A stretch of DNA of 64,000 nt. Source: Chitinibacter sp. GC72 (GTDB lineage: Bacteria > Pseudomonadota > Gammaproteobacteria > Burkholderiales > Chitinibacteraceae). Under the pieces are notes generated by a model, which had not been told where the DNA came from, ran no database searches, and was given only the letters and a program-made list of their open reading frames with translations. Position 1 is the first letter of the stretch. Each line of letters opens with the position of its first letter. Of the stretch, positions 1 to 64,000 are shown piece by piece. The position numbers and the translations under genes were made by a program. The stretch is taken from NCBI RefSeq assembly GCF_009760905.1, contig NZ_VIRW01000004.1:39665-103664 (forward strand), given 5' to 3'.

Positions 1-536
1 TTGATCGCCATTTGCCTAGCCAGATATTGCGGCGCGGCCACCAGTACATTGGGCCAATCGGCCAGATGGCGGGCAATCAGGCTGGAATCTTTCAGCTCAC
101 CTGCGCGCAGCGCCAGATCGATACGATGGCTGACCAGATCAATCATTTCGTCATGAAAAAACAGCCGTAAAGATAGCTTGGGGTGCAAGGTGAGCAGCGG
201 TGCCAGCGCCTGGCTGATGAGCGGGCCAGCAAAGCCGGTGGGGGCAGACAGCCGCAGCTCGCCCACGGGCGCATCGCGTAGCTCGCTAATGCGCTGTTCG
301 GCCAGCTGCGCCGCCGCCAGCATATCGGCGCAGCCCTGATAAAACACACTGCCCGCCTCGGTGAGCGTTAGCTTGCGTGTCGTGCGGTGCAGCAAGGTGA
401 CATTGTGCTGCGCTTCCAGCTTGCTTAAATGCTGGCTCACCGCCGATGGCGTCATACCCAATGCCTTGGCGGCGGCGTTCATCGAGCCCAGCTCGACCAC
501 TCGCGCAAAAATCGCCATTCGTCGCAATGTATCCAT
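1..536 (-). CDS. LysR-family transcriptional regulator (partial, C-terminus beyond window edge)
   Basis: Reverse translation from ATG (rc of 534-536) gives MDTLRRMAIFARVVELGSMNAAAKALGMTPSAVSQHLSKLEAQHNVTLLHRTTRKLTLTEAG..., a classic LysR wHTH. The frame is open to position 1. It is divergent from the 658..1302 gene. Confidence 0.8.
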   Translation of the reverse strand, partial: MDTLRRMAIFARVVELGSMNAAAKALGMTPSAVSQHLSKLEAQHNVTLLHRTTRKLTLTEAGSVFYQGCADMLAAAQLAEQRISELRDAPVGELRLSAPTGFAGPLISQALAPLLTLHPKLSLRLFFHDEMIDLVSHRIDLALRAGELKDSSLIARHLADWPNVLVAAPQYLARQMAI

Positions 537-657
537 TCCACACCAACTATTAAGTTTTGCTAAACAATGAATGCCATTTTTGGCGGCTTATCGCGCATAA
601 AGCAAGTGATTATGATGATCTCACTATTTAATCATTCATCCATGCAAAGGAAACAAT

Positions 658-1302
658 ATGAAAATCGCTCTGATCGGTGCAACAGGTTTTGTCGGCTCGG
701 CCATCCTGCAAGAGCTCATCCACCGTGGCCATCAGGTGACGGCGCTGGTGAGTAATGTCGCCAAAGTACCCGCCCACGAATTAGTCACGGCCCGCGCCAG
801 CAATGCCTACGATGCGGCCGATATGGCTGCCGCAGTGGCGGGGCATGATGCCGTGATTTCGGCGTTTAACCCCGGCTGGGGCAAGCCCGATATTCAGGCG
901 CTATTTTTGCAAGGCCACAATGCGATTGTGGCGGGCGTAAAAGCCGCTGGCGTGGCTGATTTTCTCGAAGTCGGCGGTGCGGGCAGCTTGTATATCGCAC
1001 CGGGCGTGCAATTGATCGACACGCCCGAATTTCCGGCGGAATGGAAAGAAGGTGCATTGGGCGCACGCGAAGCGCTCAACCTGCTGCGTGCCGAGAGCGG
1101 CCTGCAATGGCGTTTTGTATCGCCACCGGTGTTTCTCGCCCCCGGCGAGCGCAGCGGCCAGTATCGCCTGGGCGGTGACGATGTGTTGTTTGCGGGTGAA
1201 CAACCGGCTGGCATTTCGGTCGCCGATCTGGCCGTGGCGATTGTGGATGAAATCGAAACGCCAAAACACATCCAGCAACGCTTTACCGTTGCCAGTGTGT
1301 AA
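658..1302 (+). CDS. NAD(P)H-binding oxidoreductase (NmrA/atypical SDR-like)
   Basis: N-terminal Rossmann motif MKIALIGATGFVGSAIL. Size is 214 aa. Divergent pairing with a LysR regulator. Confidence 0.7.
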   Translation: MKIALIGATGFVGSAILQELIHRGHQVTALVSNVAKVPAHELVTARASNAYDAADMAAAVAGHDAVISAFNPGWGKPDIQALFLQGHNAIVAGVKAAGVADFLEVGGAGSLYIAPGVQLIDTPEFPAEWKEGALGAREALNLLRAESGLQWRFVSPPVFLAPGERSGQYRLGGDDVLFAGEQPAGISVADLAVAIVDEIETPKHIQQRFTVASV

Positions 1303-1413
1303 AACGCCTGAGGGTGGCAGAACGGTATCAGCCTGATCCAGATGTCACCCACAAGGGTCGCTCACTGATTGCAGCGCAAGCCGCGGTGGGCTGAAATACT
1401 GGATTGGTGGTAC

Positions 1414-2478
1414 TCAGCCGGGCTGGCTGGCGTGTTCCAGCTCATGGGCAATCAGCCAGCGCTTGCGCTCCAGCCCGCCTGCGTAGCCGGTCAGTGAGCC
1501 ATCTTTGCCGATAATTCGATGGCAGGGAATAATAATCGCAATGCGATTGCAGCCATTGGCAGATGCCACTGCGCGCACTGCCTGTGGCTTGCCGATCACA
1601 TTGGCCTGAGCCTGATACGAAGCTGTTGTGCCATACGGCACATTGAGCAAAGCCTGCCATACCGCCTGCTGAAACGCCGTGCCCGGCGCATGAATTGCCA
1701 CCGAAAAAGTCTGCCGCGTGCCGGCAAAATACTCGTTGATTTCCTGCTCGGCCTGTCGGGTATGCCGGTTTTCCCCGGCGATGATCTTAGCTTGCAAACG
1801 GCGCTGCAGATCTTGAAACTCGGTTTCCAGCATGCGGCGGTCTACAAACTCCAGCAGACACACGCCCTGCTCGCTGGCGCAAACAAACATCGGCCCCAGC
1901 GGCGTGGTAAAGCGGTGAATCAGGATCACGGCCGAATCGCAGTTGTGCATCGGGCTCGCACCAGTGAGCTTTTTATAGGTGTAGGCAAAGCCGCTGAGTG
2001 ACTCGTAGCCGGATTCGTAAGCGGTTTCCAGCGCCCGTTTGCCGGTTTTTAATTCTTCCAGTGCGGTATTGATGCGCAGCATGCGTTGAAAAGCCTGAAA
2101 AGTCAGCCCATAGTGCTGGCCAAACCAGCGGCGCAAAATTTCCGGGCTAATTCCCTGCTGGCGCAACTGAAAGTCACTCAGTTTTTGCTTTGGATTTTGC
2201 CGCAGCAGTTGCAAAGCCTGCTCCACCTGCGGCGGTGCTGAATGCGCGTTTTCGGTAGGACGGCAAATCTTACACGGGCGGTAGCCTGCATCCAGCGCGT
2301 CTTTAAAACCGGTATAAAACTCGACATTTTCGCGCTTGGGTTTGCGGGCCCGGCAGGTGGCAATACAAAACACCGAAGTGGTTTTCACGCCAACAAAAAA
2401 GCTGCCCACATATTCGGGCGAGCGATCAAGCAAAGCCTGATAAAAGCGATCAATTTGCTCTTCATCCACTATCCGCAT
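1414..2478 (-). CDS. ada: Bifunctional Ada regulator: methylphosphotriester-DNA methyltransferase/AraC HTH fused to O6-methylguanine-DNA methyltransferase
   Basis: N-terminal Ada Zn-Cys cluster (FCIATCRARKP...CKICRP), central AraC-type HTH, C-terminal MGMT active site IPCHRIIG. Confidence 0.85.
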   Translation of the reverse strand: MRIVDEEQIDRFYQALLDRSPEYVGSFFVGVKTTSVFCIATCRARKPKRENVEFYTGFKDALDAGYRPCKICRPTENAHSAPPQVEQALQLLRQNPKQKLSDFQLRQQGISPEILRRWFGQHYGLTFQAFQRMLRINTALEELKTGKRALETAYESGYESLSGFAYTYKKLTGASPMHNCDSAVILIHRFTTPLGPMFVCASEQGVCLLEFVDRRMLETEFQDLQRRLQAKIIAGENRHTRQAEQEINEYFAGTRQTFSVAIHAPGTAFQQAVWQALLNVPYGTTASYQAQANVIGKPQAVRAVASANGCNRIAIIIPCHRIIGKDGSLTGYAGGLERKRWLIAHELEHASQPG

Positions 2479-2679
2479 TGTTAAATCCCTGTCCGAATCA
2501 CTATCACGTCAACCATATCCAGCCTAATGGATCAACAATACGGAAAACACCCGCTGCACAACAACCGAAAACTGGACAAGTATTTTTTAACGCGATATTT
2601 CCATCGTTTGGGCAGCGCCAGCTGCCTTTAGCAGAGGGCGGCAACTGACTGAAAATCAGCTTAAGTAGATGCCAAGGTA

Positions 2680-3213
2680 TTAGCGCCCCGCTGCTGGTGG
2701 CGTCTGCAATAGCGCAATAATGCGCTGCAACTGGGCATCGGGCTTGCGCTGCTGCAGTGCCTGCGCCAAAGCCAGCGCGGTTTGCTGCTGATCATTCACG
2801 CGCAGCGGGTCTGCGCCGTGCGCCAGCAAGATCGCCACTTCATCGGGCTGGCGCGCCAGAATCGACGCATGCAGCGGCAGCCAGCCCTGCGCGTCCGGCT
2901 GATTTACATCCAGCCCGCGCGCCTGCAAAAAAGCCACCAGCTCGGCTTTGTGCTGCGCGCTGGCGCGGCCCTGCACCACAAAGCCCATGCCCGCCCCTGC
3001 CTGCAGCCGGGCAATATCGTCCGTCGTACCACGCAGCTGGAAAACATAAGCGCGGCACACTTGCGCCGCAGCCGGAATCAGCAGCCCGCCTTCATCGGCG
3101 CACACCAGCGCTTGCTCGATATCCAGCCGGTGCAAGCTATAAGCCGCCCCGGCCAGATACAGCGTTGCAAGCAGGCCAACTGGTAGCAAAAGTCGTTTTT
3201 TCATGGTGAGCAT
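2680..3213 (-). CDS. Ankyrin-repeat protein with N-terminal signal peptide
   Basis: Signal peptide (MKKRLLLPVGLLATLYLAGAA) followed by ankyrin-like repeats (GLDVNQPDAQGWLPLHASILA; HGADPLRVNDQQQTALALA). Confidence 0.6.
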   Translation of the reverse strand: MLTMKKRLLLPVGLLATLYLAGAAYSLHRLDIEQALVCADEGGLLIPAAAQVCRAYVFQLRGTTDDIARLQAGAGMGFVVQGRASAQHKAELVAFLQARGLDVNQPDAQGWLPLHASILARQPDEVAILLAHGADPLRVNDQQQTALALAQALQQRKPDAQLQRIIALLQTPPAAGR

Positions 3214-3288
3214 ATCGGGCGCTCAGGTGATAGATGGTGAAGGCCAAAATCATAAATCAATGTGGCCGATTTGGGGGTTGGCCCTGCT

Positions 3289-3681
3289 TTATTCGTTTGC
3301 GGGTGTGGCGCACGCCACTGGTGGCAAAGATCGCCACCGTGATACCGCGTCAAGGACGCTGGCCGAATACGCACTGGCTACGTTGCGCAGCTGATACGGG
3401 CTTTGCGGCCCGAACGGCGCAGAATCATTGACCGCCGCCGCCAGCTGATCCAGATAGCCGCGACCAAATTGCTGATAATGGGCCAGCTCGTCGGCACTGA
3501 GCACCATCAGGAAGTCATAGCTGACCAAAGGGCTGTGGCACTGGATGTCGAGCAGTAGCTGGCCATCGTGGCTGAGTAAAAACCAGCTGTGGGCTTGGTG
3601 TTCAATCACTTGCATTTGAAAATCCGGTGATGGTTCTGGCTGGACTGCACTGATGGGGTTGGCGCTATGGTGGGTATACAT
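3289..3681 (-). CDS. Hypothetical protein
   Basis: 130-aa ORF with no recognisable motifs. The 3' part overlaps other-frame ORFs, so boundaries are uncertain. Confidence 0.3.
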   Translation of the reverse strand: MYTHHSANPISAVQPEPSPDFQMQVIEHQAHSWFLLSHDGQLLLDIQCHSPLVSYDFLMVLSADELAHYQQFGRGYLDQLAAAVNDSAPFGPQSPYQLRNVASAYSASVLDAVSRWRSLPPVACATPANE

Positions 3682-3732
3682 CCGAAAGTATTGATAATCA
3701 TGATGTTATGCACAATACATGGGCATGTATAT

Positions 3733-4617
3733 TCAGGCGCGCAGCAAATCCGCAATCATCTGCCGCGCCTGCCCCTCGTAGCCGCCGCCGAATAAATTCA
3801 CATGGTTCACGATGTGATACAAGTTATATAAAGTTTTGCGCTGCGCATAGCCCGCATCAATCGGCCACGCGGCGTGATAGGCGGCCAAAAAGCGCGAGCC
3901 AAAGCCGCCGAATAACTCGGTCATCGCCAAGTCGCATTCGCGGTCGCCAAAATAGCAGGCCGGATCGAACACCACCGGCGTACCGTCCGCTAGCCCCGCC
4001 GCATTGCCACTCCACAAATCGCCATGCAGCAAGCTCGGCTGTGGCGTGTAGTCGCGGAAAAATTCGGGGATTTTATCGAGTAGCTTTGCACCCGCCGCGC
4101 CAAAATCACAGCCATTTTGCCGTGCCAGCTTGAACTGCGGCAGCAATCGTTCCTCGCGCCAGAAATCAATCCAGCTATCGTGCCAGCGATTGCTTTGCGG
4201 CGTGCTGCCGATGGTGTTATCCATCTCCCAGCCAAAGCGCGGCGCACCCGCCGGAGCAATCCGATGCACGCGCGCCAAGGCTGCGCCCATCGCCGCAGGG
4301 TCGGGCGAGCCCGCCAGCGGCAAATATTCCAAAGCCAGCCACGCCGTAGCCGCCCCGCTCACCCCATGCGCCATCGGCTGCGGCACGCGCATCCCCTGCC
4401 CCAACGCCGCCAGCCCCGCCGCCTCGGCGACAAACATGTGATGCAGCGCCGCGCGATTGGTCTTCACAAAATACTGCCGCGCTGGGTTGGCGCGATCACT
4501 GATCACCAAGGCCTGATTAATACAGCCGCCCCCCACGCTGCGCTGTTGCTTCACGTGAAACACCGCGCCAGTGGTGGCGGAGATGGCGGATTCGAGGTCG
4601 GAAATCAAATGAGGCAT
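3733..4617 (-). CDS. Fructosamine/ketosamine-3-kinase family protein
   Basis: Kinase-like fold with HGDLWSGN catalytic-loop motif and the DP.CYFGDRE.DLA motif typical of FN3K. Probable start MPHLISDL (ORF track extends to 4743). Confidence 0.75.
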   Translation of the reverse strand: MPHLISDLESAISATTGAVFHVKQQRSVGGGCINQALVISDRANPARQYFVKTNRAALHHMFVAEAAGLAALGQGMRVPQPMAHGVSGAATAWLALEYLPLAGSPDPAAMGAALARVHRIAPAGAPRFGWEMDNTIGSTPQSNRWHDSWIDFWREERLLPQFKLARQNGCDFGAAGAKLLDKIPEFFRDYTPQPSLLHGDLWSGNAAGLADGTPVVFDPACYFGDRECDLAMTELFGGFGSRFLAAYHAAWPIDAGYAQRKTLYNLYHIVNHVNLFGGGYEGQARQMIADLLRA

Positions 4618-4798
4618 GGTGGCCGTCGCCAGCAAGATGGGGATGCAGTGATTGTAGTGCGCGGGTGTTGAGCGTGTTTTGCGCCAGGCTAAGATGTTGG
4701 GTGGGCATCGTGTGGCAAGCCTTGTTTTTCTCTCCTGCATCAACCCATAATTACCGCTCGCTGACTCAGTTTGATTGACGATTAAAAGGAAAAGCCGA

Positions 4799-5185
4799 AT
4801 GAAAAGTAATCCAGTTGCTTGGTTTGAAATTTATGTTCAAGACATGCCCCGTGCCAAGGCATTTTACGAATCGGTATTCCAAGGCTCATTGGAGGAATTA
4901 AAGAATCCTGATCCCGAAGGGTTTCCTGAGATGGAAATGTGGGCATTTCCAATGTCAATGGAAGACTCTGGTGCCGCTGGCGCACTCGTAAAAATGGCGG
5001 GCTGCCCATCTGGCGGCAGCACGATGGTTTATTTCGCGTGTGAGGATTGTGCCGTGGAGGCCGCACGAGCAGCTGCCAATGGCGGCGAAATCTTCAAGCA
5101 CAAAATGTCGATTGGCGAGCATGGCTTTATCGCGATGGTGGTCGATACCGAAGGCAATATGATTGGCCTTCATTCAATGCAATAA
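4799..5185 (+). CDS. VOC/glyoxalase-bleomycin resistance family protein
   Basis: Motif NPVAWFEIYVQDMPRAKAFYESVFQ is typical of PhnB/VOC proteins. The ORF track starts at 4775; MKSNPVAWFEI is the likely start. Confidence 0.7.
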   Translation: MKSNPVAWFEIYVQDMPRAKAFYESVFQGSLEELKNPDPEGFPEMEMWAFPMSMEDSGAAGALVKMAGCPSGGSTMVYFACEDCAVEAARAAANGGEIFKHKMSIGEHGFIAMVVDTEGNMIGLHSMQ

Positions 5186-5207
5186 GTGGGATCGTAAAGT
5201 CTCGTCG

Positions 5208-5262
5208 GGCGGGTTAGCCGAAGGCGCGCCCCAAACGAAGTCCCCTTGGGGGATAACCCGCC
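5208..5262. repeat. 55-bp GC-rich self-complementary element (left copy), ends GGCGGGTTA...TAACCCGCC
   Basis: Sequence ggcgggttagccgaaggcgcgccccaaacgaagtccccttgggggataacccgcc. Its inner part is the reverse complement of the copy at 8302-8357 (~93% identity). Confidence 0.8.
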
Positions 5263-5361
5263 AATGAGCATGCGATTCAATAGCACCGATCAGCGCAGGT
5301 CGCTACTGCCCTATTCGGCTTCTCGGGCATGGCTATCTATACCCAGTTCTCGCATTTGTTC

Positions 5362-5392
5362 CCCCCTTCGCCGAAGGGGGGCTAGGGGGATT
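5362..5392. repeat. GC-rich hairpin (REP-like): ccccccttcgccgaagggggg
   Basis: Perfect 10-bp stem ccccccttcg/cgaagggggg seen directly in the sequence. Confidence 0.6.
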
Positions 5393-5757
5393 TCTGCACT
5401 TATTTATGCTGCTGCGGTGTCGTTACACGAATAAATCTTAATGGCTGGCGTTGTAGCGCCTGAATTGAAATCCATTCTGGGATTGATCATGCCCACAATG
5501 GGTTTTTGTTTGCTTGCTGGTAGCCATTCTCAATGAGGCTGGTGCGAGTTATTGGCGCGGGATTTTTTGAAAGGAAGCGATGGATTCGGCTTAAGAATAA
5601 TCAGAAATCACTTTAAATTTAGCTGACATACGGTAGTTGGATCGGTACGATATCAGCACGTCATCAGGGCAAAAATACATCAGTGGGTATGGGGTGGCAG
5701 CCGATAATCGATATGGCCTTCAGCGACATACCCCTTAAATCAAGTCTGGATCGCAAA

Positions 5758-6105
5758 ATGAGAAAAATCCTATTGCTGATTGCATTACTCGCGATGGCCA
5801 GCGCCCAAGCTGGCGTGGTCGAGCAAACCACCCGCGAAGCTGGGCGCGGTTTTGCCAAGGGCATAAACGAAGGAACAGCGCAAGCATTTGAAAAAATGCT
5901 CGATAACAACGACAAACGAATGAAACAAAACGCAGCGGACGCCAAACGCAAGCAGCGTTTGGCGAATATTAGTGGCTGCGCGACCAATGCGAAGCGTACT
6001 TCATGCAAGTGCTTTGATAAGCAGGGATCGATTGAGACGATTCTGGATGAGAAGCAGTGTATGGAAGTGGTGAATCGCGGGTTGGCGGCAGTGAATGATT
6101 TTTAA
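5758..6105 (+). CDS. Small secreted/periplasmic protein (signal peptide, 4 Cys), first gene of island operon
   Basis: MRKILLLIALLAMASAQA signal peptide, then a Lys/Asn-rich mature region with CATNAKRTSCKCFDKQG...C. AT-rich codon usage. The ORF track starts at 5683. Confidence 0.5.
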   Translation: MRKILLLIALLAMASAQAGVVEQTTREAGRGFAKGINEGTAQAFEKMLDNNDKRMKQNAADAKRKQRLANISGCATNAKRTSCKCFDKQGSIETILDEKQCMEVVNRGLAAVNDF

Positions 6106-6128
6106 AGTGATTCTGGGATAGCGAGTGA

Positions 6129-7223
6129 ATGAAACGACTAAGTAGGTGTAATAAACAAAGATTAATCCGTTTGGCAAAAATTAGAGCTAATCACAAGAGT
6201 TCTAGAATAAAGAAAAAAGTATTAATTGGCTACATACTCAATGGTACTGGTTTTGCTAAAAAGAAAAGAAGCTCTTATGTTACTGTGAAAATTGTGGCTC
6301 CAATATCATTTAACTTGTATCAGGCCGCACGTAGGCAAAATTTAATAGTTTTTATTGATGAGATAAAAAGAGCGATTAAAGCAAATGCTTCAATCAGAAT
6401 AGATTTTAGTCATGTAAAGAGATTGAATCCGTGTGGTACAATTTTATTTATTGCTGAATTAATGAGGATTATTGAGCTGAAAGGCAATAAACAGCGGGTT
6501 ACTTGTACTTTGCCGAAAGATAAGATTGTTGAGCAGCTATTTAAACATGTAGGTATTTTAGACTTACTTGGTTGCAGAAGTAATGTTGTTGTTCAGCATG
6601 AAACAGTAAAACACTGGACTTTATGTAAAGGAGATCTTGTTGATTTGTCTGGGTTAAAAAGCTTAAAAGATAAGTTAGATATTGAATTGGGTGAAGAAAG
6701 AAGTTTTGCATTATTCACAGGCATACAAGAAGCGATTACTAATACGGTTCATCATGCATATATTGAGGAACGTGGAGATGGCTTCGATGCATCAAGTAAA
6801 AAATGGTTCCTTTTTGCAAAGCACATGGAAGGTCAGGTATCATTAGCAATCTGTGACTTAGGCATCGGGATTCGTCGATCATTGCCGAGAAAAATGCCAT
6901 GGCCAAAACAAATTTTTGATGAAACGCTTGAAAAGTTGGGTGCAAATACAGATCTCGATGCTAAGCACATAAAGGCGGCAATTATGTTGGGTGCAACCAG
7001 AACAGGACTTAGTAATCGAGGGAAAGGTTTACATGACATGAAACATGTTGCGAGCTTGTGTGAGAATGGCCGTTTGGATATATTGAGTAATAAGGGTGTT
7101 TACCGCTTTAGCAAGAAAATAAACTCTGAAATTATTCTTGACCATAAAAGTAATATCCAAGGCACTATTGTGCAATGGGGATTTAATACAAGTGATTATT
7201 TAGGATCAGAAAATGCTGATTAA
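6129..7223 (+). CDS. GHKL-superfamily ATPase / RsbW-SpoIIAB-like Ser/Thr kinase domain protein with unknown N-terminal domain
   Basis: C-terminal half carries N-box GIQEAITNTVHHAY (compare RsbW EAVTNAIIHGY), G1-box LAICDLGIGIRRS and G2-box SNRGKGLHDM. The N-terminal ~190 aa have no recognisable motif. Confidence 0.7.
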   Translation: MKRLSRCNKQRLIRLAKIRANHKSSRIKKKVLIGYILNGTGFAKKKRSSYVTVKIVAPISFNLYQAARRQNLIVFIDEIKRAIKANASIRIDFSHVKRLNPCGTILFIAELMRIIELKGNKQRVTCTLPKDKIVEQLFKHVGILDLLGCRSNVVVQHETVKHWTLCKGDLVDLSGLKSLKDKLDIELGEERSFALFTGIQEAITNTVHHAYIEERGDGFDASSKKWFLFAKHMEGQVSLAICDLGIGIRRSLPRKMPWPKQIFDETLEKLGANTDLDAKHIKAAIMLGATRTGLSNRGKGLHDMKHVASLCENGRLDILSNKGVYRFSKKINSEIILDHKSNIQGTIVQWGFNTSDYLGSENAD

Positions 7224-7533
7224 TATAGCTAAGGATTTTTCACCATTTGCTGCTGGTCGTTATCAGACTGATGGGCCCTGCTCTGGTGAAGCTTTTCGAG
7301 ATTTAGTTCTTGTTCCTAAACTTGAGCAACATAAAATGGAATTGGTGACTGTTAATTTAGATGGCACACTAGGTTTAGGTTCATCTTTTTTGGAGGAAGC
7401 ATTTGGTGGCTTGATCAGAAAGGGATTTAAGAAAGATTATTTACACTCCTATTTGATAATTGAGTGTAAACATCAATCTTATGTTGATGCCGCATGGTCA
7501 TATATCGATGGTGCAAATAATGATGGAAAATAG
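7213..7533 (+). CDS. STAS-like (DUF4325-type) small protein, putative antagonist/partner of the GHKL kinase
   Basis: 106 aa, overlaps the upstream gene by 11 nt. Motif LVTVNLDGTLGLGSSFLEEAFGGL resembles STAS-like DUF4325 proteins that occur next to HATPase_c proteins. Confidence 0.6.
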   Translation: MLINIAKDFSPFAAGRYQTDGPCSGEAFRDLVLVPKLEQHKMELVTVNLDGTLGLGSSFLEEAFGGLIRKGFKKDYLHSYLIIECKHQSYVDAAWSYIDGANNDGK

Positions 7534-8035
7534 TTGGTTTGATTTATATCGCTCTGTGATTGCACCTACTATTGCTATTGTCTTGGTTGTTATTGGATGG
7601 TTATTGGTTTCTAGAGACAATAATAGACGTGAGTTGAGAAAAGAGCTTAGAGGTATTTCATCCGAAATAGGTAAATTAGGCGAAGTTCTTTCGGAAAAGT
7701 GTTATCAATATTTCTCATCTGTAGAGGATGAAGATAAAAGATATCAGCTGGCTTTCGAAATTAAGACGGTTTTGGATAAAATTGAAACGAGTTTTTGTGG
7801 TATGTCAAAAATCAATAAAAACTTCAAAAATGAGTTTCTGGTTTTGAATTTGAGGGGTGCGGTTACTAATAACCAGTTTTTTGAGACGGCTAACTTTAAA
7901 CGACTTGATGCTCGTGATCAGATTCATTTGAATATTAAATTGAAAATTAAAGATATTGAAACTCATATTGACGAGGTTATTTTAAGAACGTATGTGATCA
8001 ATGGTGTAAGAGATTTTTTCTCTTTTTCAAACTGA
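7522..8035 (+). CDS. Membrane-anchored hypothetical protein (single N-terminal TM helix, coiled-coil/Lys-rich cytoplasmic part)
   Basis: ATG overlaps the stop of the previous gene (aATGAtggaaaatag). TM helix VIAPTIAIVLVVIGWLLV. The ORF track frame starts at 7460, but MMENSW at 7522 is the coupled start. Confidence 0.55.
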
Positions 8036-8104
8036 TGTTTACCTGCTGGTATTCTGTACAGACGCACAGAATCAATTTGAATCCAACATCCAATGCGATG
8101 TATG

Positions 8105-8128
8105 AACCGCCAGTCATGGCGGTTTTTC
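8105..8128 (+). terminator. Rho-independent terminator closing the island operon
   Basis: aaccgcca-gtca-tggcggtt followed by tttttc, 70 nt after the 8035 stop. Confidence 0.7.
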
Positions 8129-8301
8129 TTTGCTTGTAGTTTGTGATCAGGCAGCCCGAGTTCGACTGTTGGCGACGTAAATCCTTGATTTTATTAAGAG
8201 CTGTTTTAAAACGTGCCACTACATTACCCAGAATTTCGTATCTTTTTGATTCTTATACGGATTTTAAAAAAGATTGTTATTCGTGAGTGCTCGGGCTGAA
8301 T

Positions 8302-8357
8302 GGCGGGTTATCCCCCGAGGGGACTTCCTTTGGGGCGCGCCTTCGGCTAACCACGCC
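8302..8357. repeat. 56-bp GC-rich self-complementary element (right copy, inverted relative to 5208-5262)
   Basis: Sequence ggcgggttatcccccgaggggacttcctttggggcgcgccttcggctaaccacgcc is the reverse complement of the left copy with ~4 mismatches. Confidence 0.8.
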
Positions 8358-8584
8358 CTACCGCTTTCTTATTTGCCGGTGGTGTGTGGGTGGGGCTAGG
8401 GTTGTTTCTTGTTAAAGCACTGGTGGGTATTGGCTTGTAGCTATTTATCTATATGTCTTGCATGGCTATACCCTGGGTTGCTGTGTTGGCTGTTGCGGTG
8501 TGGCGGCGTCAATCTGTTTGGGCAAGGTGGTGCGCGTGATACGGCGTAGGATGTATCGCCGCAGGCAAAGACATTCTCTAAGGC

Positions 8585-8638
8585 ATGCCTGCTGCCACTT
8601 GGCGTATCGCGCTGCGCGTTCAATGCTCCCTGCCGTGC
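8585..8638. repeat. Intergenic repeat family copy R1 (~50-75 bp)
   Basis: tgctgccacttggcgtatcgcgctgcgcgttcaatgctccctgccgtgc aligns with copies at 9619-9692 and 10195-10271. It ends 1 nt before the stop codon of the 8639..9511 gene. Confidence 0.65.
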
Positions 8639-9511
8639 TTAGGCAAACACCGATAGATTGCCGCTGCTGGCTAGGCTGGCTAGGCTGGCTTCGCCGCTGG
8701 CGCTGTAGATTGCGCCGCCTTGCTGTATCGCAATTTGCGCTTGCTCATCGGCCACGCTGGCTTCGGCTTTTTGTACCGCTTCTGTGATGTCCTGCAGGCT
8801 TTTTTTGGCCGCGCGCAGCTCGCGCTGATCCATTTCGGTTTTGAGCTGGCGGTTTTCCATGGCCAGCAATTGCTTCAGTTTGTTGCTCAGCTTTTTCACT
8901 TCGGCAAAAAATTCCTTATCACCCGCATCACCTGCCCCACCTGGCCGCCGCTCTGCCGGGCTTTGTGTGCCATCGGCGCGCTGGCTGTCGGTTTTCTCGG
9001 TGGATTTTTCGCCGGATGGTTCGCTGTGTGTTGCGCTGGTTTTTTCGTCGCTGCTGGTTTGCTCGCTGGCTGATGTGCTGCTTTCTGCCAACTCGGCGGC
9101 TGCGCTGGCTGGCTCGCTGCCCGCTTGCCCGGCGGTGGCGCTCTGGCTGGTATTGCTTGTGTTGCTGGCGCTGTCACTGGCGGTCATGCTCGCGCCTGCG
9201 CTGCCGCCGTATTGCGCCACCAGCGCTTTGAGCTCTTTGGCCAGCTCGGCCACCAGGCGCGGATTGCCTTTGCCGATGCCAGCAAAGCGCATCATGTTTT
9301 CAATCCGCTGTTTGAGTTCGGCCATGCGGGCTTTGGCGGCGCTTTTGCGGTCTTGCACGGCTTGGGTGTTGATCTCTTTTGCGCGCGAGAAAAAATCGAG
9401 CCCAATTAGCTTGGCCCCACCTTTTTCGCCCTGCTGCCGGGTATCGCGCTGATTGTCGGGCCGGGCAAGCTGGGTGAGCAAGGGCTTGAGCTGGAATTGG
9501 ATCGGGTTCAT
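8639..9511 (-). CDS. Hypothetical protein with Ser/Thr/Ala-rich low-complexity centre and coiled-coil ends
   Basis: 290-aa ORF with N- and C-terminal predicted coiled coils and a central S/T/A/E-rich linker. No catalytic motifs. Confidence 0.5.
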   Translation of the reverse strand: MNPIQFQLKPLLTQLARPDNQRDTRQQGEKGGAKLIGLDFFSRAKEINTQAVQDRKSAAKARMAELKQRIENMMRFAGIGKGNPRLVAELAKELKALVAQYGGSAGASMTASDSASNTSNTSQSATAGQAGSEPASAAAELAESSTSASEQTSSDEKTSATHSEPSGEKSTEKTDSQRADGTQSPAERRPGGAGDAGDKEFFAEVKKLSNKLKQLLAMENRQLKTEMDQRELRAAKKSLQDITEAVQKAEASVADEQAQIAIQQGGAIYSASGEASLASLASSGNLSVFA

Positions 9512-9618
9512 CGCAGGGCCACCTTTATCGTTGATCCCTACTGTATCGGATGTCTTTGTGAAAGCTATAGGTCAATATTTGGCTGATTCTGACTGCAGTA
9601 CGGCGAACTGCCCCATGC

Positions 9619-9692
9619 AATAAGCGCAACCACCGTTTGCCTGGCTGCCACTGGGCGTATTGCGTTTCGCGTTCAATATTCCCTACCGTGCC
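9619..9692. repeat. Intergenic repeat family copy R2
   Basis: aataagcgcaaccaccgtttgcctggctgccactgggcgtattgcgtttcgcgttcaatattccctaccgtgcc is ~80% identical to R3. Confidence 0.7.
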
Positions 9693-9696
9693 GGGT

Positions 9697-10134
9697 TTAC
9701 GGCAGCAGCGTATGCAGCGTGATTGCGCCCATGGCAAAAATCACGGTGGGCGCGGCCAGCAGGTTGAACGGGGTGTTGACGATGACGCGCTGGTTTTTGA
9801 CCGCCAGCTTGATCGGTTCGCCCGCTCGGTATAGATACACCAGCAGTGAGTTGTCGGCGATATATTCGGCTTCATGCTGGCCGGGGCTGCGGTAGGCGAT
9901 TTTGAGATGTCTGGATTTCGTGCCTTCGGTGAGCGAATTGCGCGTTACCACGGCTTGTACGGTGCCGGTGATGTGGGTGGCGGTGAGGACAAATCTGATC
10001 CGGTAGGCCAATAGCCATAATGCCAGCACAATGCAGCCGTAGCCGATCAGGGTGAAATACAGCGTCATGTTGGCGTCCACAATTTGGGTAGTGAGTGAGG
10101 TAAGGCTTGGGCTTTTGGGGCTTTTTTCGGCCAC
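9697..10134 (-). CDS. Small membrane protein (DUF3592-like: TM - beta-rich domain - TM)
   Basis: Probable start MTLYFTLIGYGCIVLALWLLAY (near 10068). C-terminal TM LLAAPTVIFAMGAITL. Confidence 0.5.
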   Translation of the reverse strand: MAEKSPKSPSLTSLTTQIVDANMTLYFTLIGYGCIVLALWLLAYRIRFVLTATHITGTVQAVVTRNSLTEGTKSRHLKIAYRSPGQHEAEYIADNSLLVYLYRAGEPIKLAVKNQRVIVNTPFNLLAAPTVIFAMGAITLHTLLP

Positions 10135-10194
10135 CAGTCCAGCACATTAGTAGCGTATTGGCTGTGGCTTGTCTAGCACGGTACGCCGCCTGTA

Positions 10195-10271
10195 ATAAGC
10201 GCCACTGCCGTTTGCTTGGTCGCCACTGGGTGTATTGCCGCGTTGCGTCGAATACCCCCTACCTTTCTGCC
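10195..10271. repeat. Intergenic repeat family copy R3
   Basis: aataagcgccactgccgtttgcttggtcgccactgggtgtattgccgcgttgcgtcgaataccccctacctttctgcc. Confidence 0.7.
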
Positions 10272-10415
10272 TACAGGCCACTCCCCCATCCTCAGCGGTG
10301 CAATTCGCTGCGCTCAGTGCACCCTACTCCTGCTCAATACCCTGTCACGTATCAGGCTGAAACTCAGTATGAATATGGCTTCTGCGCCAATACCCATCAC
10401 CTCCCGCCAGCTCAA

Positions 10416-12005
10416 TTATTCCTCCGCCTCCAGCTCGCCAAACAAATCCGGCTGGGTTTGGCTGGGGGTGATTCGTTGGGTTTTGCGGCGTTGGCCGTGG
10501 CGGGCTGGGCTGCGGCTGCCGTGTTTTTGGTAGACGGCTTTGGCTTGTTCGCGCAGTTGGGGCTGGCTGCGCCGCCAGTCGCTAATTTTTTGCTTGGCGG
10601 CGTGCAGCGAGGTTTGCCAATCTACCACCGGCCACGGATAGTCGCGGCCGAGGATGCAGCCGGCTTCTAATTGAATCGCCGGCGGCATTTGCCATGGCTC
10701 GAAGATGCACCAGTCGGGCACGCGGCGTAGCGCGGGTAGCCAGTGGCGGACAAATGCGCCGCGAGGGTCGTGTTCCTGGGCTTGTTTGATCGGGTTGTAA
10801 ATGCGCAGCGTGTTGATGCCGGTGACGCCCGATTGCATTTGCACTTGCGGGTAATGAATGCCCGGCTCGTAGTCGAGAAACAGCCGCGCTAGCCGGGCGG
10901 CGGGTTGTGGCCAGTGTAGCCATAGGTTGTAGCTGGCAAAGCTGACCAGCATGGCGCGCATGCGAAAATTGATCCAGCCGGTGTGGCGCAGCATGGCCAT
11001 GCTGGCGTCGATCAGCGGGTAGCCGGTTTCGCCATTGGCCCAGGCCTGAAAATGCGCGCGGTTGAAGTCGGCTTCGCGCAGGCCGGCGTAGCCTGCGTGC
11101 TGCGGGGCGATTTCCAGCTCGGGCTCGCTTTCGAGTTTTTGCATGAAATGGCAATGCCAGTGCAGCCGGCTTTCAAAGCTGCGCAGCGAGGTGCGCCAAC
11201 GCTGCTCGGCGGCTTGTTCGGGCGATAATTGCGCGACGCGCCGCCGCGTGGCTTGCACAATTTCGCGCAGCGATAGACAGCCAAAGCTCAGGTACGGCGA
11301 TAGCCGCGAGCAGGCCGATACGGCTTTGAGCGGGCTGGAAATGCCGCCGCGATATTGTCCGCCGCGCTCGAATAAAAACGCCTGCAGCGTGGCCACCGCA
11401 GCGCGCCGGCCGCCGTGCTGGCGGGCGGCAAAGTCGCTGTCCCACAGCCGCAGCGGGATTTGGTCGATTTGCTCAATCGTCGGGTGCGGCCAGTGCGCTA
11501 GCGCGGCGTCTTGGGCGCTGGTGACTTTGGGCGCGGTAGCGGCGGCGAGGCGCTCGCTCCAGTAGCCATGCCAGTGGTCGCGATTGCGTAGCCGACGCAC
11601 TACGCCATTTTGTGGCCATTCTTGCCACGGTAGGCCTTGCTGCCGACACCAGTCGCCCACTGCGCGATCACGCGCAAAGCTTGCCAGATTGCCGGTTTCT
11701 TCATGCGAATACAGCCCCGCCAGCGGCACTTGGCTGTGCAGCCATTGCAAGGCATCGCGCATTTCGCCATGAAATAGATACAACCGCAGCCCGCAGCGCT
11801 GCAGATCATGCGCCAGCTCTTGCAGACATTCGCGCGCAAACCCCCAATGGCCTGCGCTGTAGTCGGGCTGGCTTTGCTGGCTAGGCTCGATGCAATACAA
11901 CGCCAACACCGGCCCACGCTGGCTGGCTTGCCACAGGGGCCAGTGATCATGCAGGCGCAGGTCTTTTTTAAACCAGACCAGATGGATGGGGGTATTGATG
12001 GGCAT
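10416..12005 (-). CDS. Cryptochrome/deoxyribodipyrimidine photolyase family protein
   Basis: N-terminal photolyase alpha/beta domain (IHLVWFKKDLRLHDHWPL) and FAD-binding domain (TG.P..DA.MR.L..TGW..NR.R). Unusual basic C-terminal tail. Confidence 0.8.
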   Translation of the reverse strand: MPINTPIHLVWFKKDLRLHDHWPLWQASQRGPVLALYCIEPSQQSQPDYSAGHWGFARECLQELAHDLQRCGLRLYLFHGEMRDALQWLHSQVPLAGLYSHEETGNLASFARDRAVGDWCRQQGLPWQEWPQNGVVRRLRNRDHWHGYWSERLAAATAPKVTSAQDAALAHWPHPTIEQIDQIPLRLWDSDFAARQHGGRRAAVATLQAFLFERGGQYRGGISSPLKAVSACSRLSPYLSFGCLSLREIVQATRRRVAQLSPEQAAEQRWRTSLRSFESRLHWHCHFMQKLESEPELEIAPQHAGYAGLREADFNRAHFQAWANGETGYPLIDASMAMLRHTGWINFRMRAMLVSFASYNLWLHWPQPAARLARLFLDYEPGIHYPQVQMQSGVTGINTLRIYNPIKQAQEHDPRGAFVRHWLPALRRVPDWCIFEPWQMPPAIQLEAGCILGRDYPWPVVDWQTSLHAAKQKISDWRRSQPQLREQAKAVYQKHGSRSPARHGQRRKTQRITPSQTQPDLFGELEAEE

Positions 12006-12043
12006 GTTCAGATTTTGTGTTGATATGGTTGAAAATGAACTGA

Positions 12044-12162
12044 ACTAGCCCCTTCCCCCTTGATGGGGGAAGGTTGGGATGGGGGTGAAAATGCTTGATT
12101 TGACGATAAATCCAAGATATCACCCTCACCCTAGCCCTCTCCCGTCAAGGGAGAGGGAACAA
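12044..12162. repeat. Cluster of GC-rich REP-like hairpins
   Basis: ccccttcccccttgatgggggaagg and ccctctcccgtcaagggagaggg stems, plus gggatgggggtga / tcaccctcaccc imperfect pair. Confidence 0.6.
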
Positions 12163-12270
12163 AAGCAATTCCACGGCTCAAAAAGCCATCAACACGTAAT
12201 CTGAAAATTACCATTTTGATGTGGGTATTGCTTTGTATGTATTGATATTATTAGGCTAGATAGCAATACC

Positions 12271-13023
12271 CTAGATTTTCGGCAAAGGATGCAAGACCGC
12301 ATGGCCGCCGTCGACGCCAATTTGTTGGCCGGTGATCCAGCGGGCGTCGTCGCTGAGCAAAAAAGCGATGAGCGCAGCGCTGTCGTCGCCACTGCCGATC
12401 AGGCCCATCGGATTCATCTTGGCATTGCGCTCGCAGGCTTCGTCGGTGCCGGTCATCCGTGCGGTCAGTGCCGAGCGGGTTAGCCCCGGCATAATCGCGT
12501 TCACCCGTATGCCGCGCTCGGCATAGGTGGCGGCGCTGGTTTGTGCCAGACTGGCGACGGCGGCTTTGGCGCTGGCGATGATCTCGTGGTTGGGAAATCC
12601 GGCGCTGGCGACCAGCGAGCCGACCAATACTGCACTGGCTGGGGTTTTTTGCCGTAGTTGCAGGGCGATAAAGGCTTTTAGCGTATAAAAGGCGCTGAAA
12701 TAATTGGCGGCGAATACCTGCTGTGCATCATTGGCACTGCTTAAATGCAGCGGTTTGATCAGCGTGCTGCCAACGCAATGCGCCAGCCGATCGGGGATAA
12801 ACCCGAGCTGGATGGCGGTCTGGATGGTTTGCTCGGCGGTGTCCGCCAGCGTGAGATCGGCGGGCAGCACCAGCGCGCTCTGGGGTAGCTGATTGGCCAA
12901 AGCCAGCAGTGCGCCCTCGTCGCGCGCGGTGAGCACTAGCCGCCAGCCCTGCTGACTAAGCCGCCGCGCCAGCGCGCTACCCATAGCGCCACTGGCGCCA
13001 GTAATCCAAGCAGTGTGAGCCAT
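12271..13023 (-). CDS. SDR-family oxidoreductase
   Basis: TGASGAMGSALARRL Rossmann motif. Size 250 aa. Confidence 0.8.
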   Translation of the reverse strand: MAHTAWITGASGAMGSALARRLSQQGWRLVLTARDEGALLALANQLPQSALVLPADLTLADTAEQTIQTAIQLGFIPDRLAHCVGSTLIKPLHLSSANDAQQVFAANYFSAFYTLKAFIALQLRQKTPASAVLVGSLVASAGFPNHEIIASAKAAVASLAQTSAATYAERGIRVNAIMPGLTRSALTARMTGTDEACERNAKMNPMGLIGSGDDSAALIAFLLSDDARWITGQQIGVDGGHAVLHPLPKI

Positions 13024-13119
13024 GCAGACCTCCCGATACCTTGCAGCGCGAATAGTTACCAGTTGGTATATTGCGCTACTGGTTGGTAATTGTCGAGTGG
13101 CCTGCTTGTGGGCTGTGAT

Positions 13120-13617
13120 TTATTCGGCGCGGGTCTCGGCAGTGATCACCGGCAGGCCGCTGGCTTGGGATAGTGCGGCGGCGGTGGCTTGGGCGGTGGC
13201 CAGATTGCGGGCGGTGGCGGGCCAGTTGGCAAAGGCAAAGCGCTCGACTTGCCCGGCCTGCTCGCCATCGCCTTTTTGGCCGCAGATCATCAGCCAAATG
13301 GTGTCTTTGCGAAACAGATTCGGGTCTTGCTCAAGACGGATTTCGCTAAATGCGCTGACTGGCTCGCTGAGTGTACGCAGCGTAATCAGGCCCAATAGCA
13401 TGGTTCGGCGCTCGAATATCCCTTTGGCAAAGCGCTGCTCACTCGGCAAAGCCCAGAATAGCGCCATGCCAGCCAGGATCGAGTAGTAAAACAGGCCATA
13501 AAAATGGTTTTCAAACTGGTCGGACAGCACCAGTGGTTTGCCCCACCAGGCCAGCGCCAGCAGAACTGCGCCAGAAAGCCACCAGCCGGGGCTGCTGGTG
13601 CTGCGATGAATAATCAT
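13120..13617 (-). CDS. Hypothetical membrane protein
   Basis: Two predicted TM helices (WWLSGAVLLALAWW; FYGLFYYSILAGMALFWAL). No known motif. Confidence 0.45.
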   Translation of the reverse strand: MIIHRSTSSPGWWLSGAVLLALAWWGKPLVLSDQFENHFYGLFYYSILAGMALFWALPSEQRFAKGIFERRTMLLGLITLRTLSEPVSAFSEIRLEQDPNLFRKDTIWLMICGQKGDGEQAGQVERFAFANWPATARNLATAQATAAALSQASGLPVITAETRAE

Positions 13618-14143
13618 GATTTATCCTTTGGGTATTGGCTTGAAGGCTAGTTTGAGGTTGCTCTGCAGGGCAATACCCTGATTTTTTGGCAATGTTCTCA
13701 ATTCGAGTTGATTGTTTTTAGCGCCTTCGGCGCGATGTTTTACAGTCGCAATCCGCGACGGGGACTCACTTTCTTTGCTTCGCCAAGAGAAGGTAAGCAA
13801 GAGAAGGCGACCCCCGCCTGCGGCCCTCCGGGCTATAAGCCTTAGGCCACGGTCTACGCTAAGGCAACAAGTTGCCAAGCTCCGCCACGCCTCGGTCGGT
13901 CGCGAGCCAAACGATAAAGCCATTTGTCTCGCTCCACTCCCTCGGCGATGGGCGACAGGGGATTTTAAGCCCCAGATCCAGCAGCGCAGCTCGGATCAAC
14001 ACGTATTGAGAACATCACCATTTCCTAGCGGGCTGCTTGATCGGTGTTGAGGTGCTTGATTCATCACTGTGCTAGCTTTTTCTCACATCAAGGACATCGG
14101 GGAACAGCCATAAGCCGACCCTCAACACCGCCGTATTGCCTGC

Positions 14144-15193
14144 TTAATCCTGCAATTTCCACGCGATGGTTTCGCCTGCGCGCAGTGGCACGACGACGCT
14201 ATCGCCAAACTGGTATTCGGCCGGTACTGTCCAGCTCTCTTTCACCAGAGTCACTTTTTCTTCGCTCACGGGCAGGCCGTAGAAAGTCGGGCCGTTGTTG
14301 CTGGCGAAGGTTTCGAGTTTGTCGAGCGCGTTGGCCGCCTCAAACACTTCGGCGTACAGCGGCAAAGCCGCGTGTGCGGTGTACATACCAGCACAGCCGC
14401 AAGATGATTCTTTCGCGCCTTTGGCGTGCGGCGCGCTGTCGGTGCCGAGGAAAAACTTGCTGCGAATGGCCACGTCGCTCGAGGTCACCGCGCGCACCAA
14501 GGCTTGGCGATGCACTTCGCGTTTCAGAATCGGCAGGCAGTACAGATGCGGGCGAATGCCGCCGACCAGCATGGCGTTGCGGTTCATTAGTAAGTGGTGC
14601 GCTGTCACGGTCGCGGCCACATTTGGACCTGCGCTGGCGACAAACTCAGCCGCATCTTTGGTGGTGATATGCTCGAAAACCACGCGAAGATCGGGAAATT
14701 TCGCCAATAATGGCAGCATAATCCGGTCGATAAACACCGCTTCGCGATCGAAAATATCAATTTCGCTATCGACCACTTCGCCGTGCACCAGAAACGGCAG
14801 CCCGACTTCGGCCATTTTGGCGATGGTCGGCAGCACTTTATTCACATCGGTACAGCCTGCGTCCGAGTTGGTGGTGGCGCCCGCCGGATACAATTTTACG
14901 CCGTGCACAAAGCCGCTGTTTTTGGCCGCGACGATATCTTCCGGGGTGGTATTGTCGGTGAGATACAGCGTCATCAGGGGCTGGAACGAAACCCCGGCTG
15001 GCAGCGCGGCCAAAATACGCTCGCGATACTCGCCTGCCAGCTTGGCATTGGTCACTGGCGGCTTCAGATTGGGCATCACAATAGCGCGGCCAAATTCACG
15101 CGCAGTATGTGGCAATACGCTAGCCAGGCCTGCGCCATCGCGCAGGTGCAAATGCCAGTCATCAGGGCGGGCAATCGTTAAAGTTTGGGTCAT
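14144..15193 (-). CDS. pyrC: Dihydroorotase (homodimeric type II)
   Basis: DWHLHLRDG metal-binding motif. 349 aa with end-to-end E. coli PyrC-like sequence. Confidence 0.9.
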
Positions 15194-15283
15194 GATGATT
15201 TCCAGTGAGGTGTAAGGGGTTGGGCGTGAGGGGCAAGGGCGTTCGGGGTCAAGGTTTTCACCTTACTCCTTTCACCTCGCTCC

Positions 15284-15523
15284 TTACCTTTTTTGGATCA
15301 GAAACAGAAATTTGCCATCGGCTTGCCAGTGCTCGACCAGCTCGTTGCCGGTTTGCTTGCAGAAGGCGGCAAAATCGGTCGGCGTGGCCGGGTCGGTGCA
15401 CGTCACTTGCAGCAATTGGCCGCTTTCCAGCGCGGCCAGTGCTTTCTTGGTGCGCAAAATCGGCAAGGGGCAATTCAGGCCGGATAAATCGGTCTGCAGA
15501 TTGGCTTCGGGGCGATTGGACAT
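15284..15523 (-). CDS. TusA-like sulfurtransferase
   Basis: LDLSGLNCPLPIL conserved Cys motif. Likely start MSNRPEANL (ORF track extends to 15592). Confidence 0.7.
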   Translation of the reverse strand: MSNRPEANLQTDLSGLNCPLPILRTKKALAALESGQLLQVTCTDPATPTDFAAFCKQTGNELVEHWQADGKFLFLIQKR

Positions 15524-15759
15524 AAACGGCTCGGCTGCGGCATGGTTGAATGCCGATATTGTACCAAGCCTGTCAAAGACGGGCAGCGCCAATCGCAGGG
15601 TAATCAGGGTATGGCCCGCTGGCTGAATGGGGGTGGCTCATTCGGGCTTATACCTCATCCATAATCGCAGCAAATTAGTCGGCCTGGCCTTGAAACTTTC
15701 TGCTTTGCCCGCCATCTGATTGCACGCAGCACTGGCTGCGTCCTTCTTCGAGAGAAATC

Positions 15760-16527
15760 ATGTTTAAAAAATTGTTTGCTTCCATTGGCGTCGGCGGCGC
15801 GACGGTGAATACAGTGCTGGACAATGCCAGCGTTTACCCCGGCGGCACTTTAAGCGGCCATGTGGAAGTTCAGGGCGGCAGCGTAGAGCAGCGAATCGAA
15901 CACATCCGGCTGGTGCTGATGGCCGAGGCTGAGCGCGATACCGAGCATGGCGAGGCGCGGGTGGCGCAGCCGATTGGCCAGTTTCAGGCCTCTGGCGCGC
16001 TGGTGGTCAAAGCCGGTGAAACCCTGCGCCTGCCGTTTTCTCTCTCGCTGCCGCTGGAGACGCCGGTGAACAATGGCATTGCGCTCTCAACCCCGGGGTA
16101 TCCGTATCAACCCCAGGTGCGTGCTGCGGTGTGGGTGCATACCGACCTGGCGATTGCCTCGGCTGTCGATGCGCAGGATCGTGATTATCTGGATGTTCAT
16201 CCGCTGCCGCAAATGCAGCGCCTGATCGCGGCGATGGGTGTGCTGGGCTATGCGCACACCAGCTGCGATGTCGAGCTGGGCTCGGTGCGGGTTAATGATG
16301 TTTACAGCAGTCTGGGTTGCTATCAGGAGTTTGAATTCCGCCCAGCACAAGGCTTTTTTGGCCGGGTGCAGGAAGTGGAAATCAGCTGCATTCCACGCAG
16401 CGAAGGCGTGCATGTGCTGATTGAAGTCGATCGCCGCTTTAGTGGCGATAGCTACCGCGCCCTGCTGATGGGGCACGACTGGCAAAGCGTTGATTGGGAA
16501 AGCCGCCTGCGCAGTATTATTGGCTAA
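15760..16527 (+). CDS. SpoOM-family (sporulation-control Spo0M-like, arrestin-fold) protein
   Basis: N-terminus MFKKLFASIGVGGATVNTVLDN...YPGGTLSGHVEVQGG is characteristic of the SpoOM family. Confidence 0.7.
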   Translation: MFKKLFASIGVGGATVNTVLDNASVYPGGTLSGHVEVQGGSVEQRIEHIRLVLMAEAERDTEHGEARVAQPIGQFQASGALVVKAGETLRLPFSLSLPLETPVNNGIALSTPGYPYQPQVRAAVWVHTDLAIASAVDAQDRDYLDVHPLPQMQRLIAAMGVLGYAHTSCDVELGSVRVNDVYSSLGCYQEFEFRPAQGFFGRVQEVEISCIPRSEGVHVLIEVDRRFSGDSYRALLMGHDWQSVDWESRLRSIIG

Positions 16528-17552
16528 TTGCCCAGCTGCGCCAGAAAATACGCCGCCACTTTCCGGTTCACCGTGGCGGTTTCGCGGCGGTCAAAACGCG
16601 GCGGGTCGGCGATCAGCTTGATCAGCAGCGGGTCACGGTAGGCGCGGATGGGCGAGAGCATCGCACCGTGCCCGCCGTACTGAAAATCATGCAGCAGGCT
16701 GCAGCGGCGGCAGGCCTGCAAAATCGGGTCGCTGTGAAACTCCGGGTGCAGCCATTGATCCTGCCGCGAAGTAATCAGCGTAAATGGTACTTTGGCGGGA
16801 GCCAGGCTTTGCGGGAGGATATTGCTGGCATACGGCACGGCGGCCACAATGGCCGCAATCCGTGGCTCGTGATAGCTGTATTCGCGGCGCTCGCTAAACC
16901 GCCAGCGCAGCACCTGCAGCACGATGGCGGTTTTAACCTCATCCAGCCAGTTGCCCCGCTGGGCAAACACCAGCCCGGCGCAGGCATTGAAATCCTGCCG
17001 GATATGCTGCTCGCAATGGCTGACTAGCCGTGCAGGCGACCAGCGAGCGCCCGCTAGTGTCAGCGCCGTGTGCCCACCGGCTGATAAACCATACATTCCA
17101 ACACGATCAAGGCGCAAATGCGGTGAAAAGCGCCGATCTTCGGCCATTGCATCAATGGCTGCCGAGATTTCAGCCGGGCGGGTTTTCCAGCTTTCCGGGC
17201 CTGCCGCGCTGTTGTCGCCACGATGGTCGCCCTTGTGCTGCGGCAGCGCAACGACAAATCCGGCCTCAACCAGCGTGCGCGCCAGATCCGCGTAGGACGA
17301 CGCCGCGCTGCCCGAGCCATGCGAAATCACGATCAGGCGGCCATTGCCCGGCTGGGGCGGCGCATTGGGCAAGGCAGCAAAGCTGACCTCGTCCTGCGTC
17401 AATGGCACATTCTGCCCCAGCGCCGGATAAAACACGGTGATTTCGGGGCGGCCCGCCTGCGCCGGGATTTTGCTCATCCCGGTGGCAGCCAAGCAGGGCG
17501 GGATGAGCGCGGCAAAAAGGCAAAGCGCACGGATTATGGCGGCGAGCGGCAT
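16524..17552 (-). CDS. Secreted alpha/beta hydrolase (dienelactone hydrolase/PAF-acetylhydrolase-like)
   Basis: Signal peptide. Nucleophile elbow GLSAGG and HGSGS motif. Confidence 0.65.
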   Translation of the reverse strand: MPLAAIIRALCLFAALIPPCLAATGMSKIPAQAGRPEITVFYPALGQNVPLTQDEVSFAALPNAPPQPGNGRLIVISHGSGSAASSYADLARTLVEAGFVVALPQHKGDHRGDNSAAGPESWKTRPAEISAAIDAMAEDRRFSPHLRLDRVGMYGLSAGGHTALTLAGARWSPARLVSHCEQHIRQDFNACAGLVFAQRGNWLDEVKTAIVLQVLRWRFSERREYSYHEPRIAAIVAAVPYASNILPQSLAPAKVPFTLITSRQDQWLHPEFHSDPILQACRRCSLLHDFQYGGHGAMLSPIRAYRDPLLIKLIADPPRFDRRETATVNRKVAAYFLAQLGN

Positions 17553-17794
17553 AGGGTTTATACGGAATCAAACAGATTAGGAGCTTAGTCGGCATTGCCG
17601 GTGGTGGCAATCGGGCTTTATGACGCCCGGCGGGCGCGGTGTGGCCGAAATATTGTGCGGCTGCAGCAAAATCGTGACCTTGTTTCAAGGCAGCGCCATA
17701 ATGGTTTACAAAGGCAAAAGGTTTACGCTGCCGCTTTGTGCCTGGCGTGAGCGCTTTTGCATATCACCGATCGCTGTATCATCTGGAGTTTGCC

Positions 17795-18949
17795 ATGTCC
17801 GCTAGCCTCGCCATCGCTCGACCCAAGATTGCACCTTTTTACCCGCCTCGCCGCACGTTGATGGGCCCGGGGCCGTCCGATGTGTATCCCAGTGTGCTCG
17901 CCGCCGGGGCCAAACCAACGCTAGGGCATCTGGACCCGCTGTTTGTCGGCATGATGGACGAAGTTAAAACGCTGCTGCAATACGCCTTCCAAACCCGCAA
18001 CGAGATGACGCTGGCCGTCTCGGCACCCGGCTCGGCCGGGATGGAGGCGTGTTTTGTTAATCTGGTCGAGCCTGGCGAGAAAGTCATCGTCTGCCGCAAC
18101 GGCGTGTTTGGCGAGCGGATGCGGCAAAACGTCGAGCGCATCGGCGCAGTGGCCGTGCTGGTTGACAATGAATGGGGCAAGTGCGTTGACGTATCGGCTG
18201 TGGAAGCGGCGCTTAAAGCCAATCCGGACGCGAAATTTCTGGCCTTTGTCCACGCCGAAACCTCTACCGGCGCTCGTTCGGACGCGCAGGCTTTGTGCGC
18301 GCTGGCCAAAAGATCAGGCTGCTTGACCATTGTTGATGCAGTGACTTCGCTGGGCGGCATTGAGCTGCGCGTTGATGACTGGGGTATCGACGCCATTTAT
18401 TCGGGCAGCCAGAAATGCCTGTCGTGCGTACCGGGCTTGTCGCCGCTATCGTTTTCCCCGGCGGCAGTAGCAAAGCTCAAGGCACGGACTACGCCGGTGC
18501 AAAGCTGGTTTCTTGATCAGACCTTGGTGATGGGCTACTGGAGCAATGCAACGGGGGCAAAACGCAGCTACCACCACACTGCGCCGGTGAATGCGCTGTA
18601 TGCGCTGCATGAATCATTGCGCTTGCTGGCCGATGAAGGGCTGGAAAACGCCTGGGCGCGCCACGCCGCCATGCATGAATTGTTGCGTGATGGCCTAGAA
18701 AAGCTCGGCATTCAATTTGTTGTGGATGCCGAATATCGGCTGCCGCAGCTCAATGCCGTGCATATTCCGGCGGGCGTGGATGATGCGGCGGTGCGTGCGC
18801 AATTGCTCAATGATTACAATCTGGAAATCGGTGCCGGGCTGGGCGCGCTGGCGGGCAAGGCCTGGCGCATCGGGCTGATGGGCTACGGCGCACGGCGTGA
18901 GAATGTGGCATTGCTAATGAATGCGCTGACGAATGTGCTGAAGGCTTGA
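17795..18949 (+). CDS. Class V aminotransferase (serine-pyruvate/alanine-glyoxylate aminotransferase family)
   Basis: PGPSDVYPSVLAA N-terminal motif. PLP-lysine region SGSQKCL. ~385 aa from MSASLAI. Confidence 0.8.
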   Translation: MSASLAIARPKIAPFYPPRRTLMGPGPSDVYPSVLAAGAKPTLGHLDPLFVGMMDEVKTLLQYAFQTRNEMTLAVSAPGSAGMEACFVNLVEPGEKVIVCRNGVFGERMRQNVERIGAVAVLVDNEWGKCVDVSAVEAALKANPDAKFLAFVHAETSTGARSDAQALCALAKRSGCLTIVDAVTSLGGIELRVDDWGIDAIYSGSQKCLSCVPGLSPLSFSPAAVAKLKARTTPVQSWFLDQTLVMGYWSNATGAKRSYHHTAPVNALYALHESLRLLADEGLENAWARHAAMHELLRDGLEKLGIQFVVDAEYRLPQLNAVHIPAGVDDAAVRAQLLNDYNLEIGAGLGALAGKAWRIGLMGYGARRENVALLMNALTNVLKA

Positions 18950-19014
18950 TGGATGTATTGCCCGCTAGAGCTTGTTCGAATTAGCTTAGCGGGCAATACC
19001 TGTGGAGGTATAAA

Positions 19015-19404
19015 GTGAAATTTGGCTATACGATTATTTATGTGCCCGACGTTGCGGCATCGCTCGAATTTTTCTCGCGCGCTTTCGGTTTTTCCCTGCG
19101 CTTTTTGCATGAATCCGGCCAGTACGGAGAGCTGGCCACCGGCGAGACCACGCTGGCCTTCGCCCAGCAGGAGCTGGCTGGCAGCCATTTTGCGGGCGGT
19201 GTGCTCACCGCTCACGCGTCCGCTCAGCCATTGGGCGTAGAGATTGCACTGGTCACCACCGACATCGACGCGGCGCATCAGCTCGCGCTCGAGTACGGTG
19301 CCAGCGAGCTGGCCGCACCCGGCCAGAAACCCTGGGGGCAAACGGTATCGTATCTGCGTTGCCCCGATGGCACGCTGGTGGAGCTGTGCACGCCAATGGT
19401 CTAG
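19015..19404 (+). CDS. VOC/glyoxalase family protein
   Basis: 129 aa with paired beta-alpha-beta-beta-beta modules and conserved H/E ligand positions. Confidence 0.65.
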   Translation: MKFGYTIIYVPDVAASLEFFSRAFGFSLRFLHESGQYGELATGETTLAFAQQELAGSHFAGGVLTAHASAQPLGVEIALVTTDIDAAHQLALEYGASELAAPGQKPWGQTVSYLRCPDGTLVELCTPMV

Positions 19405-19421
19405 CGCCACAGCCCCCACGA

Positions 19422-21059
19422 TCAGGTATTGAATTGCTGCAGCTGACGCTGCAGATCGCTGGAGGCGTCGCCAATCTGGCGAGCGATGGCGTGAATCTGC
19501 TGTGAATGCTGCGCGGTGCTGTGCAGCTGCTGATTGGCTTGCGCTGCTTCGGTGACGATATGGTGTACGGCTTGTTCGATCTGCTCGGCCTCGCTCACTG
19601 CCTCGCCCGCTTCGCTGGCGGTCTGGTGCATCATGGTGACCAGCTCGTGAATCTGGCTCACGGCCTGATCGGCGGTGGTGACCAGCTGGCTGGCGCGCTC
19701 GGACATGCCGCTCATATCGCGGGCGGTGACGCTGATGCCGTCAACCACGCGGGCAATCGCCGTGCGTGAATCCTGCAGCGAGAGCTGCGTTTGCCCGGCC
19801 AGCTTGCGCACTTCATCGGCCACCACGGCAAAGCCGCGCCCGGCTTCACCTGCCCTCGCCGCTTCGATGGCCGCGTTCAGCGCCAGCAAATTGATCTGAT
19901 CCGAAATCGCGCCAATTGCGTCGAGCACGCGGGTAATCTGCCCGGTGGCTTGCGCCAGCTGGTCCAGCTCTTGTGCCAGATTTTGCGTTGCGCCGGCATT
20001 GTGGTTAACCGCGTCATACATATTGCCAAAGCTGGTGCCCGCGCTTTGCAGGCGGGTGCCGGCCTGAATCACGCGGTCGCGCGTTGCGCCGGCCAGAGTG
20101 GCCGAATGTTGCGCGCTGCGGCTAATGGCCTGTACATCCTGATTAAGCGCTTCAATATGCTGGGTGCTGTGTTGCAGATTGCGGCTCATGTTTTCGGTGA
20201 GGCCGTGAAACTGGCTGGCAGCGACCACATTGCTGGTGGCGCTGCTGCCCGCTTTGGCCAGCGTGTCACGCAGCAATTGCAGCAGCTGATTGAGCTGATT
20301 CATCATGGCTGCAATTTCATCTGCGCCCTCTTCCTGCAGCGACTGGCGCAAATCGCGTTGCGTAGCCATCTGCGCAATGCGCTGCGCCGAGCTTTGCAGA
20401 CGGCGCGCCATTTGCCGGGCGGCAAACCAGGCCAGCACGCTGCCCAGTGCCAAGCACAGCAAGGCCAGCTCGACGATGTGGATCAGCTCGTCGCGTTGCG
20501 CTTGTGCGACCTGCGCAGTGGTGACGTCAGCACCGATCAGGTATTGCTGATTGCCTTGCGTCACAGGCATAAAGACCGAGCGGAATTCGCCGTATTTGTC
20601 GCGATATTCGGCAAACTGCGTCTGCTTGCCTTGCCAGGCGGTTAAAATCGCCGGGTCGGCATCGCTGTAGTGCTCGAAATATTTGGCGTAGCTGCCAGCG
20701 GCCACTTCGACTTCGGGCGCGCCATCGCCCAGGTAATACACTTTGCCGTCGCGTACGGTCAGCACATAGCAGTAAGCCAGACCCACGCGGCGCGAGTATT
20801 CGCCCAGCCGCAGCACCAGTGCACGGTATTCTTTCTCGTCAATGCTGCCAGCCTGGCTGGCACGGCTGATGTAGTCGGTGCTGAGCATATACGGCACCGA
20901 ATTGGCCGCGGCCACCAGCCGGGCGTCCATGCTGTGCCGCACATCGGCGATTTTGCCGTAGTAACTGCTGGCACTGAATACCAGAATGGCCAGCAGCTGA
21001 ACCGCCAGTAGCCAGAGCAGAATGCGGGTAAACAGGGATAATCGGTGAAAAAGGCGCAT
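19422..21059 (-). CDS. Methyl-accepting chemotaxis protein (periplasmic sensor + HAMP + MCP signalling domain)
   Basis: Two TM helices. Conserved MCP hairpin tip [23 protein letters not shown]. Confidence 0.85.
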
Positions 21060-21386
21060 TGACAGCTCCGTAATTTGTCTTTCTTGATGTTGAATCAAGG
21101 GTATCAAGTACGGAAAGTATATGCAATCGGGATGCCGTCATGCTCGGCCACACCGTTGTTTGTGGGTCGATGTGTAGCTTGTCTACAGCCATCTCAAGCC
21201 GGACAGGATAGATACTGTTGCCGGTATATGCTGAGGTGTCTTGTGATGGTTGATCTGCAGCAATATACCCTTTAGTGATTTGTGCCGCCAATACCAAGCC
21301 ACAACAGCGGTGGCGGCCAGTAGCCACGCTGGCCAGATCGGACCAAATAGCCAAGCGATCAGACTGGCCAGCAGCTGAGGTGTGGT

Positions 21387-21866
21387 TTACTCGTCATCAT
21401 CATCGTCGTCGTTTTTGCGCACCAGCAACACCGGGATGGTGGTGTGGTGCAGCAGGCTTTCGGCGACGCTGCCAAAAATCAGGTGCATAAAACCCGAGTA
21501 GCCATGCGTGCCCATCACGATCAGGTCGGCGTGGCAATCGGTGGCGGCGCTGAGCAGGGTGCGTGCCGGATCGCCGCCCCATTGCTCGATCAGCCGGGTT
21601 TCACAGGCCAGATCGCAGGCTTTTGCACGTGCGGCATAGGCTTCCAGAAACTCGCGGCTGGCGGCCGCCTGCGTTTCACGCGCTACGCCATAGCCCGGGT
21701 AATCCAGCCCCGGCAAAGCCCCGGCCGCCATCACGGCGGGCGCAATATCGAGGACATGCACCAGATACAGGCGGGCATTGCACAGCGCGGCCATTTCCAG
21801 CGCATGCTCGAACGCCGCCGCTGCCGTATCGCCCTGATCCAGTGGAACAAGTATATGTTGATACAT
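21387..21866 (-). CDS. Universal stress protein (UspA family) with poly-Asp C-terminus
   Basis: ILVPLD....HVLD...LIVMGTHG..G....GSVAE motifs. Ends KNDDDDDDE. Confidence 0.8.
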   Translation of the reverse strand: MYQHILVPLDQGDTAAAAFEHALEMAALCNARLYLVHVLDIAPAVMAAGALPGLDYPGYGVARETQAAASREFLEAYAARAKACDLACETRLIEQWGGDPARTLLSAATDCHADLIVMGTHGYSGFMHLIFGSVAESLLHHTTIPVLLVRKNDDDDDDE

Positions 21867-22168
21867 GATGAACTCCTTGCCGGCCTGCGGCGCTGAGTTG
21901 GAGGGAATACTTCAGTCTAGTGCCCGCGCCACGCTGTTGCTGGCACGCCGGGCATGAGCGGGGTTTGAACGGTGCGTGCCGGGAATCAGGCTTGCGGATT
22001 GATAGTGAATGTCTATTGATGTGCTGAATACAATCAATTTTATCTTGTGATTGAGAATGATTATTATCAGCTCAAGCCTGTGATGATCAATGCATTCAGA
22101 GGCCAGCGTTTCCCCGCCTAATTAGCTGGCGTGAAAACTCGAAACGACAGCCACTCTAGGAGCTCATC

Positions 22169-22390
22169 ATGACTAAAACAATTACTTTTGCGGTGGTGCA
22201 TTTCACCGTGGCCTTTACCGTTGCCTATGTGTTGACCGGCAGTTTTGGCATTGCCAGCGCCTTGGCGCTGATCGAACCCATGGTCAACACCGTGGCGTAT
22301 TTTTTCCATGAAAAAGTGTGGGACGCCTATCGTGGTGCACAGGCTGCGCAGCAGAGCGATGCCACCCACGAAACTGGCATGCTGGCTTGA
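22169..22390 (+). CDS. DUF2061-like small membrane protein
   Basis: 73 aa with two TM helices; pattern MTKTITFAVVHFTVAFTVAYVLTGS. Confidence 0.55.
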   Translation: MTKTITFAVVHFTVAFTVAYVLTGSFGIASALALIEPMVNTVAYFFHEKVWDAYRGAQAAQQSDATHETGMLA

Positions 22391-22422
22391 GATAAATACG
22401 CGTCCATCAAGAGGTGATTGAT

Positions 22423-22503
22423 ATGCAGATCATCACAGAGCTAGGGTATATGCCTGTACGCTTTTTTCAGCAATTGCTGCATGCCTATACCCTTGGGCAG
22501 TAA
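22423..22503 (+). CDS. Candidate 26-aa small protein (MQIITELGYMPVRFFQQLLHAYTLGQ)
   Basis: Consensus RBS AAGAGG 7 nt upstream of the ATG. Sits in an otherwise empty 115-bp gap. Confidence 0.3.
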   Translation: MQIITELGYMPVRFFQQLLHAYTLGQ

Positions 22504-22506
22504 TCA

Positions 22507-22728
22507 TCAGGTTTTGCGTGCTGTGGCAGGCATGGCAGTGCGCTCGGCGGCGCTGCGCAGGCGCTCGCAGGCTCTTTCGCACAGGGCGCGGGTTTCGTAT
22601 TCCATTGCCTCGTCTTCGGCCAGATGGGCCAGCAGGTTTGCGGCCTGTTGCGCCGCGTGATTACAGCCAGTTTCGGTGTGGATCAGCACCAAGCTGAGGG
22701 CACCAGCCCAAAGGGGTGAATGCGTCAT
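22507..22728 (-). CDS. Hypothetical small protein
   Basis: 73-aa ORF. No motif. Confidence 0.25.
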   Translation of the reverse strand: MTHSPLWAGALSLVLIHTETGCNHAAQQAANLLAHLAEDEAMEYETRALCERACERLRSAAERTAMPATARKT

Positions 22729-22965
22729 GGCTTGCTTTCCTGTCAGTGTTGGGAGGCTTCAGCCCGCAGGCCTGCCGATTGAACGATGATGGACTCAATC
22801 TAGCTGCTTTCGAATATAAATGCAATTGCAAATCGTTATCATTTGTTCGGCGCTTGATGCAGCGCAAAGGCCGCCCGGCTGACCGCTCAGGCGTGCAAAT
22901 TTTCCCATCTGCGCGCGGGGCGCGTACCATAGCGGGCAAATTTGATCGAAAGACAGGACAGCGGC

Positions 22966-23331
22966 ATGAGCGGTAAATTAACCAAAGACGAAATGGACGC
23001 ATTAAAAGAAGTGGCACGCGGCCTAAAAACCACGCGGCTAAGCCACAAGGTGTTTAAAAACGTGAAAGCGCTAACTAGCCAGAAGCTGGCGGCCTACGAG
23101 CGCAAAACCGGTATTTTGCAAATTACCGATCTGGGCAAGCAGACCATTTTCATGACGCTGTGCATTGATTGCTTGCGCCAGCTGAAAGCCGACCCCTGCG
23201 TTAAAGTGAATGGCGAGGCGCTGGCTTTTTTGCTGCGCAAAGGCCATCTGGAAACACGCGAAGGGGAAGTCGGGTACTTTATCACCGCCAAGGGTGAGGA
23301 ATCACTGGCGGATATTGACGCCCAGCGGTAA
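22966..23331 (+). CDS. Hypothetical protein
   Basis: ORF with moderate GC; no motif recognised. Its 3' end overlaps the GGDEF/EAL gene end by ~30 nt on the opposite strand. Confidence 0.4.
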   Translation: MSGKLTKDEMDALKEVARGLKTTRLSHKVFKNVKALTSQKLAAYERKTGILQITDLGKQTIFMTLCIDCLRQLKADPCVKVNGEALAFLLRKGHLETREGEVGYFITAKGEESLADIDAQR

Positions 23332-25704
23332 ATCTTGCGGGCTGCGCGATTGCCAGTCCAGACGGCAGGCTTGCTCGAATTCGGCCATCAGCATGGGCTT
23401 GCCAAACAGATAGCCCTGAAAACGGTAGCAGTGGTTTTCCAGCAAAAACTGCTGCTGCGCCTCGGTTTCAACGCCTTCGGCGATAACGTCCAGATTCAGG
23501 CTGTGGCCCAGTGCGACAATCGCTTTAACAATCGCGGCGTCGCTGGGATTCACCGTCATATCGCACACAAATGACTGGTCAATCTTGAGCTGGTCAAACG
23601 GCATGTTTTTCAGGTAGGACAGCGAAGAAAAACCGGTGCCAAAGTCGTCCAGCGCAAAGCTCACCCCATAGTTGCGCAGCATTTGCATATTGCTAGTCAC
23701 TTGCTCGACATCGGAGGCCAGAATGCTTTCGGTAAGCTCCAGCTTCAGACGGCGAGGATTGGCACCGCTTTTTTCCAGCACGCTGACGACGCGCTCGACA
23801 TAATCGGGCAAGACAAACTCTTGTGCCGAGACATTCACCGCCAGCACCAGATGCGCCGTCTCCGGCTCGCTGGCCCAGCGCCTGAGCTGTTTGCACGCTT
23901 CTTCCAGCGCCCAGTGCCCGATCACGATAATCAGCCCGGTTTCTTCGGCCAATGGAATAAAGCGCGCCGGAGAAATCATGCCCAGCTGCGGTTGCTGCCA
24001 GCGTGCCAGCAGCTCGGCTCCCAGGATATGGCCGTTCTGGTCGATTTGTGGCTGATACAGCAGGTACATTTCGCCCGGCATGGCCTGGCGTAGCAGGCGC
24101 TCCATCAGCACGCGCTCGTCCAGGCTGGCCTGCATGGCTTCGTCAAAAAACACAATTTTGCTGTGATGCGAATTTTTGGCGTCAAACATTGCCACTTCGG
24201 CCTGCTTGAATACCTCGTTGGCGGTGATGCTGCGCTCGCCAAACAGGCTGATGCCCACCGAGGCGTGGCAGTGATAAAGCTTGCCGCCCAGATCAACAAG
24301 CTGCTTGATTCGTGTGAGGGCCTGTTGCGCCCAGTCGGCGGCCAGCTGGCGTGCCTGCTCTTTGTGCGGCGCTGAAAACAGCGCGACAAACTCGTCGCTA
24401 CCCAGCCGCGCCAGCATATCGCAGGGCACGGCAATGCCCTGCATCCGGCGGGTAATTTCAATCAGCAGCTGATCACCCGCTTCATCGCCTAGGGTGTCGT
24501 TCAGATGGCTGAAATGGTCCAGATCAATCAGCACAATGGCACCGAACTGTGCGTGCTGCGCCTGTTTTTGCAGGGCGGTGTTTAAATATTCGCGCGCCCG
24601 CCGCCGGTTCGCCAGCCCGGTGAGCAGGTCAAAATACGCCAGCTGGTGCATCACCTGCCCCATCATTCCCACTTCATCGCGCTGGTTTTGTTCCGGTTTG
24701 GCGGGTGTTTCGCTGCCAGAGACCGGGTACATTCTGGCCAGCTCGGCCAGCGCCACAATCGGGCGTACCACCCGTCCGGCAATGCTCCAGGATACCAGCG
24801 CAAAGATCGCCGCTCCGGTAATCACCAGCAGCAGCATCAGATTGCGCGTGTATTTGATCGGTGCCAGAACATGCTGTGCCTGCTCGCGCACCACCACAGT
24901 CCAGCGGACTTGCTCGATCGAGTGCTGAAAATGCAGCGTGGTTTGTGCTGACAGATAGCGTTCCGGATCCTGTTGCGCCGCCATTTGCGCCAGATTGTGC
25001 GAAGGCTCGGCCAGCGGCTTCATAATCCAGTTGCCTTTCTGGTCAGCCAGCAGAACTTCGATCTCCTCGGTTTCGTTGACGCTGTGGACAATGGATTTGG
25101 CCCAGTCCCAGTACAGATGCGCGCCCAGCACGCCGGTGAGTTGATTGCTGGCGTTGCGTATGGGCACTGCGACATCAATAAAGCGCAAAGGCTCGCCATC
25201 CGCTCTGGCCGGAAAATGCTTGGCGAGCAGCACGGCTTCATGCGGCTCGCCAAAAAATGGCCCGCGCAAACCGGCCTGAAACCAGTAGCGCTGCGCCACG
25301 TTTCTGTTTTCCAGCAGGCCACGGCTTGATACTTGCACCAGCCCGTCGGCATCGACCAGCCCGATCCAGGCGTAATCGGCCTGCCGCTGCTGTAGCTGGT
25401 CAAACAGCCGGCGGATACTGGCGGGCTCTGGCTGCGGTGACAGGGAAATTACATCGGCCAGCTGCTGAATCTGCAGCTGGCGATTGCCCAGATTTTCCAG
25501 CAAGGCGTCGGCTGCGCGTTGGGCGGTTAATTGCAGGCGGGTCTGGGCGGCCGAGCGCACGCTGTCTTCCCAGCGCCAGTGCATGACGGCGGTGAGGAGA
25601 ATGCCCAGCACAATACCAGCCACACCCATTGCCGTAGAAACACGGCCACGCACGCTTTGCGCGGATGAAAATCTGGTATAAAAGCTGCGAATGGCATGCC
25701 ACAT
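23302..25704 (-). CDS. Sensor diguanylate cyclase/phosphodiesterase (periplasmic sensor-TM-GGDEF-EAL)
   Basis: GGDEF-domain signature (RLGSDEF) and EAL-domain motifs (EFVLPDY...DDFGTGFSSLSYL) visible in the translation. Confidence 0.85.
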   Translation of the reverse strand: MWHAIRSFYTRFSSAQSVRGRVSTAMGVAGIVLGILLTAVMHWRWEDSVRSAAQTRLQLTAQRAADALLENLGNRQLQIQQLADVISLSPQPEPASIRRLFDQLQQRQADYAWIGLVDADGLVQVSSRGLLENRNVAQRYWFQAGLRGPFFGEPHEAVLLAKHFPARADGEPLRFIDVAVPIRNASNQLTGVLGAHLYWDWAKSIVHSVNETEEIEVLLADQKGNWIMKPLAEPSHNLAQMAAQQDPERYLSAQTTLHFQHSIEQVRWTVVVREQAQHVLAPIKYTRNLMLLLVITGAAIFALVSWSIAGRVVRPIVALAELARMYPVSGSETPAKPEQNQRDEVGMMGQVMHQLAYFDLLTGLANRRRAREYLNTALQKQAQHAQFGAIVLIDLDHFSHLNDTLGDEAGDQLLIEITRRMQGIAVPCDMLARLGSDEFVALFSAPHKEQARQLAADWAQQALTRIKQLVDLGGKLYHCHASVGISLFGERSITANEVFKQAEVAMFDAKNSHHSKIVFFDEAMQASLDERVLMERLLRQAMPGEMYLLYQPQIDQNGHILGAELLARWQQPQLGMISPARFIPLAEETGLIIVIGHWALEEACKQLRRWASEPETAHLVLAVNVSAQEFVLPDYVERVVSVLEKSGANPRRLKLELTESILASDVEQVTSNMQMLRNYGVSFALDDFGTGFSSLSYLKNMPFDQLKIDQSFVCDMTVNPSDAAIVKAIVALGHSLNLDVIAEGVETEAQQQFLLENHCYRFQGYLFGKPMLMAEFEQACRLDWQSRSPQDLPLGVNIRQ

Positions 25705-25937
25705 GATTGATCGTCACCGGGATGATTCCAGTTATTACTCTTACTACCAAACTGTTGAATATACAAATCAAATTAAGTAATGAGCAGAGCTGCAGAAAGG
25801 ATGCGCCTTGCCATTAACCGTTCATCAGCGGTGCAAGGTTACATCCCGCAACAACGCCGTGCTTTGATTTGTCCCTCGCCGCATATATGCTGCAGACCAT
25901 TCTATTGATCAACCGTACTGTAAAGGAGAAACAAATC

Positions 25938-25976
25938 ATGCAAAACACCACCACATTCTCCGCAGTCCGCGCCTAG
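25938..25976 (+). CDS. Candidate 12-codon leader mini-ORF MQNTTTFSAVRA upstream of rtcB2
   Basis: Strong RBS taaAGGAGaaacaaatcATG, ~90 nt upstream of the RtcB2 start. Confidence 0.2.
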   Translation: MQNTTTFSAVRA

Positions 25977-26068
25977 CTTGATCGAGATTTCCTCGCTGTA
26001 AATCCTTCGTCTTGCCCAGGGCTGCGGCCTGCCACATCAAATATTTCAAAAATTGATATGGATTTATC

Positions 26069-27208
26069 ATGGGCACAAACGTACAAAATCTGTCTGCGCG
26101 CGTTAATTTAATCGCGGCAGCAGACACCTGGATCGAAGGCGATGCGATTCAGCAGCTCCAAAACACCGCCAAACTCCCCGGCATGCAATACGTTTCCGGC
26201 ATGCCGGATTTACACCCTGGCCGCGGCTATCCGGTTGGTGCGGCTTTTTTCTCTACTGAATACATTTACCCGGCGCTGATTGGTGGCGATATCGGCTGCG
26301 GTATGGCGCTCTGGCAAACTAATCTGGACGCCAGAAAAGTCAGCCTCAGCAAGCTGGAAAAGAAAATCGGCAATATCGATGGCCCCTTGGACGAAGAATG
26401 GCAGGCTGTGATTGCCAGCCAATTACCTGCCGAAATTGGTTTCCGGCAAGCGCTGGGTACTATTGGCGGTGGCAATCATTTTGCCGAATTGCAGTGCTTC
26501 GACGAGATTCACGATGTTGAAGCATTTGCGGCCTTGGGGCTGAACAAAGCGCAGCTGCAACTGTTGGTACACAGCGGCTCGCGTGGCTTGGGGCAGCATA
26601 TTTTGCGCCAGCATATTGACCAGCACGGCCATCAGGGTTTGCTGGCCGACTCAAAGGAATGCCGGGCGTATCTGGCCGAGCATGATCAGGCGGTGCGTTT
26701 TGCCGAAGTAAACCGGCATCTGATTGCGCAGCGCATTCTGGCGAAACTGGCTTGCGATGGGTCGCAAATTCTCGATGTGAATCACAATCTGGTGCTGCCA
26801 GCACAGATGCACGGCCAGCCAGGCTGGATACATCGCAAAGGCGCAACGCCAGCCGATCAAGGCGCGGTGGTGATTCCCGGCTCGCGCGGTGATTACAGCT
26901 ATCTGGTTCAACCCATGCCCAGCGACATCAGCCTGCAATCGCTCGCGCATGGCGCGGGTCGCAAGTGGATGCGCAGCGAATGCAAAGGCCGCTTGAGTGG
27001 CCGCTATACCGTCGCGCAATTGAGCCGCACCAAGCTCGGCAGCCAGGTGATTTGCGCCGATCGCGCGCTGATTTACGAGGAAGCGCCGGAGGCCTACAAA
27101 CCGGCCAGCAATATCATTGCTACCTTGGTCGGCGCAGGGTTGGTCAAAGTGATTGCGCGGCTCAAACCCGTGCTCACCTACAAAACGCGTGGGGAGTGCT
27201 GCGAATGA
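26069..27208 (+). CDS. RtcB-family RNA ligase, PrfH-associated paralog (RtcB2)
   Basis: RtcB metal/GTP motifs (GGDIGCGMA, GGNHFAE, HSGSRGLG, HGAGR). Translationally coupled (ATGA) to the downstream prfH. Confidence 0.85.
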   Translation: MGTNVQNLSARVNLIAAADTWIEGDAIQQLQNTAKLPGMQYVSGMPDLHPGRGYPVGAAFFSTEYIYPALIGGDIGCGMALWQTNLDARKVSLSKLEKKIGNIDGPLDEEWQAVIASQLPAEIGFRQALGTIGGGNHFAELQCFDEIHDVEAFAALGLNKAQLQLLVHSGSRGLGQHILRQHIDQHGHQGLLADSKECRAYLAEHDQAVRFAEVNRHLIAQRILAKLACDGSQILDVNHNLVLPAQMHGQPGWIHRKGATPADQGAVVIPGSRGDYSYLVQPMPSDISLQSLAHGAGRKWMRSECKGRLSGRYTVAQLSRTKLGSQVICADRALIYEEAPEAYKPASNIIATLVGAGLVKVIARLKPVLTYKTRGECCE

Positions 27209-27825
27209 GTTTAATGCAAATCTCCGCCGCGCAAGGGCCGCAGGAATGCCAGCTGGCGGTCGCCAAAGCGCTCGGCCGTATGATTGAAGAGGCCGCACAG
27301 CGCAAGCTGGTGCTGGATCTGCTGGAGCAAGAAGCTGGCGATAAAGCTGGTACTTTGCGCTCGGTATTGCTCAGTATTGATGGCGAAGGCGCAGATCAAC
27401 TGATCCGGCAATGGGAGGGTACGATCCAGTGGATTTGCGCCAGCCCGTATCGCCCCCGGCATCTGCGCAAAAATTGGTTTATTGGTGTTTTTCGCTGCGC
27501 CACGCCTGCGAGCGATCTGGCCAATGAAATCCGTTTTGAAACGACGCGTTCATCTGGCCCCGGCGGGCAGCATGTCAATAAAACCGAATCGGCAGTGCGC
27601 GCCACGCATATCGCCAGCGGCATTACGGTGAAAGTGCAAACCGAGCGCAGCCAGCATGCCAATAAACGGCTGGCCGAGCAGCTAATCGCCCACCGTCTGG
27701 CCAGCCGCGCTGCGGATGAGTTGGGCGCACAGCGCGCAGAACGACGCTTGCAGCACTACCAGCTAGAACGCGGCAGCCCGAAACGGGTTTTCAAGGGCGA
27801 GCAATTTATTGAAAACTTAGCCTGA
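27205..27825 (+). CDS. prfH: Peptide chain release factor H (PrfH)
   Basis: GGQ motif in SSGPGGQHVNKTESAVRATH. Short (~207 aa) RF lacking the codon-recognition domain. Downstream of RtcB2. Confidence 0.85.
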   Translation: MSLMQISAAQGPQECQLAVAKALGRMIEEAAQRKLVLDLLEQEAGDKAGTLRSVLLSIDGEGADQLIRQWEGTIQWICASPYRPRHLRKNWFIGVFRCATPASDLANEIRFETTRSSGPGGQHVNKTESAVRATHIASGITVKVQTERSQHANKRLAEQLIAHRLASRAADELGAQRAERRLQHYQLERGSPKRVFKGEQFIENLA

Positions 27826-27903
27826 TTGGGTATTGCCATGTAGCTCATATTGGATATGGCTTGCATGGCAATACCCTGCAGATTAAAGATTGGGAGTGAA
27901 GCA

Positions 27904-28251
27904 ATGGCACAAAAATCAGAGCGCACCAAGGTCCTGTTTATTTGCAGCCGCAATCAGTGGCGCAGCCCGACGGCCGAGCAGCTTTGGCGCCAGCATCCGC
28001 GGCTGCAAACGCGCTCGGCGGGCACCAGCCCGAATGCGCGGCATACGGTGTCGGTCGATGATATTCGCTGGGCGGATGTGATTTGCGTGATGGAAGAAAA
28101 GCACCAATCACGGCTGCGCGCGCAATTTAGTCGCTTGCTGAGCAACAAACCCATCCATGTGCTCGATATTCCCGACGACTACCAATTTATGGCGCCAGAG
28201 CTGATCGATCTATTGGAGCAATCGGTGGCTGGCATTCTTGACCTTAACTAA
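27904..28251 (+). CDS. Low-molecular-weight phosphatase-like protein (LMW-PTP/ArsC-type CX5R P-loop)
   Basis: KVLFICSRNQWRSPTAEQ matches the C(X)5R(S/T) P-loop of LMW protein-tyrosine phosphatases. 115 aa. Follows prfH on the same strand. Confidence 0.65.
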   Translation: MAQKSERTKVLFICSRNQWRSPTAEQLWRQHPRLQTRSAGTSPNARHTVSVDDIRWADVICVMEEKHQSRLRAQFSRLLSNKPIHVLDIPDDYQFMAPELIDLLEQSVAGILDLN

Positions 28252-29275
28252 CAACTATCTCTACGCCGCCTTCCACCTGCGTTTGCGTGATATTAACGGG
28301 CAGAAATTGCCTGATCACGTCGATATTACTCAGCAAATGCGCTGACGCGTGCGTTGTCGTAAAGCGCCCCGACCCTGCCAGCGCAAAAGCCAGCACCAAC
28401 TGATCAGCCAAAAACTCGTCCACTGCCGCGCCGCTATGCAAATAGCGCTGCACCTGATGTGCGACTTGCTTGCCGACCGCTTCGGCGCTGACGCCTTTTT
28501 CGCCAAAGCTGGTGAACATTTCGGTGATATTTTCATGCTCAATTTCAATCAGCACCGCATTGCCGGGGCCTTGATCGTTGCTGAGCCCGCGTACCGCAGT
28601 GCTGACGCCAGCAATTTTTTGCTCGATTTCGGCCAGCTCACGCTGCGCGACTTTGGCCGGCACACCCGCAATCAGCGCCGTGGCGCTAATACTGCGCAAA
28701 GCACCGCGCTGGCACAGATCGAAACCCTGCAATGATGGGCACGGCGACACTGTCGCGCAAATTTCGCCACCGCCCGCCGGATAAAAACCGTGCCGCTTTA
28801 GTGTGATTTCTTGCTGCACGCCCATGCGCGCCATCAGCGGCTGCCAAACGCGAATTAGAAAATCGGCCGGCGGCGCGGCTTTATTGTGCGTACCACCCTT
28901 CACCGACACAGAGCTGGGCGCATCGGCAAACCACAGCGCAGGTAATATCGTTTGCAGCACCAGCGTACAGCTACCGGCGGTGCCAATCGCAAAATGGTAA
29001 TCGCCAGCGCGAATCGCGCCGGGCTTGAAACTGAGCGACGTTGAGCCGATCTGAGCGCCGGTCATCTGCGCCCCGCAAATCGCCGCCGCAGCTTCAACCG
29101 CTGTTAAATGCTGGCGTAGCAAGCCGGGTTTGGGGCGCTTGGCGCGGATATTTTTAATCTGGAATGCCTGACCCGTGATCATTGCCAGCGTCAGCGCACT
29201 ACGCAAAATCTGGCCACCGCCTTCGCCGCTAGCGCCGTCGATTTCAATGAGTTGTTTGTTCATTATTATTTTCAC
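28244..29275 (-). CDS. rtcA: RNA 3'-terminal phosphate cyclase
   Basis: IDGASGEGGGQILRSALTLAMITGQAF...LLRQHLTAV; end-to-end similarity to E. coli RtcA. Confidence 0.9.
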   Translation of the reverse strand: MKIIMNKQLIEIDGASGEGGGQILRSALTLAMITGQAFQIKNIRAKRPKPGLLRQHLTAVEAAAAICGAQMTGAQIGSTSLSFKPGAIRAGDYHFAIGTAGSCTLVLQTILPALWFADAPSSVSVKGGTHNKAAPPADFLIRVWQPLMARMGVQQEITLKRHGFYPAGGGEICATVSPCPSLQGFDLCQRGALRSISATALIAGVPAKVAQRELAEIEQKIAGVSTAVRGLSNDQGPGNAVLIEIEHENITEMFTSFGEKGVSAEAVGKQVAHQVQRYLHSGAAVDEFLADQLVLAFALAGSGRFTTTHASAHLLSNIDVIRQFLPVNITQTQVEGGVEIVVS

Positions 29276-29336
29276 TTCATATTAAAACCGCAGTGCTGCC
29301 GTGCCATTGATGAAGACGTACAGCCGCTGCGATTTT

Positions 29337-30143
29337 CTAATTGCTGTGTTGCAGCACCGCTTGGCGCAATAGCTGATCCAGCAAAGCCTGCTGGCCATTG
29401 GGCTTGCGAAAGTCGGTACTCGTCTTATGCTGCTCCGCCAGTTGGTGCTCGATAAACGCATGAATCAATGGAAAGCGCGCGCCATATTCAGCCTCGCCTG
29501 AGCGCATTTTGATCGCCAGTAATTCATTGACTTCACGTACCAACTCAGGCTGATCTTTGAGCATGACTTCGGCCAAAGCGGCAAACTTCATCGGTGGCAT
29601 GCCCAGGCCTGCGTCTATCCACTGCATGGCCAGCAAGGGGCGTAACACGTACAGGTACTTCTTCATCCGCACGGACTCGCTTTGCAGATAGCCACGGAAA
29701 TTCTTTTTGGCCATCGACACATAATGCCAGTGTGCTTTTTGTTCGGAAAAATAGTCGCTCATCAAACCACGCAATGGCTCGGTGAGCGTCGCCTGTTCCT
29801 GATAAATGACTGGCGAATCCAGCCATTCAAACAAGGTCGGATTGGATTTGCCCAGCAAGGCCAGCGCTTTGCGCAATTCCCAACCGCAAATATCGAGCTC
29901 ATCGCTGATCGGCACTTCGATCACATCGCGCTGCGGGGTGACGCTGAGATACCAATCAAGGCGATGAACATAGACAAAACGCACGTCGTAATCGCTATCG
30001 GGCGAAGCAAAGCCCCAGCCACGGCTGCCCGATTCGCAAGCGAACAGAATCGTGACATTGTGACGCGCTTCAATGGCTGCGAGTTCGAGCTGGATGCGCT
30101 CTGCGATTGCCGGATCGATTGGATGTTCACTCAGTATTTTCAT
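29337..30143 (-). CDS. Pol-beta-superfamily nucleotidyltransferase (COG3541-like) embedded in rtc operon
   Basis: CESGSRGWGFASPDSDYDVRFVY contains the G[SG]...D.D nucleotidyltransferase signature. Lies between rtcB and rtcA on the same strand. Confidence 0.65.
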   Translation of the reverse strand: MKILSEHPIDPAIAERIQLELAAIEARHNVTILFACESGSRGWGFASPDSDYDVRFVYVHRLDWYLSVTPQRDVIEVPISDELDICGWELRKALALLGKSNPTLFEWLDSPVIYQEQATLTEPLRGLMSDYFSEQKAHWHYVSMAKKNFRGYLQSESVRMKKYLYVLRPLLAMQWIDAGLGMPPMKFAALAEVMLKDQPELVREVNELLAIKMRSGEAEYGARFPLIHAFIEHQLAEQHKTSTDFRKPNGQQALLDQLLRQAVLQHSN

Positions 30144-30146
30144 TTT

Positions 30147-31367
30147 CTATCCTTTCACACACACCACCTGACGCAGCGTATGCACGACTTCGACCAGATC
30201 GGATTGCGCGGCCATCACGGCGTCGATGTCTTTGTATGCCATCGGGATTTCGTCGATCACGGCTGCGTCTTTACGGCATTCGACGTGCGCGGTGGCTTTG
30301 ATCTGGTCTTCCACGGTAAACAGTTTCTGCGCCTTGGTTCGGCTCATCGTGCGACCGGCGCCGTGGCTGCAGGAACAGAATGATTCTTCATTTCCTAGCC
30401 CGCGCACGATAAAGCTTTTCGCTCCCATCGAACCCGGAATAATCCCCAGCTGGCCTTTCTGTGCCGACACCGCGCCTTTACGCGTTACCAGTACTTCGCT
30501 ACCAAAGTGCGTTTCTTTCTGTACATAGTTATGGTGGCAGTTCACCGCTTCCACATCGGCAGCAAACGGTTTGGTGATGATTTTGCGCGCGGCTGCGATG
30601 ACGTTTTGCATCATCACCATACGGTTACGGCGCGCAAAATCTTGCGCCCAACCCACGGCTTCGACGTAATCGTCAAAATGCTGGCTACCTTCGGTGAAGT
30701 AAGCCAAGTCGCGATGCGGCAAATTGGCAATGTGCGAGCGCATATCGGCCTGCGCCAATTCGATAAAGTGCGTTCCAATCGCGTTCCCTACCCCGCGTGA
30801 ACCGGAATGCAACATAAACCAGACGCGGTTTTCTTCATCGAGACACACTTCGATAAAGTGGTTTCCCGTTCCCAAAGTCCCCAAGTGCTTATGGTTATTG
30901 GTGTTTTTCAAGCGCGGGTATTTATCGGTAATGCGCTTGAAGCCTTCATGCAACTCACCCCACATCGTGTCGACCGACGCGGGTGGCGTATCCCACGAAC
31001 CTTTATCGCGGCCCGCGCGGCTATTGGTGCGACCATGCGGTACAGCGGCTTCAATCGCGCTACGCAATCCGGCCAGATTGTCGGGCAAATCGCTGGCAGT
31101 CAGCGTGGTACGCGCCGCCATCATTCCGCAGCCGATATCAACACCAACGGCGGCAGGAATAATTGCGCCGTGCGTGGGGATCACGCTACCGATGGTGGAG
31201 CCTTTCCCCAGATGTACGTCGGGCATTACGGCCAGATGTTTAAAAATAAACGGCATTTTGGCCGTGTTGATCAACTGCTCGCGTGCTTCGTCTTCGACCG
31301 GAACGCCGCTGGTCCACAGCTTGATGGGCTTACCGTTTTGTACTTGCAAAATATCAAACTTGCTCAT
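30147..31367 (-). CDS. rtcB: RNA-splicing ligase RtcB
   Basis: 406 aa. Motifs GVDIGCGMMA, GTGNHFIE, HSGSRGVG, CSHGAGR. Confidence 0.9.
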   Translation of the reverse strand: MSKFDILQVQNGKPIKLWTSGVPVEDEAREQLINTAKMPFIFKHLAVMPDVHLGKGSTIGSVIPTHGAIIPAAVGVDIGCGMMAARTTLTASDLPDNLAGLRSAIEAAVPHGRTNSRAGRDKGSWDTPPASVDTMWGELHEGFKRITDKYPRLKNTNNHKHLGTLGTGNHFIEVCLDEENRVWFMLHSGSRGVGNAIGTHFIELAQADMRSHIANLPHRDLAYFTEGSQHFDDYVEAVGWAQDFARRNRMVMMQNVIAAARKIITKPFAADVEAVNCHHNYVQKETHFGSEVLVTRKGAVSAQKGQLGIIPGSMGAKSFIVRGLGNEESFCSCSHGAGRTMSRTKAQKLFTVEDQIKATAHVECRKDAAVIDEIPMAYKDIDAVMAAQSDLVEVVHTLRQVVCVKG

Positions 31368-31432
31368 GCTCTTTCCTTTGTAGGGGTATATTGTTGTGGC
31401 TTATTTCGGGTAATACCTGCAGGGATATACCC

Positions 31433-32569
31433 CTATTTACCTAACTTGATCATGCCGTTGAGCAATTGATCAAACCCGCCAAAAACCGAGATTTTATCGA
31501 TCCGTTCGGCCAGTTTTTCCAGCGTTTCCAGCTCTTTCAGCCGTAGCGCGGTTGGGTTGTCTTCCATCACTTTGGCGGTATTGAGCAGCGAGCGCGTCGC
31601 GCCGGTTTCTTCGCGGCGGCGGATTACATTGGCCTGCGCGGCTTTTTCGGCCTCGACCACTTGTGCCAGCAGCATTTTCATTTCGCCGGGCAGCACAATA
31701 TCCTTCACGCCCACGCTGTGTATGCACATCCCCAATCCGGCCAGCCGGGTGCGCATATGCGCAGCGACCACGTCGTCGATCAGTTGTTTGTTTTCCAGCA
31801 ATTCGTCCAGCGTGCGGGTGCCCACCGCTGCACGCAAGCCAAACTGCAATTCGCGGTACAGAAAATCCACAGGCTTGGGCAGCTGGGTAAATGCCAGCTC
31901 GATATCGGTCAACTGCCAGTTGGCCGCCAGATTGAGCCGCAAGGAAACTTTGTCCCGGGTCAGGATTTCCTGCCCGCTCACTTCGACGGTTTGCTGGCGG
32001 GTATCGACCAGCTCAACGGCCAGCTCGCGGCCAAAACGCCAGAAGCCATAACGCCCAGGCTTGAGCTGGCGCTGGAATTGGCCGTTGCTATGCAGCAGGC
32101 CGATATGGCTTTCCGGCACTTGCACCTGCAGCACGGTGTTGTTGTTGCGTATGGTTTTGGCGCGCAGCGCGGCCTGCGTCAGCGTTGCCAGCACCGCAGG
32201 CGACAATTCAAATTGCGTACGCAAGTCGATGCGCTCAAAAGTTTGCGGCGCGGCGGCTTTCCAGTACAGCTGGCGTGAGCCGGGCAGCAGGATTTCAGCC
32301 AGTACGCCATTTTCATAGCGCAGCGCCGCTTCGTGGTCGGCCAGCTCGACACGCTGGAAATGCGTCTCGACCAATGCGGCCTCATTACGGCACAGATAAT
32401 CGGCCAGCGCGTGGGTAAAGGCGGCCTCGTCGAGCGAAAAGGTCAGCAAGGTATAGCGTTTGGGCCAGTTCCACAGATGAAATTCACCGGGTTCCAGCAG
32501 TTTTTGTACATCTCCGTTGCGCAGCAACAGGCCACGTTCGTTCTTTTTAACTTGAAAGCGTTGCCACAT
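31433..32569 (-). CDS. SPFH/band-7 (slipin-like) domain protein, first CDS of the rtc operon
   Basis: SPFH core (VSLRLNLAANWQL...VKDIVLPGEMK) with C-terminal coiled coil. Confidence 0.7.
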   Translation of the reverse strand: MWQRFQVKKNERGLLLRNGDVQKLLEPGEFHLWNWPKRYTLLTFSLDEAAFTHALADYLCRNEAALVETHFQRVELADHEAALRYENGVLAEILLPGSRQLYWKAAAPQTFERIDLRTQFELSPAVLATLTQAALRAKTIRNNNTVLQVQVPESHIGLLHSNGQFQRQLKPGRYGFWRFGRELAVELVDTRQQTVEVSGQEILTRDKVSLRLNLAANWQLTDIELAFTQLPKPVDFLYRELQFGLRAAVGTRTLDELLENKQLIDDVVAAHMRTRLAGLGMCIHSVGVKDIVLPGEMKMLLAQVVEAEKAAQANVIRRREETGATRSLLNTAKVMEDNPTALRLKELETLEKLAERIDKISVFGGFDQLLNGMIKLGK

Positions 32570-32639
32570 TTTTATTCTCCTTATTTAAAACCCGGCTGCA
32601 GCGCAGTGCGGATGTGCGGTTGACCAGCGCATGGGCAGG

Positions 32640-32995
32640 AACAAGGGGAGCAGCCCAAGATTGCGGCATTTCCTGTTGTTCCCGCTGATGCGCGGAGAAC
32701 CGGACACCGGCGGCATTGCTGCGGTGGCTCAATGCGCCACACCGGGTACTGCGTGTTTCGTTCGTATGCCCTTGCAGGCGTGGAGCGGGAGTCGAACCCG
32801 CGACAATCGGTTTCATCAACCGAGGCTCTATCCAGTCTGAGCTATCCAGAGGTGGTGAACCGGGAATCGAACCCGGATAACGCAAACCATTGCCATCACC
32901 GTTATGCAGGAGATCATCGGGCGGTATACCCACTGGCAAAACGCCAGCAGTACCGGAGCGGGGTGAGAGCCGCTACCTGTTGCCGGTCAGAGCCG
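32640..32995 (-). ncRNA. Y-RNA-like (YrlA-type) structured leader RNA containing tRNA-mimic modules
   Basis: Minus-strand sequence between the sigma54 start (~33003) and the SPFH gene. It contains ...GGCAATGGTTTGCGTTATCCGGGTTCGATTCCCGGTTCACCACC followed by a near-complete tRNA-like unit with D-arm AGCTCAGACTGGATAGAGC, anticodon-like arm TCGGTTGATGAAACCGA, T-arm GCGGGTTCGACTCCCGC and a shortened acceptor. No ORF. Confidence 0.55.
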
Positions 32996-33014
32996 ATCTG
33001 CATGGCTAATTAAT

Positions 33015-33030
33015 AGCAACGGCTGTGCCA
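33015..33030 (-). promoter_or_regulatory. sigma54 (-24/-12) promoter of the rtc operon
   Basis: Reverse complement reads TGGCACagccgTTGCT, a perfect GG-N10-GC spacing. Positioned ~430 nt upstream of the first CDS with the Y-RNA-like leader between. Confidence 0.8.
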
Positions 33031-33134
33031 GTTTGGATTTTTGGATTTTTAATTTATTCAATGCACTGATTTTTAATGAAAATATCCGTTTTGATCTAGC
33101 ATTGGCCTCATATTTCCATCTGGATTGATCGGAG

Positions 33135-33160
33135 AATGACGATATAATCAGATCGTCATT
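33135..33160. promoter_or_regulatory. Perfect palindrome AATGACGAT-N8-ATCGTCATT (candidate RtcR UAS / autoregulatory operator)
   Basis: 9-bp inverted arms. ~120 bp upstream of the sigma54 -24 element and overlapping a TATAAT hexamer (33143-33148) 32 nt before the rtcR ATG. Confidence 0.5.
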
Positions 33161-33179
33161 TATCTAAAAAGATAAAAAT

Positions 33180-34769
33180 ATGAAGCGCACAGTGGTGTTT
33201 GGCTTTGTTGGCACGGTGTTGGATTTTGCCGGGCGGGGTAGTCAGCGTTGGGAAAAGTGGCGGCCAACAATCGGTTTGTGCCAGCACGATGATGTGCTGA
33301 TCAGCCGGATCGAGCTGCTGCACGATAGCCGCAGCAAAAGCCTGTTCGAGCGCCTGAAGCAGGATATTGCGCAGGTGTCGCCCGAAACCGAGGTGGTGAG
33401 TGTTGAGGTGAATCTGAGCGATCCGTGGGATTTCGAGGAGGTGTATGCCTGCCTGCACGATTTTGGGCGCAGTTATGAGTTTGATGTTGAAGCCGAGGAT
33501 TATCTGATCCACATCACCACCGGCACGCACGTGGCGCAGATTTGCTGGTTCCTGCTGGCCGAGGCCTGCTACTTCCCCGCGCGGCTGGTGCAAACTTCGC
33601 CGCCGCGCAAGCGCGAAACCGATGGCGTAGCGGGCAAATACACGCTGATTGATCTGGATTTATCGCGCTACAACAAAATTGCCAGCCGCTTTGCCCAAGT
33701 GCGCGACGAAGCGGTGTCGTTTTTAAAATCAGGCATTGCCACGCGTAACCCGCGCTTTAACCGGATGATCGAGCAGATCGAGCGCGTCGCGATACGCTCG
33801 AAAGCGCCGATTTTGCTGTGCGGGCCAACGGGCGCAGGCAAATCGTTTCTGGCGCGGCGAATTTATGAAATGAAGGTGGCGCGCCATCAAATCAGCGGGC
33901 GCTTTGTCGAAGTCAATTGCGCCACGCTACGCGGCGATAGCGCGATGTCGACTTTGTTCGGGCATGTGAAAGGCGCATTTACCGGCGCACAAACCGAGCG
34001 CGCAGGCTTGCTGCGCAGTGCTGACGGCGGGCTGCTGTTTCTGGATGAAATCGGCGAGCTGGGTCTGGACGAGCAGGCCATGCTGCTCAAAGCTATCGAG
34101 GAAAAGCGCTTTTTCCCTTTTGGTAGTGATAAGGAAGTCACCAGTGATTTTCAGCTGATTGCCGGGACGGTGCGCGATTTAAAACAGTGGGTGGCTGAGG
34201 GTAAATTTCGCGAGGATTTGTATGCGCGGATTAATTTGTGGCTGTACGAGCTACCCGGTCTGGCAGAGCGCAGCGAAGATCTGGAGCCCAATCTGGATTT
34301 TGAATTGCTCCGCTTTGCCAAAGAGCAGGGCGAGCAAGTGCGGTTTAATTCAGAAGCTAAGCAGCGGTTCTTGAAATTTGCTGCTTCAGCGGAAGCTAAA
34401 TGGTCGGGCAATTTTCGCGAACTGTCGGCCGCGGTGACGCGGATGGCGACGCTGGCAGAAAATGGCCGCATTACGCTGGCGCAGGCCGATGAGGAAATCG
34501 ACCGGCTGCGCCTGTCCTGGCAGCTTAGCTCGCCAGGCGTGATTGATGTAGTGTTGGGTGAGCGCGCTAGCGAGCTTGATCTGTTTGACCGGCTGCAACT
34601 CGAGCGGGTGATTCAGGTGTGCCAGGCCGCCGATTCGCTCTCCGACGCCGGGCGGCGCTTGTTCAATATCTCGCGGCAGGAAAAAGCCAAAAGCAATGAC
34701 GCCGACCGGCTACGCAAATATCTGGCGCGGTTTGGGCTGGATTGGGCGAGCGTGAAAGGTACGCGCTGA
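33180..34769 (+). CDS. rtcR: sigma54-dependent transcriptional activator RtcR (CARF-like N-domain + AAA+ + HTH)
   Basis: AAA+ sigma54 activator motifs ([31 protein letters not shown]-like [12 protein letters not shown]). N-terminal non-receiver domain as in RtcR. Divergent to the rtc operon. Confidence 0.9.
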
Positions 34770-34826
34770 CTGGCGCGGAAAAACAAAAAGCCCCAACCGA
34801 AGTTGAGGCTTTTTGCTTAATTCGTG

Positions 34827-34899
34827 TGGGTCGGGAGGGATTCGAACCCTCGACCAACGGATTAAAAGTCCGCTGCTCTACCGACTGAGCTACCGACCC
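34827..34899 (-). tRNA. tRNA-Lys (anticodon TTT)
   Basis: rc: GGGTCGGTAGCTCAGTCGGTAGAGCAGCGGACTTTTAATCCGTTGGTCGAGGGTTCGAATCCCTCCCGACCCA. Canonical cloverleaf; CCA not encoded. Confidence 0.9.
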
Positions 34900-34911
34900 A
34901 GAGGTCTTGTG

Positions 34912-34984
34912 TGTGCGATGGTGGGTCGGGAGGGATTCGAACCCTCGACCAACGGATTAAAAGTCCGCTGCTCTACCGACTGAG
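34912..34984 (-). tRNA. tRNA-Lys (anticodon TTT), second identical copy
   Basis: Identical 73-nt sequence, 12 nt from the first copy. Confidence 0.9.
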
Positions 34985-35151
34985 CTACCGACCCGCGTCG
35001 TCACATACAGAGATGCGCATTATAAGGTTATTTTCGCGCCTGTCAACGATTAATCTGCAGAAATTTTGCCCGGCTTTGGCATTATGCCGCGCGACTAGCC
35101 GCGCTGGCTCGCGGTAAACTACCGCCCTATTGTTGAAAAAAAGGAAAAATC

Positions 35152-35532
35152 ATGCGGATTTTACATACGATGTTGCGCGTTGGTGATCTGGAACGCTCGA
35201 TTGCGTTTTACACCGAGGTGCTGGGGATGAGCTTATTGCGGCGCAAGGATTATCTGGAGGGTCGTTTTACGCTAGCCTTTGTCGGTTATGGCGCGGAGGC
35301 GGAACAAACGGTGCTGGAGTTGACTCACAACTGGGATACGCCGGCTTACGACTTGGGCACTGGTTATGGCCATATTGCACTGGAAACCGACGATATTGTG
35401 GCAACATGCGAGGCGGTACGTGCCAAGGGTGGCAAAGTAATTCGTGAGCCGGGGCCGATGAAACATGGCACCACGGTGATTGCTTTTGTCGAAGACCCGG
35501 ATGGTTACAAAATCGAGTTTATTCAACCCTAA
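35152..35532 (+). CDS. gloA: Lactoylglutathione lyase (glyoxalase I)
   Basis: [21 protein letters not shown]...[12 protein letters not shown]...KIEFIQ: near-canonical GloA. Confidence 0.9.
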
Positions 35533-35605
35533 TGGGTATATATTTGTAGGCCTTTATTAATATGGCCTATGGATATATACCTGTTTATTTAATAGGTGAA
35601 ATTAG

Positions 35606-37006
35606 ATGAAGCTTAAATTAGCTTTGCTCTTGCTCAGCCTGCTGCCCGGCGTGGCAATGGCGGCTGGGCTGGATGGCAGCAGCATGTCGCTAACCTGGGT
35701 CATTCCGTTTGCCGGCCTGTTGCTGTCGATAGCGCTGTTTCCCATTTTCGCGCCCCATTTCTGGCACGAAAATTTTGGCAAGATCGCGGCATTCTGGGGC
35801 GCTTTGTTTGTGCTGCCGTTTGCGTTGTACGCGGGTGTCGGGCCAACAACAGGGGTGATTGCCCATGCGATTCTGGAAGAATACATCCCCTTTATCTTGA
35901 TTCTGTTTGCACTGTACACCGTGTCGGGCGGAATTCTGGTCTGGGGTAATCTGCATGGCTCGCCCAAGCTCAATACCGGTATTTTGGCGCTGGGTACGGT
36001 GCTGGCATCTGTAATGGGAACGACTGGCGCGGCGATGCTGCTGATTCGCCCGATTTTGAAAGCCAATGATAACCGGGTGCATAACGTTCATGTGGTAGTC
36101 TTCTTTATCTTCTTAGTCGCTAACGTGGGCGGTGGTTTAACGCCACTGGGCGATCCGCCGCTGTTTCTGGGTTTTTTGAAAGGCGTGGATTTCATGTGGA
36201 CGGTCGAGCATATGGCGGCTCCTGTCCTACTGATGAGTGTATTGCTGCTGGCGATGTTCTACGCGATTGATAGCTACTACTTCAACAAAGAAGGCGTTTT
36301 GCCGCGTGATAAAACACCCGATAGTGCCTTGAAAATCTATGGCAAACGCAATTTCTTCCTGCTGGGGGGCATTATCGCGCTGGTGGTGATGTCCGGCATC
36401 TGGAAGCCTGGCGTGAGCTTTGAAGTACTGGGCTCGCATCTGCAATTGCAAAACCTGGTTCGCGATTTTGGCCTGCTGCTGATTGGCCTACTCTCGCTCA
36501 AGATCACCCCGGCACCAGTACGTGCGGGCAATGATTTTAACTGGGGACCGATTCTGGAAGTGGCCAAGCTGTTTGCCGGGATCTTTATCGCCATGGCACC
36601 AGCGATTGCGATTTTGCGGGCTGGCACTGATGGTGCAATGGGCGGCCTGGTGGCTTTGGTGAGCAATCCGGATGGCACGCCGCATGATGCAATGTATTTC
36701 TGGATGACCGGTTTGCTATCGGCATTCCTTGACAATGCGCCGACCTATTTGGTGTTCTTCAATCTGGCGCACGGCGATGCCGCGCATATGATGGGCCCAT
36801 ATGCTTCAACGCTCTTGGCGATTTCTTGCGGTGCCGTCTTTATGGGCGCGATGAGTTATATCGGTAATGCGCCCAACTTTATGGTCAAAGCCGTGGCAGA
36901 AGATCGCGGGATCAAAATGCCGAGCTTCTTTGGCTATATGGCTTGGTCAGTTTGCCTGTTGCTGCCGGTCTGCGTGATTATGACGATGGTTTTTTTCCAC
37001 TACTAA
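35606..37006 (+). CDS. ArsB/NhaD-superfamily ion transporter (putative Na+/H+ antiporter NhaD-like permease)
   Basis: 466 aa, ~11-12 TM helices, two repeated halves with GGxLTPLGDPP-type motif. Confidence 0.6.
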   Translation: MKLKLALLLLSLLPGVAMAAGLDGSSMSLTWVIPFAGLLLSIALFPIFAPHFWHENFGKIAAFWGALFVLPFALYAGVGPTTGVIAHAILEEYIPFILILFALYTVSGGILVWGNLHGSPKLNTGILALGTVLASVMGTTGAAMLLIRPILKANDNRVHNVHVVVFFIFLVANVGGGLTPLGDPPLFLGFLKGVDFMWTVEHMAAPVLLMSVLLLAMFYAIDSYYFNKEGVLPRDKTPDSALKIYGKRNFFLLGGIIALVVMSGIWKPGVSFEVLGSHLQLQNLVRDFGLLLIGLLSLKITPAPVRAGNDFNWGPILEVAKLFAGIFIAMAPAIAILRAGTDGAMGGLVALVSNPDGTPHDAMYFWMTGLLSAFLDNAPTYLVFFNLAHGDAAHMMGPYASTLLAISCGAVFMGAMSYIGNAPNFMVKAVAEDRGIKMPSFFGYMAWSVCLLLPVCVIMTMVFFHY

Positions 37007-37506
37007 GCGTTTAAGCGGGCCAGCCCGCTCTAGTTATGCTCAGCCCAGCCCACCAGCCATGGTGGGCTTTTTTTATGCGTGGCAATACTACCTTGCCTAT
37101 TTGCAATTTTAGTTCGTATTCTACGACAGCAATCGCAGTGAAATATGTAAAAGATAGAGTGGGCCGCTTGTAGGTGGCTTTCGTGCTCCCAGCTTGGTGC
37201 TGCGCTTGCCCCTACCTTTACACCCATCGAGATTGGGCAGTTTTGGCAGGATGGGTATTGGTGCAATTTGTTGTATCTGGTGGCAAAAAACGCCACTGGC
37301 CAAGTAATAAAATTACAGAAATCGCCCGGATTTTTGCGCTGTATCAAGCATTCGAGCTTCTGGGGCCTAAAAGCCGACGCAGGATTTGATTTGTATCAGT
37401 AGCGGCCAGCCAACACTCCGTATACTGGCTTCATCGGGTGAAGGGAAAGCAAGCAAAAGCCTTTTACCCAGCAATCACAAACACAACCCATATAAGAGGT
37501 GTTACC

Positions 37507-39912
37507 GTGGCTCAACCGTTATCTCCAAGCGTATTAGATAGAATGCACCGCTACTTCCAGGCGGCGAACTATTTGTCTGTTGGTCAGATTTATTTGCTCG
37601 ACAATCCAATGCTGAAATTGCCGCTCAAACGCGAGCACATCAAGCCACGTTTGTTGGGCCACTGGGGTACTACACCTGGTTTGAACTTCATTTTTGCTCA
37701 CGCTAACCGCATCATCACCGAGCGTGAAGTGAACATGATCTACATCACTGGCCCTGGCCATGGTGGCCCTGGTTTCGTTGCGAATACCTGGCTGGAAGGT
37801 TCTTACGAAGAGTTTTTCCCAAGCATCGACCGTACTGAAGCAGGTATGCAACGCCTGTTCAAACAATTCTCTTTCCCACGCGGCATCCCATCGCACGTAG
37901 CTCCTGAAACGCCAGGTTCTATGCACGAAGGTGGCGAGTTGGGTTACTCAGTATCACACGCTTACGGCGCGGCTTTGGACAATCCAGACCAAGTTGTGAT
38001 CGCAGTTGTGGGTGATGGTGAAGCTGAAACTGGCCCATTGGCTGCTTCTTGGCACTCGACTAAATACATCCACCCGATCAATGATGGTTTTGTATTGCCA
38101 ATCTTGCACCTGAACGGCTACAAAATTGCCAACCCAACGCTTCTTGCCCGTATGGACAAAGAAGAAGTGACTGCGCTGTTCACGGGTTACGGCTATGAGC
38201 CAATCTTCGTTGAATTGAAAAACGAAACCTTCAACGACCAACCAGAAACTTTCGTCCAAATCCACCAAGACATGGCTGCGGCAATGGACTTGTGTATGGA
38301 TAAATTCGCTGCAATCCGCGCTGCTGCGATTGCTGAAAAAGACGCTGGCAAACCAGTCACTCGCCCACGTTGGCCAATGATTGTAATGCGCACGCCAAAA
38401 GGCTGGACTGGCCCGAAAGAAATCAAAGGCAAAAAAGTAGAAGACTACTGGCGCAGCCACCAGGTGCCATTCTCTGATATCGACGGCGAGAATGTGATCA
38501 ACCTGGAAAACTGGATGCGTTCATACAATGTAGACACATTGTTTAATGCGGATGGTTCGGTGAAAGAAGACATCGTGTCATTGGCACCAAAAGGCATCAA
38601 ACGTATCGGCTCTAACCCAGTCGTACACGGCCAGGTTTCTAAAGACCTGAAAATGCCAGACTTCCGTAACTACGAAGTGAAGTTTGCCAAGCCAGGTACT
38701 GAAAACGCTGAAATGACTCGCGTGATGGGTAACTTCCTCGCCGACATCATGAAAGAGAACGAAGCTGAGAAAAACTTCCGTATCTTTGGCCCGGATGAAA
38801 CCGCATCTAACCGTTGGAATGCAACGATTGAGTACTCTGGTAAAACCTGGTTGGCTAACCACTTCGAAGTGGACGGCGTGAACAAGAATGACAACCTGCA
38901 ACAAGATGGCCGCGTCATGGAAATCTTGTCTGAGCACACTTGCCAAGGTTGGCTCGAAGCGTACAACTTGACGGGTCGTCACGGTTTCTTTAGCTGCTAC
39001 GAAGCGTTCATCCACGTGATCGATTCAATGTTTAACCAGCACGCTAAATGGCTGAAAACCACGCGTCACATCAACTGGCGCAAACCAATTCCGTCATTGA
39101 ACTACTTGTTGACTTCACACGTATGGCGTCAAGACCACAACGGCTTCTCTCACCAAGATCCAGGCTTTATCGATCACGTGGTTAACAAAAAAGCTGAAGT
39201 GATCCGTGTTTACTTGCCAGCTGATGCGAACACACTGTTGTCGGTGACTGACCATGTATTGCGTTCACGTCACTATGTGAACGTGGTTGTAGCCGGTAAA
39301 CAGCCAGCGCTGCAATACCTGACTATGGACCAAGCGATCAAACACGCAACTAAAGGTCTGGGTATCTGGGATTGGGCATCTAATGACCAAGACGGCGAGC
39401 CAGATGTAGTGATGGCGTGTGCGGGTGAAATCCCGACGATGGAAGCTTTGGCTGCAACTGATATGCTGCGTCAACACTTCCCGGATCTGAAAATCCGCTT
39501 CGTTAACGTGTGCGATTTGATGACGCTGCAACCTGAAGAAGAGCACCCTCACGGCTTGTCAGACCGCGAATTTGACGCGATCTTCACGACTGACAAACCA
39601 GTGATGTTTGCTTTCCACGGCTACCCATGGTTGATCCACCGTCTGACTTACCGTCGTAACGGCCACGCTAACATCCATGCTCGTGGTTACATCGAAGAAG
39701 GCTCTACTTCGACGCCGTTCGACATGGTGGTGGTGAATCAGCTGGACCGCTTCAACTTGGCAATCGACGTGATCGACCGTGTACCTAAACTGCAAAAAAT
39801 CGGTGCCCATGTTCGTCAAAAACTGACTGACAAACTGGTTGAACACGCTCAGTACATCGCGAAATACGGCGATGACATGCCAGAAGTGAAAGACTGGAAA
39901 TGGCCTTATTAA
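37507..39912 (+). CDS. xfp: Xylulose-5-phosphate/fructose-6-phosphate phosphoketolase
   Basis: GTG start after [27 protein letters not shown] and EGGELGYS motifs. ~800 aa. Lower-GC, high-expression-type codon usage. Confidence 0.9.
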
Positions 39913-40145
39913 TCTGAATGCGGCGGGTTAAGAAACCCGCCCTACAGATGAGGTCATTGAAAATAGAAAAACCCGCGTTGAATCATCAGCGCGGGTTTTT
40001 TTTGGCCTGCATTCCCCGTAAACTATCCCTTTACAAGGTCGTACCCCGGCAGTAGATGAACAAAAGTGTTGCTCCAAGGCCACCCCGCCACGCAAGGCGG
40101 GACTGCGTGGGCGCTTTTGCTGTTGCACTCACAAAGAGATGATTC

Positions 40146-40949
40146 GTGAATAAAGTTCCCAGCCCCTCATTGCAAGCCCTGATCCAGATCGCCCGCGAAG
40201 TGGCCGCGAGCGAGATTATGCCGCGTTATCAAAAAGTAGTGGCTGAACTCAAACACGATGGCAGCCTGTTCACCGAAGCCGATCTGGCTGCGCAAACCGC
40301 CTTGCAGCGCCTGCTGCCCCAGCTGGTTGATTGCCCGGTACTCGGTGAGGAAATGAGCCAGACCGAGCAGGAAGCGCTGTGGCATGCGCATCCGGCCGGG
40401 CTGTGGATTGTCGATCCGATCGATGGCACCAGCAATTTCGCGCATGGCCTGCCCTACTTTGCCGTCTCGATTGCCTTATATCGCGACCATAGACCGGTGC
40501 TGGGCGTGGTATATATCCCGGTGCTGGATGAATGCTTTGCCGCCGAAGCCGGGCAGGGTGCGTGGCTTAATAGCGAGCGTCTGCCGCTACTGGGCGATGA
40601 TAAAGTGCTCAAACACGCGATGGCGTCGATTGAGACCAAATGGCTCTCTGGCCATCTGGCCACGCGCGTCGTGACTGTTAACCCCTATCACAGCCACCGC
40701 AACTTTGGCGCCTCCACCATTGACTGGTGCTGGCTGGCCGCCGGGCGCACCGATGTGATGCTGCATGGCGCGCAAAAGCTGTGGGATTACGCGGCGGGCG
40801 TGCTGATTCTGCTTGAAGCGGGCGGCCAGGTCGGCGCGCTGTTTCACGATGATTACTGGGATGAAAATCCGTGGCACCGCAGCGCCATCGCCGCGCGCAC
40901 GCCCAGCCTGTTCACCAGCTGGATGGCGTGGGTGCAGAAAAACAAGTAG
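40146..40949 (+). CDS. Inositol monophosphatase family protein (SuhB/CysQ-like)
   Basis: WIVDPIDGTSNFAHGLPYFAVSIAL and WDYAAG motifs. Confidence 0.8.
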   Translation: MNKVPSPSLQALIQIAREVAASEIMPRYQKVVAELKHDGSLFTEADLAAQTALQRLLPQLVDCPVLGEEMSQTEQEALWHAHPAGLWIVDPIDGTSNFAHGLPYFAVSIALYRDHRPVLGVVYIPVLDECFAAEAGQGAWLNSERLPLLGDDKVLKHAMASIETKWLSGHLATRVVTVNPYHSHRNFGASTIDWCWLAAGRTDVMLHGAQKLWDYAAGVLILLEAGGQVGALFHDDYWDENPWHRSAIAARTPSLFTSWMAWVQKNK

Positions 40950-41081
40950 GGTATGGTCTTGAAGGTCTTTCTGGTTACGCTCTCTGGCTATATACCCTTA
41001 GCCTTGATGATTCCATTCGATTGACTGGCCTAAGCCATTTCGCAGGGCCAGCGCAGTGTGTGCGTCAGCGCTGCGGGCGGC

Positions 41082-41291
41082 TTATTTCTTTTTGCGTTTA
41101 AGCTGTTCGACTTCCTGTTTATCCAGATAGCGCTGCGCGGCGGCTTCGCGGCCGCTTTGTTTGCGCTGGCTCAGTGCTTCGTTCAGCGCTTTGCGCCGCT
41201 GCGAATTGATCAGCTCGTCTTCCATATGCCCGGCTTCCTGCATCGCCTGTTTGAGTGCCTTGGCATCCTGCTTGGCCTGATTAATGCCCAT
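41082..41291 (-). CDS. Small charged coiled-coil protein (hypothetical)
   Basis: 69 aa, K/E/Q-rich, ends RKKK. No motif. Confidence 0.4.
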   Translation of the reverse strand: MGINQAKQDAKALKQAMQEAGHMEDELINSQRRKALNEALSQRKQSGREAAAQRYLDKQEVEQLKRKKK

Positions 41292-41436
41292 GCTGTTCTC
41301 CTTTGGCGTGATTGTAGCAAACCTGACCGTAGCAAACCCGGCCAGCGTGCTGCGACGGCGGCCGGGTTTGCTGCGCTGCGCTCCAGAGCCGCCAACCGCG
41401 TGGCCGCGAAATGGGCGCTGGAGGCAGGCTCCGGGT

Positions 41437-42957
41437 TTAGAGGGTGCCGACGCGGAAAAAGCCCACCGTTTCCTGCAGATGGATCGCCTGCGTGCTCATC
41501 TCTTCGGCGGTGGCCGAGAGCTCTTCCGATGACGAGGCATTAAGCTGGGTGGTGTGCGCCAGCTGGCTAATGGCGCTATTGATCTGGTCGATGCCATTAC
41601 TTTGCTCGCGTGAGGCGGCGGAGATTTCCTGCACCAGATCAGCCGTTTTGCGGATCGACGGCAGCATTTCATCGAGCAAATGCCCGGCGTTTTGCGCCTG
41701 CGTCACGCTATTGCTCGCCAGCTCGCTGATTTCCTGGGCCGCAATCTGGCTGCGTTCGGCCAGCTTGCGCACTTCGGCAGCGACCACCGCAAAGCCTTTG
41801 CCGTGCTCACCAGCGCGTGCTGCTTCAATCGCGGCATTGAGCGCCAGCAAATTGGTCTGGTAGGCAATATCATCAACAATGCTGATTTTATTGGCGATCT
41901 GCTGCATGGCGATGACGGTTTTCTTTACCGCTTCGCCGCCATCGCCAGCGTCGCTGGCCGATTTGCTCGCCATCCCGTCGGTAATGCGGGCATTGTCGGC
42001 GTTTTGCGAAATGGTTGAGCTGATTTCTTCGACCGCCGCGCTGGTCTGCTCAACGCTGGCCGCCTGCTCGGACGAATTCTGGCTCAGGGTTTGCGCCGAT
42101 GCGCTGACTTCTTCGGATGCTGACGCCAGCGCATTGGCCGACTGGGTGACTTCACCAATCACGCTGGTCAGCTTGCTGACCATTTGCTGGATGCTAAAGA
42201 GCATCGAGCTGTGATCGTTGGCGTTCAGATTCACGCGTACAGTCAGGTCGCCATCTGCCACCCGCTGCAGCACGGCTACGGCTTCGCTGGGCTCGCCACC
42301 CACTTGACGCATAATCATGCGGGTGACAAACAGGCCGATCACCACCGCCAGCACAAAACCACCCAGCATCAGGCCGATCATCAGCTGCACCATTTGCTCG
42401 GCGGTGCTGCGGGACTCCTGGTCCATCTGCGTGGCGTAGTCGTCATTGACCTTGATCAGCTTGCCGATTGTCGCCGCCAGCGCGTCATACAGAGGTCGGG
42501 TTTCATTGCTGATGACGTGCTGTGCGTCGGCGACTTGTTCCGCCAGCAGTAGGTCGGTCACTTTTTTGGCTGACGCACGATAGGCGGGCAATTGCTGTTT
42601 GTATTCGGTGATCAGGCGCTTTTCTTCATCGATCAGCAGGGTGTTTTCATAGGCGGTAAACAGGCTGTCCAGCGCCTGTTCGGTGGCAGCATTTTGCTTG
42701 AGCAAATCAAGTGTTCGTTCTTTGTTCTGAAACATGATGGCCACGTAGAGGCGGCGATAGTGGTGCAGATTTTGCGTCTCTACCTTGGACAAATCACGAA
42801 TCGGTACTAGCCGGTCGGCGTACATGCTGGACATCAATTGCGTCATGACCTTCAGCTCCTTGACGGCGATGCCGCCAATCAGCAAGGCGATGGTGGCCAC
42901 CACCAGAAAGGAGACGATCAGTTTGCTCATCAGACGAAGTTTGGAAAACCATGCCAT
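41437..42957 (-). CDS. Methyl-accepting chemotaxis protein (4-helix-bundle sensor type)
   Basis: N-terminal TM, second TM + HAMP, MCP tip EAARAGEHGKGFAVVAAEVRKLAERS. Confidence 0.85.
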   Translation of the reverse strand: MAWFSKLRLMSKLIVSFLVVATIALLIGGIAVKELKVMTQLMSSMYADRLVPIRDLSKVETQNLHHYRRLYVAIMFQNKERTLDLLKQNAATEQALDSLFTAYENTLLIDEEKRLITEYKQQLPAYRASAKKVTDLLLAEQVADAQHVISNETRPLYDALAATIGKLIKVNDDYATQMDQESRSTAEQMVQLMIGLMLGGFVLAVVIGLFVTRMIMRQVGGEPSEAVAVLQRVADGDLTVRVNLNANDHSSMLFSIQQMVSKLTSVIGEVTQSANALASASEEVSASAQTLSQNSSEQAASVEQTSAAVEEISSTISQNADNARITDGMASKSASDAGDGGEAVKKTVIAMQQIANKISIVDDIAYQTNLLALNAAIEAARAGEHGKGFAVVAAEVRKLAERSQIAAQEISELASNSVTQAQNAGHLLDEMLPSIRKTADLVQEISAASREQSNGIDQINSAISQLAHTTQLNASSSEELSATAEEMSTQAIHLQETVGFFRVGTL

Positions 42958-43232
42958 ACAAAACCCCTTAGTTTGATTGCGATCGCTACCCGGATTAGCA
43001 AGCGCTCATGGAGTATAGAAAATCCGCTACTTTTTGCTGACAGAGTCGTGCCACGATAGCCACAGCCCAGCTGTCACCATCTGCACATCGAGTGGAGTGA
43101 ATCGTGTTAGTGGGATGGTGTCGCCAGATACTGCTTTGGGTATTGCTGGCAATGTCAGTATTTGCGTGAAATGTAGCCATATACCGTGAATAATCGCATC
43201 TGTGTGCAGGGTGAATCAGGAGCGCTTATAAA

Positions 43233-43559
43233 TTGGTTTTATATCTGGCTATTGCGATTATTGCCGAGGAGATCGCCACTTCAGCGCTCAAGGCCACGGC
43301 GGGCTTTAGCCGTCTATTACCGTCGCTGCTGGTCGTGGTAGGCTATGGCACGGCGTTTTATTTTTTGTCGCTCACGCTACGCAGTATCCCGCTGGGGATG
43401 GCCTATGCGCTGTGGTCTGGGATAGGGATTGTTTTGGTTAGCATTGTCGGCTGGCTGCTGTATCGCCAAAGCTTGGATCTGCCGGCGATGGTGGGCATTG
43501 CGCTGATTATCAGTGGGGTGCTGGTGATTAATCTGTTTTCCAGAAGCGCCGGACTTTAG
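43233..43559 (+). CDS. SMR-family (EmrE/SugE-like) small multidrug efflux protein
   Basis: 108 aa, 4 TM, conserved Glu in TM1 (IIAEEIATSALKAT). Start codon appears to be TTG. Confidence 0.7.
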   Translation: MVLYLAIAIIAEEIATSALKATAGFSRLLPSLLVVVGYGTAFYFLSLTLRSIPLGMAYALWSGIGIVLVSIVGWLLYRQSLDLPAMVGIALIISGVLVINLFSRSAGL

Positions 43560-43687
43560 TCTCGATATACTAGCCATAGTATTGACGTGTAGGCTTTATC
43601 TAGATTGGTCTGTATTAATATACCCCTTGGTGAAACGAGGCTTGAAGAAGGGGCCGTCATCCATCAGGGTGATGGATGACGTAGCGC

Positions 43688-44728
43688 TTAGGTTTTGTGT
43701 GTGAAATGGGTTGGTTGATCCGGGGCAGGATTCCCGCCTAGATTGGCCGCCGTATCGCGCGTGAATGGCTGATCCAGATCGGTATTCAAATCAATCTGCC
43801 GCACCGTGCCAGCGCCGCCCTGCTCGCCTAGCCAGATGCCGCTGGCGCGCAGTTGAGCCAGCACGACATCGGCGGCTTTTTCGCTAAAAGGCGTGGCCAC
43901 TGACTGCACCGAAATCGCGCCCACGCCAGCCTGATGCAGGCTGCGCACCTGATCGCTGCCGCTATGCCACAGCTTGAGCTGCTCAAACGCCGCGTCGCCG
44001 CTATCGAGCCAGCCGTTGCCATCACGATCAAGCCGCGCCAGCTCGGCAAAGCCATTGCCGCTTTGTGCGCCAAACAGCTCTGTGCCATCGTCCGCTTTGC
44101 CATTCTGGTTGCGATCCACAAACAGCAGCTCGGCTTGCGGCAGGCGCAGCGCTTCGACCTGGCCATCGGCATCCAGATCAAAATTCACACGCGTTTGATT
44201 GAGCGCCATGCCGGGTGCGCCAAAATCAAGCACCAGCGGATCGCGCAGGACGCTATGGGTGCTGCTAACGCTGCTATAGCTCGCTTCGCGCCGCAGTGTG
44301 TAATCCACTGCAAATTGCCGCTGGCTGCCATCGGCAAGGCAAACTTTGCCGACTGCATTCATGCTGCACGATTCGCTTTCGCGCACATGCACCCGGGTGG
44401 TGGTCTCCAGCCATTGTGGCGTTGCTGGTGCTGTGCCTGTGTTGCTGAGGTCGGGGGCTGGGAGCGGGGTGATGGGCTTGGCCTGACATGGCGAGTGATC
44501 GCCAAACAGGAGGGCGAGCAAAGACTGAAAACGCTTGCGCTTGGCTTCCAGCGCGGCCTCGGTTTCGGCCGCAGGCGTGGCCGGGTTACTGCCTATTTCG
44601 GCTTTGACTTGCGCCAGCAGGCTGCTAAAGCTGGGCTGTTTCGACAGTGCGATTTCGCTGCTGAGCCAGCGCTCGCTCTGCTCCTCGTGCGCGCTGCTCA
44701 GTTGCAATTGGCTGGACAGAATATGCAT
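43688..44728 (-). CDS. Hypothetical protein with EF-hand/dockerin-like Ca2+-binding loops
   Basis: DRNQNGKADDGTE and DRDGNGWLDSGD loops. Probable start MHILSSQLQ (ORF track extends to 44842). Confidence 0.45.
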   Translation of the reverse strand: MHILSSQLQLSSAHEEQSERWLSSEIALSKQPSFSSLLAQVKAEIGSNPATPAAETEAALEAKRKRFQSLLALLFGDHSPCQAKPITPLPAPDLSNTGTAPATPQWLETTTRVHVRESESCSMNAVGKVCLADGSQRQFAVDYTLRREASYSSVSSTHSVLRDPLVLDFGAPGMALNQTRVNFDLDADGQVEALRLPQAELLFVDRNQNGKADDGTELFGAQSGNGFAELARLDRDGNGWLDSGDAAFEQLKLWHSGSDQVRSLHQAGVGAISVQSVATPFSEKAADVVLAQLRASGIWLGEQGGAGTVRQIDLNTDLDQPFTRDTAANLGGNPAPDQPTHFTHKT

Positions 44729-44854
44729 GACAACACTCCTGACGGGGGTAGAAGTTGATGCCATGCATAAGCCATGCCAAGCCGATAAATCAGGTTTAAA
44801 CTTGATCTCTACTATGCAAGTCTTGATCAAATTGACGTGCAAGGAGGAATAGTC

Positions 44855-45694
44855 ATGTACCGCAGCTTGATTTTCTTCACTACTTTAACCCTTTCCTCCT
44901 TGGGGACTGCACAAGGCTGTACCATGATCATGGGTTATCGCACCACGGATCGACTACCTTATATTGAGGCTGCGCCTGACAACTCAGGGCTTTATCTCGA
45001 TTTATATACCGAGGCCAGCCGGCGTATTGGCTGCCAGCTCAAAGTCATCCGTGAGCCGAAAAATCGGATCATGGAGTCAGTAAAAAGTGGCAGGATTGAT
45101 TTTTATCCGGGACTCATTTTTTCCCCAGAGCGTGCTAAAGATTTCTTCTTTGCTCCAAATGGCTTGCCCTCGCAGCAGGTAGCACTCACCCGCAGTGGTT
45201 TACCATTAATGAACTCATTGCAAAGCATGCGTGGTAAAACGCTGATTATGGCCATGGGCGGCGCTTACAAGCATGCTATTCAATATGGCATCAATGTGCG
45301 CACCCCACCCGAGCTAGAGGTAGAGAAAGGTATCGAGTTTATCGAAGAAGGAAAGGGAGATGTGTATGTTGACGAGTTAAGTACCTTGAGTTTTTATCTG
45401 AACAACTATGCAAAAAAAGATAAGCTGATGCTGCATCCCAATTGTTGCGGCGGTGCGAGCCATTTCACGATGGGGCTCTCACGCAAATCCAAAAACGCTC
45501 GCTATATTCCCAATCCGAAGTTTGATCCATTCAACGAAATTTCTATTGGGAATGATCCCATCAAGCTCGCTCCCGACTCGCTACTCGGGCGCTTTAGCCA
45601 AGCGGTATTACAGCTCGGTAAAGATGGCTTTACCGAAAAACTGTACAAACAATATTATGGTATTGAAATGCCCAAGGTTCCCGAAGGCAACTAA
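44855..45694 (+). CDS. Periplasmic solute-binding protein (SBP family 3-like)
   Basis: Signal peptide MYRSLIFFTTLTLSSLGTAQG. Two-lobe SBP pattern. Somewhat AT-richer than its neighbours. Confidence 0.55.
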   Translation: MYRSLIFFTTLTLSSLGTAQGCTMIMGYRTTDRLPYIEAAPDNSGLYLDLYTEASRRIGCQLKVIREPKNRIMESVKSGRIDFYPGLIFSPERAKDFFFAPNGLPSQQVALTRSGLPLMNSLQSMRGKTLIMAMGGAYKHAIQYGINVRTPPELEVEKGIEFIEEGKGDVYVDELSTLSFYLNNYAKKDKLMLHPNCCGGASHFTMGLSRKSKNARYIPNPKFDPFNEISIGNDPIKLAPDSLLGRFSQAVLQLGKDGFTEKLYKQYYGIEMPKVPEGN

Positions 45695-45791
45695 GCGCTA
45701 ATGCCAAGAGCCCCGCAATGCGGGGCTTCTAAATATCTCCTCGATCCATATACCTACAGACCAATTCGAACAACAATCACAACATCAGATC

Positions 45792-47273
45792 CTAGCGTTT
45801 TTCCCCGTGCAGCAGCGCTTCGTTGGCATCGGCAAAACTCATTTCATGGTTTTGCACAAAGCGCGTTTTGTACTTGATGCGATAGCCGAACCAGATCGCA
45901 AAAAACATCGGGATACCGATATACGTCGCCGCAACGCCGATCCAGTCGATATGGCCCGCGACAAAGGCCTGATAATTCTGCCCCAGCATCACCAGCACAC
46001 ACAGCGCAAAAGCAAACAGCGGCCCGTAGGGGAAGAATGGCGATTGATACGGCAATTCTGCAAGTGAATGGCCTTGTGCCAGAAACCCTTGGCGGAAGCG
46101 ATAGTGGCTCACCGCGATGCCGAGCCAGGCAATAAAGCCAGTCATCCCCGACATATTCAATAGCCACAGATAGACGGTTTTATCTTCGCCGAGCGCAGTT
46201 AGAAAGCACAGCATGCCGACTGCAGTGGTGGCATACAGCGCATTGCGCGGCACGCCATTATTGGCCAGTTTGCCAAAGATTTTGGGCGCCAGACCTTGCG
46301 TTGCCAGCGTGTAGAGCATGCGCGTTGACGCATACATGCCCGAGTTACCCGCCGAAATAATTGCCGTCAAAATCACCGCATTCATCAGCGCCGCCGAGAA
46401 GGCCAAACCGGCATTCTGGAACACCAGCGTGAAGGGGCTCAGGCCAATGTCGGCGATGTCGTTCTTGAGCAAATGCGGATCGGTATACGGAATCAGCATG
46501 CCGATCAGGAAAATGGCGATCACATAAAACAGCAGAATGCGCCAGAACACCTGGCGAATTGCGCGCGGAATCGCCTTGTGCGGGTTTTCGGCTTCCCCGG
46601 CTGCCACGCCGATCAGCTCGGTGCCCTGGAATGAAAACCCCGCCACCATCATTACACCGATCATCGCCGGTAAACCACCCACAAAAGGCGCGTCGCCCGT
46701 CGTGAAGTTATGCCAGCCCGCCTGCTCGCCGCCATGCATAATGCCGGCGATCATCAGTACGCCAGTGACGATAAACACGATCACTGTCACCACCTTGATC
46801 AGCGAACACCAGAATTCAGCCTCGCCAAAGCCGCGTACCGAGATCACATTGAGTGCAAACATCACGGCTAAAAACAGGCCACTCCAGTAAATGCCAGGCA
46901 CATCGGGAAACCAGAACGCCATAATCAGCTGCGCGGCGACCAGCTCGACGGCAATCGTTACCGCCCAGTTGTACCAGTAATTCCAGCCCAGCGCGAAGCC
47001 AAAACCCGGCTCGACAAAGCGCGCACCATAGGTGGCAAACGAGCCCGACACCGGCATATAGGCCGCCAGCTCACCGAGACTCGTCATTAGGAAATACACC
47101 ATCAGACCGATCAACAGGTAGGCCCCAATCGCGCCGCCTGGGCCGGCTTGGGCAATGGTGGCGCCCGAGGCCACAAACAGCCCGGTACCGATTGAGCCGC
47201 CGATCGCGATCATGGAAAGATGGCGCGCTTTTAAATTGCGCCGCAAAGTGCCCGGAGGTGAAGTGGTGCTCAT
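45792..47273 (-). CDS. Amino acid permease (APC/AAT family; LysP/AroP-like)
   Basis: RNLKARHLSMIAIGGSIGTGLFVASG signature of AAT-family permeases. 12 TM. Confidence 0.8.
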   Translation of the reverse strand: MSTTSPPGTLRRNLKARHLSMIAIGGSIGTGLFVASGATIAQAGPGGAIGAYLLIGLMVYFLMTSLGELAAYMPVSGSFATYGARFVEPGFGFALGWNYWYNWAVTIAVELVAAQLIMAFWFPDVPGIYWSGLFLAVMFALNVISVRGFGEAEFWCSLIKVVTVIVFIVTGVLMIAGIMHGGEQAGWHNFTTGDAPFVGGLPAMIGVMMVAGFSFQGTELIGVAAGEAENPHKAIPRAIRQVFWRILLFYVIAIFLIGMLIPYTDPHLLKNDIADIGLSPFTLVFQNAGLAFSAALMNAVILTAIISAGNSGMYASTRMLYTLATQGLAPKIFGKLANNGVPRNALYATTAVGMLCFLTALGEDKTVYLWLLNMSGMTGFIAWLGIAVSHYRFRQGFLAQGHSLAELPYQSPFFPYGPLFAFALCVLVMLGQNYQAFVAGHIDWIGVAATYIGIPMFFAIWFGYRIKYKTRFVQNHEMSFADANEALLHGEKR

Positions 47274-47447
47274 CGTTTCTGCTTCAGTAATTTGATTAAA
47301 AAATAAGCAATGATGATGCCCTAAACTGCGGGGATTGTCGTTTGTGGCTATCCCCTAGGCCTTGTGAATGCCCTAATGGCTGACTATAGTTCAAGCCGAT
47401 TTTCAGGCTTGGTCATGATCTGATTTTTAGGTTTGTTTGGAGGTCTT

Positions 47448-48182
47448 ATGTTGCCTGGAATATTGCTGCTACGATCAGGCCTGGCGGCTGTTTTAGGCGC
47501 CAGCGTGTTACTGTATGGCAGCAGCACGGTACAGGCAGCTGGCTTGCCCGAGTTGACCATTTATACCGAGAACGATCCGCCGTATGTCACCGTGGACGAA
47601 CAAGGCCGGATTGGCGGCCTGACCAAGCCTAGGCTGCAGCGCTTTTTGCAATCGATCGGCTATTCGACCCGCGATATCAAAGTCCAGCCTTGGGTGCGTG
47701 CCTACAAAGAGGCGATGAGCCAGCCCAATGTCCTGATTTACCCGATTGCCAAAACCCCGGAGCGTGAAGCGCGGCTGACTTATCTGTACCGGCTATATGA
47801 TGCCAGTGTCTATTTTTATCGGCTTAGCGAGCGCACCGATATTCGGGTAAATAATCTGGCCAGCGCCAAAAAATACCGCGTCTGCGCCGTGCGCGGCGAT
47901 TACCGGGCCGAATACCTGCAAAGCCAGCGGTTTGAGCGCATTGATCTGGCGCCCGATTCAACGGCCAACCTGAAAAAACTCCTCGCCGGACGCTGCGATC
48001 TGGCCATCCTCACCGAAATCGGTATCCACAGCAAACTGGCGCAGCTCAACGAACAACCCGAACGTGTCAGCATTGCCTATCCTTTGCTTGAACTCGATAG
48101 CAATCTATATATCGCCATCAATAGCTCAAGCAAACCCGAGACCATTAAGCTACTGAAAAAACGCGCCGCAGCGCTCGATTAG
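47448..48182 (+). CDS. Periplasmic substrate-binding protein (ABC/SBP family 3)
   Basis: Signal peptide and SBP_bac_3-like two-lobe architecture. Confidence 0.6.
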   Translation: MLPGILLLRSGLAAVLGASVLLYGSSTVQAAGLPELTIYTENDPPYVTVDEQGRIGGLTKPRLQRFLQSIGYSTRDIKVQPWVRAYKEAMSQPNVLIYPIAKTPEREARLTYLYRLYDASVYFYRLSERTDIRVNNLASAKKYRVCAVRGDYRAEYLQSQRFERIDLAPDSTANLKKLLAGRCDLAILTEIGIHSKLAQLNEQPERVSIAYPLLELDSNLYIAINSSSKPETIKLLKKRAAALD

Positions 48183-48223
48183 CCAAGCAGTTTCTGTGCT
48201 GGTGCTTCTATCACTGCGCTCAT

Positions 48224-48682
48224 TTACTCTTGCGCAATACAATTGGGGCAGGTGGCGGTGATTTCGATTTCTTTTTCCATCAGCCGAAAGCCTGATGCGG
48301 CTAAGGCATCCAACAGACTATGGTTGACCGAATCATTATCGTATTCGGTCACATGCTGACAACGCGGGCAAATTAATAAAAAGCTGGGTGTGTCCGCGTG
48401 ATGGCAAAGATGCTTGCAGGCAACAAAGGTATTGAGCTTGCAGATCTTGTGTGCAAAACCATGCTCAAGCAGAAAATCCAATGCTCTGTAGGCGGTGGGC
48501 GGCGTTGCCGATGACTTTTGTAACTTGATTTTGTCGAGCAACTCATAGGCTTTTAAGCCATTGGGGGCGCTAAATAGCAGTGAAAATGCCAGCTTTCTGA
48601 TTGGGGTGAGCTGGATCGCCTTTTGCTGGCAGATGGTCTCGATCTCGCTAAGAGCCGATTGAAGATCGCATGTGGACATCAC
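48224..48682 (-). CDS. Fur-family metalloregulator (Zur-like), divergent from COG0523 operon
   Basis: Fur-family wHTH (TPIRKLAFSLL...TAYRALDFL) and C-terminal metal sites CKHLCHH...CPRC...CPNC. Confidence 0.7.
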   Translation of the reverse strand: MMSTCDLQSALSEIETICQQKAIQLTPIRKLAFSLLFSAPNGLKAYELLDKIKLQKSSATPPTAYRALDFLLEHGFAHKICKLNTFVACKHLCHHADTPSFLLICPRCQHVTEYDNDSVNHSLLDALAASGFRLMEKEIEITATCPNCIAQE

Positions 48683-48737
48683 TTAACTCGCCTGCTGACG
48701 GATTTGACTTGAAATTCTAGTCGCTAGACGTTGCTGA

Positions 48738-48757
48738 TGCAATGTTATAATATTGCA
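48738..48757. promoter_or_regulatory. Zur-box-like palindrome TGCAATGTTATAATATTGCA
   Basis: Perfect 6-bp inverted arms around an AT core. Left half AATGTTATAATAT matches the proteobacterial Zur-box consensus. Lies between the Fur-family gene and cobW-like gene. Confidence 0.55.
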
Positions 48758-48787
48758 TTCAATTGTTTAGAAATGAGAAAAGTTGCT

Positions 48788-49861
48788 ATGGGGGCCGAAA
48801 AGCAGATTGACAGGCGGATACCAGTAGCCGTGCTGACGGGTTTTCTGGGGGCAGGAAAAACGACGCTCCTTAATCAGCTGCTAAAAGAGCCCGATTTTCA
48901 AGACACTGCAGTCATCATTAATGAGCTAGGAGAGATCGGTGTTGATCATCACTTGGTCAACGTCTTGGATGAACACACTTTTCTACTGGCAGCGGGCTGC
49001 ATTTGCTGCTCTGTGCAAGGCGAGCTGGTTGATACGCTCAAACAATTGTTCATGCGCGTCACCAACAAGGAAATCAAACCGTTCAAGCGCGTAATCATCG
49101 AAACCACCGGGCTCGCCGATCCGTCTCCGGTGCTGTATTCCTTGCGAAACGAGGGTTTTCTGGAAGATCGATATCGTTTTGATGGCACTTGCACTGTGGT
49201 TGATGCCAAGCTGGATTTAGACACCATCCAGCGCAGACCCGAAGCCGCGCAGCAAATCGCGCTGGCCGACTTGATCGTGCTGAGCAAAACCGATTTGGTG
49301 AGTGATGAGCGGCGCAGCCAAATCGAGGCCACGCTATCGACGATGAATGCTTCTGCCCAGCAGATCAGCAGCGATCAAGTGGCAAGCATTGCCCAGTTGT
49401 TTGGCCAGCTCAATCCCGTGCAAACCAACCAGCCCGCCAAAGCCACGCGTACTTGGCTCACCGGCCAAGCCAGGCCGCTTGGCCGTCTTAGACCGAGTTT
49501 GGCGTCGAATACGCGTCGAAGTTTAGGCGAGCAGCACCCCGGTGTTTCAACCTTCGTACTGCGCTTGAATGAATCACTCTCTCCACTGCGCTTTTTTACG
49601 TGTATGGAAGCGCTGCAGATTTTTTACGGCAAGCAAATTTTACGTTTCAAAGGCATTGTGCAATTTGAAGGTAAAGATCAATGGCAAGTGATTCAAGGGG
49701 TGCACGGTCAGCTTTATCCACTGGGGACCTTGGACAGCGTGATTGACCCCGAATGGCGCTCTTGCTTGGTGTTTATTGTTGACCGGCTCGATCACAAAGA
49801 AATTGAAGAGGACATCCAAAATATTCTTTTCAATCCGCAGCACCAAGCGGCCCCGGCATGA
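48788..49861 (+). CDS. COG0523 (CobW/ZigA/YeiR-type) G3E-family GTPase metallochaperone
   Basis: P-loop [23 protein letters not shown] metal motif, C-terminal CobW_C domain. Confidence 0.85.
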
Positions 49862-50136
49862 AAAAGCCACTCCAATTTCTGGCGATAAAGGCTTTACGTT
49901 TTTATCAAATCGCAATTAGCCCGCTGCTTGGGCCACGCTGCCGGTTTTATCCCAGTTGCTCAAGCTATGCGATTGAATCGATTGCGAAATATGGCTTCTT
50001 TGTCGGTGGCTATTTGAGTCTTCGCCGTTTGTTGCGCTGCCACCCCTTCAATCCCGGTGGCTACGACCCTGTGCCCTCTGATTTGTGCAAAGAGCGTGCG
50101 CCCTTCAATCGATATATCAGGAATAGAAAATCATGA
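49858..50136 (+). CDS. yidD: Membrane protein insertion efficiency factor YidD
   Basis: [28 protein letters not shown] is the canonical YidD motif. Confidence 0.8.
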
Positions 50137-51470
50137 AACCCATCTTAATTCGCAATGCTCGTTTAGTGAATGAAGGGGTTGAATCCATGGTGGATATTCG
50201 TATCCTGAATGGCCGTATTCACCAAATTGCCAGTAGCTTGCAGGGGCGTCAGGGCGAGATTGATCTGGATGCGGATGGCTGCTTTGTGCTGCCGGGCATG
50301 ATCGATGATCAGGTGCATTTTCGTGATCCGGGCTTTCCAAATAAAGCGACGATGGCTTCTGAATCAAGGGCTGCGGTAGCAGGCGGCATTACCAGCTTTA
50401 TGGATATGCCCAACACCAATCCTCCTACCTTGACGCGAGCGGCGCTGGCCGAGAAAAAGTTGCGCGCAGCCGATAGCTCGCTGGCCAACTATGCGTTTCA
50501 CTTTGGCGTGAGTAAGGAAAACTTGGCGACAGTGGCGCAACTTGATCCGCGTGAAGTCTCTGGCGTTAAAGTGTTTATGGGCGCATCGACGGGCAATATG
50601 CTGGTGGATGATCCGGTGATTCTTGAAAACTTATTCGCTAATTGCCCGACTATTTTGCTGACCCATTGTGAATACACCCCGCGCATTCGTCAGCGCGAAA
50701 TCGCATGGGCCGCGCGCTTTGGTGACGATATTCCGGCAAATCAACATCCGCTAATTCGCGATGATGAAGCCTGCTATCAATCGTCGAGCTTAGCCGTGTC
50801 ATTGGCTAAGCGCTATGGTACACAGCTGCATGTATTGCACATTACCACGGCTAGAGAGTTAGCTTTATTTGAAAGCGGTCCATTAAGCGGTAAATCGATT
50901 ACGGCCGAAGTGTGCGCGCATCATTTATTGTTTGATGACCGTGATTACGCCCAATTAGGGCATTTGATCAAATGCAATCCCGCCATCAAAACCGCTGCCG
51001 ATAAGGCCGCGCTCCAAGCGGCATTGCTGAGCAATACGCTGGATATTATCGGCACCGATCATGCGCCGCATACGTGGCAGGAAAAGCAGCAGACCTATAT
51101 GAAAGCGCCGTCCGGCCTGCCGCTGGTTCAGCATGCGCTGCCCGCTTTGTTGGAGTTGGTGAATGATGGCGTCATGCCTATCACCACGCTGGTGAGCAAA
51201 ACCAGCCACGCCGTGGCAGAGCGCTTTGCAATCGAGCAACGCGGCTATGTACGTGAGGGCTACTGGGCTGATCTGACCATCGTGAAGCGGCACGCAACGC
51301 CACAAGCAGTGGCCAGTGCCCCGATTCTGGCGCAGTGTGGCTGGACGCCGTTTCAGCACTATGCCTTTCATCACACCATTGAAACCACCATCGTGTCTGG
51401 TCAGATCGCGTGGCATCACGGTGAAATCAATTCGCACTGCCAAGGTCTTCCGCTGCGCTTCAATCGCTAA
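50133..51470 (+). CDS. Dihydroorotase-like cyclic amidohydrolase (second PyrC-type paralog)
   Basis: [15 protein letters not shown] (HxH metal site), 445 aa, multimeric-DHOase/allantoinase-like. A distinct type-II pyrC lies at 14144..15193. Confidence 0.7.
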
Positions 51471-51513
51471 GCGGCTTTCTCATTCATCACCGAACCTCGA
51501 ACGCCTTATTTAT

Positions 51514-53448
51514 ATGCCACAAATCACTTTACCCGACGGTCGCCAGATTCAATACGCGGCGCCAATCACTGCCCATCAAGTTGCCTTGGATATCAGTCTG
51601 GGCCTTGCCAAAGCCACGCTTGCCGCACAGGTCAATGGGGTTTTGGTTGATAGCCAGACTGGCATTGAGTCGGATGCTTCAGTGCGGCTGATTACTACCA
51701 AAGATCCTGAAGGCCTTGATATCCTGCGCCACTCTTGTGCGCATCTGCTGGCCATGGCGGTGAAATCTCTGCACCCGACCGCACAGGCCACTATCGGTCC
51801 GGTGATCGATGACGGGTATTATTATGACTTTGCGTTTGAGCGTAGTTTCACGCCCGACGATCTGCTTGAGATCGAACAGCGTATGCGCGAATTGGCCGCG
51901 GCCAATTTACCTATCCAGCGCCGCACCTTGGCGCGCGATCAGGCGATAGAGTTGTTTCTCGCCAAGGGTGAGCACTATAAAGCTCAATTGATCCAAGACA
52001 TTCCAGCTGATGAAGTCTTGTCACTGTACCAACAAGGCGAATTTGAAGACTTGTGTCGCGGGCCGCATCTGCCTCGCACCGGCTTGATTGAGCATTTCAA
52101 ACTAATGCGGGTGGCCGGGGCGTATTGGCGTGGTGATGCAAAAAACGCCATGCTGCAACGCATTTACGGCACTTGCTGGGCTGATCAAAAATCGCTCAAA
52201 GCGCATTTACACCGGCTAGAAGAAGCCGCGAAACGCGATCATCGCAAGCTGGGCACCCAGCTTGATTTATTCCATTTTGACGAATGTGCGCCCGGCGCGG
52301 TGTTTTGGCACCCGAAGGGCTGGACGCTCTTTCAACAGCTGATTAGCTTTATGCGCCAGCAGCAAAATGACGCCGGCTATGTCGAGGTCAATACGCCCGA
52401 TGTAATGGATCGCGGATTGTGGGAGCTATCTGGTCACTGGATGAATTATCGTGATCATATGTTCACCACCACGACGGAAGACGAGCGCATTTTCGCCTTA
52501 AAACCGATGAATTGCCCAGGGGCGGTGGCCTTGTATGCGCGCGGGATTCGTAGCTACCGCGAGCTACCTTTGCGCATGGCCGAGTTTGGCAAAGTGCACC
52601 GCTATGAGCCTTCAGGCGCTTTGCATGGGTTGATGCGGGTGCGGCATTTTACGCAAGACGATGCGCATATTTTTTGTACCCAAGCGCAGATGCAGCAAGA
52701 GTGCGCCCAAACCATCCAGCTGATTTTCAATATTTATCGCCAATTTGGCTTTACCGAGATCAAAGTCAAGCTCTCGACTCGGCCTGAAAACCGGATCGGC
52801 AGTGATGAAAATTGGGATGTACTCGAAGGCGCGCTGCATGGGGCTCTAGCGAGCCAGAATATTGCATATCAGATCAACCCCGGCGAAGGCGCTTTCTACG
52901 GCCCGAAACTGGAGTTTGTGCTGTGCGATGCGATTGGCCGTCATTGGCAATGCGGTACGCTGCAGGTGGATCTGAATCTGCCCGAACGTTTTGATATCAG
53001 CTTTATTAATGAGCATAACGAGCGGGAACGCCCGGTGATGTTACACCGTGCTTTATTTGGCTCGCTGGAGCGCTTTATTGGTATTTTGATCGAGCACTAC
53101 AGTGGCATCCTACCGCTGTGGCTGGCGCCAGTGCAAATTGTGGTGCTCAGCATTAGCGAAGCACAGGCCGAATACGCCAAAACGGTTTTCCGATTATTAA
53201 AACAAGCCGGCTTTAGGGCAAAACTGGATGTTCGTAACGAGAAAATCGGCGTTAAGATCCGTGAGCATACCTTGCAAAAAGTGCCTTATCTCGTCGTGCT
53301 TGGCGAGCGGGAAATGGCCGAATCGCAACTGACACTGCGCAGCCAAGCGGGTGAAAATCTGGGCAGCTTTAGCCATGCCGAGGCGATTGAGCAACTTCGC
53401 AGCCTGAGCAAAATCGTCCCCATCGACGCGGAGGTACTTGGCGGATGA
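51514..53448 (+). CDS. thrS: Threonine--tRNA ligase
   Basis: TGS domain, class II motifs, Zn-site RHSCAHLLA...H...H. 644 aa from [14 protein letters not shown]. Not followed by infC-rpmI-rplT. Confidence 0.9.
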
Positions 53449-53855
53449 GCATCTGGCTAAATCTAGAACAAGCCCAGCTGGGCGAGAGCCAGCCATTACA
53501 CGAAGTGATTGCGGCCATCCCGTGGAATCAGGATGGACTCATCGCCGCCATTGCCCAGCAACACGATAGCGGCGAAGTGCTGATGCTGGCGTGGATGAAT
53601 CAGCAGGCCTTGCTCGAAACCTTGGCCACCGGCCGCGTCTGCTATTGGTCGCGCTCACGTCAGCAACTCTGGCGTAAAGGCGAAAGTAGCGGCCACACGC
53701 AATATCTGGTGAAGGCCCGTCTTGATTGCGATGGCGATGCCATTTTGCTGCAAGTCAGGCAAGACGGCCCCGCTTGCCATACCTTGAGGTCCAATTGTTT
53801 TTATAACGAGATCGCTGCGGATCAGGTCGTCGTCATCAGTCGTCCTCAGGACTAA
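53445..53855 (+). CDS. Phosphoribosyl-AMP cyclohydrolase (HisI-like paralog)
   Basis: [52 protein letters not shown]...CDGD matches HisI. Overlaps the thrS stop. Confidence 0.75.
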
Positions 53856-53865
53856 AACGTCTATT

Positions 53866-54693
53866 TTGCATACTCCCTCTGGAATCGCTATGAATCCCTT
53901 ATCTTGCCCGCCACAAGCACTGGTTGATGTTCAGTCATCACACGATCAGCGCAATATCGCCATTCAGAAAGTCGGCGTGAAGTCAGTACGCCATCCGATC
54001 GTTTTCAGCGACAGCGATGGTATCGCGCAGCCAACGATTGGCGACTTCTCGCTGTATGTGCATTTGCCAGCGCACTATAAAGGCACGCATATGTCACGTT
54101 TTTTGGCCTTGCTCAATGATGGCGAAGTGGATTTATCGTTGTCGCGCTTTCCTGCTTTGCTGCAGCAAATGCGGGATAAGCTCGAAGCGAGTCATGGCTA
54201 TATCGAGGTGAGCTTTCCATATTTTCGCCGCAAAATTGCGCCAGTATCGGGTGTTTCCAGCTTGCTCGATTATCAGGTGAAACTGATTGGCGAGGTTGAT
54301 GAGCATGGGGTATCACTCTGTGTTCAAGTGATAGTGCCAGTTACTAGCCTATGCCCCTGCTCAAAGAAAATCTCGAATTACGGCGCGCACAATCAGCGTA
54401 GCCATGTCACCCTCACGGTACGCCCGCATGCGGGCACGCAGATCAGCCTGAATCAGCTGATTGACATTGCCGAGCGTGAAGCCTCGTGCGAGCTATATGG
54501 CCTGCTCAAACGCCCTGATGAAAAATATGTCACCGAGCGCGCCTACGAAAACCCGAAATTTGTCGAAGATCTGGTGCGAGATCTAGTAGCCAGCTTGCAA
54601 TCAGACCCGCGCATCGCCTCATACACCGTCGAAGCTGAAAATTTTGAATCGATACATAATCATTCGGCCTACGCCCAGATTAGTAGCTTGTGA
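53866..54693 (+). CDS. folE2: GTP cyclohydrolase FolE2 (zinc-independent GCYH-IB)
   Basis: Full-length FolE2/MptA-like protein (LPDVQ-region, CPCSK motif). Confidence 0.8.
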
Positions 54694-54752
54694 GCGATGA
54701 GATTTGGCGTCGGATTACACTGGTGACTGGGAGCTCGCACGCTCTGGCAAGC

Positions 54753-55664
54753 TTAATGCGGGCTAGTGCCGAGCTTCTCGGCTAAAACGTCGAGCAAAGC
54801 GCGAACCGCTGGGGCTAGGCCGCGCTGGCTGACATACACCGCCTGCACATGGCTGAGTGGGAACTGCCACTCGGGGAGGACTTCCGCCAGATCGCCGTTT
54901 TCCAAGTCGGCACTCACATAATCACTCGGCAGCATGGTGACGCCCAGGCCCGCGATTGCCGCTTGGCGGCGTAGGCCAAAATGCTCGGTGACCAGTCGGG
55001 GCGGTAACACAAATTCGCGGCTTTCTGCTGCGGCGTTGACCAGTCGCCAATGGATATTCTGGTCAGCACTCACCATGCCGAGAGCGGGTGCCATCGTGAG
55101 TGCACCGGGGGTGGTAATGCCGCCGTATTGCGCAATCAAGCGCGGGCTGGCGACCAGCATTGCGCGCGTTGAGCGCAGTCGCCGCGTGGCCCATTGCGGG
55201 TCTTCATCATCGGTGGCGCGCACGCGCAATGCGACATCGATGCCCTCTTCCAGTAAATCGACCCGTCTAGTGGTCGAAATAATTTCCAGCACCACCTTGG
55301 GGTGATCGACGATAAATTGGTGCAAGATGTCCGCCAGACTATCCATCATCGCCGGCGGTACGCTAAGGCGCACCCGCCCAGCTGGCTCGGCGCGCAGGCT
55401 GGCGACCACGCATTCGGCGGCTTCGGCTTCGCGCAGCACGGCCTGGCAGTGCCCCAGAAATTTTTGCCCCACATCGGTCAATGTCAGTTTTCGGGTGCTG
55501 CGTTGCAGTAGTCGCACGCCCAGACGCTCCTCAAGAGCGGCAATCCGGCGCGATAACCGCGATTTGGGTATCCCTAATTGCCGTGCCGCTGCGGAAAAGC
55601 CGCCAAATTCGATCACGCGGGCGAAATACACATAATCGTTAAAATCTGCGCCGATTGGTGTCAT
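54753..55664 (-). CDS. LysR-family transcriptional regulator
   Basis: wHTH YFARVIEFGGFSAAARQLGIPKSRLSRRIAALEERLG. Divergent from azoR. Confidence 0.8.
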   Translation of the reverse strand: MTPIGADFNDYVYFARVIEFGGFSAAARQLGIPKSRLSRRIAALEERLGVRLLQRSTRKLTLTDVGQKFLGHCQAVLREAEAAECVVASLRAEPAGRVRLSVPPAMMDSLADILHQFIVDHPKVVLEIISTTRRVDLLEEGIDVALRVRATDDEDPQWATRRLRSTRAMLVASPRLIAQYGGITTPGALTMAPALGMVSADQNIHWRLVNAAAESREFVLPPRLVTEHFGLRRQAAIAGLGVTMLPSDYVSADLENGDLAEVLPEWQFPLSHVQAVYVSQRGLAPAVRALLDVLAEKLGTSPH

Positions 55665-55762
55665 CAGTAGAACAATCCTTCCCAATTTTGCTATCTAGTG
55701 GCTATTTTGCGCCAAATATAAGATGCCTACATCAAAACTATTTAGCCACAAAGGATTGCACC

Positions 55763-56365
55763 ATGAACTTGCTCCAGATTGATTCCAGCATTTTGGGTGA
55801 TCACTCAGTATCACGCCAACTGACCAAAGAAGTGGTTGAAAGTATCCGCTTGGCCGAGCCAGCGGTGAATATCACTTACCGCGATGTGACCAGCGCGGCG
55901 ACTTTGCATCTGGATGGCCCTTTGCTCGCCGCCAAAGGGATGCCCGAGCAACAGCGCAACGCACAACAAGCGCATCAGGTTAGCATTGCCGAGGCGGTGA
56001 TGGCCGAGTTTCTGGCGGCCGATGTGTTAGTGATTGGCGCGCCAATGTACAACTTCTCGATCCCGAGCCAGCTCAAAGCATGGATCGATATGATCACCGT
56101 GGCGGGCGTGACATTCAAATATGGCGCGAATGGCCCCGAAGGTCTGGCGGGTGGTAAACGCGCGGTGATTGTGGCCACCGCGGGCGGCCAACATGCCGGC
56201 ACGCCGACTGGCATTGCGCATATTGATTACCTGCGTGTATTGCTGGGCTTTTTGGGGATTAGCGACGTTCGCGTCATCGCGGCCGAAGGCTTGGCGATGG
56301 GGCCCGAGGTGCGTGATCCTGCGCTGGCCGCGGCCCGTGCAAAATTGAGCTCAATTGCAGCTTAA
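55763..56365 (+). CDS. azoR: FMN-dependent NADH-azoreductase
   Basis: MNLLQIDSSILGDHSVSRQLT...PMYNFSIPSQLKAWID matches AzoR. Confidence 0.85.
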   Translation: MNLLQIDSSILGDHSVSRQLTKEVVESIRLAEPAVNITYRDVTSAATLHLDGPLLAAKGMPEQQRNAQQAHQVSIAEAVMAEFLAADVLVIGAPMYNFSIPSQLKAWIDMITVAGVTFKYGANGPEGLAGGKRAVIVATAGGQHAGTPTGIAHIDYLRVLLGFLGISDVRVIAAEGLAMGPEVRDPALAAARAKLSSIAA

Positions 56366-56406
56366 ATAAGATAAAAGTAGTTTAAAGCTAATATATTCAA
56401 TTAAAA

Positions 56407-56440
56407 ACGGCCAATTTCATGCTTGAATTGGCCGTTTTTT
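56407..56440 (+). terminator. Rho-independent terminator after azoR
   Basis: cggccaatt-N-aattggccg stem followed by tttttt. Confidence 0.65.
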
Positions 56441-56450
56441 ACGCCTATAT

Positions 56451-56480
56451 TTGCAACATAGTTGCGCAACTATGTTGCAA
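56451..56480. promoter_or_regulatory. Perfect 30-bp palindrome TTGCAACATAGTTGC|GCAACTATGTTGCAA upstream of second COG0523 gene
   Basis: 15+15 perfect inverted repeat 38 nt before the 56518 start. Shares TGCAA...TTGCA arms with the 48738 palindrome. Confidence 0.55.
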
Positions 56481-56517
56481 TTGTCTATGCTAATGGCTTT
56501 TTGGGCGGAGCCGTAGC

Positions 56518-57726
56518 ATGAAAAAACTACCTGTCACCGTTTTATCCGGCTTTTTGGGCGCAGGTAAAACCACTTTGATGAATCACGTGCTGAAAAACCG
56601 CGCTGGCCTGCGCGTGGCGGTGATTGTGAATGATCTATCAGACGTCAATATCGACGGTGAGCTCATTCATCAGGGCGGCTTTGCGCGCGGCGAAGAGCGC
56701 CTCGTCGAAATGAGCAATGGCTGTATTTGCTGCACGCTGCGCGAAGATTTACTCGAAGAAGTCGCGCGTTTGGCCAAAGAAGATCGCTTTGATTATTTGC
56801 TGATCGAATCAACCGGCATTGCCGAGCCTTTACCAGTCGCCGAGACATTTACTTTCCGTGACGAGCAAGGCCAATCGCTATCCGATCTGGCACAGCTCGA
56901 TACGATGGTGACGGTGGTGGATGCATTTAACTTTTTGCGCGACTATGCTGGCGGCGATTTACTGGCCGAGCGCGGCGAAACGGCCGGCGAAGGCGACGAT
57001 CGCACCGTGGTGGACTTGCTGATCGAGCAAGTCGAATTTTGCGATGTGCTGGTGATTAGCAAGCCCGATCTGGTTAGCGCCGAGCAGCTGGAACAATTGC
57101 AGGGAATTTTATCTGCGCTCAACCCACGCGCAGTGCAATTGATCGCCGAAAACGGCGAGGTGCCACTGAATGCGATTTTGGGAACCGGCCGCTTTGATTT
57201 TGATGAGGCCGCTAACGCGCCGGGCTGGCTGGCCGAATTGCGCGGTGATCATGTGCCGGAAACCGAGGAATATGGCATTAGTAGCTTCGTCTGGAATGCG
57301 CGCCGCCCGCTGCACCCACAGCGTTTCTGGGATTTGATCCACAGCGAATGGGATGGCGTGTTGCGCTCAAAAGGTTTCTTCTGGCTAGCCAGCCGCCCGA
57401 GTTTTGCCGGTAGCTGGTCACAAGCCGGTGGTGCGTGTCGCCATGGTGCAGGCGGCTACTGGTGGGCCAGCGTGCCGAAAGAGCATTGGCCGCAAGACGA
57501 TGATTCGCTCGACGCAATTGCCGATGGTTGGGATGATAATTTTGGCGACCGTAAACAGCAAATCGTATTTATTGGCATAGAGATGGACGAAGATCTGCTC
57601 AAATCACGACTGAATGCCTGCCTGCTGACCGATGCCGAATTGGCCAGCAAAGATTGGAGCAACTACCCCGATCCATTCCCGGCATGGGGTGTCGCCGCCG
57701 ATGAGCCAGAGGCCGTACCGGCGTAA
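56518..57726 (+). CDS. COG0523 G3E-family GTPase metallochaperone (second copy)
   Basis: [18 protein letters not shown]-loop, GCICCT motif, acidic His/Asp-rich C-terminal region. Confidence 0.85.
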
Positions 57727-57751
57727 ATCAGCGCCGTGTCGCAGGGCTTAG

Positions 57752-58435
57752 CTATTCGGGTAAGCACTGCGCCGGTAGATCGGCAATCGCATTCATGACG
57801 CTGGCGGCGGTGAATTTGAAACGGCTCCAGATCGGCAGCCCGGCGCGGGCTAGCCGCTGGGCCGTCCAGCTATTGCAGGTGTTCAGCAGGTAATAGTTGC
57901 CGACGGCCGCAAAGAATTCGCTGTCGCCATACAGCCCGGAGCCTAGTGGCTGCACGTCTTGCTGTGCGTTCAGCGCCAGACTCTCGCTAATTGCTGCGTT
58001 AAGCTGCTCCAGTTGGGTATTGCTTAGGCATAAAGCCTTGATATGCTCTTTAGCTATATACTTGGCTGGGGTATTGCCAAGCCCGACAATATGCATAATC
58101 GAACCGGAGAGGCCAAACATGGCCTTGAACGTGATTTTGGTGGTGATTTCCTTGGCCTGATAAAACCCCTTATCCCCCCAGCCGATTTCAAAATGACTGG
58201 CCGCAGCAAAGCGTTTTTGCAGCGCAGGAAAGCGCTCTTTAAATGGCGCTGCTGGCACGATCAGGCCGGTATGCCAGCCATTATTGACCACATACACGGT
58301 CTGCTGATTCGGTGCTGTTTCTGCGTGCGCCAGAGGTGTCAGTGCGCACAGGAGTGTATACAGAGCCAGCGCAGCGATGAGCTGGCCGATCTGCCTGATG
58401 TGTTGGGGTAAGTCGCGTTTGAATTGGGTCAACAT
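57752..58435 (-). CDS. DUF2459-family secreted hypothetical protein
   Basis: Signal/TM segment, then YVVNNGWHTGLIVP motif. Probable start MLTQFKRDL (ORF track extends to 58537). Confidence 0.5.
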   Translation of the reverse strand: MLTQFKRDLPQHIRQIGQLIAALALYTLLCALTPLAHAETAPNQQTVYVVNNGWHTGLIVPAAPFKERFPALQKRFAAASHFEIGWGDKGFYQAKEITTKITFKAMFGLSGSIMHIVGLGNTPAKYIAKEHIKALCLSNTQLEQLNAAISESLALNAQQDVQPLGSGLYGDSEFFAAVGNYYLLNTCNSWTAQRLARAGLPIWSRFKFTAASVMNAIADLPAQCLPE

Positions 58436-58627
58436 AGGTACTCCACACTGGAAGTCCGCAGCATAGATGCGGGAAAAAGCAGTGTCCATGCAGGCGATGT
58501 TACGGTGGGTGCCTGCGTGTTGAGCGCAAGTACACATAGAGGAGCTCGGCGGATTTTTCGGTAAAAAGGCTGCCTAATTGGGGTAGGCAAGCTAAGTTAA
58601 AACATTGCCTCTAGCCTGACATTCGCC

Positions 58628-59269
58628 ATGACTTTGCCCGCCCCAACCTGGCTGCATATCGAAGAGCCAACGCTGCGCCGCCTGCACGAACCGATGTATG
58701 GCAATCTGCAGCCCCACCATCTGGGCAAGCTGGCGCACTCGATTGTGGCTGGCGAAGTGGCCGTGCATCACCATTGCCCGATTAAAACCACGCTGGGCTC
58801 CTGCATTGCGGTGTGCCTGTTTGATCCGCACAGCAGGCTGATCGGCATGAATCATTTCATGGTGCCGCTGCGTCATAGCAAGGATGATCTGGACGGCTAC
58901 TTTTCCGGCATGGCGTCGATGGAAGTACTGGTCAACGCGATGATGAAGGCGGGCGCGCTCAAGCATCATTTGCTGGCCAAAGCGTTTGGCGGCGGCGACG
59001 TGCTGGATATGAACCAGCGCCCGACTGTGGGTCAGGCCAATATCGAATTTACCGAAACCTGGTTGCGCAACGAAAAAATACCCTTGGTCGCCAGCGATCT
59101 GGGTGGGAAATGGGCGCGGCAGGTGATTTTTGAGCCATCGACCGGCGATGTATTTTGCCGCCGCTTTAGCGCGCACGCCGCCCGCAGCCGCGAGCTGGGC
59201 AAGGCCGAGCTGCAATACGCCGCACAATTGCAGCTGTCGCAGCGCGTGACCAAGATTGATTACTTCTAG
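58628..59269 (+). CDS. Chemoreceptor glutamine deamidase CheD-like protein
   Basis: TTLGSCIAVCLFDP...GMNHFMVP matches the CheD catalytic Cys region. The antisense 58592..59401 ORF is judged spurious. Confidence 0.6.
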   Translation: MTLPAPTWLHIEEPTLRRLHEPMYGNLQPHHLGKLAHSIVAGEVAVHHHCPIKTTLGSCIAVCLFDPHSRLIGMNHFMVPLRHSKDDLDGYFSGMASMEVLVNAMMKAGALKHHLLAKAFGGGDVLDMNQRPTVGQANIEFTETWLRNEKIPLVASDLGGKWARQVIFEPSTGDVFCRRFSAHAARSRELGKAELQYAAQLQLSQRVTKIDYF

Positions 59270-59483
59270 CTTGGCTTGGCGTAAGGGTATTGCCTTGTAG
59301 ATCAATATATTACTGGTCTGCAAGGCAATACATGCCAGGTGTATCTGCGGGGTAGGCGCAAAAAAACCGGAGCCAGTGCAATGCCTGATAGCGCATTGCA
59401 CCCAGTTCCGGTGTTTTTTCTGCCTAGGCGGGCTGAGCTGCTTAGGGCGGCTCAGTTTGGCTAGGTTGATTGCTTGGACGAGT

Positions 59484-60548
59484 TTAAAGCTTACTTAGTG
59501 CGCGGCGTGTAGCCACGGCGTTGGCCAGATCCGACAGCAGTTTTTCGGTGTCATCCCAGCCGATGCACGCGTCGGTAATCGATTGGCCGTAGCACAATTC
59601 TTTACCCGCGCCATCGTCCTGACGGCCTTCAACCAGATGGCTTTCCACCATCACGCCAAAGATCGCGTCGTTGCCGCTGGATACTTGGGCACAGGTATCA
59701 GCGCACACTTCCATCTGGCGACGGTAGTCTTTGCGGCTATTGGCGTGGCTGAAGTCGATCATGATTTTCTTGGCCAGACCGGCTGCGGCCAGATCAGCCG
59801 ATGCTGCACGGACATGCGTTTCGTCGTAGTTCGGCTCTTTACCGCCGCGCAGAATCACGTGGCAATCCGGATTGCCGCCAGTGGCCACAATCGCCGAGTG
59901 GCCGTATTTGGTCACTGACAGGAAGTGGTGTGGCTGACCGGCGGATTTGATCGCATCGAAAGCGATTTTCAGATTGCCGTCGGTGCCATTTTTAAAGCCC
60001 ACCGGGCAAGATAGGCCTGAAGCCAGCTCGCGGTGAACTTGTGATTCGGTGGTGCGGGCGCCAATCGCACCCCAGCTCATCAGATCGGCCACATATTGCG
60101 GCGTGATCATGTCGAGGAATTCGCCTGCCGTTGGCATGCCGGTGTTGTTCAGGTCAACCAGCAATTTACGCGCAATGCGCAGGCCTTCGTTGATATTGAA
60201 GCTGCCATTGAGGAACGGATCGTTGATCAGGCCTTTCCAGCCGACGGTGGTACGCGGTTTTTCAAAGTAAACGCGCATCACGATTTCCAGCTGGCCTTTG
60301 TATTGCTCGCGCAATTTAAGCAGGCGCTGGCCGTATTCAAGCGCAGATTTCGGGTCGTGAATCGAACAGGGGCCAATGATAACCAGCAGGCGGTCGTCAT
60401 TACCGGTCAGCATTTGATGAATCGCCTGGCGCGTTTCAAATACCGAGGTCGACGCGGTTTCATTCACTGGATATTTTTCGATTACTGCCACGGGCGGGAG
60501 TAACTCTTTGATTTCGCGGATGCGGACGTCGTCGGTTTGGTAATGCAT
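59484..60548 (-). CDS. aroG: 3-deoxy-7-phosphoheptulonate synthase (class I-alpha DAHP synthase)
   Basis: LLVIIGPCSIHD, KPRTTVGWKGL and IGARTTESQ motifs. 354 aa. Confidence 0.9.
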   Translation of the reverse strand: MHYQTDDVRIREIKELLPPVAVIEKYPVNETASTSVFETRQAIHQMLTGNDDRLLVIIGPCSIHDPKSALEYGQRLLKLREQYKGQLEIVMRVYFEKPRTTVGWKGLINDPFLNGSFNINEGLRIARKLLVDLNNTGMPTAGEFLDMITPQYVADLMSWGAIGARTTESQVHRELASGLSCPVGFKNGTDGNLKIAFDAIKSAGQPHHFLSVTKYGHSAIVATGGNPDCHVILRGGKEPNYDETHVRAASADLAAAGLAKKIMIDFSHANSRKDYRRQMEVCADTCAQVSSGNDAIFGVMVESHLVEGRQDDGAGKELCYGQSITDACIGWDDTEKLLSDLANAVATRRALSKL

Positions 60549-60683
60549 GATCTTCCCTGCAGGCTAAGTGCAATCAGAGATTGCCTGTATATTCTTTAAA
60601 GAGAAGAGATTATCGTCTAAAGCGCTTGGCGGCAAGCGACGAAACGCAAAAAGCGCGTGGCAGGTGACTGGATGGAGGAGAAA

Positions 60684-61100
60684 TCAGGCTGATTTGCAGT
60701 CAGCGCAAATGCCTTTGACGGTAATTTCTACCGAGTCGGCGATAAATGACTTGGGCAGCGCCACGGGCAGATCGGTTTTGACGTCTTCCAGGCAATAAAA
60801 CCGGCCGCATTGCTGGCAATGAAAATGCGCATGATGATGCGGCGCTTTGGCTGCCGAGAAGCGCCAAACCCGATCGTCGCCGGATAATTTGTGCGCCAGA
60901 TTTTCGGCGGTCAGCCAGTCGAGCACGCGGTAAACGGTAACGCGATCAAGCCCCGGCGCGAGCAATTCCTGAATATCCAGATGCGACAGCGGGCGCTGTG
61001 CGCCAAGCAGGGCCGCCAAAATATCAACCCGCGCTGGCGTGATGCGAGCGCGGGTTTTGCTGATCAGTTCACGCGCGGTGGCGCGTGTGGTGTCATTCAT
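60684..61100 (-). CDS. zur: Zinc uptake regulator Zur (Fur family)
   Basis: Fur-family wHTH (RVDILAALL...VTVYRVLDWL), His-rich HHHAHFHCQQCG and C-terminal CADC. Start MNDTTRATAR. Confidence 0.75.
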   Translation of the reverse strand: MNDTTRATARELISKTRARITPARVDILAALLGAQRPLSHLDIQELLAPGLDRVTVYRVLDWLTAENLAHKLSGDDRVWRFSAAKAPHHHAHFHCQQCGRFYCLEDVKTDLPVALPKSFIADSVEITVKGICADCKSA

Positions 61101-61110
61101 GGGGGGGCAA

Positions 61111-61527
61111 TCAATCCGCGTACTGTTTTTTCTGTCGTTCGCGGCGTTCCTGCGCTTCCAGCGACAAAGACGCCGTTGGGCGCGCCAGCAGACGCAGCAG
61201 ACCGATCGGCTCACCAGTATCTTCGCAATAGCCGTAATTTTCTTCGGCGATTTTGCGCAATGTCGAGTCGATTTTCAGCAATAGCTTGCGTTCGCGGTCA
61301 CGCGTGCGCAATTCCAGTGCATATTCCTCTTCCAGAGTGGCACGGTCAGCCGGATCAGGCGTTGCTTCCTGTTCCTGCAGATGGCTGGTGGTCTGGCTGG
61401 CATTAGCCACCAGCTCGGCTTTCATTTGCACCAGACGCTCGCGGAAGAACTCGAGGTGATCCGCGTTCATATAGTCATCTTCGGGGCCTTTCCAGTCCCG
61501 GATGTCTTGTTCCGTGAGTTTTGCCAT
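61111..61527 (-). CDS. DksA-family transcription factor, Cys-depleted DksA2-like (zinc-independent) paralog
   Basis: DksA coiled coil with DxxDxA tip region. C-terminal region YGYCEDTGEPIGLLRLLARPTASLSLE retains only one of the four Zn-finger Cys (E. coli DksA has CESCG...CIDC). Immediately upstream of and cotranscribed with zur. Confidence 0.7.
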   Translation of the reverse strand: MAKLTEQDIRDWKGPEDDYMNADHLEFFRERLVQMKAELVANASQTTSHLQEQEATPDPADRATLEEEYALELRTRDRERKLLLKIDSTLRKIAEENYGYCEDTGEPIGLLRLLARPTASLSLEAQERRERQKKQYAD

Positions 61528-61653
61528 GATTATTCTCGCTTTTTGACAAGGTTGGCCGCTTACAAAATAAGCAACCCAGTAGGGCACGCAGCTTAATCAA
61601 CTCCGCAGAGCAATGCAATAAGGTTGCGTGACAATCGTATTAAATCTAGCGTT

Positions 61654-61968
61654 TTATTGCGCCAAAACCCAGCGAATAATCACGCGCAGGTCTTTGTCTT
61701 CAATCTGCTGGGCCGGCATTGGAATTTTGCCCCATTTCCCGCCGGGCAGGCCTTTGCGTACTTCGGCCATCAGCATTGCTTCGGCGTCTTTCTGGCCTTT
61801 GTAGCGCTTGGCCACTTCTTTGTACGAGGGGCCAACGATTTTCTGATCGACCGAGTGACAGGCCAGACAATTGTACTTGGCGGCGATCTTGGCACCGTCA
61901 TCAGCAGCAAATACCGAGCTAGAGCATAGCAAAGCCAGAACCATCAAAGTGTTGCGCATAATCATCAT
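61654..61968 (-). CDS. Class I c-type cytochrome (c551/c552-like)
   Basis: Signal peptide, single heme motif CLACH, Met ligand region. ~85 aa mature. Confidence 0.8.
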   Translation of the reverse strand: MMIMRNTLMVLALLCSSSVFAADDGAKIAAKYNCLACHSVDQKIVGPSYKEVAKRYKGQKDAEAMLMAEVRKGLPGGKWGKIPMPAQQIEDKDLRVIIRWVLAQ

Positions 61969-62092
61969 TCCTTCCCAAAATGTGCAACTATTCTACTCCG
62001 CTTCACAGCAGATGCGCGCCTGCGATAAGCCCTTATCTCGGCTGTGCTACACTCGCGCGATTGAGCGGACAATTGATTTGGGAAGACAAGAG

Positions 62093-62965
62093 ATGGATCG
62101 TGGGCAACGTTTTATGGCTGCGGCGATGGTTTTATCGCTGATTGCGCACGCCTTCCCCATTTTTGGCATTCAGTTTGTGCTGCCTGATCCACGCCAGTTT
62201 ATTTCGCAGCAACCGCTGGATATTGTGCTGGTCAACCAGAAAACCACAACCCGCCCCAGCAATGCCGAAGTTGAAGCGCAGGCCGATCTGGACGGTGGCG
62301 GCAATACCGACGCACCCAATCACCGAGTTAAATCCGCACTGCCTGCCAAATCCAAGCAAACCGAGCTGGAGCTGGAGCAGGTGGAATCGCGCCTGAAAAA
62401 GCTGGAAGAGCAAAACAACCAGCTGATGACGCAGCTTAAATCACCGCAGAAAGCTGCGACCGATAGCAAAAATGTGCAGGATAAGCCTGACGGTCAGCCG
62501 CTGGATCTGGAAGAACTCAAAGACCAGGTGCGCAAGCAGCAGGAAATCGCCGGCCTAGCCGCCCAGATTGCCAAGCAGAATCACGAATACCAAAGCAAGC
62601 CGCGCAAGGCCTTTGTCGGCGCGCGCGCCAAGCAAACCAGTGTGGCCATGTATATGGACGGCTGGCGGCAGAAAATCGAGAAAGTGGGCACCATGGCCTA
62701 TCCGGTCGATGCCACAGGTAAGAAAATCTACGGTCAATTGCGCGTTACAGTTGAAATTGACGCCGATGGCGCAATGCGTAGCGCCCAAATTGACAAAAGC
62801 TCGGGCAATCCACAGCTTGATGCCGCCGCGCTGCGTATTTTGAAAATGGCCGCGCCATTTTCCAGATTGCCACCCGACATGCTCGATTCCAGCGGCAAAC
62901 CCGCCACGGTGCTGGTGATTACCCGTACCTGGACCTTCGAGCGCCAAACGCTGACCTCCGATTAA
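62093..62965 (+). CDS. TonB-family energy transducer
   Basis: N-terminal TM anchor, Pro/Lys/Glu-rich spacer, C-terminal TonB domain ([13 protein letters not shown]...[12 protein letters not shown]). Confidence 0.7.
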
Positions 62966-63486
62966 TGCGCATCCTCGGTATCGACCCCGGTTCGCGCACC
63001 ACCGGTTTTGGCGTGATCGACGTTGTTGGCCAGAATCGCGTTTATGTCGCTTCAGGCTGTATCAAAACCCAGGGCGGGCCGCTGCCCGAGCGCATCAAAA
63101 TCATCCTCGATGGCATCGCGCAAATTGTCGCGACGTACAAGCCCGATGAATCAGCGATCGAACAAGTCTTTGTTAACGTCAACCCTGCTGCCACTTTGAT
63201 GCTGGGCCAGGCGCGCGGTGCAGCTGTGGCGGCTTTGGTGTTGGCTGGACTACCTGTGACGGACTACACCGCGTTGCAAGTGAAACAAGCCGTTGTGGGT
63301 AATGGCCATGCCGACAAAGCTCAGGTCGGGCTGATGGTGCAGCGCCATTTGCGCCTGTCGGGCGTACCGCAAGCCGACGCCGCCGACGCGCTCGGCGTCG
63401 CCCTGACGCATGCCCAGCACCAGGGCGGCGCAGCCAAGCAACTTGCGGCGTACCGGATGTCGATGAAGCGCGGGCGAATGGCCTAG
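62965..63486 (+). CDS. ruvC: Crossover junction endodeoxyribonuclease RuvC
   Basis: [17 protein letters not shown]...; 173 aa canonical RuvC. Confidence 0.9.
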
Positions 63487-63666
63487 GGGTATGTGCTTGT
63501 AAGCCTTGTTGTAATTGCTCTACAAATATATACATTGCCATGTATTGAGGCGCGCTACTGTTTATGAGTGAATTGCACGGTAGCGGACAGACGATTTTGA
63601 TTTTCGCCCCGCAAAGCCGTTATACTGTACGTTCGTTCACTTTGGCGCTAGGCGCAGAGCTGCATC

Positions 63667-64000
63667 ATGATTGGTCGTCTCACAGGCAAACTACTGGAAA
63701 AACAACCGCCGCAAATTCTGCTCGATGTTGGCGGTGTCGGTTATGAAGTGGATGTGCCGATGAGCACTTTCTATGTCTTGCCGCATCTCGGGGACGCGAC
63801 CACGCTGTTTACCCATCTGGTGGTGCGTGAAGATGCCCAGCTGCTCTATGGTTTTGCGACTCGCGAGGAGCGCAATAGTTTTCGCACCTTGATCAAGGTG
63901 TCGGGGATTGGCGCCAAAATCGCGCTCGCGGTCTTGTCGGGTATGACGGCGGATGAGCTGGCGCTGGCGGTGGCCTCGGAAGACATCAAGCGCCTCTCCG
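63667..64000 (+). CDS. ruvA: Holliday junction DNA helicase RuvA (partial, 3' end beyond window)
   Basis: [28 protein letters not shown]... canonical RuvA N-terminus. Frame open to window end. Confidence 0.9.

Follow-up and report, generated by a model that had tools for sequence, protein, structure and literature searches.

Which kind of RNA is encoded between the divergent rtcR gene and the RtcB operon in this stretch of DNA, and with which protein would it work, given that no Ro60 gene accompanies it? The sequence-only reading had taken the minus-strand leader of the operon for a YrlA-type Y RNA and had regarded the missing Ro60 gene as unusual. Here we consider the element in the window (the whole 64-kb stretch of DNA that was analysed) together with a comparative set of 80 slipin loci from Beta- and Gammaproteobacteria. 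The element is a non-decoding tRNA-mimic leader RNA located directly upstream of slipin in the RtcB operon; by analogy with the pair formed by Ro60 and YrlA, it most likely serves as the RNA partner of slipin and RtcB.

Organization of the locus

The locus comprises the following genes and RNA features, with the basis of each assignment given in parentheses:

33180-34769, plus strand: RtcR, divergent sigma-54 activator with a CARF-type N-terminal domain (Pfam RtcR 1.4e-84, Sigma54_activat 4e-50)
33030-33015, minus strand: sigma-54 (-24/-12) promoter TGGCACAGCCGTTGCT (read from sequence)
32980-32920, minus strand: 5′ structured domain (covariation; same fold in the MFE structure of the window)
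32900-32851, minus strand: tRNA-like unit 1, reduced (MFE fold)
32848-32781, minus strand: tRNA-like unit 2 (b7a-tRNA proper), full cloverleaf (Rfam tRNA, ARAGORN and the model of relatives)
32779-32768, minus strand: small hairpin GCC-UGCAAG-GGC directly after unit 2 (window MFE)
32752-32590, minus strand: 3′ structured domain with the conserved GCAGUA-CCCG motif (window MFE)
32582-32577 and 32569-32567, minus strand: Shine-Dalgarno AAGGAG and slipin ATG, both unpaired in the predicted fold
32569-31433, minus strand: slipin/Band-7 (SPFH) protein of 378 aa, first gene of the operon (Pfam Band_7 1.8e-32)
31367-30147, minus strand: RtcB RNA ligase (Pfam RtcB 9e-132)
30143-29337, minus strand: RlaP nucleotidyltransferase (Pfam RlaP 3.6e-95)
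29275-28244, minus strand: RtcA RNA 3′-phosphate cyclase (Pfam RTC and RTC_insert)

The perfect sigma-54 promoter that had been reported ahead of the leader is indeed present on the minus strand, and its TGGCAC-N5-TTGCT elements have zero mismatches to TGGCACNNNNNTTGCW. From the promoter position, transcription is predicted to start at about 33004, which gives a leader of about 430 nt up to the slipin ATG. Because the element sits between this promoter and the first gene of the rtc operon, it is presumably co-transcribed with slipin, rtcB, rlaP and rtcA. Similar sites, defined as the TGGCAC-N7-GC type with at most two mismatches to the TGGCAC-N5-TTGCT consensus, were found in 55 of 81 leaders, where they precede the first T arm by 150-200 nt. 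In addition, ARAGORN identifies two real tRNA-Lys genes near the element.

The protein encoded by the first gene matches a slipin from Chitinibacter sp. GC72 with 100% identity. No hydrophobic anchor is visible by eye in its sequence, and among its relatives are stomatin chains in the PDB, several of them from entries with at least 16 chains; stomatins assemble into large oligomers. We presume that this slipin, predicted by analogy to be oligomeric, is the protein partner of the leader RNA. The viral collection contained a single slipin relative, so the slipin locus is not a typical phage module.

No Ro60 (rsr) gene is present in the locus, as had been remarked earlier: a TROVE/Ro60 domain was found neither in the five operon genes nor among the remaining ORFs with 380 aa or more that the 64-kb window contains. 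This absence is to be expected rather than unusual, because slipin stands in for Ro60 in RtcB operons of this kind. A Band-7 gene accompanied by a predicted tRNA-like ncRNA next to RtcB has been described as an alternative to Ro60 and YrlA (bioRxiv 10.1101/312249). This RNA, termed b7a-tRNA (band 7-associated tRNA), was predicted by Burroughs and Aravind (2016, Nucleic Acids Res); according to the secondary description in the same preprint, it is proposed to be redundant with Rsr/YrlA and is not validated. As far as that secondary description goes, the element in the window belongs to this already predicted kind, since both the gene context and tRNA-like unit 2 fit it: slipin starts 212 nt after unit 2 and is followed by RtcB, and unit 2 strongly resembles an authentic tRNA in its Rfam score, its ARAGORN call and its covarying cloverleaf.

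Two tRNA-like units in ordinary order

All tRNA-like features previously picked out in the leader (D arm, anticodon-like arm, T arms, the GGTGA/TCACC helix and a 4-bp acceptor) were recovered in their places on the minus strand. They are distributed over two units, each of which folds as expected when folded alone (MFE). Unit 1 is the reduced one. It consists of a 5-bp acceptor GGUGA/UCACC, a mini D hairpin GCAA-UGGU-UUGC and a T arm CCGGG-UUCGAUU-CCCGG, followed by the tail A-CC(U), and the anticodon arm is absent. Unit 2 has a 4-bp acceptor UGGA/UCCA, the D arm GCUC-AGACUGGAUA-GAGC, the anticodon-like arm UCGGU-UGAUGAA-ACCGA and the T arm GCGGG-UUCGACU-CCCGC. It has kept the nucleotides of the tRNA core and elbow (U8, A14, G15-C48, G18 G19, U54 U55 C56 and A58), with G33 in place of U33 in the 7-nt loop UGAUGAA and without CCA. 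Considered within a reading of the whole leader as one RNA, the tandem mimics are reduced in complementary ways, the acceptor/CCA end being retained in one and the anticodon-type arm in the other.

The resemblance of unit 2 to a tRNA exceeds chance. With the Rfam tRNA model it reaches 35.9 bits (gathering score 29; E = 7.5e-4 over the entire window) in a local match to model positions 4-67, ARAGORN reports 'tRNA-His(AUG)' at 32777-32851, and a model built from the relatives (R1) gives 72.2 bits. The earlier statement that the region fails tRNA criteria owing to a too short acceptor thus holds for the acceptor, which has just 4 bp, but not for the criteria as such, because unit 2 passes both Rfam tRNA and ARAGORN as a local match. 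The accompanying view that we are dealing with a mimic and not with a gene for a functional tRNA proved correct. Neither unit 1 nor unit 2 has the 7-bp acceptor with discriminator and CCA of a canonical decoding tRNA, and the canonical anticodon loop (7 nt, U33, an anticodon conserved among orthologues) is likewise missing, since the window has G33 and the 'anticodon' is not conserved. Across relatives, ARAGORN assigns either more than 12 different identities or none, and many relatives carry a UUCG or GNRA tetraloop at this position.

The cloverleaf of unit 2 is under selection for pairing, judging from an alignment of 54 distinct relatives (A2). In this alignment, 94.7% of the cells are paired compared with 34-45% for slid partners, and 174 cells have changed on both sides compared with 17-34 in slid controls. 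The D stem and the elbow nucleotides of the D and T loops are invariant among relatives. The acceptor is short throughout, with 3-5 bp across the 54 aligned relatives and 6 bp in Pseudomonas aeruginosa.

Unit 1 is more variable in form. The betaproteobacterial form combines a 6-7-bp acceptor with a short hairpin that has GG in its loop, sometimes a second hairpin of the GNRA type, and the T arm. In most Pseudomonas loci, P. aeruginosa excepted, unit 1 is a full cloverleaf with a tetraloop. Its T stem covaries across relatives; covariation was counted on this stem alone, as MAFFT left the 5′ acceptor strand out of register. For the acceptor itself, a best-complement search gave a moderate excess, with 78% of sequences scoring at least 6 of 7 versus 34% of shuffled controls. 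In about 30 of 56 relatives (37 of 56 by a cruder string count), unit 1 ends in N-CCA and the acceptor of unit 2 begins at the very next base, with zero spacer; at this position the window reads CCU where the relatives have CCA.

The P. aeruginosa locus contains a homologous unit 2 with a plain hairpin in place of unit 1. In strain PAO1, this unit corresponds to PA4581.1, annotated as 'tRNA-Arg4' and located between rtcR and the slipin gene PA4582 (PMC13637947). It lacks CCA, has an odd D loop and was detected by qRT-PCR in a 2026 paper (PMC13637947). PA4581.1 shares its position and the absence of CCA with the window element and is homologous to unit 2, whereas the window element has two units, a 4-bp acceptor and G33. 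Because of its 6-bp acceptor and ACG loop, PA4581.1 passes as a tRNA gene.

Relationship to YrlA

The proposal that the leader is a YrlA-type Y RNA did not hold up. With the Rfam YrlA model (RF02553), the element obtains 29.8 bits (E = 3e-4 on 901 nt), whereas the gathering score is 69, a value that is reached nowhere in the window and in none of five related loci. Moreover, the alignment to the model is a composite in which unit 1 supplies the T arm and unit 2 the D arm. In the permuted layout of YrlA, a closed acceptor hairpin would be found between a T arm and a D arm; here the intervening sequence, UUCACCACCUCUGGA, is made up of the 3′ acceptor strand and CC(U) tail of unit 1 together with the 5′ acceptor strand of unit 2, and forms no hairpin. 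An outer stem like that of YrlA would require the unit 1 hairpin to pair with the variable region of the second unit. Such a stem does form in the MFE structure of both units together, but it is specific to the window: across relatives it is no better than in shuffled sequence (median z = -0.06, with 4 of 59 below -2), and it conflicts with the covarying helices of the cloverleaf. Identity with YrlA was rejected on these three counts, namely the low score, the unpermuted layout and the non-conserved stem.

The two RNAs nevertheless have much in common. Both are non-decoding tRNA mimics with a conserved elbow in RtcR/sigma-54 rtcB operons, and the D and T arms of unit 2 (UAGCUCA..UAGAGC and GCGGGUUCGA.UCCCGC) are almost the same as in the YrlA consensus. 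YrlA works with a ring-shaped protein, and for the RNA described here an oligomeric partner is predicted. They differ in that the tRNA part of YrlA is permuted, has a closed acceptor hairpin and continues from the anticodon stem into the Ro-binding stem, whereas the leader described here has two units in ordinary order, no Ro-binding stem, and slipin instead of Ro60 as the partner gene.

Transcripts with tRNA-shaped modules that are released by RNase P are known from other systems, such as mascRNA from MALAT1 and the tRNA genes upstream of tufB. The likeness consists in tRNA-shaped modules at the start of a longer transcript and does not extend to homology with the window element; the match of unit 1 to mascRNA (16.7 bits, E = 2.2) is at chance level.

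Structured domains flanking the tRNA-like units

The tRNA-like units are part of a larger structured RNA. Upstream of them, the 5′ domain contains helix P2 (AGG-U-AGCGG...CCGCU-CC) and helix P3 (CGGUAC...GUA(UA)CCG), the latter enclosing the hairpin CUGGC-GUUUU-GCCAG. The domain was found in 74 of 81 leaders, and in the alignment of these 74 (A3) 95.2% of the cells are paired versus 37-54% in slid controls, with 160 cells changed on both sides versus 17-49. The sequence GUAUACCGC is the window form of a near-invariant (R)YAUGCCGC motif in this domain. ATGCCGC is present in 70 of the 74 leaders, a conservation about equal to that of the T loop. The window has three copies of AUGCCGC, a repetition that is confined to the window and one related locus (L003) and is not general. 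Read as part of a whole-leader RNA, the 5′ domain thus consists of two covarying helices, one of them enclosing a hairpin, and a near-invariant, bulged AUGCCGC.

A hairpin also follows unit 2 in most relatives, with differing stems (UGCC..GGCA, GGUC-GMAA-GACC or CUGUC..GACAG). Further downstream, the MFE fold of the window closes the 3′ domain by a helix between ACCCGGU (32747-32741) and GCCGGGU (32596-32590), which encloses hairpins at 32740-32724, 32710-32700 and 32695-32682. In single-sequence MFE folds, about 27 of the approximately 33 relatives that have the GCAGUA-CCCG motif show it paired to a stretch located 25-70 nt ahead of the start codon, and conserved sequence blocks are visible in the 3′ domain of relatives. 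RNAalifold, applied to a subgroup of 16 sequences, also suggests the closing helix, which is otherwise backed by single-sequence folds alone. The 3′ part may therefore be regarded as a closed domain, with weaker support than the other parts. An all-against-all search for covarying columns in a 74-sequence alignment of full leaders recovered only local helices that were already known; since the variable 3′ half is poorly aligned, it gave no reliable helix over a long range.

No Rfam family matches the architecture of the leader, even at E-values up to 10. We also found no description of the extended architecture, in which a 5′ domain carrying AUGCCGC and a closed 3′ domain flank the tRNA mimics. 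This architecture may be new, the comparison with b7a-tRNA having been made through its secondary description.

Conservation and genomic association

A T-loop motif (GGTTCGA) occurs upstream of slipin in 78 of the 80 loci, in nearly all of them 230-450 nt before the start codon. Two T arms spaced by 50-90 nt, mostly by 64-83 nt, were found in 59 leaders (58 loci and the window). The unit 2 covariance model detected a tRNA-like unit with 47 bits or more on the same strand as slipin, 150-520 nt upstream of it, in 75 of the 80 loci; of the remaining loci, two gave weak matches and three none. This constant placement in the 5′ leader fits a cis-acting role equally well.

Some loci have departed from the common arrangement. 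In two of them (L062 and L066) both flanking domains are kept and both tRNA units are replaced by plain hairpins, and in another (L076) unit 2 was not detected by the covariance model. The loci with replaced units, together with P. aeruginosa, which lacks unit 1, indicate that the tRNA shape is not strictly required.

The regulatory gene is less constant than the RNA. rtcR is present in 54 of the 80 loci, and about 26 keep the RNA next to slipin without rtcR. These rtcR-less loci retain the structured RNA and slipin, and usually RtcB too. In 19 of them, a conserved HNH-domain protein is encoded directly upstream on the same strand, and in many of these HNH loci the HNH gene is itself preceded by an array of 2-9 ordinary tRNA genes. 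Thus, the RNA occurs in two types of operon, one with RtcR and sigma-54 and the other with the HNH protein, often together with a tRNA array.

The association was also approached from the RNA side, by scanning metagenomes with a DNA pattern and no protein query. After removal of 38 chance matches in GC-rich coding DNA with the tRNA-unit model, 33 matches carrying the tRNA-like unit remained, and slipin follows in all 31 that have enough flanking DNA. The RNA therefore tracks slipin in both directions, and it does not track RtcR.

Possible functions of the leader RNA

In the explanation that we prefer, the RtcR-dependent sigma-54 promoter would produce the leader as the first part, about 430 nt long, of the slipin-rtcB-rlaP-rtcA transcript. 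The leader would fold into four parts, namely the 5′ domain, the reduced tRNA-like unit, the short-acceptor cloverleaf, and the closed 3′ domain, downstream of which the ribosome-binding site stays free. The tRNA-like units could then be excised by RNase P together with further enzymes of tRNA processing. The folded RNA would bind oligomeric slipin, by analogy with Ro60 and YrlA, and the tRNA elbows might provide a platform or cofactor for RtcB, perhaps also for RlaP and RtcA, acting on damaged tRNA or rRNA. YrlA of Mycobacterium smegmatis is cut by RNase P and receives an added CCA (PMC4201824), and this precedent, together with the zero-spacer CCA junction of many relatives, points to processing of the units by tRNA enzymes. 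In the window, the CCU tail, the 5-bp acceptor of unit 1 and the 4-bp acceptor of unit 2 make efficient processing by RNase P uncertain.

A broader version of the same idea, which we offer tentatively, is that the functional unit is the whole leader of about 430-500 nt. It would then be an undescribed multi-domain RNA and possibly the RNA component of a soluble, stomatin-like (slipin) assembly acting together with RtcB; the tRNA modules would be inserts that nearly all loci have but that can be replaced.

Among the other explanations, a leader acting purely in cis is a serious rival, if a rather unlikely one. The tRNA-like folds would in that case be signals for the processing, stability or translation of the slipin-rtcB mRNA, and no RNA product would act in trans; for example, RNase P could set the 5′ end of the mRNA, and the closed 3′ domain could protect the end and present the ribosome-binding site. 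Several features agree with such a role: the element keeps to the same strand, 210-520 nt ahead of the slipin start, and has no other location, the closing helix of the 3′ domain ends shortly before the free Shine-Dalgarno sequence, and the tRNA units can be swapped for plain hairpins (L062, L066) or go undetected, as unit 2 does in L076. However, conservation of the elbow, the invariant D stem and the encoded CCA of many relatives exceed the needs of a cleavage signal, and the sequence-invariant AUGCCGC suggests a specific binding partner. We also count against it that, to our knowledge, no such leader has been reported in rtcBA operons without slipin, such as rtcBA of Escherichia coli. Far less probable is it that the units are working tRNA genes, decayed pseudogenes or remnants of an integration site, an idea that hardly merits more than mention despite the tRNA calls for unit 2 by both ARAGORN and Rfam, the annotation of the P. 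aeruginosa copy as tRNA-Arg and the two tRNA-Lys genes nearby. A working tRNA was rejected in view of the variable 'anticodon', the 4-bp acceptor, G33 and the missing CCA, which rule out decoding; neutral decay would not have produced the compensatory changes seen in two classes of Proteobacteria, and a tRNA pseudogene was rejected accordingly. It is also very improbable that the element is a true YrlA-type Y RNA working with an Ro60/Rsr protein encoded elsewhere in the genome. The weak Rfam match and the long, Y RNA-like stem in the joint MFE fold of both units speak for it, but the score lies far below the gathering value, none of the five related loci has a match at that value, the stem is not conserved and clashes with covarying helices, and a TROVE gene is absent from the 64 kb.

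The tRNA mimics could alternatively be decoys or sacrificial substrates of tRNA-cutting toxins, yielding fragments with cyclic phosphates that feed the CARF domain of RtcR or serve as substrates of RtcB. [quoted passage not shown] The persistence of the RNA in the approximately 26 rtcR-less loci, 19 of them with the HNH protein instead and many also with a tRNA array, argues against a source of fragments for the RtcR CARF domain as the main role. So do the stable tetraloops that many relatives have at the position of the anticodon loop, the usual target of nucleases, which is not conserved. Furthermore, Salmonella YrlA is not cleaved by the nuclease (PMC7790460), and the leader would be made only after RtcR has already fired. 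The sequence-only reading had raised the possibility that the tRNA-like RNA serves the Rtc system directly. A service to the repair system remains probable, whereas its use as a source of fragments for RtcR is disfavoured as a general function.

Implications

The element bears on the way in which bacterial RtcB repair systems select and handle their substrates. The branch with Ro60 and Y RNA has been studied, and the slipin branch is a bioinformatic prediction only, even though it is present in P. aeruginosa and in many Beta- and Gammaproteobacteria. The window provides a clean, divergent example of this slipin branch. Experimental handles are offered by the module folds, by the invariant bases (those of the D stem, the elbow and AUGCCGC) and by natural variants without one or both tRNA modules, and the zero-spacer CCA junction predicts processing by RNase P. 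For genome annotation, 'tRNA' calls between the rtcR and slipin genes, such as PA4581.1, should be treated with caution, as they do not represent decoding tRNAs. If the explanation that we consider probable is correct, the non-decoding tRNA-mimic leader would be the RNA partner of slipin and RtcB in these bacteria.

Variation and alternative folding of the leader

The two tandem tRNA-like units of the leader, the structured RNA preceding the slipin gene, vary among related slipin loci. In P. entomophila (locus L062, 3160-3290) and an Aquabacterium MAG (L066, 3100-3200), both units are replaced by plain hairpins, while the 5' and 3' domains are retained. Unit 1 is absent from a P. aeruginosa locus (L081, 2610-2655), and a search for unit 2 in L076 detected none. 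The 5'-domain motif of the (A/G)UGCCGC type is present in three copies in the window leader:

32929-32920, minus strand, GUAUACCGCC
32716-32710, minus strand, AUGCCGC
32669-32663, minus strand, AUGCCGC

Three copies were found in just one relative (L003), most relatives having a single copy.

The window leader could also adopt a different pairing, in which GGCAAUGGUUU (32893-32883, minus strand) is complementary to AAACCGAUUGUC (32813-32802, minus strand), with z = -2.8 relative to shuffled sequence. This fold is incompatible with the tRNA-like units and would disrupt each of them; its equivalent was found in only 3 of the 58 relatives tested. The weak match of the leader to the model of YrlA, the Rfam family of tRNA-mimic Y RNAs, is explained by this alternative fold.

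Slipin and the rtcR-leader spacer

In slipin (31433-32569, minus strand), the first ~185 residues precede the stomatin-like core. Judging from sequence resemblance, they appear to repeat the β-rich start of the SPFH fold (KKNERGLLLRNGD...PGEF resembles ESHIGLLHSNGQ...PGRY). Inspection of the slipin sequence by eye showed no hydrophobic membrane anchor. Upstream of the sigma-54 promoter, at a distance of ~105-130 bp, the AT-rich spacer between rtcR and the leader carries a perfect inverted repeat:

33135-33160, 9-bp inverted repeat, AATGACGAT-N8-ATCGTCATT

The repeat is a candidate RtcR enhancer site.

Neighbouring RNA-repair genes and tRNA arrays

Two RNA-repair modules adjoin in the window, since a pair of genes similar to the RtcB2-PrfH pair of ribosome rescue and repair lies about 1 kb from rtcA:

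26069-27208, plus strand, second RtcB paralogue
about 27205-27825, plus strand, RF-1-domain protein gene, directly after the paralogue

Just past rtcR, on the strand of the rtc operon, there is a tRNA pair, its position being that of the tRNA arrays in RtcR-less relatives:

34826-34994, minus strand, two tRNA-Lys(UUU) genes, matched sequences identical

Among these relatives, 19 slipin-RtcB loci without rtcR encode a conserved HNH-domain protein (pairwise identity mostly 64-88%) upstream of the structured leader and on the same strand. In many of them, two to nine ordinary tRNA genes form an array ahead of the HNH-protein gene. Loci of this HNH type include:

L031, 1295-2984; further loci L002, L009, L012, L021, L026, L034, L037, L044, L049 and L078

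The arrayed tRNAs (Asp, His, Glu, Arg, Pro, Phe, Lys, Gln, Asn, Leu, Trp and Met) overlap the targets of known anticodon nucleases. The HNH loci look like a second operon type, in which spare tRNAs are combined with RNA repair.
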